From Glaucostegus cemiculus (lineage: Eukaryota), in contig CDPCPM010000275.1 of NCBI GenBank assembly GCA_976551045.1, positions 3,534,001 through 3,598,000 on the forward strand: a stretch of DNA of 64,000 nucleotides, written 5' to 3'. Position numbers and translations under genes: made by a program. Positions within the stretch are counted from its first letter, which is position 1, and each line of letters opens with the position of its first letter. Of this stretch, positions 1 through 64,000 are shown piece after piece. The notes under the pieces were generated by a model that searched no databases, was not told the DNA's origin, and saw nothing but the letters and a program-made list of their open reading frames with translations.

Positions 1-1177
1 CTGTAGTTGTATTAACAATACCCACCATGCTACTGGGGGGGAAAAAAGACATTCTAATTCCAGTATAAGTTAAATTTTAATGACATGTTAAGTCTAATTG
101 CTATCTAACAAGCTCTTATACTGGAAACTAATTTTCACATATGGTGAATCTCATTCTTTCACAACTTGTAAGATCACTTTTCCTTTATCCCTTTTGTCTC
201 TCACTCAGTCCCACCTCCCTTCCCTTCTTCACTTGATGTGTCATAGAATTAAGGTTTCTGATTTCCATTTCCTGGTTCAAAGTTTACTTTGTTCAGTAAA
301 AGGCCTTCAGTCAGGTTTGTTCATGAAATATGCGGATGCTCGTCCTCCTTGCATGGGTTCTAGAGAGTGTTGTATCAAATTGGTTTCACGGTTGCAACAA
401 GTTTGAGTGTAGAGCCCCATATAAAGTCTGTGGGCAAGGATAGCAGTAATAAGGGATTGGCATTAGTTGCTTTATCACTAACTGCAAAGTCCAGGTAATA
501 GTTCTCTGCCATAAATATGAAATATAGAAGATAAGTTGAAATGAATTTTGAGTAAGTTCTTGATGCAATCAGCCTATGTTTAAAACTTATAAAAAGCAAT
601 AACAGGTTAATTTGGACATTTGTTATCCAATGTACCTTTATTATAGTAGGTGAAGATAGAATTAAAAGTACTCCCTTAAATGAAGAAGATGCATGCTAAA
701 CTAATTAACCCAGATTTTATAGTTTAACTGTTCCTTTGAGATATTTTAAAGCTTTCCTTTAGTTTTTTTGAAGTGTACACTATTTTCTTTCATAAATATA
801 TAATCCTACATATATATTTCCACAGTTTAGACATTGTCACATGCAAAAGCTGGAGGTGGCGGAAATGAGTCATTGTGATGTAATTGGGAAGTTGTTTCTT
901 GGGTACTAAAATATTCTTAATTTATTTACGAGGTGTGGGTGGTATGGGGATCGCCAACAGCTATTCTTCATTCCTTTTTTCCCTTGAGTAGTACATCCAG
1001 TCTTGAAAATGAAGATTCTGTCATGATGCTGTTGGTTAGGAAGTTCCAGAAATGAAGTATGACAGATATGTTTTATTTTGAATCTCAGATAACATTAAAT
1101 TATACTTAGCTTTCCTATTGTTAGTTGATTAGTCTGACAAAGCATTGAATGGGTTTGAAACGCTGAGGTAGTTGTGA

Positions 1178-1262
1178 AAATAAGACCATGTGACATTAGA
1201 GCAGAATTATGCCATTCAGCCCATTGAGTCTGTTCCGCCATTCAATCGTAGTTGATTTATTA
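1178..1262 (-). mobile_element. Short 3'-end remnant of a CR1-type LINE
   Basis: ataagaccat...gagcagaattatgccattcagcccattgagtctgttccgccattcaat resembles a reverse-complemented elasmobranch CR1 3' UTR. Confidence 0.5.
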
Positions 1263-1762
1263 GCTTGAGGCACAGTCTGCTAATACATTTGCAAAAAGAG
1301 TGTTTAAAATATTATAGTACTGATCGGCAATCTGATTCGAAGGTGCGAAGGGACAAAGATCACGGTGTACCCCATTAATGCAGCTGCCCAATTCTTCAAA
1401 AGTATTGTTGTCCAGTGGAAATAGGTTTGGCTAGAAACTGAAGGAGATTAATTCAGGTATGTTAACTCCATACCAGCTGAGGCAGGTAGTTCGGTACACA
1501 CAAGGTTGGAATGGTGTTACTTTGTGGAGAAAAGTGGTGGGGGAATGTTAGGAATTAGAAGGGAACTTAGTGGGCTGAGATCAACAGAGTTGTTACAAGT
1601 AGATAGAGGTGAGAAGCCAATAAGGTGTAAGGATTAGACAAAGGTTAGGATCACAGGCAGAAGGATCAGGATCATTCGGAGAATTTAAGGTGAGAGTTGA
1701 TAGGGGTGGGATGAAGGTTAGCTGCTATGGATCGTAGGGCAGCACAAATTCTTTTGTTGGTA

Positions 1763-1995
1763 GAGAAACAAGGGACCGCAGATGCTGGAATCTAGATGAA
1801 AAACATGATGATGCTGGAGAAAATCAACAGTCCAGGCAGCATCTGTTGAGAAAAGCAGGCGGTCAACGTTTCAGGTCAAGACTCTTCTTCGGGACTCCTG
1901 AAGAAGGGTCCTAACCCAGGACATTGAGCCCCTGCTTTTCTCCTCAGGTGTTGCCTGGCCTGCTGAGTTCCTCCAGCATCATCATGTTTTTCATG
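1763..1995. mobile_element. Palindromic (foldback) element, probably Penelope-like-derived, with 8-bp TSD and degenerate hammerhead cores
   Basis: Arms 1796-~1894 and ~1896-1994, with the outer 24 bp perfectly complementary (atgaaaaacatgatgatgctggag / ctccagcatcatcatgtttttcat). 33-nt unpaired left extension. Flanking direct repeat TGTTGGTA at 1755-1762 and 1996-2003. Confidence 0.75.
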
Positions 1996-2409
1996 TGTTG
2001 GTATGATGATTGTCAGCTGTGGTGGGTCTATCAGATCGGTAACTCTCCAGGGTGAGAAGGCATTTGAATCTTCAGACTGCAGGTGAAGATTGCAAGCTGA
2101 AAGGTAATTGCTACTGGGGTTGGCTAGGGGCTTAGCAGAGAATCAGAGAAAGTATGTTTGTTAGCTGAGAGCTTCCTGAGGCTGGTTGTTAGCATTGGAC
2201 TTCACTGGCCGGCACTTGATCAAGCAAGGCACCTTTAAGTAAGGCTAAAGTATGTAACACAATAATTGGCCAATCTTGTTTATGCATGGATTGGCTGCAG
2301 ATTATTTGGGCTATATTCATGTGGATAAAATCCCAGAAATGATGTTCAGTTTGGCATCACATAGGTAACGGGTTTTGTAGTTGGAGGATTCAATGAAGGG
2401 GTAGGTGAA

Positions 2410-4260
2410 ATCCTAGTACACCTCTCCATAAATAAAGTGAAGTTACCTGATGCCTTAGCAGGTTTAAAGGGAATACATCCCTGGGGCTGGGTGAGATTTA
2501 TCCCCAACTGCAATAGGAGGCAAGGGAAGGGATTGCCAGAGTTCTGAAATGGATTTTTAATTCTTCACTGGCATTGTGAAGTACCAGATAACTGGAGGAT
2601 GGCAAATTTAGTCCCCCTTTTCGAGAAGGCAGCAGGGAAAAATCTGATAATTACAGACCTGTGAGTCTAACATCAGTAGGAGGGAAGTTATTGGGAAAAA
2701 AGAATCTGAGTGTGGAATTAATGATCACTTGAAAAGGCAGGGACTCATCAAAGGTCGTCATTATGGCTTTGTCAAGGGCAGATCTTGTCAGACTTAAGAG
2801 GTAATAAAGTGTATTGATGAGGACAGTGCAGTAAATTGCTTAACATAGACTTCATTAAGGCCTTTGACAAAGCCCCACATTGAAGACTGGTCCAAATGGA
2901 TAGAGCCCATGAGAGCCAAGGTAACTTGATAAATTGTATCCAAAATTAGTGATTGGAGGAAGAGGGTGTGGTAGAGGGTTGTTTTCATGAACGGATGCCT
3001 TTGACTAGTGGCATTCCGCAAGGATCAGTGCTGGGACCTTTGTTTATAATATATTTGAATGAGTGCTGGGACCCCTGTTTGTAATATACTTGAATGAGTG
3101 GTGTGTAGGAGGCATGATCAGTAAAGTTTGCAGATGACATGAAGATTGGTGGAATTGTTGACTGTGTGGAGGGTGGTCATAGGCCACTGAGTGTTGGTGA
3201 AATGGGCTGAGAAATGGCAGATGGAGTTTAATGCAAATTAATCTGACATAATGCATTTTGGGAGTACTAATGAGGCTAGGACATACACAATGATTATTAA
3301 GGTCCTATGGTCTATTGAGGAACAGAAGGACCTTGGTGTTCAAGAAAAAGATCCTTGAATGTGGCAGTGCAGCTAGGTAAAGTGGTTAAGAAGACCGTGG
3401 AACACTGCCCTTCACTGGGCTTCAAATACAAGAGTAGAGAGGCTATGCACCAACTTCATTAAAACATTGGTAAATCCTCTGCTGGATTACTGCATGTCAC
3501 TCTGGTCACCACACCATAGGAAAAATGTGATTGTTCTGGAGAGGGTGCAGAGGAGATTCATCAGGATGTTACCAAGGTTGGACCATTTCAGTTATGAGGA
3601 GTGACTGGAGAGACTAGGTCTGTTTTCCCTGGAGTAGAGGAGGTTAAGAGGGTATGTGATTGAGGTACATAAAACTATGAGGGCTATTGATAGGGTATAC
3701 TTGCAAGTAACTTTTCCCTGTATCAGGGGTAGATAAAACTAGAGGACATAGATTTAGGGTAATAAGTAAGAGATAGGGATCTAAGAAGAACTCCCAGAGG
3801 GAGTGGAGGAAGTAGAATCACTGTCAGCATTTAAGAAGTGTCTATATGAGCACTTGAATCATCTCGGTATGGAAGGCTATAGGCCAAACGCTGGGTGGTG
3901 GGATTAATACGGATGAGTTCCCACTGGTTGGTGTGTTCGAGGTACAAAGGTCCAGAGGGAAAATTATAGATTCATGCGCAAGTCCCTGAATTTCCATTAG
4001 GTTTAATGTGTAGCTGTCTAGCACACAGGTATATGGTAGAATGCAATTTAGGACATAGATTTAGGGTAATAAGTAAGAGATAGGGATCTAAGAAGAACTT
4101 TTTACACCCAGAGAGTGACAAATACCTGGAAGGCACTACCAGAGGGAGTGGAGGAAGTAGAGTCACTGTCAGCATTTAAGAAGAGTCTATATGAGCACTT
4201 GAATCATCTCGGTATGGAAGGCTATAGGCCAAACGCTGGGTGGTGGGATTAATACGGATG
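2410..4260 (+). mobile_element. Decayed CR1 LINE ORF2 (RT) to 3' end
   Basis: Frameshifted RT motifs: NYRPVSLTSVGGK (~2650), TSGIPQGSVLGP (~3004), ISKVFADDMKIGG-like (~3118), LERVQRRFIRMLP (~3536). Confidence 0.9.
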
Positions 4261-4394
4261 AGTTCCCACTGGTTGGTGTGTTCGAGGTACAAAGGTCCAG
4301 AAGGAAAATTATAGATTCATGCGCAAGTCCCTGAATTTCCATTAGGTTTAATGTGTAGCTGTCTAGCACACAGGTATATGGTAGAATGCAATTT
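3743..4394 (+). repeat. Near-identical tandem duplication (3743-4049 and 4050-4394)
   Basis: Both copies run aggacatagatttagggtaat...gaatgcaattt. Copy 1 lacks 38 nt present in copy 2. Also visible as twin ORFs 3842-4024 and 4187-4429. Confidence 0.95.
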
Positions 4395-4649
4395 AGTTTC
4401 CAGGCAATTCTGTTATTGAGAGCCATCATTTTATTAGCACATGGACATGAATTGATTTCACAGCAATAAAGCCATGTATCTGAATTTTATTGTTTTGATA
4501 TTAATCTGACAATTTATAGAAATATTCCATTTTGCATTGAAACAACTGCTTTAATATGAGAAATACTATTATTACAGAATGAAAAATTTTACAAGTTTTT
4601 ATATATCTGTAGAAGCTGTCTATTATTATTTAGTATTTGCTCTCATATT

Positions 4650-5250
4650 CTATCTTCTCCCTCTTTACATTGTTGTAAACATTATTTGTTGGTTTTTCAA
4701 AGTTTGTTAATCATCTGATCTACCTCTAATCTTTACAACATTGTATGCCTTTTATTCCTAAATCAACTATGAATGGCACCTCCTTTTTGTACAGCCTTTC
4801 TTGCTTACCGGAATATATCTTTGCTAAGATTTATGAGCTATCTCTATAAATGTTTGCCACTGCTGATCTACCATTTTACCCAGTAATCTATATTCTCATG
4901 CTACGCCAGCCAACTCTGTTCTCTTACCGCTGTAATTGCCTTTATTTAAGTTGATATTTAAGTTGATTTAAGTTTTAAATTGATAGCTTCATGATATTTT
5001 GCCATGCCATCAAGACTCTTTTCTAGTGGATCCTTTACTATGAAATCATGAATTAATTCTTTTATTATACTGTACAATACCAGATCTGAAGTAACCTGTT
5101 CTTCATTTGATTCTTCAACATTCTGAATTCATTCTCAAGACTACCCTTACTAATTTGATTTGTCTAATCTACATGATAACTAAAATTTCCCATGATTATT
5201 GCAGTACTTTTCTTACAAGCCCTCATTCCTGGATTATACTCTATCCTACA
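4650..5250 (-). mobile_element. Old CR1 LINE, endonuclease region
   Basis: Minus strand near 5150-5206 reads TAIIMGNFSYHVD*TNQISKGSLE, a decayed APE-like MGDFN motif. Confidence 0.7.
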
Positions 5251-5255
5251 ACATA

Positions 5256-5900
5256 TAATAAACCCTTATATATTGCAGTTTTTTGATTTTGCAGTGGAAA
5301 CCCAAGACTAATTCCAGTTGAGGCTTCTGCATGGCCACAGTGTGATTAGAAGAACTAGTGTGAGCAGCATTTAGCATCAGTCCCATCTATCGCCATCTGC
5401 ATCTCATAGTCTTAGTGGCCCCTAAAAAAAATAAGTGTACATTCATCTAGTCAAACGAAACCCAAGAGGCAAAAGAAAGTGATAACAAAGTTAAGTTGTT
5501 GGACAAACTAAAGAGTGGGATGATTGCTCCAGCCATTGGCTACTTGATTAGGGTGAAGAAGTTGATGGGAAAGTTTGTCTTTAAGAAAAAACTGAAATTT
5601 GAGATACCCATAACATCAAGTGCCTCAGCTGTTGCCAAAGTAACTTAGCAAGCTTGTGACAAAACGTTTGTGAAAACAGAGAAAACATTGAGCTTACGAA
5701 TTGAAGACATGCAGAGGACAAGTGCTCATGGATGGAATGGTTATCCATAAGAATATCATGTGAATATTTTTGAGAAGCCACAGTTAGTCAAGCTTTCTTT
5801 AATCTGAGCAAAGGATGGTTTGAGAACTTTAATAAAAGGTTCTTTCTTTATAACGTAAAACTAACTAGCAAGGCTGCATCTGCAGGTCATGAGGCAGAAC
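5256..5900 (+). mobile_element. Tigger/pogo DNA transposon fossil (5' end, HTH-psq and CENP-B HTH)
   Basis: 5798-5899 translates FNLSKGWFENFNKRFFLYNVKLTSKAASAGHEAE (Tigger motif F.ASKGWF..F.KR..L.NVK..GEAASAD). KPKRQKKVIT...KVKLLDKLKSG near 5458-5520. Decayed TIR-like start near 5256. Confidence 0.85.
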
Positions 5901-5929
5901 AAGTGTACATTGCCTTATTTTGCCCTCAT

Positions 5930-6365
5930 GCTTCTTTAACTTTTCTAGTTCCCTAAACTCTGCCTGCAGGACCTCACCTTTCTTTTATACGTCTGTTATT
6001 GGGACTGGTGTGGACCATGTCCTCTGGCTAGGGACTTCACCCTAGAGAATGCTCTCTAGTTACTCAGTAGCATCGCTGACTCTGTAGTAGCTCCTGAACT
6101 GCATGCCTGCTCCTCTTGATCAGTCTGGTGACTGCCTATTCCCTCTCTGCTCACACATTCTTAAACTGTGGTGTGACCACTGCTCTAAATGTGCTATCTG
6201 CCAAGTCCTCAGCCTTGCAGGTACACCACAGTGATTCCAGCCACAGCTCCACCTTTAAAAACCAGAGCTTAAGCTGCTGCAGCTGAAGACACTGTCTGCA
6301 TGTGTGTCCCTGGAAGTATCCACCACTTACTAAATGCTACAGCATTTCATTCAGCTGAGCTGTCC
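5930..6365 (-). mobile_element. Old CR1 LINE ORF1 region, probably the continuation of 4650-5250
   Basis: Minus strand 6300-6162 reads CRQCLQLQQLKLWFLKVELWLESLWCTCKAEDLADSTFRAVVTPQF, resembling the CR1 ORF1 zinc-finger/leucine-zipper region. Confidence 0.7.
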
Positions 6366-7479
6366 TGATGTTCTTTACCTTTTAGAGTTTAGAATTTATA
6401 AAGCAGAAATTAAACACCAGAAAAGATTCACCAGTTATGCACAAATCAGCTTACAGTACCTGCTTTCTACCAACACCTCTTTTGAATTCTGGCATCAAAT
6501 ATTCAAACGATTGCTTTTCCCAAACTCCCCAAGCCTCGGTTTCACATTTTTAAAAAAGTCAGTACGATAAATGTTGTTTATATTTGTTTTCAGATGTGTT
6601 CAGTGAGGCATTTCATTTATTATCTGGTGCTATTCAATGTTTAGATATTTGGTGCAAAGAAATTTAATAACTTTGAGGTGTGGCTGAGGAGCAAGAAACA
6701 GAGAGAGTTATCAACCCACTATTTGAAGTTAGTTACAAAGTAAATCTGCTACTGACATCAAAGCTTCCCAAGAAGATCTAGCAAAAACTTCTCTTGCTGA
6801 CATCAGCTGGTGATAACCAGTGAAATCTCTGACACCCTTTAGTTATGATGTTGTTACTTTGGCAAGGCAAGAATTCTCTCAAAAATCTACAAGGTAGCAT
6901 TCCTCCCTCCAAAAGAAGAGGATGTGCATTTGATTGAAGTGGAGGCTGCAATATCATAAATAATTTTTTTCTATTTTAAATTTTTTCTTTATTTTTTTGA
7001 AACACTTGGGTAACGAATTACAATCCATATGCATAACTTATTTTTTAGGGCATGAGAATTTGCCCCACAGCAATTATGGATTAGTATGCCATGAACCTCT
7101 TGCAGACTTCATGTAATTAAGCATCTGACTCTCTGGATATTTTGCAATGGGATTAGTTTAGAAGTAGCTGAAATTTACTTTGGTTCAACTGATTTCTCTT
7201 GATTATAGTGGAAGAGACTAGAAATATGCAGCCTTCAAAGGTGTGCTAAATTAGTAATGGCTAGCTTCAACATTTGTGTTAAGCTATGCAAATAAAAAAC
7301 ATAACACTTGGTGTCTCTTTTCCAGACTATTGTTGATAAATGAAAGCAGTTTCAACTTTTTAATATCACAAAATCGGGTCAATGGCTTTAATCTAGATGG
7401 GCATATGATGCAAAGCTCCATGGGTTCCACTATAGTTCTCATTGCAGATGATGATTTTGCTTTGAGTATAAAAAGCTTC

Positions 7480-7990
7480 ACTTTGGATTTCTTTGGACAT
7501 TGAAGGGAGTTTTGCAAAACATTGGAAAAGATCTGGACAGTTAAATGGATAATTGACAAATACAACACTACTGAGAAGTCTGATTTTGGAAGGGTAAAAT
7601 GCAATTATCGGTTCAGAATGTTCCTAAATGATGTGGATGAATGGAAACCGAGAATTTCAAATATGTAATTCCATCAAAAAAGCTTGTGATAGATAAAGCC
7701 ATTTAAAGGATAAATGTTATTTTATGATTTGAAAATAGAGGTACAAGAGTGCAAGGCAGTGGTTAGGTTTTCGTGTCCATTTTGGAGACCTCTTTTGCGC
7801 AAATATACTATGTATATTAACCAAGTTAATACCAGAGTAAAGAATGTATAGGAATGAGTGTTTTTCTTTCAGAAGAAAAATGTAATAGAGATTTTTGAAC
7901 CATAATTGGTTTTGTAAAGTGAGTAAATTCCACTAGTTCTGTTTGGGGATTAATTGCAGAGAGGCCATCAATTTAAAGTCATCATTGTCA
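7480..7990 (+). mobile_element. Very decayed CR1-like 3' RT fragment
   Basis: Residual similarity (cattttggaagg-like, gtccattttggagacc, ggccatcaatttaaag) to CR1 3' regions elsewhere in the window. Confidence 0.4.
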
Positions 7991-9210
7991 GATTACACAA
8001 TGACATTAATGGAAAAAATTATAAAATAGAGGAATATGCAGTCTATGTGGATAAAAGCAGACCAAATTTGTTTGGGATTTCTGTCATCAGGAATTGGCAG
8101 AAATATGATGGTCAAATAATTTTATTCTTCAATACATACTTTGAGCATTTGAACAATGAGGAGTAAAGCATTTTTATGTATGTATTTTCAAAGGAAGCTT
8201 ATAAATAGATGATGATTTATTTGACTATCAAATTTAAATACATTTTATCAAAAGGAAGTTTTAATGCTCTATTCTATAAAAGCCAAACCATTAATTTTCC
8301 AATAACTTACTGTATTTAGAGTTTACTTTGAAAGGTTAATACATATCCAGTACTTCTGCTTGATCAAATAACCCAAATTTACTTAGAAACCATTTTTGCA
8401 CCCCTTTCTTAGGAATTACAATACTTGTGAATGTTTGGTATGTAATATATTTTTGCTTTTTGTTCTGTTTCTGGCTGCACTTAAATCTCGTTTAAGGGCA
8501 ATCTCTCAAAATGCCTTTTTTCACCAATGTGCTACAAAATTCTGAAAATAGCACCATTGTCAAGTTCCACATATGGATTTAAAATTGCCCCTTCAGTACT
8601 GAGGTGGGTAACACATTCACTGTTGATTTTAGTGAATTAAATTGCTACCGTGCTGTCAAGTTCAATTTGTATGTTGGATAACCCTCACACAGTGTCCCTG
8701 TGTGACCAGTCAGCTCCAACAACAGCTTATGTATCTTTTATTTGTTTTTGTTTTGTTTTCACTTATAGTTGTGAAAAGAACCATTTTCAGAAATTAGAAG
8801 CCACAGATCCATACCATTTTGTGACTTGATTAACTTTCGTCTTGTATGTACAATTCTTCAATGTCTAGCCTATGTACCAACAGTTCCAGAACATTGGACT
8901 GAATTGGCTCTCTTTTAACGTTTCTAATTGCAGGTTTACCTTTCGACTCATCTTACATCTATAGTTGAATGGCAAAATGTTGAACATTGCAGGGCAGGAC
9001 CATTGATTAGTGTTCTATTTCTTTTATACAAATGTATTTTTGGCAGATTGTGATGATTTATGTATATTTCACCTTTAATTTTTATCATTTCAGAGTTTTA
9101 TTCTGTTTTAATTTTAATCTCCAAAGATGGTTACACCTGGAAACATGTTGGGAGAAATGCTAACGGTTATCCTCTGAAATAATATTCCTAGTTTTCCTGC
9201 TTTTTCTCAG

Positions 9211-9342
9211 GAATCAGTGCAAAAGAAAGACGAAAGAATTGAGGAATTGGAAGAAGCCCTGCGTGAGAGCGTACAGATAAATGCGGAGAGAGAGGTGGTT
9301 CTCGCCCAGGAAGAGGCTTCTAGATCTTCTGCAGAGAAACAG
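9211..9342 (+). CDS. ERC2: Internal coding exon (132 nt, phase 0/0) of an ELKS/CAST (ERC) coiled-coil protein; probable cassette exon
   Basis: Acceptor ttttcctgctttttctcag|GAA, donor CAG|gtctgc. Translates ESVQKKDERIEELEEALRESVQINAEREVVLAQEEASRSSAEKQ, matching the recalled ERC1 segment DSLRKKDDRIEELEEALRESVQITAEREMVLAQEESARTNAEKQ. Splices in frame to 20079. The paralog call rests on the next exon. Confidence 0.9.
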
Positions 9343-11617
9343 GTCTGCATGAGAGAACTTGCCTTTACCCTTTCTTCTCAGTGGCATAATGTCAGGGGAC
9401 ATTCAATGGATTTCAAATTTTTAACCACACTCCCTCCCATTGTGTGTTTTCTTTTAAATGACTTCATTATTTTGAAAATCTGTAGCATCTTTCATGTCTG
9501 AGAAAGGATTCAACAGTTAAAATACAAATTGTCCAGATAAATGTTGCCCTGTTGTTTAGCTTTTGTCCTTTGCAAACAAAATGTTAAAGTATTAGTTTAT
9601 TTTGTTGAATGCTCAGAATAACTTTAAGCTAATTTTACTCAAATTATATTCTAAATTTTAATGACCTCTTATGGATTAAACTGAAGATAAACAGAAGTGG
9701 CACTTTATTAAACATGAAAGCATACTGTGAGTGAGTGATGAAATATAAGCCCCACTCATTCAGGAAGATTTGCCAATCTCTTTGTAACGTAACTTGTAAT
9801 GTTTTTTTTTAAGTCATGCAGTTTTAATTTGTAATGGTAAATGCAGCAATAAATGTGCAGAGCTAAATTTCCTTTTCATAAGAGTCATTTATTTATTTTT
9901 TCCTGAGTTGCCATTTCTAATTCTGTTCTAAAGTCATGTCAACTTGCTAGATAAGAGTTATAGGCTGCAAATTGGCTTAATAATGTTTGGTTGAGAGCAA
10001 TCTGTCACAAAGATTGACAGTCTCCTTGTATGAGAGAAAACGTATTCCATTGGTCAAACACACAATCCTTTCTCAGGCACAAAAGTGTCACTTCTATTTA
10101 TCTTTGTTTGAATCCTGCATTGAATGATTTAATTTGATTGCCAACTAAAATCGGCAATTGGTGCTTCAGCAAGATAATTGTTGCATTTTAGAATTGCAGA
10201 ATAAACTTCACATTCTTCCATGCCAATTGTGGAAATATTCTTTGTTTCTGTTGATCCGCCATTGTTATATCCTGAGCTCAGAACCACAAAAATGTAGTCC
10301 ACAGGTGTTTCCATCCCTTCACTGTCATCCATCATAAATCCAGTGACTGTTCCCTGACAGAAGCCTAATACTAAAAGTTCTTTCATGTCCTGTGCTTTTC
10401 ATTCTCTGTACCTTTCAGCCAGGCTTCACCTAATTATAAGTATGGAGCCAGCAGATTTAGAATGAAACTTTTTCATGGTGAATGCTTCAAGTTGTGACTG
10501 TTGCCACTATATTCACTTGCTCTTCTTCCAGTCCTCATTTTTCGGTTATTTCAAAGTGTGTAAGTTATATCTAAGACCATTGAACATTGAATAAATTTTA
10601 ACTGTTTGAGTACCATTGATCAGAATGCACATTTATGTTTTCTAGAATGAAATATTTTAGTCACGCAAACAATTTGAAGTCTGACTTGTTTATTCAGTAC
10701 TATATACATAGTAACAGTTTCTAGCACCCTAGAATTGCAACTTAATTGATAAATATTGTAAATCTATTTCACTTTTGCATTATTAGATTAAAGCTGTGTA
10801 CTCAAATGGCTAAAATGGCAATTGCAGTAATGAGTTTCTTCTGTAGTGGTCTATAGTATATACGGTTGAGATGAATCGGGAAACTTCCTGTTGAAGAATG
10901 CAAATAACTTATTCTTTGAAGCAATCTTAATTCTACCTTCTTATACTACTTAAACAGTACATAGCAATCATAGAATCTCTTATCACTGTAACTTATTTCC
11001 TTGTAGTTCTACTTTTCCTTACCATCTAAGCTACTGTTTTTATAAATGCAGCTGCATGATTATTCTATGTAATCATGCATTCCTGTTCCTAATCTTATCT
11101 ACTTACAATTATGATAATGCAAAATATCTCTTTTCCACACCACTTCTTGATTTTGAATCTCATTTGTGATTTCCAGGTACATCTTCTGTCTGACTCTTAA
11201 ATTTCCTTCTCTTTACTTTCTTTCACAGGGAAACAAATTTTGATCCCCTATATATCTATAGTGACAATGAAACAAACCAATTAACTAACTTACTGATTTT
11301 TTCCAGATATCTTAACCTCTTTCTCTATTTCATCCTTATTTCATTCTGCTGGCATGCAGCTATTCAACATAACGTTCAGCTAATATTGTTTGTTTAATCT
11401 GAGTCATTCAATGGTCTTTCTGAACATCTACTCATTATGCAGCTCAAACCAAAGAGGTGGATTGACTTCACAATTGCTGCCTGTGGTAATCGTGAATTAT
11501 TAGGAGATTCGTATTATTGATATTTTGTTTGGCTTTTTGTACAGATTTTTTGTCATAAAACTAAACAAAAAATTGCAAATACTCAACACGCATGACAGTG
11601 TGTATGGAGACTGTGTA

Positions 11618-11705
11618 CGAGAGAGAGAAATAGTGGGAGAGAGAAAGAAATAGTGAGGAAGAAATAGCTAGAGAGTGAAAGAGAGATAATGAGGGGGAGA
11701 GAGAG
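11618..11705 (+). repeat. Degenerate GA-rich simple repeat
   Basis: gagagagagaaatagtgggagagagaaagaaatagtgagg...gagagagagagg. Confidence 0.8.
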
Positions 11706-12389
11706 GTATGGAGTTATTATTTTAGTCCAGTGACCATATATCGGAAATATTAATGTGTTTTCTTGGTTAGAAGGGATCTATTTATTAGGAATCTTTGTTG
11801 TTCCAGTTTGGGAACTACCTCCATGCAAAAAAAACCTAAGCTTTCCAATGTAATTTAAATTGCTTTGGATTCTACAATTTGAAAGGGCTTGTGTAAGGTT
11901 AATGTTTGTTAGGAGGGAGATTTTTACCAATGAGCTATATTAAATGGGTTTTGGGGGAAAATAGAGGATGGCAGACAGCACATGGTCCAGCCCAGAACTT
12001 TTAGCTTGTGAACTGCATTTCCAAATCAGAGCTTAAATTTCCACCAGTGCCAGTGGGATCCTATTTGGCCAGTAGATGAGAGGTGAATTTCAGTTGGAAG
12101 AACACTGTGTTCAAAGTTGATTTTAAACACTGGGGTTTGGAATCCTAAGCACAGAAACAACAATGTTCAAGGGATGAATTAAGGTACAAGGAGTCTCAAG
12201 GAAGGGAAGAAACCCTTGTCTTCTGATCCATAAGGAAACACAAATAATTTCTAAATATTTTTATTTCACGGGGCCTTTTCTGACCCTAGATTTATTTCCT
12301 GGAGGTTCAGCTTGATAGCCATGAAGGCATCCCCATGTAGGACCACCTTTATGATCTGAATTACACTCCAATGAGATGCAAAGCAGGTG

Positions 12390-12545
12390 AAAATTGTATT
12401 TCAACCAAGTCTCCAATAAGTTTGGTCTGTGGTGTGGGGATTCGATAGAGCCTCTAGTGTAAAGTCTTGGATGTCTGGATTGGAGCAACTGGCTTGTAAT
12501 TATCCTGCTTTATTTGTAGCTATCACCACTCTACCCACTACCTGG
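12390..12545 (-). mobile_element. Ancient tRNA-headed SINE fragment
   Basis: ggtgtggggattcgat...tctggatt...accactctaccc resembles a reverse-complemented B box/A box head. Related fragment at 48500-48630. Confidence 0.4.
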
Positions 12546-13349
12546 CCTCAGTTGGTGAAAGGGATTAAAATTTGTTCATAGTTTATAAGAGTTAAATTGA
12601 GTAGCTTAGAAAAGTAGAGTGAAACAATGGTGGTGTCTTCAATTGTTTTCTAAATGCTAACAACTGTGTTGAATTGCTGGTTTCCAACCCCACATCTATG
12701 TCAGTTCTCATAGGATGGCTCTGGGCATACTGCCTCATGCTAGAGGCTACTGTTGGGATAAGTGCAGGCTGACAATTCTATTCCACAGGCAGAGGTTTCT
12801 TGAGCAAAAACTGTACATCTCTGGGTTATTTACATCCTGTTCCTATATGACCTGAGAAGACATAAGCAGTTAGGTTAATATCTCTGCCACCCAGATTCTT
12901 CATTCTCAAGAAATGGTGATGCAACTTCTTTTTAATGAAGCCAATTGACCTCAAATCAATTTAAGGTCATTTTGTACACCACACCAGTAACTGCTATTCA
13001 GGATAATGCACTTTGTCCTATCCCCTGTTGTTTCCTGTTTCTTTTTATGATTAAATATGATTGTTGGCTTTATATCTACTGTATGTTAATACCTTGCTCT
13101 TTAAATCAATGTTCAGATCATTAGTTTTTTGTTACATCTATTGAAATGAGCAAATGTCATAGTACTGAACCATGGAGAGTACTATTCAGTTCAGTCTGAA
13201 AAACATCTGTTCAGTCTAAAAAGCATCCATTGACTGTTGCTCTGCTTTCACTCCTTTTAAACAGATTCTTGTGCATCCAAAATCCTTTGCATTTCTATTA
13301 GTAATTTTCATTCAGGTCCAGTAACAACTTGTAGTTTTCAACTCTTCCA

Positions 13350-14200
13350 TCGTATTGAAACATCTGAAAGCACTTAACAAAAATTTGACACCAAGCCACA
13401 GAAAAATCAGGTTTGATGACTAAACACTTAGTCAAAGAGTCAGGTTTGAAGGAGAAGATATAAGGTTTTAAGGAGAAAATTTCAGAGTTATATGCTGAAG
13501 AACACAGAAAGCATGGTGGTTAGTGATGGAGTGATTAAAATCAAGGATTTGTGAGTCAGAAACTGAGGACAGATCCAGAAGTCAGAACCTGAGGAGGACA
13601 GATCCAGAAGTGTTGTAGGGCTAAATATAAAAGTGATCGTTATCAGGGTGGGAGCCATTACAAGATGTAATAGATAATTGAGATTTGGAGCAAGTTAAGA
13701 TACAAGCAGCAACAGTTTTACCTGAATGTAAGTTTATATGTACTAGTAAACATGTGGAGACGCAGGATAGTTTTGGAGTAGTCAAGGACAGGAATAGCAA
13801 AGGTACCAGTGAGGTATGGATGAAAATTTTATTCCACACAGCATCAAAGTTGTAAGCAAACTGGCTCAGCTTCAGGCTATTTCTAGGGTTGGAAATAGTT
13901 GCCATGGAGCTGTATTTATGATATGTACCAAAGACAATGGCTTCAATCTTCCCTGTATTTATTTGAAGGAAAGTTCTAGTCATCCAATATAAGATGTCCG
14001 ACAAAATATATGACGTGTTTGAGGCAGGGGAATGGAGCAGAGATGTAGCAGTAAGATAGTGCTCGGTATTATTGGTATACATGTTCAGTTTGTTATGACT
14101 ATGAACCATATTGAATAGAGATAGCATGTAAATGAGAAATTGAAGGGTGCTTTTGAGTGTAATGTACAGTGGTAATGAAGCAGGAATGGGAAGAGAAGAT
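13350..14200 (-). mobile_element. Decayed L2-clade LINE, RT C-terminus to 3' end
   Basis: ORF 13621-14127 contains LSDILYWMTRTFLQINTGKIEAIVFG (L2 motif WM..NFLQLN..KTEA..F). Confidence 0.75.
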
Positions 14201-14297
14201 CTGGGAATGGTGGGTTCTGGGAATTAAATTAAGTTTATAATTTGGAACAACATCTAGTATTAGTAATAATAGTCATGAAAATACTGGATTGTGCTTA

Positions 14298-14620
14298 GGC
14301 CAGTACAGTAGTGTGCTGCTGACTCAAAGCTCTGAAGATCCAAGTTCGCTCATGATCTTAGGTACTGTTTGTATGAAGTAAGCACATTCTCCCTGTGATC
14401 GCAAGGATTTTCTCCCACATACCAAAGATGTGCCAGTTGGTAGGGTAGTTGATCACTGTAAATTGTCCCTTGTGTTGGTAGATAGCAGGAGAATGGAGTG
14501 GGGGAGGGTGTGATGGTTAGGGGGAGAGTTGATGTGGATGTGAGAAGAATAATGGGATCGGTGTAGGATTACTGTAGATGAGTGCTTGACATGGTGGTCC
14601 TGTTATACAACTCTGACTCA
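14298..14620 (+). mobile_element. Old V-SINE (HE1-like)
   Basis: gcacattctccctgtga...ctcccacataccaaagatgtg...gtaaattgtccct matches the V-domain seen in the copy at 41630. Confidence 0.75.
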
Positions 14621-17600
14621 TTGCAGATAATTCAGCTTGTGATTCAATGTATAAGAATCAGCCCAAGCCAGAGAAGTCCCACCATCTGAGTCATAGAATA
14701 ATGGAGTAGATAGACACAGATTTGGAAGGTAACAATGCTTTTAAAGACATTGGATAGGAAATAGATTATTGACAAGAGGTAATGATTTGCAAGGAATATG
14801 TTGTTAAGGTTTTTTTGAGCTAGGAAAAGGATGATGACAGCAGATTTTAAATTGGGTAGAAGGATGATACTTGAGGAAAAACAAAACATTTACGTTGTCA
14901 TCAACATTGGATTCAGCTAGTGAAGTGGGTTTCATGTGAGACTGGTGTTGTGTAATATGATCTTGGAGAAAGGAAGATGCTTTAGAATCTTAAAAGAGAC
15001 ACATTTTCAAGACTAGGGGAGAGGAACATCGTTATGATCTTTGACTATTGACTTTGTTAATATTGATTTTGAGCCTGTTTGTTAATAGCAATGCTTTGGG
15101 ACAGCTGAGGAAATGAAAATTCATCCTTCCAATTTTCTGCTTATTGCCCAAGTGTAGCAGTTTGTTCAACTGTTGCAATTGTAAAGGTCTGTATAAGATA
15201 ATGTGCTTGCTTTACCTTTGCACTGTTTATCAATCATCCAACATTTGCATCTCTGCTGGGAATTCTGAGTAGATGACATGTTTGTGCACTGTACTAAATT
15301 ATAGCAATTTTTATTTAGGCAATGCGTTTAAGCCTATCCTTTGCCACCAAAATCTGATTATGATGGTCCGTTGCAAAAGTTACTGGTTTGTGTCAGGGTT
15401 GATGAAAAATCAGGCTTTTTTCAGTGTTTTATTACAACGATTGCATTGACTAATGGCTGAAATATGATTTTTCCCAATGTTTGCTCAACAACTTTAATTA
15501 AATCATATTATTAGCAATTATATTTTAAAAATGAATGATCCATTAATTTTGTAGCAATTCATAAATGATCCATTATTTTTGAAAAGTGGAAAATCAATCC
15601 TATGATAGATTTCTTGTTATGGAGATAACTGAGTAATTAGTGGAAAACAGAATCTAAATGCTGAAAGTTTCTTGCCTATATACTTGATAATTGGATGTTT
15701 TGAATTACTGTGAAGTTTATAGTTTGACATCCACAGTATGTGATGGAAAGGGAGTTCAGGGTAGGAGGGATAACGAGCTCAGAATTTACCAGAATACAGT
15801 AATCTCACACACAGGTGTTGATTCATCATTTTGCCTTGGGCAAGAGCTCAGACATGCAGCTGTTCTGTGCATTCTGGCAGCATGACACAATCATAAGCAA
15901 AGAGTATTTCCTATTGCTGTATTTCTTTATGTGCGGCAGGATCCAGGTGTCTTTCATTTAATAAAAAACGACAGCTCTAGAGGCACCAAAATTCACTGCT
16001 AACGTAAAGTTTATACCTTGCAGCTGCAATGTTGCCATTCAATGAAAGCCATTTTTTTGATCAACCTATTATTTTTCTTAATTTCTCCTTGTGTTACCTG
16101 ATTTGTTTTGGGTCTCTTTCTAGAACAGTTTAAAACTGTCACTGGCATACAATTTGAAAGATTTTCTGTAGTTCAGCACTGGTGCATGCCTTACTTAGAT
16201 CTGCACTTAGTGTTGCTGACATTGTACAGAGTTATCAGATTGACAATACGGTTAATTGCATGATGCACAATCCAGCTCCTCACTCTGGCATTCACATTCC
16301 CACATTCCTTTTGTTTTAAAGAAGGATGTTCAACTGTGTCATTTCACACAAGTCTGATACTTACTCCATTTATAAAACAAAAATATATCTTCATTTGACA
16401 ATTTTACAATTCTGATAGCCTCATGTGTAAACTAGAATTTTGAGGAAAAGAAATGAAAATCTGTTGTTACTCTGAACTGATAAGCTAAGGGGCAGGATGG
16501 AGCCATGTTATCATATGCAAATGGTCAGTTGTCAACATTATTAATCTTTTTTATGAAGTATTTACATACAATATTAAAACCCATGTCAGTATAAAATCAG
16601 AGGAATTTGTTACTATGTGAGCTTCTCCAGGAAATTCTTTATAATGGGGGTTGAGTTGATCATCCCAGTCACAGTCTTATATAAACAGATGTGCATCACA
16701 GAACAGCTTCAGATAATCTCTTTTATTCCCAGGGTTAAAAACGCCATGCAAATGGGCATTTATAATCAGCAAACTTGCAATAAAAGCTTGTAAATTCTTG
16801 GAATGGTAGTGCAGTGGAAAAATGAGAGTACACACAAAGGACCTGGGTGTTTTCTACTGCGCAATTGAAACTTTGACACCCTGCTTAAAATATATGTGTA
16901 TTTTGTTACATATTTATCAGATTTTTAAGGCTGAATTATTTAAAGTATTTATATTGTTCTTTTAGTTTCATTAGACTGAATGCAATTACCAGTGGAAATG
17001 TCTCCACAGCACAGATCTGCTCTCATTCCTCACTATTGCTTGAGTCTGATTCCAGAATAGAGATAAAAATGGAAGTGTCAACATGTAGTAGGCAGTTATT
17101 TTGAGGTTTTGTTTTTCTTAAGTCTGGGCTTATTTTATTGCTTTACTGTATCTGACTTCAGACCATTTTAATGCCGATGTTCGGTCATAAGTATGAAAAT
17201 TTGTCATTCCCAAGAGAATGTCCCTGGTTTGGTTTGTTCTGTCTTGTCCCAAATTTTTCAACATAATGTGTGAATATAAAGTAAAAATGTGTTGTGTTTG
17301 ATTTAAACTTAAGCGAAAGAAACATAGCTTGGTTTTATTTTTATTCAGCATTTTGTTCAACTCTGACTTCCCTAATCTAAACTGTGGCTGACATTGTACT
17401 CTGGATGACATAAAATGTCTTCCCTTTCCCAGCTCCACCTGGTGGCAGAGCATCTAGTGTTTGCAGATCTTGTATTCTGGAACATTTGCTCTCTACACAT
17501 TTTGAAAAGTTTGTTTCAAAACCTACTTCTTCTCTGATTCTTGTGCTACCACCATTTCCATCAGTTTTTGCCTTTGTAAGGAAGTTAGGGCATTAGCATT

Positions 17601-20078
17601 GTTTAAAAATTCCACATAAATGCAAGTGGTTTTTGTTCTTGATTGTACAACTTCCAGAAATCTCACACTCAAAGCCTTAACCAGTTATATCCTCGGCAGA
17701 TTGCCGTTGAATTTTGAGTGACCTTCTATGTAAAAAAAATCTCCATTTAAAGAGTTGGGAAATAAAACTCTGCTAAACATTACATCATCAAGGATAAGTG
17801 AGTTAATTTGTTTAAGAACATGTTTTTTTAAATTGCCAAACACATTTTAGGACCATAGTGTGGAAAAAGTGACACTTTCCATTCTAACACTTCGGAAATG
17901 CTCCTCCCTACCACAGCCACTCTCTCCACTACCACCTCACCCCTACATAGAAAGAGAAGCTTTTTAAAAAAGGGGATTTATTACAGGGATGCACCATATT
18001 CTGAATCAAACATTTTGACTAGTAAATCCTTTGTGAATCCAAGCATTGAGCCTTACATTCTGTTTGACCATATGCACTATCATAGTTGACCCCAATACTG
18101 TTTTCACACTAAATATGCAGAAAGGTGTGCTTTCCAGTGCAGCCAATTAACTTCAAATAGCAAGTGGAAAATATGTGACTTTTTTCCCTTTTTCTCAGAA
18201 CAATAAGGTTAACTATAGTGTTCCAATTAGTATCTTATCTGAGAACAACAAACCACAAATAGAATAGGAAACAGACCTGAGGAATTATAATTTTGGTGTG
18301 ATGGCTTAGCAGTGGGTTGTGCTTTTACCCAGTGGGGGGTTTTGGAGGAAATCTGCACATTACTCTTAACATAGTGTTTTTATAATTGTGTTACAATATG
18401 TGGTTTTACTTCCCATGGCCTACAGCTAAGGTATGTTTGCATGATTTGAATACAGTAAAAAAAAATTTAAAATTCTAGTGCACTATAAAAAACTATAAAT
18501 TTGTTGAACTTCAAGCTGATTTATAGATTATTCTTTTCTATTTATTGGTTATATTGTGCTTTCAACAATTAATGAGTTTCATCTGCTTTTTTTAAAGAAA
18601 AATTCCATGCTCTAATTAAGAAAGAGTAAAATCAAGTCATTTTTCCCAGAGCTCAGGCGTCCCATCTGAGATCACCCATCCTTGATAACAACCAGGTGGC
18701 TCTACATATTCCAGACAGCCTGTTAACCCCTGTTGTGATCAAAGCATAGGCTTTCCAGAGATCAGGGGCATCTCTCTCCTATCCCATTGATAGCTGAGTT
18801 AATATGATGTAAAAGGTACATAAAACCCAATAGTACCCAGACTCCTATTTTCCTTGATACTGTTGGGCTAGCCATTTAACCAGACATTATGCAACTTCTT
18901 AAGAAAGTAAAAACTGCTTCCTCTATGTTTCATCAGATGTGTGTTTTGCTAGAGGATAAAATATTCTACATTAACTTACCGATTAGTATTGAATCCTTCA
19001 AAATTTCTGGAAGCTTAGAAGTGTTTAATTGTGTAGGTTTATGTAGTCCTAATTCCTATGAATAGAAAATAGATGCATATATAAAACAGTGTAGATATTA
19101 GAGACTGAATAGTGTAGATATTAGAAATAAAACTGATTCAGCAAAATATCCTGCATAGTAATTATTGTTGCAAATTTACTCCCTCTTTGGCACAAGTATT
19201 CAAGATCCATACTGATATTCCAATAGGAATTCACTTATTTTCAAGGGGTTACCACTAGTGGTGATATTGCTCAGAAATTGTATTAAAATAGTACTGCAGT
19301 AGGATATTGATATTAATATTGTGCTAAGATTTCTTCCACTTTGCATCCATGATTTATACTGGTATGAAGCATGAGACAGAAACTTGTTGGAACTGCATGG
19401 TCAGTGCAACTGTGAATCCTCTTCATTTTAAGTTTGTTTTTTTTTACCTCCAATGATTTGAAGTAATAAATTGGTTCTTTTTCATGATCCAGTTAGAGAA
19501 TCCCAACTTGGAAAGATCTGATCTGAACTGAACCTATCTATACCAGCTTATATCTGTCACACTTCAAGGATCAAATTTTCAAATATTATACGAACAAGAG
19601 GCTCAGCTGGCCTTTTTACTCCAAGTAATGGTACCTTGAACCTAAAGAGACACCATAAACTGTGCTACACCCAGAAAAAAATCCATGTTAAATCCTGAAA
19701 TCCTCCTTCAGAAACAGTATAAACTCTGACCAATAGTGAGTAACAAAAGTGAACTGGAAGAAGTCAAAGTGGCCTGCTGCCATTGCTGTACCCTTCTTAA
19801 ATCATCATCGTAGCACTCTAGATGAATTTGTCATCCTCTTACTGACTAAAATTGAAATGCAGATAATTTTAAATAGAATGAAGGGTCCCTTTGGAAAAAA
19901 GTAAAAGCTTCTCTTATTTCCATACAGGTTGAGACAAGCTCCACTATTATTAAACACTGTCAAAACATTCAGATCAACAGGCATCAGGGCATCATTGCTT
20001 TTGATGTTGATCAGAGAAGTGATTCTGGTTTGTGAATTGAAAGGTTATTTGATGGCTTAATGTGCTTCTGCTTAACAG

Positions 20079-20239
20079 TTAGAAGAGCTAATGGCCACTC
20101 TGGAGAAGACCAAGCAGGAACTAGATTCCACTAAGGTCAGGCTGACCTCAACTCAGCAGTCTCTTGCTGAGCGGGAGGCACACCTTGCCAATCTGAGAAT
20201 AGAGCGGAGAAAACAGCTGGAAGAAGTGCTAGAGATGAA
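20079..20239 (+). CDS. ERC2: Internal coding exon (161 nt, phase 0/2) of ERC2/CAST
   Basis: Acceptor tgcttctgcttaacag|TTA, donor ATGAA|gtaagt. Translates LEELMATLEKTKQELDSTKVRLTSTQQSLAEREAHLANLRIERRKQLEEVLEM(K). HLANLRIERRKQLEE and LEKT.QELD resemble recalled ERC2 rather than ERC1 (HLTNLRAERRKHLEE). Not in the ORF track. Confidence 0.93.
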
Positions 20240-20519
20240 GTAAGTACTTGCTGGAAAATTGTTATAATCTCTTACAGATCTTATGTAAAAAAAAAGTTAT
20301 ATAGTTTTAAATCTGAAACTGAGAGATTGTTACTTGAACAAATATTGCATAATTTTATTTTGCTATTAACAATTAATAGTGCCATCACTGGGAACACACT
20401 GAGATTTTTAAAACTAAGGTTGACACCATCTGTTCAGCTGACCCTGGCACTTTCCTCCTTTTTCTTTGTTTTCTACTTGCATCTTTTTTCTAACTGCTCT
20501 TTAATCTTCCCTTAATCTC

Positions 20520-21865
20520 TCTTGAACACTACCTTCTCCGTGAGATTCACCTCTAACTCCCTTGATGTTGTTTGTGAACTTCACCTCCCAATAAACTGCC
20601 TATTCACCCTAACTTCCTTCCTGTCCCCCAGTTTAGTTGGTGCTGTAAAAGCTGTTCCCTCCTCTTCAAATCTGCCATCATCACCCCACTCTTCAAAAAC
20701 ATCTGTTGACCCCTATAACCTTGCAAACAAATCCTACCCTCCTCCAAACCCTAACGCGCCCGCCCCTACCCCCACCCATCAATCTCTAACCTTCCTTTTC
20801 TCTTCGTCCTTGCATGTGTTCTTATCTCCTAAGTCTCAGGCTGTCGCAGGATTACAAAAAATGGACACACAGCAACGGGCCATTTGTCCCAATTTGTCCA
20901 TTCTAGCATTTTCCACTCCGTATTGTTTGAAGCCGTCTAATCAGGATTCTCCTTCATCTTTTCAAGTCCTTCATCCAACTGTGTGGCTAGCTCCATTTTT
21001 TTTAATGTCATGTAATAGATGGATGATCACCTGCAGTGCCTACTTTACTGATTTTACCCTCCCCCCTCCCCCACCTTACCATTAATATCCGGGTCCCCTT
21101 CTTTCATCTATTTGTTACTCCTTTATCCGTTAAAAGCACATTGCTTCTTCCTCACGTACACAAATGCCAGCCAGCTCAACATACTACCACTTCACAGCCC
21201 ATCTGTTGCTTCTGTTTCATGCCACCTATACATTGTATGGTTCTACATAGTCCCCAGTCCAATCTTCCTTGATGGTCTGCTCCCAGTATTCTGCACAGGT
21301 CACTGCTTCTGATGTTAATGTGGCCAAATCCTGTGACATATTGGTTAGGCAGAACTAAGCATAGGAAAGGCATACAAGCATTTTTTTGTTGTCTGACCTC
21401 AGCTCATCTACTGCTTCAGTGCTCTCCTAGTCATCCTTCTACCCACCATGAGTCTCAGCTCATCAGGACACTTATCCTGTTCACCCATTACTGCTGTGCT
21501 CACCAACTTACTTTGGCTCTTGATACAGCAGTGTTTCAATTTTAATATTATTGTTGTTTTCAAATACTTCATCGCCTTACCTCTTGCTATTTTTGCAATC
21601 TCCACCTGTACTAGAACTCTCTGAGATCTCTGCAGTTTAACTGAGCTTTTCAAACATCCCATCATTGGCCATTGCTTCAGCTACCTAGATGATAAAGCTT
21701 TGGAACTCTCTTGCTAAAGTCCTCTCTTTAAAACCTACCTTTTTGACAAGCTTTTTGTTAGTTGTATGAATATTTCCTTATTTAGCTTGGTGACAAATTT
21801 TGTTCAAAGACATTCCTGTTAAGTGCCTTAGGACATTTTGCTTTGCTAAAGGTATTATGAGTGCA
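20520..21865 (+). mobile_element. Decayed L2-clade LINE
   Basis: Pyrimidine/C-rich L2 composition. 3' portion (tttaatattattgttgttttcaaat...ctctttaaaacctacctttttgac) is related to 52600-53105 and antisense to 13350-13620. Confidence 0.6.
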
Positions 21866-22279
21866 ATTTATGATTTTCTATCAGTTGTATTGGTGCATTG
21901 GTTGAAATACTCTCAAATGCATGATAGTTAGTGTTTAATACACTGTAAAAGTTGCTACTTCTGTTCATGGAATTGTGGCTGGAACAGCCATGAAGAGCAG
22001 TACACCGAATGTATGAGATGAGTAAGTTGACTGCTGTTAGATTCAGTGCAGTTTAGTAGCTAGCTTAGTTGGTGATGGAGTTGGAACACATGGTAAAAAA
22101 TGAAATGATTGTGAAGTAAACTGCCTTGGTCACACAGACTTGGCTACAATGACAAAGCAAATGTGTGTTATCAGGCTTTTTATTAAGGTGTATTGTCTTC
22201 AGCAACTGCTACAATATTGAAAAATTTCTTTGCAGGTGTTCTCAAAAACACAAATTGAAAATTATTGCTATTGTGCAGG

Positions 22280-22307
<28 letters not shown>
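22280..22307. repeat. Poly-C homopolymer (28 nt)
   Basis: Read directly from the sequence. Confidence 0.97.
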
Positions 22308-22310
<3 letters not shown>

Positions 22311-25300
22311 TATGGCCATTTGGATAATGGAATTTCGCCATGATAGAATTCACAAATCACTACCTAAAATTTGAGATGCAGAATAAAATTCACTTGTGGA
22401 ATTTGTGCGATTAAAAAGTAATTAAACAAACACAATTTTTTTTCAACTTTTGTTTCTTGGGGATCACCTATAGGTCAAATTGATTAGTCCTCCTATTATA
22501 AAACTGCATGAGTAGCCAATGACTATGTGAAACTTGATCAGCTGTCACTCCAGTGTCATCAACCAACCAGTCTTTTAGTGGAATGGAATTGTATGAGTTT
22601 TGATGGTCATTGTATTGGATGTGTTTCAAATTATTTGGTCATTAAAGGTGAAAATCATGTACTCGCTAATTCCCCTTTGCTGCTTAAAGTCTGAACACTC
22701 GGTGGGAGTGTGGAACAAGGTTTCAAGCTTCTTAAAATTGATTGGCTGTTACTAATTGCCAGTGGAGTTTTCACCTATTTAATATTGAAGGTTTGTAATT
22801 TGTAGAATTTGTTAGTAAAGCAAGCATAACAGATTAAGACTGTTAAGAATTCCACATTAGCTACAAAATCAGTATAAATTAACAATACTTCCTTATATTG
22901 GTTTCAGCTATTAATGAATTCTGAGTCTTTTGTGACTGAGAAGTCTAATGTAAAAAGATTGCTTTGGCAAAGTAGTACACAAACCTAAAATACATACTTA
23001 TGACAAAATTATATTGCACTATTGGTCACAGATGTATGCACACAGTTTCTCTCCCCAGTCAGCAATTTTTAATTTTATTTATTCCTTTGCGAGCACAGGT
23101 GGAAGTAGCCAGACTTCCTTATTATTGAAAAGGCTTTGCAGTAAGCTAATAAAGTACACAGAAGGTGGATAGACTGTCTGAGTATTTTTAAAAATGTGGT
23201 TTAACACCCAATTTGGTTTCAATGTATTCCAAGTTGGAATAAATGATTGAGAATAAATTCCCTGCTGATCTGAAAGTAACAGAAGATAATATACGTTTGT
23301 CTTACTAATAAAGGTGTGGAAGAAATCAATGTACTATAAATGTCTAATTAACAGCAGTTATTCATTTTATTTAGCTGGTTTTAAATCAATATTCTTCCAT
23401 TATTATCTCATTGCTAAAGAATTAATTAAGCTGTCTAGCAGATGTTGAAATTCTGCATTTTAAATATAATTTGTAGGGCCTTGCCTGTGTGCAGTGTTGC
23501 AACTTCTATAAAATAAGGCCTGCAGTGAGCTGGGTGATCCTATCTGCTCTTGCTTCCAGGGACTCTGGCCTTCCTCTCTGCAACTCACAGGGTTTATGGA
23601 CTGCTCACCCAATCTTAGACTTCAGACTTGCTCCTTTTTGCAATAGAACACATGGACCAAGCCAATAATGTCCCTGGATCAGAGCAGTGAGAGTGAGGAA
23701 ACATGTTTTGGGAAAAAAACCTAACAGTTTTAAAGGTAAAACACTCCACTGACATGGTTTAAATGCCAAAGTGCAGTTCTGCCTGCCCAGAAACAAATAT
23801 GTTTGCAAGTGAAGACAATTAACAAAATTAAGTATTATTTTTGTCACAATTTTGTTTTTGTTTGCAACTCAACCAGAGTTTTTGAACTTCATCTCACAAT
23901 TTAGGTAGGGCCTTAATTACATATTCTAAAAAGGCAATAGGGAACTCTGATACAGATTCCTTCCAATTCACTTATACACAAGGGACTTCATTAGAGTAGC
24001 ATTACATTTTTACAGAATGCTGTCTTCCCAGTCAAATGTTCATTTGTGCTTGCTACCTCTGGTATGCTTTATTATTATCATGTCTGGCTATCAGAACAGG
24101 GTATAGGGAATGTTACACTCACCCAGTTCCAAGTCATTGTTATATTTTCCCAAAACATCTCTATACTTTCCTGTAAACTATCAAAAGCTATGAATGCAGC
24201 CTGTAAAAGGAAATATTTGCAATTGGGCTATTTTGTGGTATAAAAAATGTCATCTGTTTTTTTTTGCCAGTTCATTTATAAGGCCATCTGCAGCCCAATT
24301 GCTTTTGCAATTTGAAGTGCTTACATTAGCTATGACTGGAATGATCCAGACCAGCATATGTATTTGTCCTTGTGCAAATAAGTTTTCAATAGAGTTTTTC
24401 TGTTCACATATGAATTGCTGCCTGATTTGGGAGTCAGGGCATCATACTGGGAGCAATGTGTGCCCAGCAATGCTCTTAAGAATGTTGGGTTGTGCTTTGT
24501 GAGCTAAATTGGAGTTCAAATCTACCTGGGATGTTTGACTTTGGCACAGTTTAGATTCTTGAAACTCTCTTCCAGCCTGTGTTATTCCCAGTCCACGTTC
24601 TAATCCTTTTCAATAAATGTTCATTTACTGTGCTTTGACAACCCACAGATGCAAATATTTTGCACTGACCTGCACACAAATTGATGGACATGGTGAATGT
24701 TAATCCTAACTTGACCCACCAGGTGGTGTACTTAAGAGATGCCTTTCTTCTTCAAATACATTTTCTTTCTCCTCACCTATAATACCAGCAATGTGATTAA
24801 GAAGTTCCTTCTAAAGAACTACTAAGAATAAAACTAATTTGAAATTTGAGTATTGTTAATATTGTAGCAACACCTGCATTATGGCCCATATTATGATTTT
24901 CTGCAACACAAAGCCGGTTCATCTTTGCATGCATCAAGAAACACATGATAAAAATAATTTTGTATTTATTTATTTACTTTTTTTTCCATGAATTCTATGA
25001 GTGAATTTTATTCCAGACCTCAGATTTTTGGGCAATGATTTGTGAATTCTCTAAGGGTGAATTTCCATTACCTGAAGGAATACAGGTGATTAATGCAGGG
25101 ATTGCCTGTATTCAGCACTTTTAGAAGACCTGATAAAGTTGTGAAAAAGAACACAGGACTGTATTGTTAGGAAGCAGAAGTTAAGGAAAATGCATAAATA
25201 TTAGTGCAGTGATTGGAGGTCTGTTGTACAAAGCAGCTGTTTAAAAAAAAATAAAAATCATGAATTGCATCATCTTGAGAAGAATTGTGAAGCTACATAG

Positions 25301-27569
25301 GTAGTTATTGTAAGTAATATTACTTGGGTAATATTTGGATTATAACTTTGTACAAAAATTACAACAATTCACAAAGAATTCAAAGGTTTGTCCTACAGAC
25401 ATGAGGAGTGGCTTACAGAAATATTCACTTGAATTGCTTTCTGTGTTCTTATGATATGAGTGAAATAACACTTTTAAACATGAGTAATTACTGAAAACTG
25501 TTTACAGCCTACAAAGTTATAATGCACAGTCCACTTAAACACTTACTCGTGAATGTTCGCAAAACTAAATTGATCAAGAAACTGTATCAGTTACTTATTT
25601 TACTTTTTTTTTGCCTTGCCCATCTGGATCTCAAACACCATCCCAAAAAGGGAATTGCCTTCAAGTAGTTACTTTCTAGAATTCATGCTGGGAGCACAAA
25701 GTCATATCCACAGTTAAATACTTCACAACACACAAAACAGCAGGATGTTGATACAACTGTGACTTCCACAGGAAGTTATTTGAATTGTAGCAGGCGTTCT
25801 TAAAAAAACCACCTACTTGGTAGAAAGTCTCCTGTGACAGTGTTTGGATCTTAGCAGACCTGTAAGACAACAGGCCTTGACCAGCTCTTTTCACACAAGC
25901 TTGCAAACATTGTAAAGATTAGAGGCAACCCAAATAAAGGCTTTGTTCACAGTGTAGATGAAATATATTGGAGCAAGGTGAGGCAATTCTTATGTGAAAG
26001 GATCTAGCAAATGGGCAGAAAGCAGTAAAATTCCTGTGAATAAGAATGTATCTAAGGATAGCAGTCATTTATTTGGCAGTAAAAACTTGAATCAAATAAA
26101 AAAAAGTGTGGTTGCTATGACATTGTTACATTTGTTTATTATGTTTGGAAGACATTTCCAAAGTGTACCAGTGTGATTTTGTTGATGAATTATAGTTGTA
26201 GTGTGCATGATTTCAAAATAGTAACAGAATTACTGCATTAATTCAAAGCAAAATATCTTCAATGAATTTTAAACTTGTTTTTGAAATGGCATTAGCTTTG
26301 TGAGATGTTGAAAGGTTTTAGATTTACACCCACTAAATGAATAGAGCTTGAATCCATTGTTTATACAAAATGGAGGAAAATAAATTCCTGTTTGTAAATA
26401 AATTGTTTAGGCTAATAATGTTCTGGGAAATGAAAGCTTTACTATTTTAAGAAGTTTGGAAAATTTAACCTGATGTGGAAGGTTCTAAGAAAGATGACAT
26501 TTTATTCCATTTTTAACATTCTTGAGAAACTAATTTGAACAGATTTTAGTAGTCTTTAAATTTATCCCATCCTTTGAATACAAATTGGGTTCTGCCATAC
26601 AATGTTACTGAGTTCAGTGCTATCACTTTCTTTTAAAGAGTCTGGATGCCATTCTTTGGGATTTGACTTTATACTGTTCATGTTTTCTTGTACAACAAAC
26701 CCTTATAATTTGAACTAGATTTTTGTCCCTTTTGTGCACAGCTTTGTGAAGTCTCTCTTAAAGGAGCAAGAGTAGATTATATAGCCACTTGTGCCTCTCT
26801 GCCATTTATTGACTGAGCAGATTGTTGGTCTCCATCTAGCTGTTTGATCCCCATGGGGTTTGGTTCCCATATGGAGCAAATATCTATCTCAGCATTAAAT
26901 ATACTTGAATAATTCAATAAACAGAACTAAATTGACACCAGGTCAGGAAAAAAAAACTTGGTTTGAATGACAATAAACTCGACTTTGACTTTCTACTTCT
27001 TTATCCTGCAGTAAGGTTAACATACAAAGTTATTGCTATGACCAGATTCAATCAATGTTGGTTAGCTCCATGTAAACACTACTACTACAATTCATTCTTG
27101 TACAAGATGCATTGTAGACCCAATATTTCTGTGTTTTGCTAAAATGTCTGGCTGGTAAATGGAAAATGAAGTTACAGGTGTTATTGTGTGCAGCTTATTG
27201 CTTCTTAGGCTGTCCCTCAGGATCAAGGATAATTCAGACTGTGGATTTTTAACTAAACTCTTCAAATCAAATATACATAGAGGTGGCACAATAAGTCTTC
27301 TTACTGAAATTGCTTCAGATCTTTAAATTTCTGATTTTATTCATTCTTTCTCATGGTGCAGCCATTGCTGGCAAGTTTTCATTTGTATCCCATTCTTACT
27401 TGCCTGTGAGATGACATTCGAATGATGAATAACGTCCCTTGGGGCTATTTTAGATAAGGATTTTGACTCAGTGACAATAAAGTTTGTGGGAAGTTGTGGA
27501 CATCATGAATCCTAGTCAGCACATTCCGCAACTATCTGCATTACATAGTCTCACAATCTCTTTATCATA

Positions 27570-27928
27570 ATGATTCCGAAGGAGGCCATTCGGCCTACCC
27601 GATCCATGTCTGCTCTCACAAAAGCAATCCCTGTAGTCCCTTTTCCCCTCTCGTTGTTATCCTGTAGCCTTGCAGCTATTTCTGTCCCTCACATGTCAAT
27701 CAATTACCCTTTGATTCTTTTTGTCATTGATCTTGTTTAAGTGGAAATCTACAGGAGCCACTTAGCCTACCAGTACATCCTTTGGATGTATAAGGTAACC
27801 GGACCACCTGCAAGAAAACCATGCAGTCGTGAGGAGAATGTGCACAGAAAACTGTTGAGATCAGGGTAGAACCCAAGTCTCTGCAGCTGCAAAGCAGCAG
27901 CAGTAACTACTGCAAAACCGTGCCAGCC
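27570..27928 (-). mobile_element. Old V-SINE (HE1-like)
   Basis: ctttggatgt...aaccggaccacctgcaagaaaaccatgcagtcgtgaggagaatgtgca is the reverse complement of the V-domain. CR1-like tail gaaggaggccattcggcc. Confidence 0.7.
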
Positions 27929-27987
27929 ATAATGTTTTCATCTTAGTATCTTCTCATCATCATTTCAAATGATTGGTAATTGTCACT

Positions 27988-28105
27988 TGGTTTAGTATTG
28001 TCACGTTTACTGAGATACAGTGAAAAGCTTTGTTTTACATGCCATTCAGACAGATCATTCCAAATGTAAGTACATTGAAGTAGTACAAAAGGAAAAATGA
28101 AGAAA
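27988..28105 (-). mobile_element. Short 3' tail of a Rex1/Babar-like LINE
   Basis: tattgtcacgtttactgagatacagtgaaaagctttgttttacatgccattcagacagatcattcca matches 58008-58075. Confidence 0.65.
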
Positions 28106-28212
28106 AACACAAATTAATAATCTTCTTTTCCATTACTCGTGCAACTACTCCCTGAGTTTCTGCACTACTTTAGTCATCCCCAGTGTTAAAATATAACAAA
28201 TTTTCTGGTTAT

Positions 28213-28430
28213 GAAGACACAAAAGACTGCAAACATTGTAATCTGTAGCAAAGAACCAACTGCTGGAGGAACTCAGTGGGTCAGGCAGCATCTGTGGAGG
28301 CAGAGGGATGGTCAACATTTCAGGTGTGCTACAGGGTCATGACCTGATACATCAACTATCCCTCTGCCTCCACAGATGCTGCCTGACCCACTGAGTTCCT
28401 TTAGCTGTTTATTTATTGCTCCAAATTTTC
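28213..28430. mobile_element. Palindromic foldback element, same family as 1763-1995
   Basis: Perfect 43-bp inverted repeat 28267-28309 / 28358-28400. Same left extension (gacacaaaagactgca...). Confidence 0.8.
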
Positions 28431-28569
28431 TAGTTATATTGTGGCAGTATTTACTCAAGCAGCTAGTACCTTGCAGATTCCTTTCACGTATTCCATCAGG
28501 CTGAATGTACAATAACCTGTCTTAATCATTAGTAAGAGTGGAACTGGCTGTCTCTTTACAACAGTATGT

Positions 28570-28920
28570 CAATTGCATGACCACCAAGGAAGATCTACAA
28601 TGAAGCAAAAGAGGGAAAGTATTCTTGGTGATGCCAAAACAAACACTTCAAGAACTCCCTCAAGTCCTTCTTGAAACATTTTAACATTGAGTTGGAGTCT
28701 TGGATGTTGCCCATGTTGTACGTGGCTACACTTCATCCATACTTGAGCAACTGTCAATGAACAGAAGGAAACTGCTAAGGCAGAGCAGGAGTACAAGCAG
28801 AGTGAATCTCACAATAGCAGTACAGTCATTATTAAAGCAATATCTTTTGCTCAGTGTGTCGCAGGTGGTTCAAAGCACACATAGGTCTGACCAGCCATTA
28901 ATGTGCACACACAGTCCAAA
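28570..28920 (+). mobile_element. RTE-clade LINE C-terminal fragment
   Basis: CQNKHFKNSLKSFLKHFNIELESW (~28633) and terminal C2H2-like FCSVCRRWFKAHIGLTSH*CAH (~28845), typical of RTE ORF ends. Confidence 0.7.
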
Positions 28921-29175
28921 TTTGCCACTGTTGTGTTTCCTTTAATCTCTCTTGGTCCTAGTGAGCTACAAATTTGCCGACCTGTTTGATTAGTAGACTA
29001 GCATAGGGATTTGTTTTTGATCATATGTGATGTCTTACCTGTGTGTGCAATGTTATAAAGTAATTAACGTGAGTGACTACCTATTTTAGTGTCTTGTAAC
29101 CTGACCCAGTAATCACATTCCTAAATTGTTTGGAACTGTCTCCAGAAATTTGGCCCTCAGCATTAAAGTCTTTTT

Positions 29176-30824
29176 ATAGAGTCATACAGTAATTCAGCAC
29201 AGATACAGACTCTTCAGCCCACCGAGTCCATGCCGACCTTGGTGCCCATCCAGTTAGTCCCAATTTCCTGCATTCGGCACGTATCCCTCCAAGCCCCACC
29301 CCTCCATGTACCTATCCAAGTGCTTCTTAACTGATACTTTTGTACCTGCCTCAGCCACTTCCTCTGGCAGCTCGTTCCATATACTCACCACCATCTGTGT
29401 GAAAAAGTTGCCCCTCAAGTCCCTTTTAAATCTTTCCCTTTTTACTCCACTACCCTGGGGAAAGGACTGTTACCATCCACCTTATCTTTGCCTCTCATAA
29501 TTTTAAACATTTCTCTGAGGTCACCCCTCATTCTCCTACCTTCCAAGGAATAAAGACTTAGCCTGGTCAACCTCTCCCTATAACTCAGGGCCTCTAGTCC
29601 TGGCAACATCCTATGCACTCTTTCCAGTTTAACCATGTTTTTCCTATAATGGGGACACAGTACTCCAAGTGCAACCTCACCAATGACTTATGCAACTGCA
29701 ACATAATGTCCCAACTCCTGTACTTAATGCCCTGACTGATGAAGGCCAGTGTGCTAAACACCTTTTTCACCACCCTATCTATCTGTGATGCCACTTTCAA
29801 CAAACTATGCACTTGTACTCCAAGATCCCTCTGTTCCATTACACTCCCTAGTGCCCTACCATTCGTAGTATAGGTCCTATGCTTGTTTGATTTGTCAAAA
29901 TGCATCTCCTCACAATTATCTGTATTGAAATCCATTTGCCACTCCTTGGCCCACCTTCCTGACTGATCAAGATCCCCCTGTAATCTACAACAACCTTCTT
30001 CACTATCAGCAACACCTCCTAATTTTGTGTCTTCTGCAAACTTACTGATCATGCCTTGTGCGTTCGTATCTAAATTATTTATAAAAATGACAAGGGTCCC
30101 AACACCAACTCCTGCGACACACTGCTAGTCACTAGCCTCCATTCTGAGAAACAACCTTCAACCACCACCCTCTGCTTCCTACCACCGAGCCAATTTTGAA
30201 TCCATCAAACTATCTCTCCCTAGATTTCATGGGACCTTACCTTCCAGACCAGCCTACCATGTGGGACTATGTCTAAGGCCTTGCTAAAGTCCGAATAGAC
30301 AACATCCACTACCCTACCCTCATGTACCTTTTTGGTTACCACTTCAAAAAAAAACTCTAAACAGTTTGTCAAATGTGACTTTCCGAGCACAAAGCAAAGC
30401 TGATTCCTCCTAATCAGACTCTGTCCATCCAAATGCTGGTAGATCCTGTCCCTCAGAATTCCCTCCAGTAACTTCCCCACTACTAATGTCAGTTTGACTG
30501 GCCTGTACTTCCCTGGCTTGTCCTTGCTACCCTTCTTAAACAATGGATTAACATTAGCCATCTTTCAGTCTTCAGGATCTTCACCAGTGGCTAATGATGA
30601 AGCAAATATTTCTGCAGGGGCCTTTGCAGTTTCTCCTCTAGCCTCCCACAAAGTCCACGGACACATTTGGTCAAGTCCTGGGGATTTATCCACCTTAATA
30701 TGCTGTAAGACTGCAAATACCTCCTCCCTGGTAATATGAATGTTCTCCAAAACATCACCACTTGTTTCCCTTCTCTCTTAAGCAACCATGATTTTCTCCT
30801 TAGTAAACACTGAGGAAAAATATT
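29176..30824 (-). mobile_element. 5'-truncated CR1 LINE (frameshifted RT)
   Basis: ORFs 30565-30750, 30220-30561, 29594-30052 and 29442-29636 give consecutive RT segments (DKSPGLD, YRPVKLT, SDFSKALD, KFAEDTKLGG). Confidence 0.95.
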
Positions 30825-33800
30825 GTCTGATCTCTATCTGATCTTCTTTTGCATTCCAACCATATCTGACAAGTGAGCTTTACAGTCATTTCTCTTTAAG
30901 TATTGTCCAGAATCTCATTTAGTTTCTTAACTTATGTAAGTTGCAATCATTAAGTCCTCAGCCTTGAAGATGATACACAAGGATAATCTGGTGCTATTGG
31001 CCTAATTAATATGATTAAACCCAGAAGGTTCTTCTCCATCAATTTTTCACCTATTGTGGTGGGTGGTTAACAATTTAACAGTTCAAATACGTCAATAAAC
31101 TATTAATATCAAGCACCACCTAAAAACATAGAATTAGATACCTTTTATAAAATGGTAAGGCCCCAAGAACATTGATATAATTTCCAGGACTTGCCAATGA
31201 TGCAGGCTTCTTTGGCTTTAAAAGAATGGATATATCAGGCAACCTTCATATAGTTATTTTGCTCAGCTGAAACAGAACATGCCATTCTAACTTTGAGCTT
31301 GTTCCTTTTTATCTTAGACTTTATCTTAAACTTGACCAAATATGTAATGTTTTTCAAACATATTTGGATAAACTATTTTTCTGATCCCTTGAAATACTTT
31401 TGACAGATACTAACTGATTTCTCCCTTCATAGGCGTAGTATATTGCACACTGAACAACTTGCACCCCAGGAGACCAAGTGTTGTATTGAAATCTGAGTGA
31501 GGGATGTGCATTTCTTGTTTTCTACATGGCATTGTGTGGCAAATAAATGTCTTGCTTTTTGTGGAAATAGGCCAATGCTTTCAGTTGGGTTCTTGAAGAA
31601 CAATGTTTCACCTTATGTTTATTTCACCACATAAACCTATTCTAAACTTCTTTAGAATTGTATCTGGATACTGCTTCTATGTATTGCCTCTAATCTTTCC
31701 ATGCATCATGTGGATGAAGTTCATGCACACAATGAGTGGCTGTCCCTATCTTCAACTAGGCAGCATAATGCATAGCCTACATTGCCTCTCTTAGGTAGGT
31801 AAAATGCAAGGATGTGACTCTTTCCACTTGAGGAGTAGTAAAATCTGCTTTTAAAAAAAAATCCAAAAACAATTTTTCTGTTAGCCTTCTCTGAAAACTC
31901 ATTCTTGAGTGGCTGTGTTTGCTACTTTTTTGGTAGTATTTCTTAAGCAATGTCCAAAAGCATGATACTTGACTTTTATTGCACAGTAGCATCTCTCTAC
32001 ACACAAAAAAATGAACACACATCAAAGTATTTTTTTCATGAATACAGTGATAAAGGCTATTTATTAGGTTGTTAGTTTAAATAGTGTTGTGTAAATGTTT
32101 AATTCTTTATTGTGATTTTCTTTTATTTAGTAATTCTCTCTAATTCTCTTCAAAATAAAAAAAATGGTTACCCGCTTATGTGAACATAGGGTTTCTCCTC
32201 AAATGACAGCAATTTGGTGAAAAAGTTGATACAAGTAGTGAGCAGTGGAATTTAGACTGACATACAACTTCATTCACAGCAGGGTTCCAACATACCATTT
32301 GGGAAGCCATGCTTCAAAATGGAGCAATTTTAGGTTTTACCTTTGGGAAATACTTTTCTGCAGTTTGTTCTTGCATATCTACATTTAAAACTCAACACGG
32401 TATTTTAATTGGTAATGTTTCCATGTGGTACCTCTGCTCCTGATAGAAATCTGCATGTATGGGATAAAAGCTGCAACGTCAAAATGGTTAGAGCAGTTTG
32501 AAATTAAATTCAGTGAGTTATTTATATAGAATTTAAACATATCTTGGGGCGTTTCCAGTAATTTTGGTTGGAATATGGTCATGTCAGAGTTTAACGGCAA
32601 ATAAAAATGAATAGGTTACAGGATCTCAAATTTCATTCCACCAATGACATGTTTTAGGCAATAGTATAATTTTGTTTGTTCTCTTTTTGCCCCTCCAAAT
32701 TTTCTATCCTCTAGGCAGTGATGTCCTGACAGTGTTTATTAATTATTTCCCACAAGTGACCACTTTGCTTACGTGAATGTAAGCAATGAATGCAAGCAAG
32801 CCGTCAGATTGTGAAAGCTTCAGTGATGGCAGTTGAATGAAATGATTTATTCCCTTGTGTCCTTTCACTTTCATTTCCTAGTAGTACTCACTTGATAGTG
32901 ATTAGGAGCAGAAACGTTGGTTGATGTTATTTCGGTTCTCAAACTGGAAAATCATGCACTACAATTGACCATCACCATTACAAGACAATTCAATTTTTTT
33001 TACTGTTGGAGAGATTGTTAAAATAATCCATTTTTTAAAAAAAGCCTATTATCTTCAGTGTACAGGATGACCTTGCAGTTGACTTGAAAGGCTATCAGTT
33101 GCAGTGGATAAGCTGCTAATAGAAAACTTAATTTCTTTTAATGGTCAGATGAGATAAAGGAATTGTCATTAGACAATGAAATATCTCTAAAATAATGGGA
33201 AGTTATGGAAACATTTTTTGATCTCTGATCTTTATTAGTGTTACATGGAATGAATTTATTCATGGTATTCTTACATCGTAGAATGTAAGAAAAATGAAAA
33301 TGCACATCGTAGAAAAATGAAAATGCACATCCATTAGTTTTGATAACTCTCTACCCTGGCCGATACAATGCTTATACTTATGTACACTATACATATGTAC
33401 AAATAGTTATTTATGTCAGAAACTTATTATGCAGTGAATGGACTCTATTTACACATTTCATCTCTAATATTCCTCCCTGTACTACATTCACAATTTTACC
33501 TTGATACAAGAGAATCAAGAATATATTGTCACAAAGCTGGCCATTTATCCTGGGAGTTAAATCCTGGGAATCAGATCATGATCTAAAACCTGAGCCAATC
33601 TCACTTATTTCTTCTGATCAATACCAAGGAAGTATGAATTTATACTCCAGAGAAAGTTGGCCACAATCAGAGAAAAAGGTAGAGTTGACAGTGAGAACTT
33701 TAATGCTATGTTGGTCAGCAAACTATTCTTGACACCATGTTTCAACAAACACATATGTATTAAGCCACATGTGCATTATTGGCTGTTTTTGTATGTCAGG

Positions 33801-34219
33801 GCAACTTTCAAGATGTTAAGATCAGCTTTGTAATAAGTAGAGCTAATCCTAGGTTTCACATCCTAGTGAGAGAGAGAGGGATATTCTTTGAATGAGCATT
33901 TGTCCAAAGCAAGTCTGCCACTGTTCATCACCCCATTTAGATGTCATAAGGTCCATGTCTTCAATTCACTATCTGGTAAACGTAAGTGAGCTCTTGGGGT
34001 GATGCATCTGAGCAACAAATACATGAAACTGAAAGCATATGGTATACTTTTGAGGAAATGCCTATGAAACACCTCTGCTGATATTTTGTTAGATATACAA
34101 ACTATCATCTGTTTGAAGGGAAAATTGGACTTCCTCTGTCTTTTATTGTCTTTACTGAAATAGGCAAAAACTGCACAGTAGAAAGGCTTGCTCTTATATA
34201 GTGATTATGGGGCTTGGAG

Positions 34220-34440
34220 TTGTCTCAAAGCATTTTATAGCTAATGAAAAACTTTTTCAAATGTTATTGTTGTAATGTGCTGTAGCCAAATTGCTGCATT
34301 GGGAATCTACATGTGCAATGTGATCATGATCAGATCTGTTTTAGTGTGGGTGACTGAGGATAAATATTGGCCAGGATACTGAGAATAACTCCCCTTCTGT
34401 TCTTAAGCACGATGCCAACTGGATATTTTACATTTTCCTG
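34220..34440 (-). mobile_element. DeuSINE (SacSINE1/AmnSINE1-like) Deu-domain
   Basis: caaagcattttatagctaatgaa...gttgtaatgt...gcaatgtgatcatgatcagatctgttttagtg...ggataaatattggccaggatac matches my recollection of the reverse-complemented Deu-domain. Confidence 0.65.
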
Positions 34441-35564
34441 AAACTGTTTATGACTATATACTGTTAGCAAAGCATATGAAGTGTTTGAGCTTCCTTTTTT
34501 TTAAATAAATTTCCCAGTTATATATCTTAGAATAACTTTCAAGATGTTAGACTCGGATATAAGGCCACCCAGTATCTGCTTCCAAGGGCTAAATGGCCTC
34601 CTAAGCTTGCAATATCTGGGTCAGAAATGTTATGCTCCTTATGTGCCAGAATGACTGAAGCAGTGACACATGACAAGAATAGAACAAAATTGATCCACAA
34701 GCCTTAGTGTTTCAAATTCAAATACCACAAGGGAGTAAAAAAAAAACAATTGGAAAAGTAATAATTTTTTGGTATATGTGTTGGCCCTGACCCTTTCTTT
34801 ACATTAGTATGAATGTTTCCATTAACATAGCAGACATGACAGAGGACAGGTGAAGTAAGGAATTTGCTGTGTTAAGATACGTGAGCCTGTAGCCTGCTTA
34901 AGAATAAGGGAAAGACTCTTTTCTGAAGTTACATGTCACTGCACCCAGATCACGTGTCTTGGGCACAAAGCCTGGAAGCTCATCATTTTGATTATTCATG
35001 ATGCATACAGTTCTATAGGTATTGCAACAGCCACATGTTCCGTTTTAGAAAAATTGGAGATGTTGACACAAAAAATCCATGAGAAATACAGTATTTCAAC
35101 AATGCACATAAATACAAGAAATCATTTAATTACAATGCAGATGTGTACTTTATACACTAGTTTTTGGAGCATTCACTCTGACCAAATCAACAGATATTGG
35201 TGCTTAACATTTTATCCACTCAATCAGTCCAACAATTACATTGCTTTCAGGTTTGGACTCCATACTCCCAGGTATTTATGTATTGCTAACTAACCATAAT
35301 GGATACATTCAATATGAATCAAAGAAAAGAATGATTCTAACATCTTGGTCAAGACAACTTGAGATAAATAATAACTTAATGGCTGGAATAACAGTGTAAC
35401 AGAGCTCCTGTTCTTAACAATAATAAGATATGGAATATAATTAAAACAAAGTATTTAGGACAACAAAATACAATGATTACACATGTACTTTTAAACATAG
35501 AACCTTGTTCTTTCATAAATGTGCCGTTAGATATAAAGTTATAAACTGGGAAGAATGCAAATTT

Positions 35565-35660
35565 TTTAAACACAAAATTTTGGAAATATCCAATAGTTCA
35601 GGCAGCATCTCTATAGTAGAGAAACAATATTAATATTTCAAGACAATGACCTTTCACCCG
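35565..35660. mobile_element. Half copy of the foldback element family
   Basis: ggaaatatccaatagttcaggcagcatctctatagtagagaaaca...gacctttca corresponds to the left arm only. Confidence 0.55.
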
Positions 35661-35939
35661 GGTGTGAATTTGCTGTATTTACTCATTAGGTCCCCAGTAA
35701 ACTCACTAGAAAGAGTTAGGCCTTGTATATTACTTCGACTGTGGAATTTGATTCCATCAGATCTTACCTAATGGAGATACAAAGAACATTTGGATGGTTG
35801 CTCAATTAAGGAAATTGAGGAATTGAATCTTTTTAAATAACGAGCTAATAGTCATTTTAATCAAATTGCTAAGCTGTAATGGAATATCAATGCCAAATGG
35901 AATACTAATATTTCCATGTTTTTCCATATTTTCAAATAT

Positions 35940-37241
35940 TGAGCTCAGTTGAGGCTCAAAGTGAGCAGCATTCCCTATCCGTAGTTACACTCTTGCTCTT
36001 AATGTATGTATACAATGCCTTGGAACTCTCTTTAATTCTACCTGCCAAGGACATTTCATGGACCTCCCGATTCTCCTGTTTAAGTTCTCTCCTGCTTCCT
36101 TTATATTCCTCAAAGTCCCTATCCAATTTCAACTTCCTAAATCTTAGGTTTGCTTTTTCTTTTTAATGAAATTTGCAACACTTCTAATCATCCAAGGTTC
36201 CTAAATCTTGCCATCCTTGTCTTTCTTCCTCACAGGAATGTGTCGGTCCTGAATTCTGACCAGCTGGCATTTAAGCAACTCCCACATGTCAGATGTGGAC
36301 TTGTCCAATAACAGCTGCTCCCAGTTTTCTCTCCCCAGCCCCTACCTAATACTGTTGTGATTAGATTAGCTTTTCCCCATTTTAGCACTTTGCTAGTACT
36401 ATCCTTATCCATAACCATCTGAAAATTTAGATTTATGATCACAGTTCCCAAAATGCTCTCCTGCTGAAAGTCCAATCACCCAGTCCCATCCCTGGTTGGA
36501 TTATCTACATTCTGTGCCAAGAAACCCTCCTAGATACATCAGACCACTTCTGCCCCTTCTGAGCCTCTGGCATTAAAGGAGTCCCAGTCAAAATTATGAA
36601 AGGTGTTGCATTTACATCTTTCAATAATCTGCCGACACATCTGTTCCTCTATCTTCCGCCTGTTATTGGGAGGCCTACAGTATAACCCCATCATACTGAT
36701 TGCACCTTTCTTATTGCTGAGCTGTACCTATATTGCCTCATTGGATGAAGGATGAGCCTTCTAGGATGTTCTCTCTAAGTGTCACTGTGACATTCTCCCT
36801 GATCTGTAGTGCAACTCCCTCACTTCTATTAAATCTGGATTGCATCTGAATCCTAGAATGTTGAGCTTCAAGCCTTGCCTTTCTCTCAACCAAGTCTCTG
36901 TAATGGCTACAACATCGTAGTCCCATGTACTAATTCAGGCCCTAAGTTCACCTGCCTTACCTGTAATACTCCTTGCATTGAAGTAAGTACAGTTCAGCCC
37001 ATCAGCCCCACTGTGCTCATTAACCTGGCCCTGCCTATCCTTCTTTTCAGCCATACTTGAGCTAGCCTCTAACTTCTCTTCAATCCCTCCACTTACTTAC
37101 CTTCTGCTCTAGTTCCCATCCCCCTTCCATGGTAGTTTAAACCCTCCTGGGTAGCACTAGGAAACTTCCCTGCGTGGATATTGGTTCCCCTCCAGTTTAG
37201 GTGCAACTTGCCCTTCTTGTACAGGTCTCACTTGCCCTGGA
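35940..37241 (-). mobile_element. CR1 LINE (ORF1 end and ORF2 endonuclease), left part; interrupted by Rex1
   Basis: Homologous to 57430-57993. Minus-strand ORFs give decayed EN and linker segments (VAL.IRENVT, KVLKWGKAN). Confidence 0.85.
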
Positions 37242-38746
37242 TGAATAGCCACAGTATCCAGCGACCCTCTGATCTCTACCTCAGAGGCTGATGTCACAAC
37301 ATCCTTCAAGAGGGTGAACCCTCGCAAGGCATTGGGTGCCAATGGTGTATTGAAAACCTGTACCAACCAACTGGCTGGAGTGTTCAAGAATATCTTCAAC
37401 CTCTCACTGCTGTGGCCTGAGGTTCCCACCTGCTTCAAAAGGGCAGCAAACATACTGGTGCCCAGGAAGAGCAGAGTGAGCTGCCTCAGCAACTATCACC
37501 TGGTAGCACTCACACCTACTGTGATGAAGTGCTTTGAGAGGTTGATTATGGCTAGAATTAACTCCTGGCTGAGCAAGGACCTGGAACCTCTGCAGTTTGC
37601 CTACCACCACAACATGTCTACAGTGGACGCAATCTCACTTGCTCTGCACTCTGCTTTGGAGCACCTAGACAACAGCAAAGCATATGTCAGGCTGCTGTTT
37701 ATCGATTACAGCTTGGCATTCAACACCATCATCCCGTCAGTATTAATCAGCAAGCTACAAAACCTGGGCCTCTGTACCTCCCTCTGTAGCTGGATCCTAG
37801 ACTTCCTTATAGGGAGATCACAGTCAGTGCAGATTGGTAACAGCATCTCCTCCTCATTGCCGATCAACACAGACACACCTCAAGTACTCTCTCTACATCA
37901 TGACTTTGTGACTAAGCACAGCTGAAATGCTATCCGTAAATTTGCTGATGACACCATTGTTGTTGGCAGAATCTCAGATGATGACAAGGAGGCATACAGG
38001 AGTAAGATAGGTTGGCTGGTTGAGTGGTGCCGCAACAGTAACCTCGCACTCAACATCATAAAGACCAAGGAATTGGTTGTGGACTTAAGGAAGGGGAAGT
38101 CGGGAGAACACACACCAGTCTTCATTGAGGGGTCAGCGGTGGAAACGGTGAGCAGCTTCAAGTTCATCATCTCAGAGGATCTATCCTGGGCCCAACACAT
38201 TGATGCAATCACAAAGAAGGCATGCCAATGGCTCAACTTTGTTAGGAGTTTGAGGAGATTTGGTATGTTACCAAAGACTCTTGCAAATTTCTACAGCCGT
38301 ATGGTGGAGAACATTCTGACTGGTTGCCTCACAGCGGAGGCTTCAATACACAGGATCACAAAAGGCTGCAGGGGGTTGTAAACTCAGCCAGCTCCATCAC
38401 GGTCATAAGTCTCCCTGCAATTGAGGACATCTTCAAGAGGTGATGCCACAAGATGGCAGCATCCATCGTGAAGGACCCTCACTGTCAGGGGCACGCCTTT
38501 TTCTCGTTACTCCCATTGAGGAGGAGGTACAGGAGCCTGAAAATCCACACTCAATGATTTAGGAACAGTTTCTTCCCCTCCATCATCAGAATTCCAAATG
38601 GTCCATGGACACTGCTTAGTTATTCCTTTTTTGCACTATTTATTTATTTTGTAATTTATAGCAATTTTATGTCTTTGCACCATACTGCTGCTGCAAAACA
38701 ACAAATTTCACAACATGTATGTCAGTGATAATAAACCTGATTCTGA
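37242..38746 (+). mobile_element. Rex1/Babar LINE, 5'-truncated, nested in CR1
   Basis: ORF 37314-37925 LKTCTNQLAGVFKNIFNLSL...VALTPTVMKCFERL...LLFIDYSLAFNTI, then KFADDT and KTKELVVD. 3' end ataaacctgattctga. Confidence 0.93.
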
Positions 38747-38962
38747 AGAGAGCCCAATAATCCATGTAACTGAAGCCCTCCCTCCTGCACCAACAAGTTA
38801 GCCATGCATTTAGCTGTATCATCCTGCTATTGCCTTGCCACGTTAGTACATGGCACAGGGAGAAATCCTGAGATTACAACTCTGGAGGTCCTGTTTTTTT
38901 TAACTTTGTGCCTAATCCCAAAATTCCCTTGGCAGGACCTTATCTCCCTTCCTGCCTATGTC
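38747..38962 (-). mobile_element. Continuation of the interrupted CR1 (ORF1 region)
   Basis: Removing the Rex1 rejoins ...cttgccctgga|agagagcccaat..., a contiguous CR1 ORF1-type sequence. Confidence 0.8.
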
Positions 38963-38965
38963 CTT

Positions 38966-40282
38966 ACCAATCGTACAGGTCAATTCATTACAGAGTGCAG
39001 TTACATTGAGTTAGTACAATGTGCATTGACGTAGTAGAGGTAAAAACAGTAACAGTACAGAGTAATTTGTCACAGCTGCAGAGAACGTGCAGTGCAATAA
39101 GGTGCAAGGTCACAACAAGGTAGATCGTGAGGTCATAGTCCATTTTATTGTATAAGGAAATTGTTCAACAGTTTTATTACAGTGGGGTAGAAGCTGTCCT
39201 TAAGTCTGGTGGTACGTGCTCTCAGGCTCCTGTATCTTCTACCCAATGGAAGAGGAGAAAAGGGAGAATGTCCTGGGGGGTGGGGTCTTTGATAATACTG
39301 GCTGCTTCACTAAGACAGCAAGAGGTAAAGACAGAGTCCAAGGAGGGGAGGCTGGTGTCCACAATGCACTGAGCTGTGTCCACAACTTTCTGCAGCTTCT
39401 TGCAGTCCTCTGCAGACCAGTTGCCATACCAAGCTGTGATACATCCAGATAGGATGCTTTCTATGGTGCATCTGTAAAAGTTGGTGAGAGTCAAAGGGGA
39501 CAAACCAAATTTCTTTAGCCTCCTGAGGAAGTAGAGGTGCTGGTGAGTTTTATTGGCCGTGGCTTCTACGTGATTTGACCAGGACAGGCTGTTGGAGATG
39601 TTCCCAGGAACTTGAAGCTCTCAACCCTCTTGACCTCAGCACCATTGATGTAGACAGGTGCATGTACACCACCCCCTTTCCTGAAGTCAATGACCAGCTC
39701 TTTTGTTTTGTTGACTCTGAGGGCAAGGTTGTTGTCATGACACCATTCCACTAACCTTTCTGTCGCCTTCCTGTACTCCAACTCATCGCTGTATGAGATA
39801 CGGCCTACAACGGTGGTATCATCTGCAGACTTGTAGATGGAGTTAGAGCAGAATCTGGCCACACAGCCATGAGTATATAGGGAGCAGAGTAGAGGGCTGA
39901 GGACGCAGCCTTGTAGGGCACCAGTATTGAGAATAATTTTGCCGGAGGTATTGCTACCTATCCTCACTGATTGCGGTCTGTTTGTTAGAAAGTCAAGGAT
40001 TCAGTTACAGAGGGAGGTGTTGAGTCCTAGTTCTCTGAGTTTGGTGACAAGCTTACTTTGGATTATTGTATTGAAGGCAGAGCTGTAATCAATGAATAAA
40101 AGTCTAACATAGGTGCCTTTACTGTCCAGATGCTCCAGATCTGAGTGTAGGGCTGGGGAGATGGCATCTGCTGCTGACCTGTTTCGGTGATAGGCGAATT
40201 GCAGTGGGTCCAGGTTGTCTGGTAGGCTAGAGTTGATGTGTGCCATGACCAACCTCTCAAAGCACTTCATGGTTGTGGATTT
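38966..40282 (-). mobile_element. Rex1/Babar LINE, 5'-truncated
   Basis: ORFs 40001-40363, 39566-39967 (GALQGCVLSPLL...YKSADDTTVVG) and 39222-39503 (LTNFYRCTIESILSGCITAWYGN). Confidence 0.93.
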
Positions 40283-41629
40283 CACCAAACAAACACTTTG
40301 ACTGCACCAGCAGCACTTTGACCTCAAATAGTAGTTGACTGGTACATTCTGCTGGCTGATCATTCAAAATTATCCTAAGGAAAGCACATTAATTGCAATG
40401 AATCTATAGGAAACACTTTTCCTTGTTCAGTGGATCAATTTGAAGTACTTTGCTTTATTTCTGGTTCAGTGAGCAGTCTCACAACATCAGATTATTGGAG
40501 CAGCAGGGCCATGGTTGGGGATAGGAGGGTTCTGAGTTGGGATGCTAGGGGATGGAATCAGTTGAGAAGAAGGTTGATTCCCAATCTATTTGGAGGGCAT
40601 GGGGAGGCAGGTTCCGAGTCTGTTGAAGGTTTTGGGAGCCAGGAGGAAGTAGATGCAGAAGTTTCTGAGGTTTGAAGTTCAAGGCAAAAACGTCTGACAT
40701 CTGAGGATGCAATGTGGATGGCCAAGTTTGGACCTTGGCAGATATTGCACAACATTTATTTTTTGAGAACTATTGTAAGCTTTGTCTCTCTCCACCCCAA
40801 ACCCCATTTTCCTGCTTTTTGTGTCTGATTGTGTGGGTTAACAGCCCTAATTGCTGTTATCTGTGCCTCTTATTCAGTCCCATCTGTTCTTTCCCTGTTT
40901 TATTTTTGTGATTCTCATTTGACTTGCATATTCTAAATGGCAATTCCTTGATTTTACTTTGTACATCAAGAAGTATTCCGTAGTTTGACTGGTTAAGGAG
41001 ATGTATTGTTGTTTGCCCTTTTCTAAAAGGGCCCTGTAAAGGGTGCCACTCTTAAATGGATTTCTGGGTATCGTTGGATGAGTTCTAAAAGTTCACTCCA
41101 AGTCTGCGGGCAGCTTTAAGCTCCATAGATGATGATTGGTTTTTCACCACCAACACTGAAATCTGAGAATTTTTAAACTGAGGTATAATTATTGACTATT
41201 ACAGCAGGCAAACTTCTCTCCTCTTCAAGGAGTGTTCTGAGGAATTTATGATTCATCTTAAATAGTGCAACACCCCCTCACCACAGCAGTTAAATATAAT
41301 TAAAGGTTATATGGTCAAATCTTTGGAGTTTGGGTGCCTTGTAAAGTCATTTTTTATCTTGGAACAGAAGGCCACAAGATTAAATTTTTGCCAATGCTTT
41401 CCATGCACTTGCAACAGTTGTTTGATACTACCTGTGGAAAATTCTACTGTGCATACAAGGCCTGCAAATGGTGCAAGCCTTGATCACTTCAATAGACCTC
41501 AACTTGAAGTCTCATTTCCTGTCAGTTGAAATATATGACAAATGCTAGCGGCCCCTCAAAAGTTCACAGTATATCTCTTCCGTGCAGAATGTGAGATCTC
41601 TTCTCACCTTCTCCACCCCCTCCCCTTAA

Positions 41630-41889
41630 GCGGTTAGCGCAACACTGTTACAGCGCCAGCGATCGGGGTTCGATTCCTGTAGCTGTCTGTAAGGAGTTTG
41701 CACGTTCTCCCATGTCTGCGTGGGTTTCCTCCGGGTGCTCCGGTTTCCTCCCACATTCTAAAAAAAGACGTACGGGTAGGTTAATTTGGGGTTTAAAATG
41801 GGCGGCGTGGACTCGTTGGGCCGAAAGGGACTGTTACCACACTGTAAATAAACTTTTTTTAAAAAAATTAATTTTAAAATTTAAATTTA
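41630..41889 (+). mobile_element. Young V-SINE (HE1-like), slightly 5'-clipped
   Basis: Intact B box GGTTCGATTCC (41667-41677). V-domain ggagtttgcacgttctcccatgtctgcgtgggtttcctccgggtgctccggtttcctcccaca. CpGs retained. AT-rich repeat tail. Confidence 0.9.
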
Positions 41890-42254
41890 CCTCAGTCCTC
41901 TCTCTGATGACACCCAACTGCAGCTCTTATTTTCTCTTCGACCAAACTAACTCCACCCTCCCCCCACCTCCAAGTACTCCTTTACAGATCCTATCCCCAA
42001 CATTTCCCTACCCATCCCAAATGCTTTGATTGAGACCCTTTTCCCCAGGGTTTGATCCTCTCTCTGACATTCCCCTGTGCTTGTTACCACTGCCTGTCTG
42101 TCCACCATGTCAAGGAACCATCATGAATCCAACACTATAATCCTCACTCTTTGCTGCAGCTGGAGAAGATCTTTGGCGAATTCTAAAATCTTGGACCTTA
42201 TGCACATTAGCATGTCTGAGAATTGGCCCAACACAATTGTTCAGTCTGCCATTG

Positions 42255-42585
42255 TCAGAGTCACTGAAAAATACAGCATGGAAATAGTCCCATGCCTACC
42301 ATCAACCACCATTTTTTCCACTGATCCTACATTGATCCCATTTTATATTCTTCCCACATTCTCTTCAACATTTCACAGATTCACACTCTCACCTACACAC
42401 TGGAGACAACTTACAGTGGCCAATTAACCTATTAACCTGCATATCTTTGGGATGTGGGAGGAAACCAAAGCACCCAGTCACAAGGAGAATGTGCCAACTC
42501 CACAGAATACCCAAGGTAAGGATTGAGTCCAGGTCTCTGGTGCTGTGAGACTCTGACTCTACTAGCTGTGCCACTGTGCCACCCA
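42255..42585 (-). mobile_element. V-SINE (HE1-like)
   Basis: tctttgggatgtgggaggaaacc...ggagaatgtgccaactccac...tagctgtgccactgtgcc (reverse V-domain and tRNA head). Confidence 0.85.
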
Positions 42586-42587
42586 TT

Positions 42588-43213
42588 ATTGGTATTGGTT
42601 TATTATTGTCACTTGTACTGAGGTGCAGTGAAAAACTTGTCCTGCAAACCGATTGTACAGGTCAATTCATTGCACAGTGCAGTTACATAGTTAGTACAAA
42701 GTGCATTGAAGTAGTAGAGGTAAAAATAATAACAGTGCAGAGTAAAGTGTCACAGCTACAGAGAAAGTGCAGTGCAATAAGGTGTAAGGTCACAACAAGG
42801 TAGATCGTGAGGTCATTGTCCATTCATTGTATGAGGGAACCGTTCAATAGTCTTATCACAGTGAGGTAGAAGCTGTCCCTAAGTCTGGTGGTACGTGCCC
42901 TCAGGCTCCTGTATCTTCTACCCAATGGAAGAGGAGAAAAGAGAGAATGTCCTGGGTGGGAGGGATCTTTGATTATACTGGCTGCTACACCAAGACAATG
43001 AGAGGTAAAGACAGAGTGCAAGGAGGGGAGGCTGGTGTCTGTAACGCACTGGGCGGTGTCCACAACTCTCTGCAGTTTCTTGTGGTCCTGCGCAGAGCAG
43101 TTTTTGTACCAAGCCGTGATACATCCAGACAGGATGCTTTCTATGGTGCATCAGTAAAAGTTGGTGAGAGTCAAAGGGGACAAAGCAAATGTCTTTAGTC
43201 TCCTGAGGAAGTA
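42588..43213 (-). mobile_element. Rex1/Babar LINE 3' fragment, close relative of 38966-39545
   Basis: Nearly collinear with 38968-39533. ORF 42824-43063 AASIIKDPSHPGHSLFSPLPLGRRYRSLRARTTRLRDSFY. Confidence 0.93.
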
Positions 43214-43369
43214 TTGTTTGGGGTTTATTGTAGTAGGGTCATGGTCTTTTGTCTCAAAGGTGAAATTGATGGAACGGGTAGAAAAGGTCATCTTTATTCT
43301 TCAGAAACTTAGTATTGTATCATCCAGAAACTTAAAAACATTAAACAAGATAGAAAACAGTGGATCCCA

Positions 43370-43570
43370 AAACAAACTGGATGTACTTAGTAGGCAGAGA
43401 GAATAGAATTCATGTTTTAGATTGATAATCTGGCTTTACAGTAGTTCTAATGAAAAACCATCAATTGAAGCTTTTAAGCTATTTTCTCACCATAGATGCT
43501 GCCTGACTTGCTGAATATTTCTAATATTTTGTTTTATTTCATGTTTCCAACATCTCTGTATTTGCTGTTA
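43370..43570. mobile_element. Old copy of the foldback element family
   Basis: Right arm atagatgctgcctgacttgctgaatatttct...ttccaacatct. Centre ttctaatgaaa. Confidence 0.55.
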
Positions 43571-44238
43571 TGTTAAAGAGGAAGTTACAATGGTTATATT
43601 ACATGCATATCTAAGTGCTTTATTTAATATGCATTTTCTCAGCACTATGCAGAGAAATGAAGAATTATCTAACTCTATAAGGTTCTGTCATTCCAATGCT
43701 GGAGAGTAATTTTTCTCTGTGGTCTCTACAATATATTCTTTCTGATGGAATCCTGCTGCCAAAAGAAACTAAATTTTACAGCACAAAGCATGCAATAAAA
43801 TCTTGCAGACAATGTTCAGAACAAAATGAGTATGAGAAATGGAATATCAATATAACTCAGAGTGTAGTTATATTTGGCTGATAATAATACACTCCAAGCA
43901 ATGAATACTGTTGGCAAGTCATTTCCACTTTCAGGCAGTTTGTTTTCTTGGTAAATTAGCCAAATCCCAGATGGAATGTATATTATATCACCTCAGTAGA
44001 ACCCTGATTTCTGTTTCCCTGCCAAGGAATGTTGGGCATTCACATTGTGGTTCTCATAGTTCCTTTTCCTTCAGTAGTTTCACCTCTTCACTAAACCAGA
44101 TGAGGAAGAAATGTTTTCCATAAGAAGAGAGGGAGATTTGGTGATCTGTATTGACCACACTTTGTGTGCATGGTTAAGAAATGGGCTTAATCATTAATAA
44201 ATGTCAATAGAGATGACAAATGTTTTTATTTGCATTTA

Positions 44239-44240
<2 letters not shown>

Positions 44241-44269
<29 letters not shown>
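44241..44269. repeat. (AT)n microsatellite, about 14 units
   Basis: Read directly from the sequence. Confidence 0.97.
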
Positions 44270-44272
<3 letters not shown>

Positions 44273-45744
44273 ATGAAAGTTACTTGATACCAGTATAATG
44301 TGAGTAATCCTATTATATAGGACGAGAGCTGTGTCTTATCTGGAATACTTATCAAATAGAGGACTGAAATATTTTACTTCCCTGGGCTGTATGCATTTGA
44401 GCAAGAATTAGTATTCAGATTTCATTTCAAATTCCAAATAGGAATTTGAATTCTTCCCTATTTGAGGTACCAGTATTATACATTTCCTTTGAATTTCACA
44501 TGAAGCTGAGATGTGAATACGTGAAGATAATTGCTGACTGGATAACATTTGTCAAAAATAGGTATCGCTGTGCCTGAGAGGCAAGCGGCCCCAGATTGTG
44601 TCCTGCTGCGCCCTGTTCACGGATTGCCCTGACAGCCTTTGATAGCTCATTGATGAGTGGGAACTTGGTGGAGGCAGAGAATTCTCTGTTTGGAGATTTT
44701 AGATGTGGAAACGTCTTTGAGGCATAGGAAACAGGGCAGGCCATATATTTAGGGGTGTCAGAAGATGTAGGAGGTTTTGTTAAGCTCTCTTTAACAAGAA
44801 GTCAATAAGAATAGAAATACCACAGCAGATTTTAAATTAGAACAGGATAATTTAAAGTGTAATGTATTTCCTTGAAGTACCATAATAGATTGCACTTGAT
44901 TGCACAAAGCTTAAAAAGTGCAAATTACAAATTATAAAATGAATTGGTTGAGTTTGGTGTTCCCTTGGGTTCTGTCTCCGAGTCATGTGGTTTTGATCGT
45001 CTGAATTGTTAAGAACAAAGTTGCTTCTATCTCATTTTGTGCTGGCTCAATACGTTATTGACTTGTGGCTTTTTTTAAAATGTCTGTGGTTATAACTAAA
45101 AGGTACTGAGTATGAATAGATTAAAAAGGAATCATTTTGACTAATTATATATAAAATTAATTACAATGCATTCCTAAGATATAAATCTGAGTGCTTGTTT
45201 AAAGGCATTTACTTGTATGCAGGTAACCTTTTCAGCTGTGTACAGCATTCTGTGTGGTCCTTGAAAAGGGGAAATGAGTTACATATAAGTCTATGGGGCT
45301 TCGTGTGGTATTGAGTGCTAGAGCTGTAATGGGCTTCACATTCAGCAGCAGGAAGGCAGGCTTAGATTGGAACCGCATGCCAACAGCAGAGCCACCTATA
45401 GCGTGCTATATTTTTCATGCTGATATCCAACAGTCTAATACATTTAATCCAAGAGAAATGAATTGACTGTTTTGGAAGGATCAGAAATTCAGTCTCTGAA
45501 ATATTGCAAATATCAAATTGTGCAAGTGAAAATGAATTTGTTCCAAGTTTTTGGAATGTAACCCTCAATGGTAAAAACACAAAAGAAAGTAATAATAAAA
45601 ACATAGTTTTATTGGGTGATTTAAGTTGTGTTACTTTTTACCAAGCTGATATAATGCTTGATTAATAATCAGATCTAATTGTTTTCATTTTATGCTAACA
45701 AAAGATGTGCTTATTCCAATGAAAATTAAAAATAGTGATTTGCT

Positions 45745-46650
45745 AATAATCTGGTTTAGTTCAATATTCAGAAATTCGTATGTAATCCTGATTTGTTACA
45801 GTTATAATGTCTGTAACTTCAATGAGGCAGTATTCCAGCTAAAGAGGTTTAGACCTAAATAGTTGTGGCATAAAATATACAGCCCTGGTGGGACTTCTGG
45901 TAAAAAGAGAAAGTTAATCCTTCAAGATGAAAATTCAAAGATGTAATTCTGCAGAAACGTTTTTTAAGGAGTCACTCAATGCATTCAATTTTCCAAGAAC
46001 TTGTACCTCTTAAATTTTCAAATTGATTTTTAGCTGAAATTACATTTTTACGATCTTGACAACTGCTTGATTGAAAAATGGATATAAAAATTTATGCTTA
46101 ATGCTGGCAATATAATGTTTTTATTCTGAAGCAATATGACACACAGGAAGTTCCTAGTATTCTTTACTATAACACCTGTTTGGCTTAGGACAGAGAAACT
46201 AACGGACTCCAAGGAAGACTTTGCATTCAGTATATGCTTTCATATCCTACACCATATGATTCCACTTACATCTTTATTGCTTGTCTGTATGAATCTACAA
46301 TTAGGTTATGTTGGGACTATTTCAATGTGTATATGATAGGCTCCTTGATAGTCATTTACTTTTTCATGTAATTTGGCTCTAATCCATATTCACAATAGCA
46401 TTAAGTGATCCTGTTTTGTTACATAAGAAGATTGTAACATCACTCGGGCAGTTATCCAACTACAGAGGTTTAGACCAAAATAGTTGTGGCATACACTATA
46501 CAGCCCTGCTGGGACTTCTGGTGAAGAGAGAACGTCAAACCGTTGAGCTGAAAACACAAGGGTGTAATTCTACAGAAACCCATGATTTTTTTTTGAAAAG
46601 AGAAAATATACTTAGTTTGTTTTTCAAGGACTTTTACCCGTTAAATCCTC
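45745..46650 (+). repeat. Diverged local direct duplication (~45745-46017 and ~46368-46650)
   Basis: Shared core agaggtttagacc(t/a)aaatagttgtggcata.a.tatacagccctg(g/c)tgggacttctggt at ~45843 and ~46464. Confidence 0.9.
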
Positions 46651-47077
46651 AACCTAAATTTTAAAGTAGTTGGAAGTTGTTATCACCCAAGAGTAAACTG
46701 AGTAAAGGATTTTAAGTTTAATATCAAATACAGTCCTTTTACTTAGTTTACCTTTTACGAGTTAGAATCGTGGGAACTAGCATGTGGAATATAGTGTAAA
46801 TATTTAAAGCAATGCAAATAATCAGGGAATAATAAATACCTGAGAATGGTTACAGCAGAGTCTTCTAATTGAAGGGATAGAATAATAGAAACTTATAGCA
46901 CAGGAGGAGGCACTCTGGCCACCATTTTCTTGATTGCTAAAGAAGAGTTGACCATGGAATCCCACAAGTCTACACAACCACTCAGTGAAGTCATGGATGA
47001 TTCTGTGCTGTTGTTGTATTCAAAGTCCGGTTCTCTGCTTTGTCCTTATTGTCCAAATCATTCACAGCCTTGGATAT

Positions 47078-47610
47078 TTAACATAAAACAGTACAGCACA
47101 GGAATAGGCCCTTTGGCCCATAATATCTGTGCTAATCATAATGCCAAATTAAATTAAATCTCTTGTGCCTGTACATGATCTATATCCCTCCATTCCCTGC
47201 ATAATCATGTGTCCATCTAAAAGCTTCTTAAATGCCACTATTGAATTTGCTTCCACCACCACCCCAGCAGCCCATTCCAGGCACCTATCTGGGGAAAAAA
47301 AATCTGCCCACACATCCCCTTAAACTTTCTCCCTCTCACCTTAAATTCATGTCCTCTATTACTTGACATTTCTACCCTGGGAAAAGGTTCTACCTTATCT
47401 ATGCCTCTCATAATTTTATAAACTTCAATCAGATCTGTCAGATCTCCCCTCAGCCTCTGACACTCTAGAGAAGACAACATAAGTTTGTCCAAGGTCTCTT
47501 GATAGCTCATACCCTCTAATCCAAGCAACATCTAGTAAACCTCTTTTGAACCTTCTCCAAAGCTTCTACATCCCTCCTGTCATGGGGCAATCAGAACTGT
47601 GCACAATTGT
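47078..47610 (-). mobile_element. CR1 LINE 3' fragment
   Basis: ORF 47238-47531 GLEGMSYQETLDKL...RLRGDL..IEVYKIMRGIDKV. Tail aacataaaacagtacagcacagg. Confidence 0.9.
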
Positions 47611-47624
47611 TGACAACTAACTAC

Positions 47625-48410
47625 CCACTTCCTCCAGAGAAGAAAATTCCAATTATTTACAACCTCATGAGTAAAGAAATTCCTCTATCTTTCTATCCTA
47701 AAAGGCCAACCCTTCATCTGTGAGTGTGCTCTCTGGTTCTAGACTCTCCATCCTGAGGAAACAGTCTCCCAGCATCTACCTTGTCAATCCTGAGAATCTA
47801 TTTTGTCTCAATAAGAGAGATTCTCATCTGAGAATTCTTCATAGTCTAACATCCAGTGAATGCAGGCTGATCTTGCTTTATTTTGCTTCAAAGGACTATG
47901 CCCTAATCCCAAGAATCTAATTAATCGACAATGCACTAACTCCAAACAAGGATACTCATCTTAAATGAGGGGAGATAAACTGCATAATAATACTCCAGGT
48001 ATAGTCTGTATTTCCTGAAAGACTTTCTTACTCCCAGCTACAAACCCCTTACAATAAAGACCAGCTACTATTTGCCTTCCTTATTGCTTGCTCTGCCTAC
48101 AACATTGTTTTCTGTCTTTCATGGACAGCATTCCAAGATCCCTCTGTACAGCCATTTTTACTAGTTTCTTACTATCTTGTTCATTCACTGCTTGTCCAAG
48201 CACTTAAGGGTTTTGCCCAACCATCATTTCAGACCATCAGTTTCAGATAACTACCACCCTCTGGACTGAAATAAAATTCAGTTCCTCTTTAACCCTTTCA
48301 CCATCGTGTGGGAAGATAAGTCCTACTCACTCTATCTAGACTCTCTTAATTTTGTGTGTCCCAAATTAACTGTCTCCCTGGTTAGGTCTATTCTTCAAAA
48401 CAAAACTTCA
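47625..48410 (-). mobile_element. Older CR1 3' fragments
   Basis: gagtaaagaaattcctct...ctctggttctagactc...aatactccaggt...caagatccctctgtac are reverse-complemented CR1 RT 3' motifs. Confidence 0.55.
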
Positions 48411-48779
48411 GACTAGAATTGAATGACATTGATTTAAGTGAACTAGATGGGTTCACTTACCAATCTAATAACTGATAGCAGATGATATCTTCATCACTGA
48501 TGGCTTGCTATTCTAAATTATTCACTGAATTTCAATTCCACAGTTGACATGGTGGGATTTGAACTCTGGTCTCTGGATTTTTACCTTAATCCTCTGGATT
48601 ACTAATCTTGTAATTTAACAGCTGTGCCATCACTTGGCAAGCATCCCATTATCCTTCTTGATTATTATCTCAAAGGCACCCACGGTGGGTGCTGTATGGC
48701 CAGTAGGGCAAGGTCTCTTTCATCATTTTAATGATGCATGTGTATCATTATGTGTATGTGCATAAAATCCCTATGTCTG

Positions 48780-49432
48780 AAATGTGTAGAGGATCCTAAT
48801 GCATAATTCATAAAAACTTGATATGTATGTACAGCACATAGTTAGGAAAGTTAACAAAAGTTATTGTTTTTCATTATAGATACTGAATACAAAAATAGGT
48901 AATGCTTCCAAAATATAGGGCATTGGTGAGACCCTAGCTGGAATATTGTGTATATTATTGAATATTGTGTATATTATTGGTCCTTCTTTTCAAGAAAATA
49001 TGTTTATGTGTTGGAAACAGTTCACAGACTAATAGCTGGAATAAGTAGTTTGTCTTTTGAGGCTCTTATCTGATGGAGTTTAGCAGAATGAGAGGGGACT
49101 TGATTGAAACATACAAGATCCTGAGAGGTCTTGACAGGAGGCATCTGACATGTATGGGTTTTTTTTTCTTGGGAGAGAATAAGAGGACACACATTTAAAA
49201 CAGATGAATTTTTATCTTTAAGAGGGCCATGAGTGTTTGGAACTCACTTCCTCAAAAAGCACTGGAAGCTGGGTCTTTGAATAGTTTTGAGGCTGAGGTA
49301 GATAGATAATTGATAAGGTAGTGAAAGATTAGTGTGGATGGACAAGAATGCAGAGTTCAGGCTACAGTCAGACTAGTTATAATCTTATAAAATTAAAGAG
49401 CAGGCTTGAAGGGGAAAATAGCTTACTCATAC
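48780..49432 (+). mobile_element. Old CR1 3' fragment
   Basis: YRALVRP*LEYCV (~48914) and RMRGDLIETYKILRGLDR (~49085). Internal 19-20-nt tandem repeat at 48940-48979. Confidence 0.8.
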
Positions 49433-49494
49433 GTTTCTTCATATTTTTCTCTCAAACGGTCAAAGTTAGATGCCTGGGCATCATGTTGTATTGT

Positions 49495-49605
49495 CTTGAG
49501 CTGGTTCACATTTTCCTACATTACAGTTCAAAAGTTCTTCATTGGCTATGATGTACTTGGAGCTACTTTGAGCTTGTGAATGATATTATAGTAAATGCAA
49601 GTTCC
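49495..49605 (+). mobile_element. DeuSINE 3' fragment
   Basis: tttcctacattacag...ttcaaaagttcttcattggctat...aaatgcaag is antisense-related to 34200-34280. Confidence 0.55.
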
Positions 49606-49817
49606 CTACCTGTCAATCCATTCTTGAGGCCCCCACAGTAAGTCTGTTTTAAAAACAAATGCATTTGTTTAATTTAAGCATTTTAATTGGAGTGAAGTTC
49701 TCAGCAATACAGTTTTCTCTGAAAGGTATGTTAAAGTAGAAATGCGTTTAAATATAACTTCCTACTAATCAGTATCCAGGAATATTTAACAAAAATGTTA
49801 TTTCAGGTTGAATATTA

Positions 49818-51668
49818 AGAACATAGAACATAGAACAATACAGCACAGAACAGGCCCTTCGGCCCATCAAGCTGTGCCATCCTACAAACATCTCCCAAAC
49901 TAACTCTTTCCACCCTCATATCCTACTATTCCACATTCTTCCATGTGCTTATCTAACAATCTCTTAAACCTGTCCAACGTATCTGCCTCCACTACCACCC
50001 CAGGCAGTGCATTCCATGCACCAACCACTCTCTGGGTGAAAAACTTCCCTCTGACATCTCCCCTATACTTTCCACCTATTATCTTAAAGGCATGCCCTCT
50101 CGTCTTGAGCATCTGCGCTCTGGGAAAGAGGCGCTGACTATTAACTCTATCTATTCCTCTCAATATCTTAAACACCTCTATCAAGTCCCCTCTCATCCTC
50201 CTCCTCTCTAATGAGTAGAGCCCTAGCACCTTAAGCCTCTCTTTATATTCCATACCCTCCAATCCAGGCATCATCCTGGTAAAACGCCTCTGCACCCTCT
50301 CCAACGCCTCCACATCCTTCCTATAATGCGGCGACCAAAACTGAACACAATATTCCAAGTGCGGCCTAACTAGAGTTTTGTAAAGCAGCATCATCACCTC
50401 TCTGCTCTTGAACTCAATCCCTTTATTTATAAAAGCCAACATCCCATAAGCCTTCTTAACAGCCCTATCCACCTGCGAGGCAACTTTGAGTGAACTGTGG
50501 ATATGAACCCCCAGATCCCTCTGCTCCTCTACACTGCCAAGAACCTTACCATTTACCTTATACTCTGTCCTGGAGTTTGTCCTCCCAAAGTGCACCACCT
50601 CACACTTCTCCAGATTAAACTCCATCTGCCACCTGTCAGCCCATTTCTGCATCCTATCAATATCCCCCTGTAAGCTCCTACAGTCCTCCACACTATCTAC
50701 CACACCACCGATCTTGGTGTCATCTGCAAACTTACCAACCCATCCCTCCACTCCTTCATCCAAATCATCTATGAATATAACAAAGAGTAGAGGCCCCAGA
50801 ACCGATCCCTGCGGGACTCCACTAGTCACAGCCCTCCAATCCGAGGGCACTCCCTCCACCATAACCTTCTGCCTTCTACAGGAAAGCCAATTTCTTATCC
50901 ACACAGCCAACCTCCCCTGGATACCTCGACCTCTGACCTTCTGAAGAAGCCTGCCATGAGGAACCTTATCGAACGCCTTACTAAAATCCATATACACTAC
51001 ATCCACCGCCCTGCCTTCATCAAGCTTCCTCGTCACCTCCTCAAAGAACTCTATCAGGCTCGTGAGGCAAGATCTTCCCTTCACAAAGCCATGCTGACTG
51101 TCCCTAATCAGTCCATGACTCTCCAAGTGCTCATAGATCCTGTCCCTCAAAATCCTTTCCAACAGCTTACCTACCACAGACGTGAGGCTCACCGGTCTGT
51201 AATTTCCCGGACTATCTCTACTGCCCTTCTTAAACAAGGGAACAACATCCGCTACTCGCCAATCCTCCGGCACCATCCCCGTGGACAACGAGGACTCAAA
51301 GATCCTCACCAGCGGATCAACAATCTCCTCCCTCGCCTCCCGAAGCAGCCTGGGGAATATTCCATCGGGCCCCGGAGACTTATCAGTCTTGATACTACTT
51401 AACAATTTCATCACCTCCTCCCTCTCTATAGCTACATACTCAAGAATATTACCCTTGTCAGCACTCACTGTCACATCATCAAGGCCCCTCTCCTTGGTGA
51501 ATACAGAGGAGAAGTATTCATTAAGTACCTCCCCTACCTCTGCCGCCTCCAGGCACATCCTCCCACCTTTGTCCTTAATAGGCCCTACCTTTACCCTAGT
51601 CATCCTTCTGCCCTTCACATAAGAGAAAAAAGCCTTGGGATTTTCCTTAACCCTACGAGCCAACATCT
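49818..51668 (-). mobile_element. Young CR1 LINE 3' part: uninterrupted 588-codon ORF2 segment (full RT), 3' UTR and (TGTTCTA)n tail
   Basis: ORF 49900-51666 has KSPGPDG, NYRPVSLTS, QHGF, YMDFSKAFDKV, GVPQGSVLGP and FADD with no stops. Tail agaacatagaacatagaac at 49818. Confidence 0.97.
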
Positions 51669-52323
51669 ATAGAGGAGCAGATTGGCAGGCAGTGCTTGGA
51701 CAGAAGCAAAGATAATAGAGTTGTAATAATGGGTGATTTCAACTTCCCGAATATAGACTGGGACATGCTCAGTGCCAGAGGTTTGGATGGGAATGAGTTT
51801 GTTAAGTGTGTCCAGGATGGATTTCTGGAGCAGTATGTTGACAAACCGACTAGAGGGAATGCTGTGTTGGATCTGGTTTTAGGAAATGAACCGGGACAGG
51901 TGAGAGATCTACTAGTGGGTGAGCCTCTGGGAGACAGTGATCATTCCTCGATAAGCTTTAGAATTGTCATGGACAGGCATAAGTGCAGGGAGCATAGGAA
52001 GATATTCAATTGGGGTAGGGCAGACTATGAGGCTATAAGGAAAGAGCTTGGGAGTGTAAATTGGGAAGTCCTTTTTGAGGGGATGTGTACTGTAGAGATG
52101 TGGACGTTGTTCAGGGATGTTTTACAGGATGTTGGGGACAGATATGTTCCGGCAAGACGGAGGAAGAATGGAATAGTGAAGGAACCATGGGTGACAAGAG
52201 AGGTAGAAAGACTGGTTAGGAGGAAGAAGGAGGCTTACGTAAGGTGTAAGTGGCAAGGCTCTGATGTGGCCCGTGAGGAGTATAGTATAGTGAGAAGGGA
52301 ACTTAAGAAAGAGCTGAGGAGAG
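51669..52323 (+). mobile_element. Inverted 5' segment of the same CR1 (endonuclease C-terminal half and linker)
   Basis: Open frame IEEQIGRQCLDRSKDNRVVIMGDFNFPNIDW...PTRGNAVLDLVL...GDSDH...ELKKELRR. In ORF2 this lies immediately upstream of LARRVKENPKAF, but here it is on the opposite strand. Confidence 0.95.
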
Positions 52324-52414
52324 TACTTGCCTTGCCCATTACAAAGAGTGCATATTTCCTCTTTGGACATCACCTGACTTTGCCCTTGCCTCGCTTACTA
52401 CTACTGCAATTCTG

Positions 52415-52592
52415 AATAAGTAATGTTGGAAATCTTAAATTAAAAACAGAATATGTCAGAAACATTCAACAGGGCTGATGGTATCTGTGGAAAAAGAAAT
52501 AGTTCTTGGGTCTAGGACCCTTCATCAGATTTGCTCTAATGAAGGGCCCTGTATTTGAAACGTTAATTGTTTCTCTTTCCACAGAGGCACTG
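52415..52592. mobile_element. Foldback element copy with the best-preserved hammerhead half-cores
   Basis: tctgtggaaaaagaaa / tttctctttccacaga arms. Centre cccttcatcaga-tttgc-tctaatgaaggg. Confidence 0.7.
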
Positions 52593-52599
52593 CTCTCAG

Positions 52600-53105
52600 T
52601 TTGACTCATCCAATGCTCTGATCGTCAGACTTCCTCTTCATACTGAGTACAAGTCATCTAAGCTCCAGCTCATATCCTAGCCTAAGTCCATGCAACCATC
52701 ACCCCTGTGCTGCTGACTTATAACAATTCTAAGTTGAGCAACATTTCGGGTTTAAAATTTTCATTCATCTTTCCAAATCCTTGCATGGCTTTGACCCTTC
52801 CTGGGTCTATAAACTGCTCCAGCCCTACAATTTTCAGACAGCTAGGCTCTTCCAATTCCAGCCTCTTTCACAATTGTTCCTGATTTTAATTGCTCCATCA
52901 TTTTCAACCATGCCTTCAGCTGCTTGGACACTAAGTTCTGAAATCCTTCCAGAAACCCTCCACCACAGGTTCTTTGTCCAATTCTTTGACCAAACTTCTA
53001 TCAAAAACCCTAATATCTCCTATTTTGGTTGGATGTTACATTTCATTTGATAACATACATTTCATTATAGTGAGGCACCTGGGGACATTTTAAATCATGT
53101 TAAAC
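52600..53105 (+). mobile_element. L2-clade LINE 3' fragment
   Basis: accatcacccctgtgct...tttaaaattttcattcatctttccaaatccttgcatggc...ccatgccttcagctgc (ITPVL...FKI...F motif). Confidence 0.65.
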
Positions 53106-53289
53106 ATGTTAGGTTGTTGGCAGTTTTATCATTGTATGTAATATTAATTTTAATTGTGTATATTAATATTAATTTCTTATATTTATATTAATATTAATTT
53201 CTTAAATGCCTTTGCAATGTAGACATTCTGATTGTGTGAATATATCAGATCAGTTTCCACTTCTACTATAAATCAGGGAATTTAGATAG

Positions 53290-53563
53290 ATATCATTATT
53301 AGTCATGTGTACATTGAAACACACAGTGAAATGCATCTCATGAAGATTATCCTGGGGGCAGCCCACAAGTGTCGCCATGCTTCTGGTGCCAACGTAGCAT
53401 GCCCACAACTTCCTAACCCTTATGTCTTTGGAATGTGGGAGGAAACTGGAGCACCCAGAGGAAACCCACACAGACACGGGGAGAATGTCCAAACTCCTTA
53501 CAGACAGTGGCCAAAATTGAACCTGGGTCGCTGGCGTTGTAATAGAGTTGCGCTCACCACTAG
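53290..53563 (-). mobile_element. V-SINE
   Basis: tctttggaatgtgggaggaaactggagcacccagaggaaacccacacagacacggggagaatgt is the reverse V-domain. Confidence 0.88.
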
Positions 53564-53799
53564 AATATAATGCCACAGAAGTAATGAAATAATTGCAAGA
53601 CACTTTAATCAAACCAAATTTGCAAGAGTAGCTTGGAAGGAAAGTTCATGGAATGCATTTAAGTTCATTTACCAGAACAATACATCAAGGAACCAGCAAG
53701 AGAATATATTGGCCTAAAAGTGCTGTGCTGTTGAAATAGGCTTAACCCCTCATTAGACCAATTTTGTGCTTATTTTTGGGCATCTTAATATGCAGTGGG

Positions 53800-53851
53800 A
53801 ATTTAAAATTTAAAATTTAAAATTTTATTTACAGCATGGTAACAGGCCCTT
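53800..53851 (-). mobile_element. Extremely 5'-truncated SINE/LINE tail (~50 nt)
   Basis: (atttaaa)n-ttttatttacagcatggtaacaggccctt is the reverse complement of the tail at 41825-41889. Confidence 0.7.
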
Positions 53852-54299
53852 TCTTTGTTAGCATTAGAAACAACATTCTAACATTATAAACTAACATTCA
53901 AAACTCACCCAATGACATCAGCAATAATGCAGTGTGCAATATTTATACCCAGCGTGATTTTAACCACATTGGTCCAAAGAGCACTGGTTGTTTAGTCACT
54001 GAGCATTAAAGGAGCCATGCTGAAACTGCATTTTTGCCAGCTGCTTCTGAACTCTGAAGCCTTGCTGTTCCCTTTGCACAGTCCACACTTAATTCTCAGC
54101 TTTTCTTGCATTCTTAATGACTTCTGTGCACTCCAGACAGATATCCAGTGGGGATTTATATGCACCTCTTGCTGGATGGCATGGAGATGGACCATAGGCT
54201 TCAGAGATATCAGAGGCAGCCATGGGATTCCTGTGGGAGGAGGCACGGAAGAGTACATCAGTCAAGACCTCATCTTCCATCCTCTCATCTCTTTTTAGC

Positions 54300-54495
54300 T
54301 AAACTATCAGGGTTGAGGATGACTTCAGTTCTGTGGGTTCTGAGGTGATTGAAGAGCCCTATGCAGCATCCTCACACAGCCACAGGCGGGGCAGGTGATT
54401 CTTGATGGGATGTGTGTGTCCTTCTAAAAACATCTTGTCACAACAGAGTCCAGAGCAGTACTTGTTACAAGTGCCTCAGGTCAAGTTTGTAGAGA
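54300..54495 (-). mobile_element. RTE-clade LINE 3' end; possibly continues at 55258-55900 past the Rex1
   Basis: Minus strand TCPACGCV...IGLFNHLRTHR (terminal C2H2-like motif, frameshifted). Confidence 0.6.
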
Positions 54496-54497
54496 CG

Positions 54498-55257
54498 TAC
54501 AGGAGTGAGATGGGTCAGCTGGATAAATGATGTCGCAACAACAACCTCGCATTCAATGTCAGCAAGCCAAGGAATTAATTCTGGACTTCAGGGAGGGGAA
54601 GGAGACAACCAGTCCTCATTGAGGGTTCAGCAGTGGAAATAGTGAGCAGCTTCAAATTCCTGGGTGTCAACATCTTGGAGGATCTATCCTGGGCCCAACA
54701 CATTGATGCAATTACAAAGAAGGCATGCCAATGGTTCTACTTCGTCTGGAGTTTGAAAAGATTTGGCATGTCACTGAAGACTCTTACAAATTTCTATATA
54801 TGTACAGTTGAGAGCATTCTGACTGGTTGTTTCACAGCCTGGTCTGGAGCCTCCAATGCACAGGATCATAACAGGCTGCAGAGGGTTATAGTCTCAGCCA
54901 GCTCCATCACGGGCACAACTCTCTCCACCGTCGAGGACATCTTCAAGAGGCAGTGCCTCAAGAAGGCGGCATCTGGGCACTCACCATCTGGGACATGCCC
55001 TCTTCTTATCACTACCATCAGGGAGGAGGTACAGAGGCCTGAAGAATCACACTCAATGATTCAGGAACAGCTTCTTCCCCTCTACCTTCAGATTTCTGAA
55101 CAGTCCATGTGACCCATGAACACTATCTCATTATTCCTTTTCGTTGCACTATTTACTTATTTTTGTAAACTCTAGTAATTTTATATCTTTCGCTGTACTG
55201 TGCCACAAAACAACAAATTTCACGACAAGCGTCAGTGATAATTAGACTGATTCTGAT
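54498..55257 (+). mobile_element. Rex1/Babar LINE 3' fragment
   Basis: ORF 54633-55112 VSSFKFLGVNILEDLSWAQHIDAITKKA. Collinear with 37995-38746. Same gattctga end. Confidence 0.92.
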
Positions 55258-56022
55258 GTGGCCAACACATCAGAGTTGTCTAATTGTTATTTGAGCCTGG
55301 ATGCAAGAGATGTCTGCCTGGGACTGTGTGCTTATGTTGATTTGCCTACCCTGCCATGGATTAGGAGAATTTTACAGGAACTGGTGGGGGTGGTACTTCA
55401 GTGCTTTCAGTGGTCTACTGTATGTCATCTGTGTCTCTGATACACATAAAGTGGCAGGAATCCCTTCTGCTCAATAGACCAGGAGCATAGTGCATGGCTC
55501 TGAGGTCTTAGTCTTTGAACTCTCCTTCCTTAGTGAGGTAAAAACTGTGCTGATGCAGTGAAGAGGGTAGTGAATTTAGGACTTTGCTGAGAGGTGGGTC
55601 CCAAGCTACAGAAAATAAACCATTTTTTCAGGAATTAATTGTGGATCTTGATTGCTGGGAGAAAGGGGAGGGGTGTTGGTGAGGTTGCTGTGTGGTGCGA
55701 CAAGGACAGGTTGGTGGAGGAGCTATATCTTCTGGATATTTAATGTAAGGTCCATTCTTTTCCACACTTGACTGAAGGAGTTAGCAATGGCTTGGAGCTT
55801 GACCTTTGAATGTACACATACACAAGCATTGTCTGTGTGGTGTAAATGTATGACTGAGGTTAAGTGATCTTGGTTCTATCGAGAAGACCTCAAAAGTTGA
55901 CATTATCCTGTTCATCTTATAAATTCACTCCATTCTAGCAGGAAGTTTGTTGGAGATGAATTATATCATGACAGTCAGCAAGAAGATCCTCTGTAATTAT
56001 CACAGTCAAACCTTTCACTATT

Positions 56023-57993
56023 AAGGAACATGGAACAGTTACAGGTACAGGGCCTTCAACCCACAATGTCAATGCTGACCATGATACCAAGTTTAACTAA
56101 TCCCATCTGCTTGCACGTGGTCTATGTCCTTCCATTTCCTGTCTGTTCCTGTGACTGTCTAAATGCCTGTTAAATATTGCTATCATATCTGCTTCCACCA
56201 CTTCCCCTGGCAGCATGTTCCAGGCACCTACCACACCCTGTGTAAAGAAATACACTTGCCATGTAAATCTCCTTCAAACTTACCCCCTCTCACCTTAAAG
56301 CAATGCCTTCTAGTCTATGACATTTTCAGCCTGTGAAAATGACACTCACTCTCTACCTTGTCTATGCTTCTCATAATTTTATATACTTCTATCAGATCAC
56401 CCCTCAGCCTCCATTGCTCCAGAGAAGATGATCCAAGTTTGTCCAGCCTCCCCTTATAGCTAATACTCTCTGCTCCTAAAGGTCTTGCCGTTTAATACAT
56501 ACCTTCCTCTAACATTTGATCCCAGAAAACAACAACTTAAACTTGTCCAAATTAAACTTCATCTGCCATTTCTCTGCCCACATTTCTAACTGATCTACAT
56601 GCTGCTGAAGACTTTGACAACCTTGCTCACTATCCACCACTTCACCAATTTTTGTGTTGTCTGTAAACTTACTAATCAGCCTACCTGCATTTTCATCCAA
56701 TATATATGAACATCACAAATAACACAGTTGCAGCACTGATCCTTGTGGAATACCACTGGCTACAGACTTAGTCAGGATAACACCCCTCCATCACTACCCT
56801 CTGCCTTCTAAGGCCAAGTCAATTTTGAATCCAAGTGACCAAGTCTCCATGGAACCATGTGCCCTAATCTTCTGGTTCAGCCTACCATGAGGGAACTTGT
56901 CGAAAGCTTTACTCAAGTCCTTGTAAACAACATCCACTGCCCTACCCTCATCAATCACCTTCATCACCTCCACAAAAGCTCAATCGAGTTTGTGAAACAT
57001 GACCTCCCATTGCTGACTATCCCTAATATATCTATGCTTTTCCAGTTGTGAGTGGATCCTATCCCTAAGAATCTTCTCCAATAATTTACCTACCTCTGAT
57101 ATAAGTCTCACCAGTCTATGCTTACCTGGTTTGTCTTTACTGTTCTTTTTAAACAGAGGAACAAAATTGACTATTCTCCAGTCCTCTGGGACCTCTCCTG
57201 TGGCTAAAGAGGATTCAAAGATCTTGGTCAAGGCCCCAGCAATCTCCTTTCTTGCCTCTCTCAATAACCTGGGATAGATTCCATCAGGTCTTGAGACATC
57301 CACCTTAATATTCTTCAAGCAACTCAACACCACCACCTTTTTGATGTCAACATGCTCTAGAATATCAGCATACCTCTCCCTGATCACACTATCCTCTACG
57401 TCTTTCTCCCTGGTGAATACCGATGCAAAGTACCTTGCCCATTTCTCTGGCTCCAGGCATAAATTTCCTCGTTTGCTCTAGAGAAGTCCTACCCTCTCCC
57501 TAGTTACCCTCTTGCTTTTAATGTACGTGTAAAATGCTTGGGGATTCTGTTCAATCCTACTTGCCAAGATCATTTCCTGACCCGTTGTAGCCCTCCTGAT
57601 TCCCTGTTTGAGTTCTCTCCTGCTTCCTTTTATATTACTCAAATGCACTGTCCGATTTCAGTTTCCTAAATTTTACCTGCTGTATGTTTTCTTTATCTTT
57701 TTGACTAAATATTGGCAACATCTCCCATCATCCAAGATTTCCAAGCCTTGCGTCCCTTTCTTTCTTCCTGACAGGAACATGTTGGTCCTGAATTCTGACC
57801 AAACTGGCTTTTAAGCAACTTGCACATGTTGGGTGGGGCCCTACCCAATAACAGCTGCTCCCAATCTACTCTCCCCAGCTTCTGCCTAATACTTTTGTAT
57901 TTCGCCTTTCCTAATTTAGCACTTTTCCCTGTGGTCTTATCCTTATTCAGAGCTATCTGATTGCACCTTTCTTATTCCTGAGCTCTACCTATG
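56023..57993 (-). mobile_element. CR1 LINE with internal deletions
   Basis: ORFs 56980-57387 (PDGIYPRLLREARKEIAGALTKIFESSLATGEVPEDWR) and 56509-56700 (ISKFTDNTKIG). Confidence 0.93.
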
Positions 57994-58542
57994 TTAGTAA
58001 TTAGTGTATTATTGTCACATGTACCAAGATACAGTGAAAGCTTTTGTTTGCATGCCAGCCAGACAGATCATTCCATACATTAGTATATTGAGGTGGTACA
58101 AAAGGAAAACAATAACAGAATGCAAAATATAGTGTTACATTTACATGAAGTACAGTGTTGGTAGACAAATAAGATGCAAGGGTCATGACGAGGTAGATTC
58201 AGAGATCAAGAGTTCACCTTTATTGTACAAGGGTATTATAACAGCAGGAAAGCTGTCCCTAAGCCTTGTGGTACATGTTTTCAAGATTTTGTATCTGCTG
58301 CCCGATGGAAGGGAGGAGAAGAGAGAATGACCAGGATGGGAAAGGTCTTTGATTATGTTGGCTGCTTTCCCGAGGCATAGACAGAGTCAGTGGAGGGGGG
58401 GCTAATTTTCGTGATAGACTGGGCTGCATTGACAACTCTGCAGTTGCTTGCAGTTTTGGGCAGAGCAGCTGCAATACTAAGGAGTAACCCGCCAGATAGG
58501 ATGCTTTATATGGTGCATCTGTAAAAATTGGTGAGGGTCATT
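57994..58542 (-). mobile_element. Rex1/Babar 3' fragment nested in CR1 (CR1 resumes ~58543-58580)
   Basis: Homologous to 42600-43172. The flanks gagctctacctatg and ctgcctcactgtatgaaccctccaggatg are contiguous in the related CR1 at 36719-36776. Confidence 0.85.
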
Positions 58543-59009
58543 ACTGCCTCACTGTATGAACCCTCCAGGATGCCCTCTCTAGAAATGGAAATAGGAAAAA
58601 CATTAGCTAAGGTGATTGTGGGCCTTTAACAAACTTAGCAGGAAAAATTTACAGAAATATTTTGAGTCCATCTTTGTGGAGAGCGACAAAGAAAATCTCG
58701 AGGAAATAGTGACGGACTACCTATCCAGAGTTGAAAGAAGTTAACATTAGTTAAAAAAAAGAGTGAAAAGTGATAATGGTCAGAAATTAGAGCAGGAATA
58801 AACTTTTTTTTTCAGTTTGGGAGGTTGTGACTAATGGGTGCTGAAGCCCCATCTAATAATGATCTATTTTAATAATATAGATGAAAGAATTAAGGATAGG
58901 TAGGGGTCTGTGTGGATGATACTCCACTGGAAGAATATGTATAATTTAGTCTTACCAATTAAAGAACTTGTGATTGAGAGTGGAGAAGGTTCACCGAATT
59001 AATCCATTA

Positions 59010-61015
59010 AAAAAATTGAAAGGGCTTTTATAAGTACAAATTAATGTAAAAAGGAAATGGACAACAGAAGTAAACATGGATCCCTTAGAGGCAGAGTCTA
59101 GTGACATTGTAATGAAAAAAATGTCTAACAAATATTTTGTCTGTCCTCACAGTAGACGGCAAAAAGAACATAGCAAAATTTATAGGGCAACCCATGGGTC
59201 TAATTAAAGTGTGGGAACTAAAAGCAATTAGTATTAGTAGAGAAATACTACCAGAGAAATTAGTGGGACTGAAAACAACAATCCCTTTCATTGTTTCTTG
59301 CTGAGGTACTCTCATTGTGTTTCCTCCTTCCTTCAATTTTTTTGGTTATTCTTCACCAGTTAATAAAACCCTTCCAATCCTCAGACATCACAAAATTAGC
59401 AATGTCAGAAGTCTCTTTTAAGAGCATAAGAAATGGTCTACATCCTCAACTTTTAAAAAAAGTGATTGTGTAATTTGTGAATGTGTGGAATTTGATCTTC
59501 CAGAATTCCCTAGGTTCTAGAATGGGTCTTGCAGATTGAAAGGTCACAAATATAACCATTATTTTGAAGAAATGATAGAAGGAAAACAGAAAATTATAAG
59601 TCATTCTGCCTGACTTTAGTAGAGAAATGCTGGAATCTGTGTTTTCAAGAGATATTTACAGTGGTTCTGGAAAATCACAACGCTTGAGTAGTCAACATGG
59701 TATTTTTGAAATGGAATCATGTTTGACACTCTTATTAGAGATTTTTGATTGATGTAACTGCCAGGTTAGATAAGGGAATAGTATGTTTGGATCTCAGAAG
59801 ATGCTGAAAAATGTGCTACATGAGCAGTTTTTACACAAGGTGGAATGATAGGTACGGAGTTAACATGAAGACTTGTTTAATGGATAAAAGACAGAGCAGG
59901 AATAAATGCTTCACTTTTAGGAGGCTGCAGCAAGGGGAATAAAACAAGGAAATGCATGTAATACTCAGCTGGTTAGGCAGCATTTGAGGAGAAAGCTGCC
60001 AGTAGAGAGATGTTAACTGAGTATTTCCGGCATTGTTTTTTTTACTTCATATTTCTACCATCTGTATTTTTTTGATTTTTAATTTCTTTAACTCGGGGAG
60101 TACTGCAAGGATAAGTGCTTGGGCCTTGGTCATTCATTGTCAATGTAAATTACTTGTCTGATGAGATTATATGTGATATATCTAAGTTTGGAGATGGTAC
60201 AAAGCTAGAAAGGATGAAAGCTATGAGGAGGATGCAAAAGGGACAGACAGAACAGGTGTATGGACAAGAAATCTCGGAGATGGTGTATAACATGGAGAAA
60301 TGTGAAATGATGCTTAAGAGTAAAAAGAATGGAAAAGCAGAACAGTTTTTAACAAGTGAAAGTCTATTAAATGCTGGTATTCATTGATATAAGGCAGCTA
60401 TAATGCACAAGTCACAGAAGAGGATGTGAAAGCCACGTTAGTCTTTATTGCAATGAGTTCAGAGTATTAAGTGAAGAGCCTTACTGCATTTATGTAGGAC
60501 TTGGGTGAGATCTCACCTGCAACCCTGTAGCTAGTTTTGGTCTCCCACCCGAGGCCTCTGAGGTGTGCAATGAAGCAACCTGCATGAATCCTTTGTGAGG
60601 CTGACCTATGATGAAAGGTTAAATAGAATTGTTCTCGTTTCCCTGGAGTTTAGATGAATGAGTGGTGATGTCATTGTTAGATAAAATTATAACATGATAT
60701 AATGAGGTGGATTCTGAGAGACTGCTTCCTCATGCTGGAGTACGTTGTACTTTAGGTTATAATCACAGAGTAAAGAGTTGGTCATGGAGGAGTAAGATGA
60801 GAAATTTCTTTACTCGTAAGTGTAGTGAATCTTTGGAATTCTGTGTTTCAGAGGGCTGTGAATGCTGAGGTGATGAGTACATTCGGAACTGAGGTTAATA
60901 TATTTTTGGACGCAGAGTCAGGAAATAGGACAGGAAAGTGAAGGTGATCTGGCAGCTTGGCCATGGCCTTATTGAATGGCATCACCCAAGCTTAATGGAC
61001 AGTATGGCCTACTTT
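59010..61015 (+). mobile_element. Old rearranged CR1 LINE, with a foldback element inserted at ~59935-60085 and an inverted piece at ~59285-59405
   Basis: VLQG*VLGPWSFI...ISKFGDGTKL (~60099-60207), YRTWVRSHL-like (~60495), RMSGDVI-like (~60655). 3' UTR ggccttattgaatggc...tatggcctact. Confidence 0.75.
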
Positions 61016-61188
61016 TCCTAGTTTAGTGTTTCTACATTAATATCAGTAAATATTGAAAGGAAAGCAGAGTTCCTATTCCTCCTCATTGTCTTTGCATATT
61101 CGGTGTATGTTCATTTGATTTGTTCCTTCCTCATATTGCAATTGTGCTTGAAAAATGAAAGTTACCCTGTGTGTATGCCAGAAACAGT

Positions 61189-62451
61189 TAGAACCATAGA
61201 ACAATACAGCACAGTACAGGCCCTTCGGCCCACCATGTTGTGCTGACCTATAAAACCACACCTAAGACTATCTAACCCCTTCCTCCCACATATCCCCCTA
61301 TTTTAAATTCCTCCATATGCTTATCTAACAACCTCCTGAACTTGACCAATGTACCTGCCTCCACCACCACCCAAGGCAGTGCATTCCATGCACCAACCAC
61401 TCTCTGGGTGAAAAACCTCCCTCTGACATCTCCCCTGAACTTCCTATCCATAACCTTAAAGCCATGCCCCCTCGTCTTGCGCATCGGTGCCCTGGAAAAG
61501 AGGCGCTGGCTGTCTACTATATATATTCCTCTCAATATTTTATACACATCTATCAAGTCTCCCCTCATCCTCCTCCTCTCCAACAAGTAAAGCCCTAGCG
61601 CCTTAAGCCTCTCCTCATATTCCATACTCTCTAATCCAGGCAGCATCCTGGTAAATCTCCTCTGCACCCTCTCCAACACCTTCACATCCTTCCTATAATG
61701 CTGCGACCAGAAATGAACACAGTACTCTAAGTGCGGCCTAACTAGAGTTTTGTAAAGCCGCATCATCACTTCGAGTCTCTTAAACTCGATCCCACGACTT
61801 CTGAATGCTAACATCCCATAGGGCTTCTTAACTGCCCTATCCACTTGCAAGGCCACTTTCAGTGAAGTGTGGATATGTACCCCCAGATTCCTCTGCTCCT
61901 CTACACTGCCCAGTACCTTGCCATTTACCTTGTACTCCACCCTGGGGTTTGTCCTTCCAAAGTGTACCACCTCACACTTCTTCTGTAAGTTCTGACAACC
62001 CTCCACACTATCCACCACACTGCTGATCTTAGTGTCATCCGCAAACTTATTAACCCAGCCTTCCACCCCCTCATCTAAGTCATCTATAAATATAACAAAA
62101 AGTAGATGTCCCAGAACCGATCCCTGCGGGACACCACTAGTCACAGCCCTCCAATCCAAGGGTACTCCCTCCACCACAACCCTCTGCTTTCTACAGGCAA
62201 GCCAATTCCTAATCCACACAGCCAAGCTTCCCTGAATCCCTTGACCTCTGACCTTCTGAAGAAGCCTACCATGAGGAACCTTATCAAACACCTTACTAAA
62301 ATCCATGTAGCCCTCATCCACCGCACTGCCCTCATCCATCTCCATCGTCACCTCCTCAAAGAACTCTATCAGGCTTGTGAGGCAAGACCTTCCCATCACA
62401 AAGCCATGCTGGCTGTCCCTAATCAGACCATTATTCTCTAGGTGTTCATAG
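61189..62451 (-). mobile_element. Young 5'-truncated CR1, close relative of 49818-51668
   Basis: ORF 61272-62399 is collinear with the 588-aa ORF and has an in-frame deletion after FADD. Tail tagaaccatagaacaatacagc. Confidence 0.96.
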
Positions 62452-64000
62452 TTGTTTAAGATGTGGTCTATTCTATGACAGATTGTGGAAAAAAAAGATC
62501 ATTACTGGTTTAATTTGGCATTTTAGGCAATGCTGTAAAATATTCCCACTGCCGTTCCGTGTTTAGTTCAACTGCAGAAAGTGTCCAGATAATTTTCAGC
62601 TTAAAGGCAGACTTGTAGTTGGCAAGCTAGACTGACTAAGTTCTAGCTGTTTGAAAAAAAATTGATATGTTTTTATCTGTGGCAAGCAGGCATTGCAATC
62701 TAGCCAACATATTTTTTGAGTGCATAACAAGTAATTGTTCTGCTCCATGTTGCAGCCATTGATCTTTAGAATGCAAACTGAATCCAGATGAATGGTTGTT
62801 TACTTGGGGAAGTGCTTTGTTAATTGCCACCCTCCTAGTTTGTTACACATTTAGATTGGTGTGTCTAAATGAGAGTGAGAGAGAGAGAGATTGTGACTGT
62901 TAGGCAGCCGTTCAAACAGAAGTTTTGTTTCTTTCTCATTTAAAGACGCAGCTAGTGACTGGTAATCTGAGTTACCCAGGGTATTGTAAATTGTAAAACA
63001 AAGACTCACGATAGCCATGAGACATGTATTCTGAGTTTTGCATTTCTGGATCAGTGTTTTAAGCTTAGGGCCTTCCTTCTGTCCACCAGACCTTGCATAC
63101 TGATATTCAAACCAATTGAGGAAACATTTATTCCCTTTGCTACTGTAGCACATCATCCAAAAAGAAACAGGGAATTCCAACTGTCATGTGGCTAGCTGGC
63201 AGTGCTGGGCAATATCAGGTATGACTTGCAACTTTAAAATAAAATGGGTAATATCATATTTAGAAAATAGTTTTATGTCTGATTTTCACATAACGTGGCT
63301 GGCAATTTTCCTTTCGACTAAGTGATATCAGGGTAATGCTCAGAATTCTTGATATACAGAACAGATAGATTGATATAACCAGGAGATGCCATTACAGCTA
63401 GAAGTATGTCTTTGGCAACCATATTTGTTCTCTAAGGCAAACTTCTAAACCTTTGAGGACCAACAAAGTTTTTCGATATATGTGTTTGTTTTCTACAAGA
63501 TCACCCACCTCCCACAATGGATTGAAATGATTGAAACTGTATCTTACTTCAATTCAATTTGGAACAGTATGTACAAAATTATACTTCTGTTCTCACAGAA
63601 AAAAGTGAACATTTTGAATGGCCTTTTATTTGTCAGAGAATAATACATCTTTTTTGAAAAAATATAATATTCAGGTTTATTATTGTACTTTATCATCGAA
63701 AATATGTTTATATTGCTTGGTAATACTTCTTCCATTTTATTGATTTAGTTGTCATCTACTCACTGAAAGGCCCTTCACAAGATATCATTCAACCTTTGCA
63801 ATAGTGTCTTCCATTTATCAGAACCTACATGCTTCTTAAAACTGGCTACGGCTTGAATCATATGAGTCAGATTTGAGTCCATGAGGTGCCATCTCAGTTC
63901 AAAATGCTTCACTGCATTTTAAACAAACTTGGGAAATGGTTCTTTGTTCTTACTCCCTTCTGCAAATGGACTGAGTAGGTGTGTGTCTGTGTATGTGTCC

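Follow-up and report, generated by a model that had tools for sequence, protein, structure and literature searches.

How does a palindrome with a hammerhead-like sequence in each half come to lie between two copies of a short direct repeat? The question is raised by a 64,000-nt stretch of the Glaucostegus cemiculus assembly (contig CDPCPM010000275.1, positions 3,534,001 to 3,598,000; hereafter the window), in which the direct repeat TGTTGGTA flanks a 233-base insertion at 1755-1762 and 1996-2003. An earlier note, made from the letters of the window, had described an 8-bp target-site duplication (TSD) around a near-perfect palindrome of ~200 nt with an asymmetric 33-nt extension, and had proposed a non-autonomous, ribozyme-bearing derivative of a Penelope-like element (PLE) that folds back close to the ribozyme start. 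The insertion is the decayed stub of an abundant PLE in a layout that is already known. Its features are given below; element sense is the minus strand of the window, and position 0 is C3 of the hammerhead, i.e., window position 1892 in the left arm and 1898 in the right arm.

1755-1762 (probably 1749-1762), no strand: left copy of the TSD, 8 exact bases (repeat and alignment)
1763-1896, minus strand: tailed arm, PLE 3' end from -4 to +129; 121 of 134 bases equal the family majority
1763-1795, minus strand: 33-nt PLE tail (+97 to +129), on the tailed arm only; tail as defined in PMC8557442 and PMC11167929
1860-1896, minus strand: remnant of a minimal type I hammerhead, with U4 to C at 1891 and a stem II mismatch at 1883 (numbering after PMC4209133)
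after 1865, minus strand: predicted hammerhead cut site of the left arm (numbering after PMC4209133)
1895-1896, no strand: head-to-head junction; base 1896 is common to both arms
1896-1994, plus strand: tail-less arm, PLE 3' end from -2 to +96; 87 of 99 bases equal the family majority
1896-1930, plus strand: second remnant of a hammerhead, with AGGA in place of the GAAA box (1918-1921) and further mutations in the palindrome and stem I
1996-2003 (probably 1990-2003, overlapping the arm end), no strand: right copy of the TSD (repeat and alignment)

The inverted arms (1796-1894 and 1896-1994) are complementary at 80 of 99 positions (81%), and their predicted fold (-136 kcal/mol, z -13.2) was matched by none of 200 shuffles; the palindrome is thus real, but not near-perfect. 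The extension at 1763-1795 has no pairing partner, as had been stated, and the two hammerhead-like readings quoted earlier were recovered on the minus strand from 1892 and on the plus strand from 1898. The exact 8-bp repeat is probably part of a duplication of ~14 bp: the flanks align at 12 of 14 positions (1749-1762 versus 1990-2003) once overlap with the end of the right arm is permitted, and a TSD overlapping the end of the inverted arm was found in 15 of the 24 TSD-bearing relatives with such an arm. Identity to the majority sequence of the family is 90% in the left arm and 88% in the right arm (family mean 91%), and the two have only two changes in common, both at CpG sites, which fits independent decay since insertion. 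The locus is almost certainly inert debris.

The G-skewed target DNA around the insertion (about 1270-2470) had no match among the fetched family loci; it is adjoined from about 2480 by RT remnants that we take to be CR1/L2-like. Elsewhere in the window, a second head-to-head PLE insertion lies at 28215-28400 (an older subfamily, 73% identical to the family of the locus, with a tailed arm on the minus strand from about +16 and a tail-less arm on the plus strand from about +7), two PLE-end fragments, very short and decayed, in inverted orientation at 59940-60050, and a 262-nt direct repeat with 98% identity and 345-nt spacing at 3728-4396.

The parent element and the architecture of its copies

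The genome (2.85 Gb) was searched with the left arm as query. Close relatives of this arm are 89-91% identical and all end at +129; among the best 29 of them, 26 run on upstream of the hammerhead into the end of a GIY-YIG ORF. A near-full-length copy (L386 together with L406), which begins at -1, carries the motifs ADKGG, DVESLY, AMGTHMGP and YIDD in addition to GIY-YIG; the DKG motif is named as diagnostic of PLEs in PMC8557442. Both the PLE origin advanced in the earlier note and the GIY-YIG/RT Penelope elements with the same end that it had asked about were thus found. Of four decayed parent proteins searched against Pfam, two gave matches, to RVT_1 (E 5e-5) and GIY-YIG (E 3e-4), neither of which reaches its curated cut-off, and two gave none. 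A stepwise upstream walk led to 30 exact matches in which the tail continues into the beginning of the ORF; since the terminal sequence recurs before the ORF, the end of the element is the pseudo-LTR (3' UTR plus 5' leader) of an endonuclease-bearing (EN+) PLE, with the likely ORF start at about +156, beyond the tail. By resemblance, this parent may be "Poseidon-like". That the insertion is a PLE product is close to certain.

Among the copies seen, just two extend further than 1.5 kb into the ORF, one from -1 and the other from +91. Five others (L377, L378, L379, L380 and L398) track the reference for ~420 nt into the ORF and then diverge at one common point, which may point to a subfamily with an internal deletion or to an indel of the reference. 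A 36-mer from the tail is matched exactly 1,584 times in the genome. An arbitrary 1-Mb sample contained 13 arms of the subfamily of the locus in 10 stretches, with 118 PLE-end matches overall, and suggests tens of thousands of PLE insertions.

For the architecture we used 148 loci chosen by an exact tail motif only, i.e., neither arms nor junctions entered into the choice; for a strict arm count, 5 run-on loci were dropped and neighbours of other subfamilies excluded, leaving 143 insertions. TSDs scoring at least 8 were present in 48 of the 148 loci (versus 0.4% of shuffled pairings), and their length was 8-15 bp, mostly 11-15 (8 bp in three of the 48). An inverted arm at the 5' junction was found in 40 of the 143 insertions and was tail-less in all 40, ending at +88 to +101 in 32 of them. 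Arm lengths form a continuum to >700 nt and short junction overlaps are common. The insertion in the window is this layout with both arms short (-4 to +129 and -2 to +96). The variable TSD and the asymmetric ends (an unpaired 33-nt tail at one end only) exclude a hAT-type MITE, in agreement with the earlier view that this is not a DNA-transposon MITE, and palindromes of this type are a warning to annotators against MITE labels.

Origin of the two arms

We consider it likely that both target ends were primed, at two fixed sites of the element RNA. The endonuclease would cut the two strands about 14 nt apart, one 3'-OH would prime at +129 and the other at about +96, and the 3' ends of the two cDNAs would be joined by microhomology or repair. 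We propose that these priming sites correspond to the pair of internal sites at which the RT of an anole PLE is reported to start in vitro (PMC11167929). The principal evidence comes from comparing the arms within insertions: in 15 of 40 insertions it is the tail-less arm that extends >10 nt further toward 5', and in 19 of 40 it is the tailed one. In those 15, each arm has sequence that is missing from the other, so that copying of one arm from the other fails and double priming is the likelier explanation. The 5' ends of paired arms show a rank correlation of 0.24 (P 0.14), and both arms end between -10 and +15 in 5 of 40 insertions, against 5.5 expected if they were independent. The family copies thereby provide a genomic argument against simple self-priming.

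Self-priming has been put forward for the PLEs of A. vaga (PMC3846280), and an origin in which one cDNA or antisense template loops back and copies the second arm would be in line with the frequent short junction overlaps. Private variants common to paired arms are also slightly in excess (15 of 2763 sites, 0.0054, compared with a mean of 0.0021 and a maximum of 0.0055 for random pairs in 500 permutations), which could reflect one source locus, conversion or some copying. The locus on its own cannot tell fold-back from double priming, because its tail-less arm lies wholly inside the span of the tailed arm. We nevertheless regard fold-back as improbable in view of the 15 mutually non-copy pairs, of the inverted arm ending at a fixed internal site (+88 to +101) and not at the target junction, and of the mere two changes, both at CpG sites, that the arms of the locus have in common.

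The distinct non-autonomous element of the earlier note, a palindrome (MITE-like or a ribozyme-bearing mini-PLE) copied as a unit, fared worse. Six exact-pattern palindromes were found, of which one (L031) has the junction of the locus, and both arms begin at the hammerhead in ~3.5% of the tailed insertions (5 of 143); such recurrence is what a self-propagating unit would give. The six palindromes have six different junctions, however, the frequency of insertions with both arms at the hammerhead equals the independent expectation (5 versus 5.5), and arm lengths and TSD lengths vary as described above, which leaves this possibility very remote.

The hammerhead edge and a predicted RNA start

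The 5' ends of the arms are not evenly distributed. Among arms reaching +15, 45 of 133 end between -10 and +15 (hazard 4.9 times background, P 3e-17, for a window picked after seeing the data), and the upstream edge is sharp, with none of 88 arms ending at -23 to -11. This agrees with the suggestion that the fold lies near the ribozyme start, junctions being enriched there. Restricting the count to TSD-supported loci leaves the excess in place (14 of 32), and another subfamily shows it too, with 5 of 11 ends at -7 to +4; clustering of the older copies into subfamilies yielded a single cluster of at least 8. None of 142 arms ends at the predicted cut site (+26 to +30). Genome-wide, a pattern with a break before -4 had 405 matches, and 53 of the first 100 were true breaks by hand count; patterns elsewhere had 20 matches at -8, 74 at -1 and 91 at 0, and since these patterns differ in stringency, a rough correction gives ~300 (-4), <60 (-8), 140 (-1) and 125 (0). 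The peak at -4 is the A of an initiator-like TCAGTCC, and ends spread to +15 and are not confined to one base.

Two side observations concern these ends. In about 7 of the 53 true breaks at -4, the first ~10 bases of the element stand a second time just before the break, as if the RT had re-annealed after the template end. Of the 16 arms with an exact start at -4 (L316-L345), 12 are tail-less, 3 are tailed and 1 is broken at +30, which may mean that priming at +96 leads to run-off more often.

Upstream of the peak there is a TATATA, 31 nt before the A of TCAGTCC, a sequence that fits the initiator consensus. In other subfamilies with different spacers, a TTTATA/TTTTAT-like box is present at -33 to -29 in 22 of 29 (with ties decided in favour of -31). 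Immediately before -4, the breaks have G in 23, A in 25 and T in 5 cases, versus G 12, A 28 and T 28 before 0 (P 0.002 for G, by hand counts in which 23 of the 91 control rows at 0 were dropped as deletion-like; raw G 12/91). Against position -1, the raw test of the G excess gave P 0.15, and a check through the TSDs of 16 loci gave one clear extra G between the arms (L326), most being ambiguous. An extra G is what copying of the cap would leave, as with the RTs of L1 and retroviruses; the G could also come from repair, A being as frequent.

The pile-up of arms at -4, often with an extra G, suggests run-off at a capped RNA start. That these ends are run-offs at the RNA start we regard as probable; that this start is a capped one, set by the TATA box and initiator, is a prediction from sequence motifs toward which we lean slightly. 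Transcription from a promoter within the pseudo-LTR would then begin at -4, the 5' leader of the RNA would also contain these priming sites, and priming there would yield run-off cDNAs of 100-134 nt, with the hammerhead as cargo of the leader. At the locus, both cDNAs would happen to be run-offs, and we propose that the palindrome is centred on the hammerhead start for this reason. No listed sequence record that holds the stretch is RNA. Three RNA-Seq runs of a related organism and one contig set had reads on both strands without concentrated molecule starts or ends; because the libraries are taken as fragmented and the element is many-copy, they have no bearing on the start site.

Double priming could also have been combined with a pile-up caused by the hammerhead fold or by a bound protein, through RT stalling or a roadblock to a 5'-3' exonuclease, and not by a promoter. 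The ends coincide with helix I and the core, also in the second subfamily; the PAc protein (Poseidon of Anolis carolinensis) is reported to assist hammerhead folding (PMC11167929), and an exonuclease block would likewise predict a sharp 5' edge. RT stalling, however, should end cDNAs 3' of the helices (+19 to +32), where there is no excess, the isolated motif folds weakly (-5.5 kcal/mol), and a structural stop predicts neither the TATA spacing nor the G excess; we hold it to be unlikely. A 3' splice site at the boundary, with short copies stemming from spliced RNA, is scarcely credible, for all that a pyrimidine tract plus CAG at -5 to -3 fits an acceptor and helix I is where an intron of the D. 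virilis PLE terminates (PMC4209133), as the peak at -4 would then lie inside the intron, non-inverted short copies abut the TSD without a common exon 1, two internally deleted copies (L361 and L369) jump from -4/-5 into the RT region through a CCA microhomology without a GT donor, and no skip ending at -2 is among the RNA joints listed.

The minimal type I hammerhead seen by the earlier note is present in the family: CUGAAGA with a bulged A, G10.1-C11.1, a 4-bp stem II, GAAA and a palindromic ACGU (the ancestral 11.1 and ACGU states were derived from column counts via CpG states), with a helix I of 3 bp plus a mismatch. By core and stems, 10 of 87 family arms are intact. Stem II is nearly invariant and its changes are CpG-like, so that of the two consensus features looked for earlier, CUGANGA/GAAA was found and stem II covariation was not; stem I has a two-sided change, C-G in 35 and T-A in 6 (P 0.02; 64 of 68 other-subfamily copies, related copies not being independent). 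No Rfam family reached its gathering score within the window, and the test with hammerhead models drew a blank, with no Rfam hammerhead match at E<=5 on three good family copies. Core columns retain 1140 of 1201 states (94.9%) compared with 14997 of 16009 (93.7%) at other non-CpG columns, no clear signal of ribozyme selection after insertion. Whole subfamilies with core changes occur (L042-L354), CTGATGC (A9 to C) in 14 of 68 and CAGATGA (U4 to A) in 14 of 68; amplification went on from altered-core masters, in line with cleavage that is dispensable or variant.

At the locus, U4 to C with the stem II mismatch in the left arm and GAAA to AGGA in the right arm mean that both hammerheads are predicted to be catalytically dead, a prediction in keeping with the earlier expectation. 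U4 to C was rejected as a family trait (3 of 121). The back-to-back remnants are on opposite strands and cannot form a dimer in cis, and a read-through RNA of the locus would have only one hammerhead in sense, buried in a hairpin of ~99 bp.

The whole model, i.e., two head-to-head PLE 3' ends made by double priming at a staggered cut and stopping at the RNA start, appears reasonably probable. A fuller joint reading, in which +1 of a vertebrate PLE RNA is the first base of helix I, priming is double with a ~14-bp stagger, run-off copies the cap G and the leader is uncleaved, is offered tentatively, as something we find plausible without quite favouring it. If true, about a third of the cDNAs getting that far would be "strong-stop" products, their head-to-head joining would explain the class-wide signature of inverted pLTRs plus tail, and the role of the hammerhead would be that of a 5' leader left uncleaved, not that of scissors.

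Comparison with known systems

The inverted-arm architecture is already published and the locus itself is ordinary; the interest is in the family, whose copies preserve traces of an insertion process that is still poorly understood, name one base as the predicted RNA start and have no ends at the ribozyme cut site. A literature search (outside supplements, subscription journals and Repbase) found nothing on PLE double priming, a 5' pile-up at the hammerhead or PLE palindromes of sharks, nor the combined TATA/initiator/extra-G evidence. In twin priming of L1, each of the two target ends serves as a primer and an inversion results, the second primer annealing at variable internal sites and inverting a non-overlapping segment. 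The double priming proposed here is alike in the use of both target ends and in the inverted product, and unlike it in that the two family arms span one and the same 3' end, each from its own fixed site.

The closest architectural match is with units of EN+ PLEs such as Pen2a_Av (PMC3846280; legend of Fig. 2 in PMC8557442), described with inverted pLTRs, a tail and a TSD; this layout is reported for rotifer, fly and fish PLEs in the same two papers. In common with these units, the family has a head-to-head, inverted, 5'-truncated copy, a one-ended tail of 30-40 nt and a variable TSD. The locus differs in having no ORF between the repeats and in copies cut to 99-134 nt, and the family statistics favour double priming over the self-priming proposed for Pen2a_Av. 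A putative TATA and Inr are given for the Pen2a_Av pLTR (PMC3846280), beyond which the present family ties TATA/Inr to a pile-up of 5' ends. For the Penelope of D. virilis, a TATA-less internal promoter (PMC2377424) and an intron ending at helix I (PMC4209133) are described.

In vitro, both target strands are cut and extended by PAc, cleavage by the hammerhead is not needed, and the hammerhead is at the pLTR-ORF junction (PMC11167929). The family resembles PAc in all three respects, the cutting and extension of both strands and the dispensability of cleavage being proposed here, and in two putative internal RT start sites that bound the tail; it differs in its likely ORF start, which lies after the tail (~+156) and in PAc inside the hammerhead. 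PMC3846280, PMC8557442 and PMC11167929 leave open how inverted pLTRs arise and what the PLE hammerhead does.

With the metazoan PLE hammerheads of PMC4209133, which also mentions hammerhead pairs 100-700 bp apart on opposite strands, the family has in common CUGANGA, one bulged base, G10.1-C11.1, GAAA and a palindromic ACGU, the differences being a helix I of 3 bp plus a mismatch, a helix II of 4 bp and, at the locus, mutated cores. Non-LTR retrozymes (bioRxiv 10.64898/2026.07.22.740005) are likewise PLE-derived, non-coding and hammerhead-bearing, but they are head-to-tail tandems with hammerheads on one strand; the locus is a single head-to-head pair with hammerheads on opposite strands, which rules out retrozyme identity.

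Follow-up and report, generated by a model that had tools for sequence, protein, structure and literature searches.

The twin-priming model for 5′-inverted copies of mammalian L1 is said to have come from Ostertag and Kazazian in 2001. Among young human and chimpanzee L1s, 30.9% (639 of 2,068) are 5′-inverted; of the inverted copies, 28 of 605 (4.6%) lack microhomology at the 5′ junction and ~95% have it, according to the part of the article available (PMC2912911). A second study, as far as its available text goes, gives target-site duplications (TSDs) of 10–20 bp for 5′-inverted human L1s and treats 5′ inversion in human cells as nearly L1-specific and tied to overhangs of 10–20 nt (PMC4245944). 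Its human-cell assays yielded inversions only for L1, save one Nimb-2_DR insert, and none for ZfL2-1, an element with 5-bp TSDs, for which the authors suggest that a 5-nt overhang may be too short (PMC4245944). In birds and turtles the predominant LINE is CR1 (available portion of PMC4316615). No 5′-inverted CR1 is reported in the main texts of the literature that we searched, which included the accessible parts of PMC5389967, PMC4476161, 10.1101/2025.02.02.635956, PMC3747384, and PMC4255032; Ichiyanagi and Okada 2008 and Kojima and Okada 2009 may bear on non-L1 inversions.

The window, by which we mean the whole stretch of 64,000 nucleotides analysed, contains a CR1-type LINE in two arms of opposite orientation. 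The part from the RT to the tail lies on the minus strand (49818–51668), and the 656 bp that belong upstream of it lie on the plus strand (51668–52323). The locus has the following parts:

49473–49817, no strand: left flank, next to the 3′ end of the element; a contig of run X1 passes from it into the tail.
49818–49839, minus strand: 3′ microsatellite tail of 7-nt units, from the sequence and the tails of the nearest relatives; the true end may be 49815 or 49813.
49840–49899, minus strand: 3′ UTR with a hairpin predicted by RNA folding.
49900–51668, minus strand: non-inverted arm, the part of ORF2 that starts shortly ahead of the RT domain and runs to the stop; 588 aa free of stops, 99.84% identical to copy C137/L061.
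51668, no strand: inversion junction, one T common to both arms, from comparison with intact copies.
51668–52323, plus strand: inverted arm of 656 bp, C-terminal part of the ORF2 endonuclease and linker; 99.70% identical to the same copy, L061.
52324–52445, no strand: right flank, pre-existing host DNA; organism D aligns from exactly 52324, a probable empty site.

The stop-free frame of 588 aa in the minus arm matches Pfam RVT_1 (E 1.7e-33), and the plus arm, also without stops, encodes the C-terminal part of Exo_endo_phos and a linker. Intact copies have 18 bp between the end of the plus-arm sequence and the beginning of the minus arm, so that 18 bp were lost at the turn; the gap is 20 bp in one intact copy, and another copy has an additional internal deletion. 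On the RNA, the inverted arm ends these 18 bp before the non-inverted arm begins. The missing bases fall inside seven codons that read ARRGHEK in an intact copy, and T51668 is compatible with both arms, i.e., a microhomology of 1 bp. The original prediction had described two stop-free halves at these coordinates with about seven codons missing between them, and the frames, the domain matches, the comparison with intact copies, and the mapping of the breakpoints all agree with it. The fold of 49815–49905 reaches −29.3 kcal/mol (z −3.1), and none of 200 shuffles is equally stable. Of the 40 matches scored out of 476 candidates in a search of the same genome (2.85 Gb in 1,511 contigs), 39 were plus-arm copies from elsewhere at 98–100% identity, and the window copy alone matched across the turn. 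Its flanks contain no upstream remnant of the element and no other piece of the young family, and there is no flank DNA between its arms.

The family to which this copy belongs is large. A 30-base marker from the 3′ end has 12,095 exact matches in the genome, and its reversed control has none. A near-complete copy of 4.55 kb (L153) has an open ORF2 of 1033 aa and an ORF1 with an esterase domain (Lipase_GDSL_2, E 2.7e-17); this ORF1 also matches PDB 4c1b, “ORF1-encoded protein” (E 2e-34), which we take to be the ZfL2-1 esterase. An esterase domain in ORF1 is reportedly a feature of the CR1 clade, described by Kapitonov and Jurka in 2003; L153 has it, but it does not separate CR1 from L2. Two other features of the clade are present, an ORF2 with APE endonuclease and RT (Exo_endo_phos, RVT_1) and a 3′ UTR hairpin with a microsatellite tail, the latter as given in the available text of PMC4316615. 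The best named matches of the RT are mostly bird and turtle proteins (41–53% identity) and two shark proteins at 72% (Scyliorhinus and Chiloscyllium), none of them labelled CR1; the latter two agree with the shark-like host proposed earlier. We provisionally file the family as CR1-type on its RT relatives, domains, and 3′ UTR, rather than on a tree against labelled references.

Several other observations concern this family. Full-length copies have a 5′ UTR made of tandem monomers of ~250 bp (L376 6616–6894; also L134, L171, L173, L187, and L190). Copies of the subfamily are long for CR1, with a median of ~1.6 kb and at least 1 kb in 56 of 85 (sample L088–L195). Two proteins 71–76% identical to the window RT (P0006 and P0025) are filed under bacterial names and are probably host contamination. 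The window also contains older CR1-related fragments, 64–87% identical to the young family where measured (2649–3666, 29483–30554, 56520–57597, 61189–62451, and 48926–49240), and a 35-bp tandem duplication at 3027–3100. Elsewhere, the genome has a tandem array (L377–L378, G000:C360:555000–575000) with a unit of 4.63 kb, consisting of a 2.5-kb truncated CR1 and ~2.1 kb of a ~189-bp satellite; the units are ~96–97% alike.

Both arms of the window copy have L061 as their nearest copy, the differences being 2 in 656 bp and 3 in 1,829 bp (5 in 2,485 bp), and rare variants are in common. The identities to one arm and to the other have a Spearman correlation of 0.89 over the 139 loci that hold both regions (not de-duplicated). 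With the same nearest copy and the rare variants in common, the objection that the halves belong to two subfamilies fails. Judged from these comparisons, the arms come from one source, strictly one source and not one molecule, and their near-identity to L061 means that the insertion is very recent. The earlier view of a single young insertion from a recently active family stands.

The support for the junctions differs between the two ends. Short-read contigs of runs X1 and X2 cross the tail junction, and one X1 contig (49473–49844) reaches 27 bases into the element; both inversion junctions are neither shown nor contradicted by these contigs (52325–52414 is uncovered, and depth in unique regions is ~4–5). 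On the right side, two runs of organism D (X6 record 19 and X8 record 27) each contain one contig (849 or 868 bases) matching 52324–52445 with 10 differences in 122 and continuing for 721–739 letters past 52324 in sequence unlike CR1. Depth in these runs is in the tens of thousands for CR1-like sequence and 22–32 for the flank contig, and because of this difference the unbroken contig indicates that there is no CR1 at that place. It is probably the empty site, and presumably corresponds to the left flank as well; the inversion does not extend into the flank. Among the 40 scored candidates, no paralog covers the first 74 bases of the right flank. The turn might in principle be an artefact of assembly, since no contig was seen across either inversion junction. 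We consider this very improbable, because contiguity of the assembly is high, organism D shows the same starting base for the flank, and inverted copies recur, once in five diverged segmental duplicates. In runs X3 and X5, labelled as other organisms, we also observed low-depth pieces 97–100% identical to the young element, with the flanks absent; these may come from contamination or mixed samples.

The match with organism D stops exactly at 52324, which argues against microhomology at the outer junction, with the limits that D may differ at that base (it is 8% divergent) or that target bases may have been lost; the window copy probably has no outer microhomology. Target duplications beyond 2–3 bp do not fit; the original prediction had likewise seen no TSD. 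The 3′ end is ambiguous by 3–5 bases (49813–49818) because the nearest copy has the same 5 bases after the tail repeat. A 2-bp TA duplication is possible; a 2-bp CT or a 3-bp duplication doubling as outer microhomology is disfavoured by the end of the D alignment at 52324. For the 172 young copies in which both ends were resolved, the best match between flanks is 4–6 bp in 63, against 34 expected from shuffles, at least 7 bp in 8, and at least 10 bp in 3. The family makes short target duplications or none. Young copies nested in young copies of the same family (L300/L429 and L369), with duplications of ~4 bp or none, can be used to read exact target sites.

Three other insertions have the same arrangement:

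L376 (C11, young subfamily): ~2.46 kb inverted, extending into the second monomer of the 5′ UTR; 7 bases missing at the turn, no exact shared base.
L413/L456 (C28, ~91% identical to the reference): inverted arm of ~540 bp; no bases lost, arms overlapping by 1 base.
L375 (C12, ~83% identical): inverted arm of 136 bp; ~139 bases lost, microhomology of 3–4 bp.

The event in L375 is present in five segmental duplicates (97–100% alike) and counts once. Like the window copy, these three have no flank DNA between the arms and no upstream remnant of the element. A TSD of 10–20 bp was found in 0 of the 4 events, and the best fits, of 2–4 bp, are equally frequent in shuffled pairs. Microhomology at the turn (1 bp in the window copy and 0, 1, and 3–4 bp in the others) is not above chance with four events.

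These three, independent insertions, come from a sample of 246 distinct copies, the window copy not counted, in which the 5′ end was resolved (1.2%; CI 0.25–3.5%, for n = 247); within the young subfamily the count is 1 of ~209. The copies were drawn in two groups. The first is anchored at the 3′ end and unbiased for length: it uses the first 100 listed places of the 3′ marker, with long stretches for 83 of 85 queued places and segmental duplicates merged, and 0 of its 85 distinct resolved 5′ ends are inverted. The second uses the listed places of seven mid-element motifs, is biased toward long copies, and has 3 inversions among 161 distinct 5′ ends (162 if the inverted arm of L376 is itself counted). 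Left out of the rate were 52 copies from loci selected by similarity, the window copy included; 75 locus-level chains with the 5′ end beyond the fetched DNA (not de-duplicated, many repeating longer fetches); and 9 loci running off inside the 5′ UTR. The rate is a sample estimate, in which inverted arms shorter than ~22–25 bp escape detection. Candidates were picked by genomic adjacency and similar identity, not by the distance between the arms on the RNA. Opposite-strand neighbours of unlike age were set aside as nested insertions (L014, L053, L091/L119, L185, L193, L247, L260, L264, L280, L340, L347, and L426). The window copy is one of a rare but recurrent class of 5′-inverted insertions: it is real, very young, and dead, with no function shown.

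We favour, with moderate confidence, a rare and homology-poor form of twin priming, in which both DNA ends at the cut primed reverse transcription of one RNA. The bottom-strand nick would prime at the 3′ tail and copy 1.85 kb, the non-inverted arm (49900–51668) being part of this putative first-strand TPRT product. During or after first-strand synthesis, the top-strand end would prime inside ORF2, 18 nt ahead of the point where the first copy stops, and copy 656 nt, and the two cDNAs would be joined via the one shared base. As the family leaves overhangs of only 0–6 nt, the top-strand end would seldom prime, and would do so with few or no base pairs. The single source of the two arms, both nearest to L061, is consistent with twin priming. 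So are the recurrence of inversions at ~1% of copies, the flank of organism D from exactly 52324 without CR1, and the close meeting of the arms on the RNA in all four events with no flank DNA between them. The distances are 0, 7, 18, and ~139 nt, for which two independent breakpoints have a chance of 0.011 (at most 20 nt) and 0.078 (at most 140 nt). A snap-back of the cDNA, as described in the available text of PMC11371274, is excluded because the whole inverted arm derives from sequence upstream of the other arm. Against twin priming stand the absence of an L1-type 10–20-bp TSD in all four events, the probable lack of outer microhomology in the window copy, the restriction of the three sampled events to the mid-anchored, longer copies, and the lack of inversions for the short-TSD element ZfL2-1 in cell assays.

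The same geometry, again with a single source, would arise if first-strand cDNA spanning to the far end of the inverted arm were nicked near the turn and the loose single-stranded piece ligated in flipped orientation, host end joining connecting the 5′ end of the piece to the 3′-OH of the top strand and making a second priming unnecessary. Such a break predicts near-zero loss at the turn, as found in three of the four events (0, 7, and 18 nt), and a low rate with no need for outer microhomology or a long overhang; it fits the missing outer homology as well as twin priming does. The ~139 nt lost in one event and the head-to-head pair described below, which points to priming at both ends, speak against it. 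Described for LINEs in none of the papers that we searched, it is a proposal of this analysis; it is the main rival of twin priming, and on balance an unlikely one.

An ordinary 5′-truncated copy whose front was inverted later by double-strand-break repair is a further alternative, to which we give little chance. With at least 12,095 copies some rearrangements are expected, internal deletions do exist in the sample (e.g., L258, L289, and L451), and junction homologies of 0–4 bp fit end joining. However, one break would have to fall exactly at the 5′ end of the element in all four events, with no captured flank and no upstream remnant, and the window copy, only 0.2% from its nearest relative, leaves little time for it.

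Separate copies of the family do occur in pairs. At L131 (195–6855; G000:C1:8288033–8295083) two tailed young-family copies, 97.7% alike, lie head to head with 8 bases between them, a filler similar to the neighbouring element sequence. The two ends of a single cut may have been primed there on two RNAs, and the pair suggests an ability of this CR1-type family to prime from both ends of a break. At L077 (3542–9125; G000:C604) a truncated copy starts 3 bases past the tail of another, 97.8% alike, which may be a template jump or an insertion into a tail. By analogy, a head-to-head junction of two RNAs or two insertions of the same source, of which the second was primed internally or truncated at its 3′ end, could account for the window copy. 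The two pairs make this conceivable, but the inverted arm has no tail and independent molecules are unlikely to meet within 0–18 nt in three of four cases (0.011 each), and we regard it as improbable.

In summary, twin priming remains our preferred reading, and the original prediction that an elasmobranch CR1 lineage can twin-prime holds in part. That inversions happen repeatedly is supported by the three more found in 246 copies, and the geometry is that of the twin-priming signature. Of the L1 hallmarks that go with this signature, a 10–20-bp TSD was sought and not found in the four events, and microhomology at the 5′ junction is probably lacking in the window copy; twin priming proper as the cause is weakened by a rate ~25-fold below that of human L1 and by the identical geometry expected from a broken and flipped cDNA. 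More tentatively, and with somewhat less than even confidence, we propose that priming from both ends is a general ability of LINE ORF2 and not an L1 speciality. This shark-type CR1 would then use blunt or 0–6-nt ends with little or no pairing and produce 5′-inverted copies (from one RNA) and head-to-head dimers (from two RNAs) at ~1% each, and the length of the overhang would set the rate of twin priming and not its possibility. The overhang model finds a natural test in this young CR1 family, which has over 12,000 copies, TSDs that are mostly short or missing, and an inversion rate of ~1%. By extrapolation, the family should hold some tens to a few hundred inverted events, whose junctions could separate twin priming from flipping driven by repair.

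Compared with the known systems, as these are described in the available parts of the sources, the family resembles amniote CR1 in its heavy 5′ truncation, its 3′ UTR hairpin and microsatellite, and, in intact relatives, the ORF1 esterase and the ORF2 endonuclease and RT (PMC4316615); it differs in the tail units of 7 or 8 nt, the ~250-bp monomers of the 5′ UTR, and the shark-like host. The snap-back of R2 cDNA also places antisense element sequence at the 5′ junction, but it recopies sequence already in the cDNA (PMC11371274), whereas the arms here overlap by at most 1–4 bases. With mammalian L1 the inverted copies have in common an inverted arm wholly upstream of the tailed arm, few bases lost or doubled where the arms meet, and a probable single source RNA (PMC2912911, PMC4245944); the microhomology at that point is short as in L1, though not above chance in the four events here. 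They differ from L1 in having no 10–20-bp TSD, probably no outer microhomology in the window copy, and a rate of ~1% against 30.9%, i.e., ~25-fold lower (Fisher p 2e-32, with different ascertainment). The zebrafish elements ZfL2-1 and Nimb-2_DR are, like the family here, non-L1 LINEs with shorter TSDs, and Nimb-2_DR puts a rare non-L1 inversion on record (PMC4245944). Whereas ZfL2-1 gave none in those assays (PMC4245944), four germline events are found here in the genome, made by an element with short TSDs or blunt ends.
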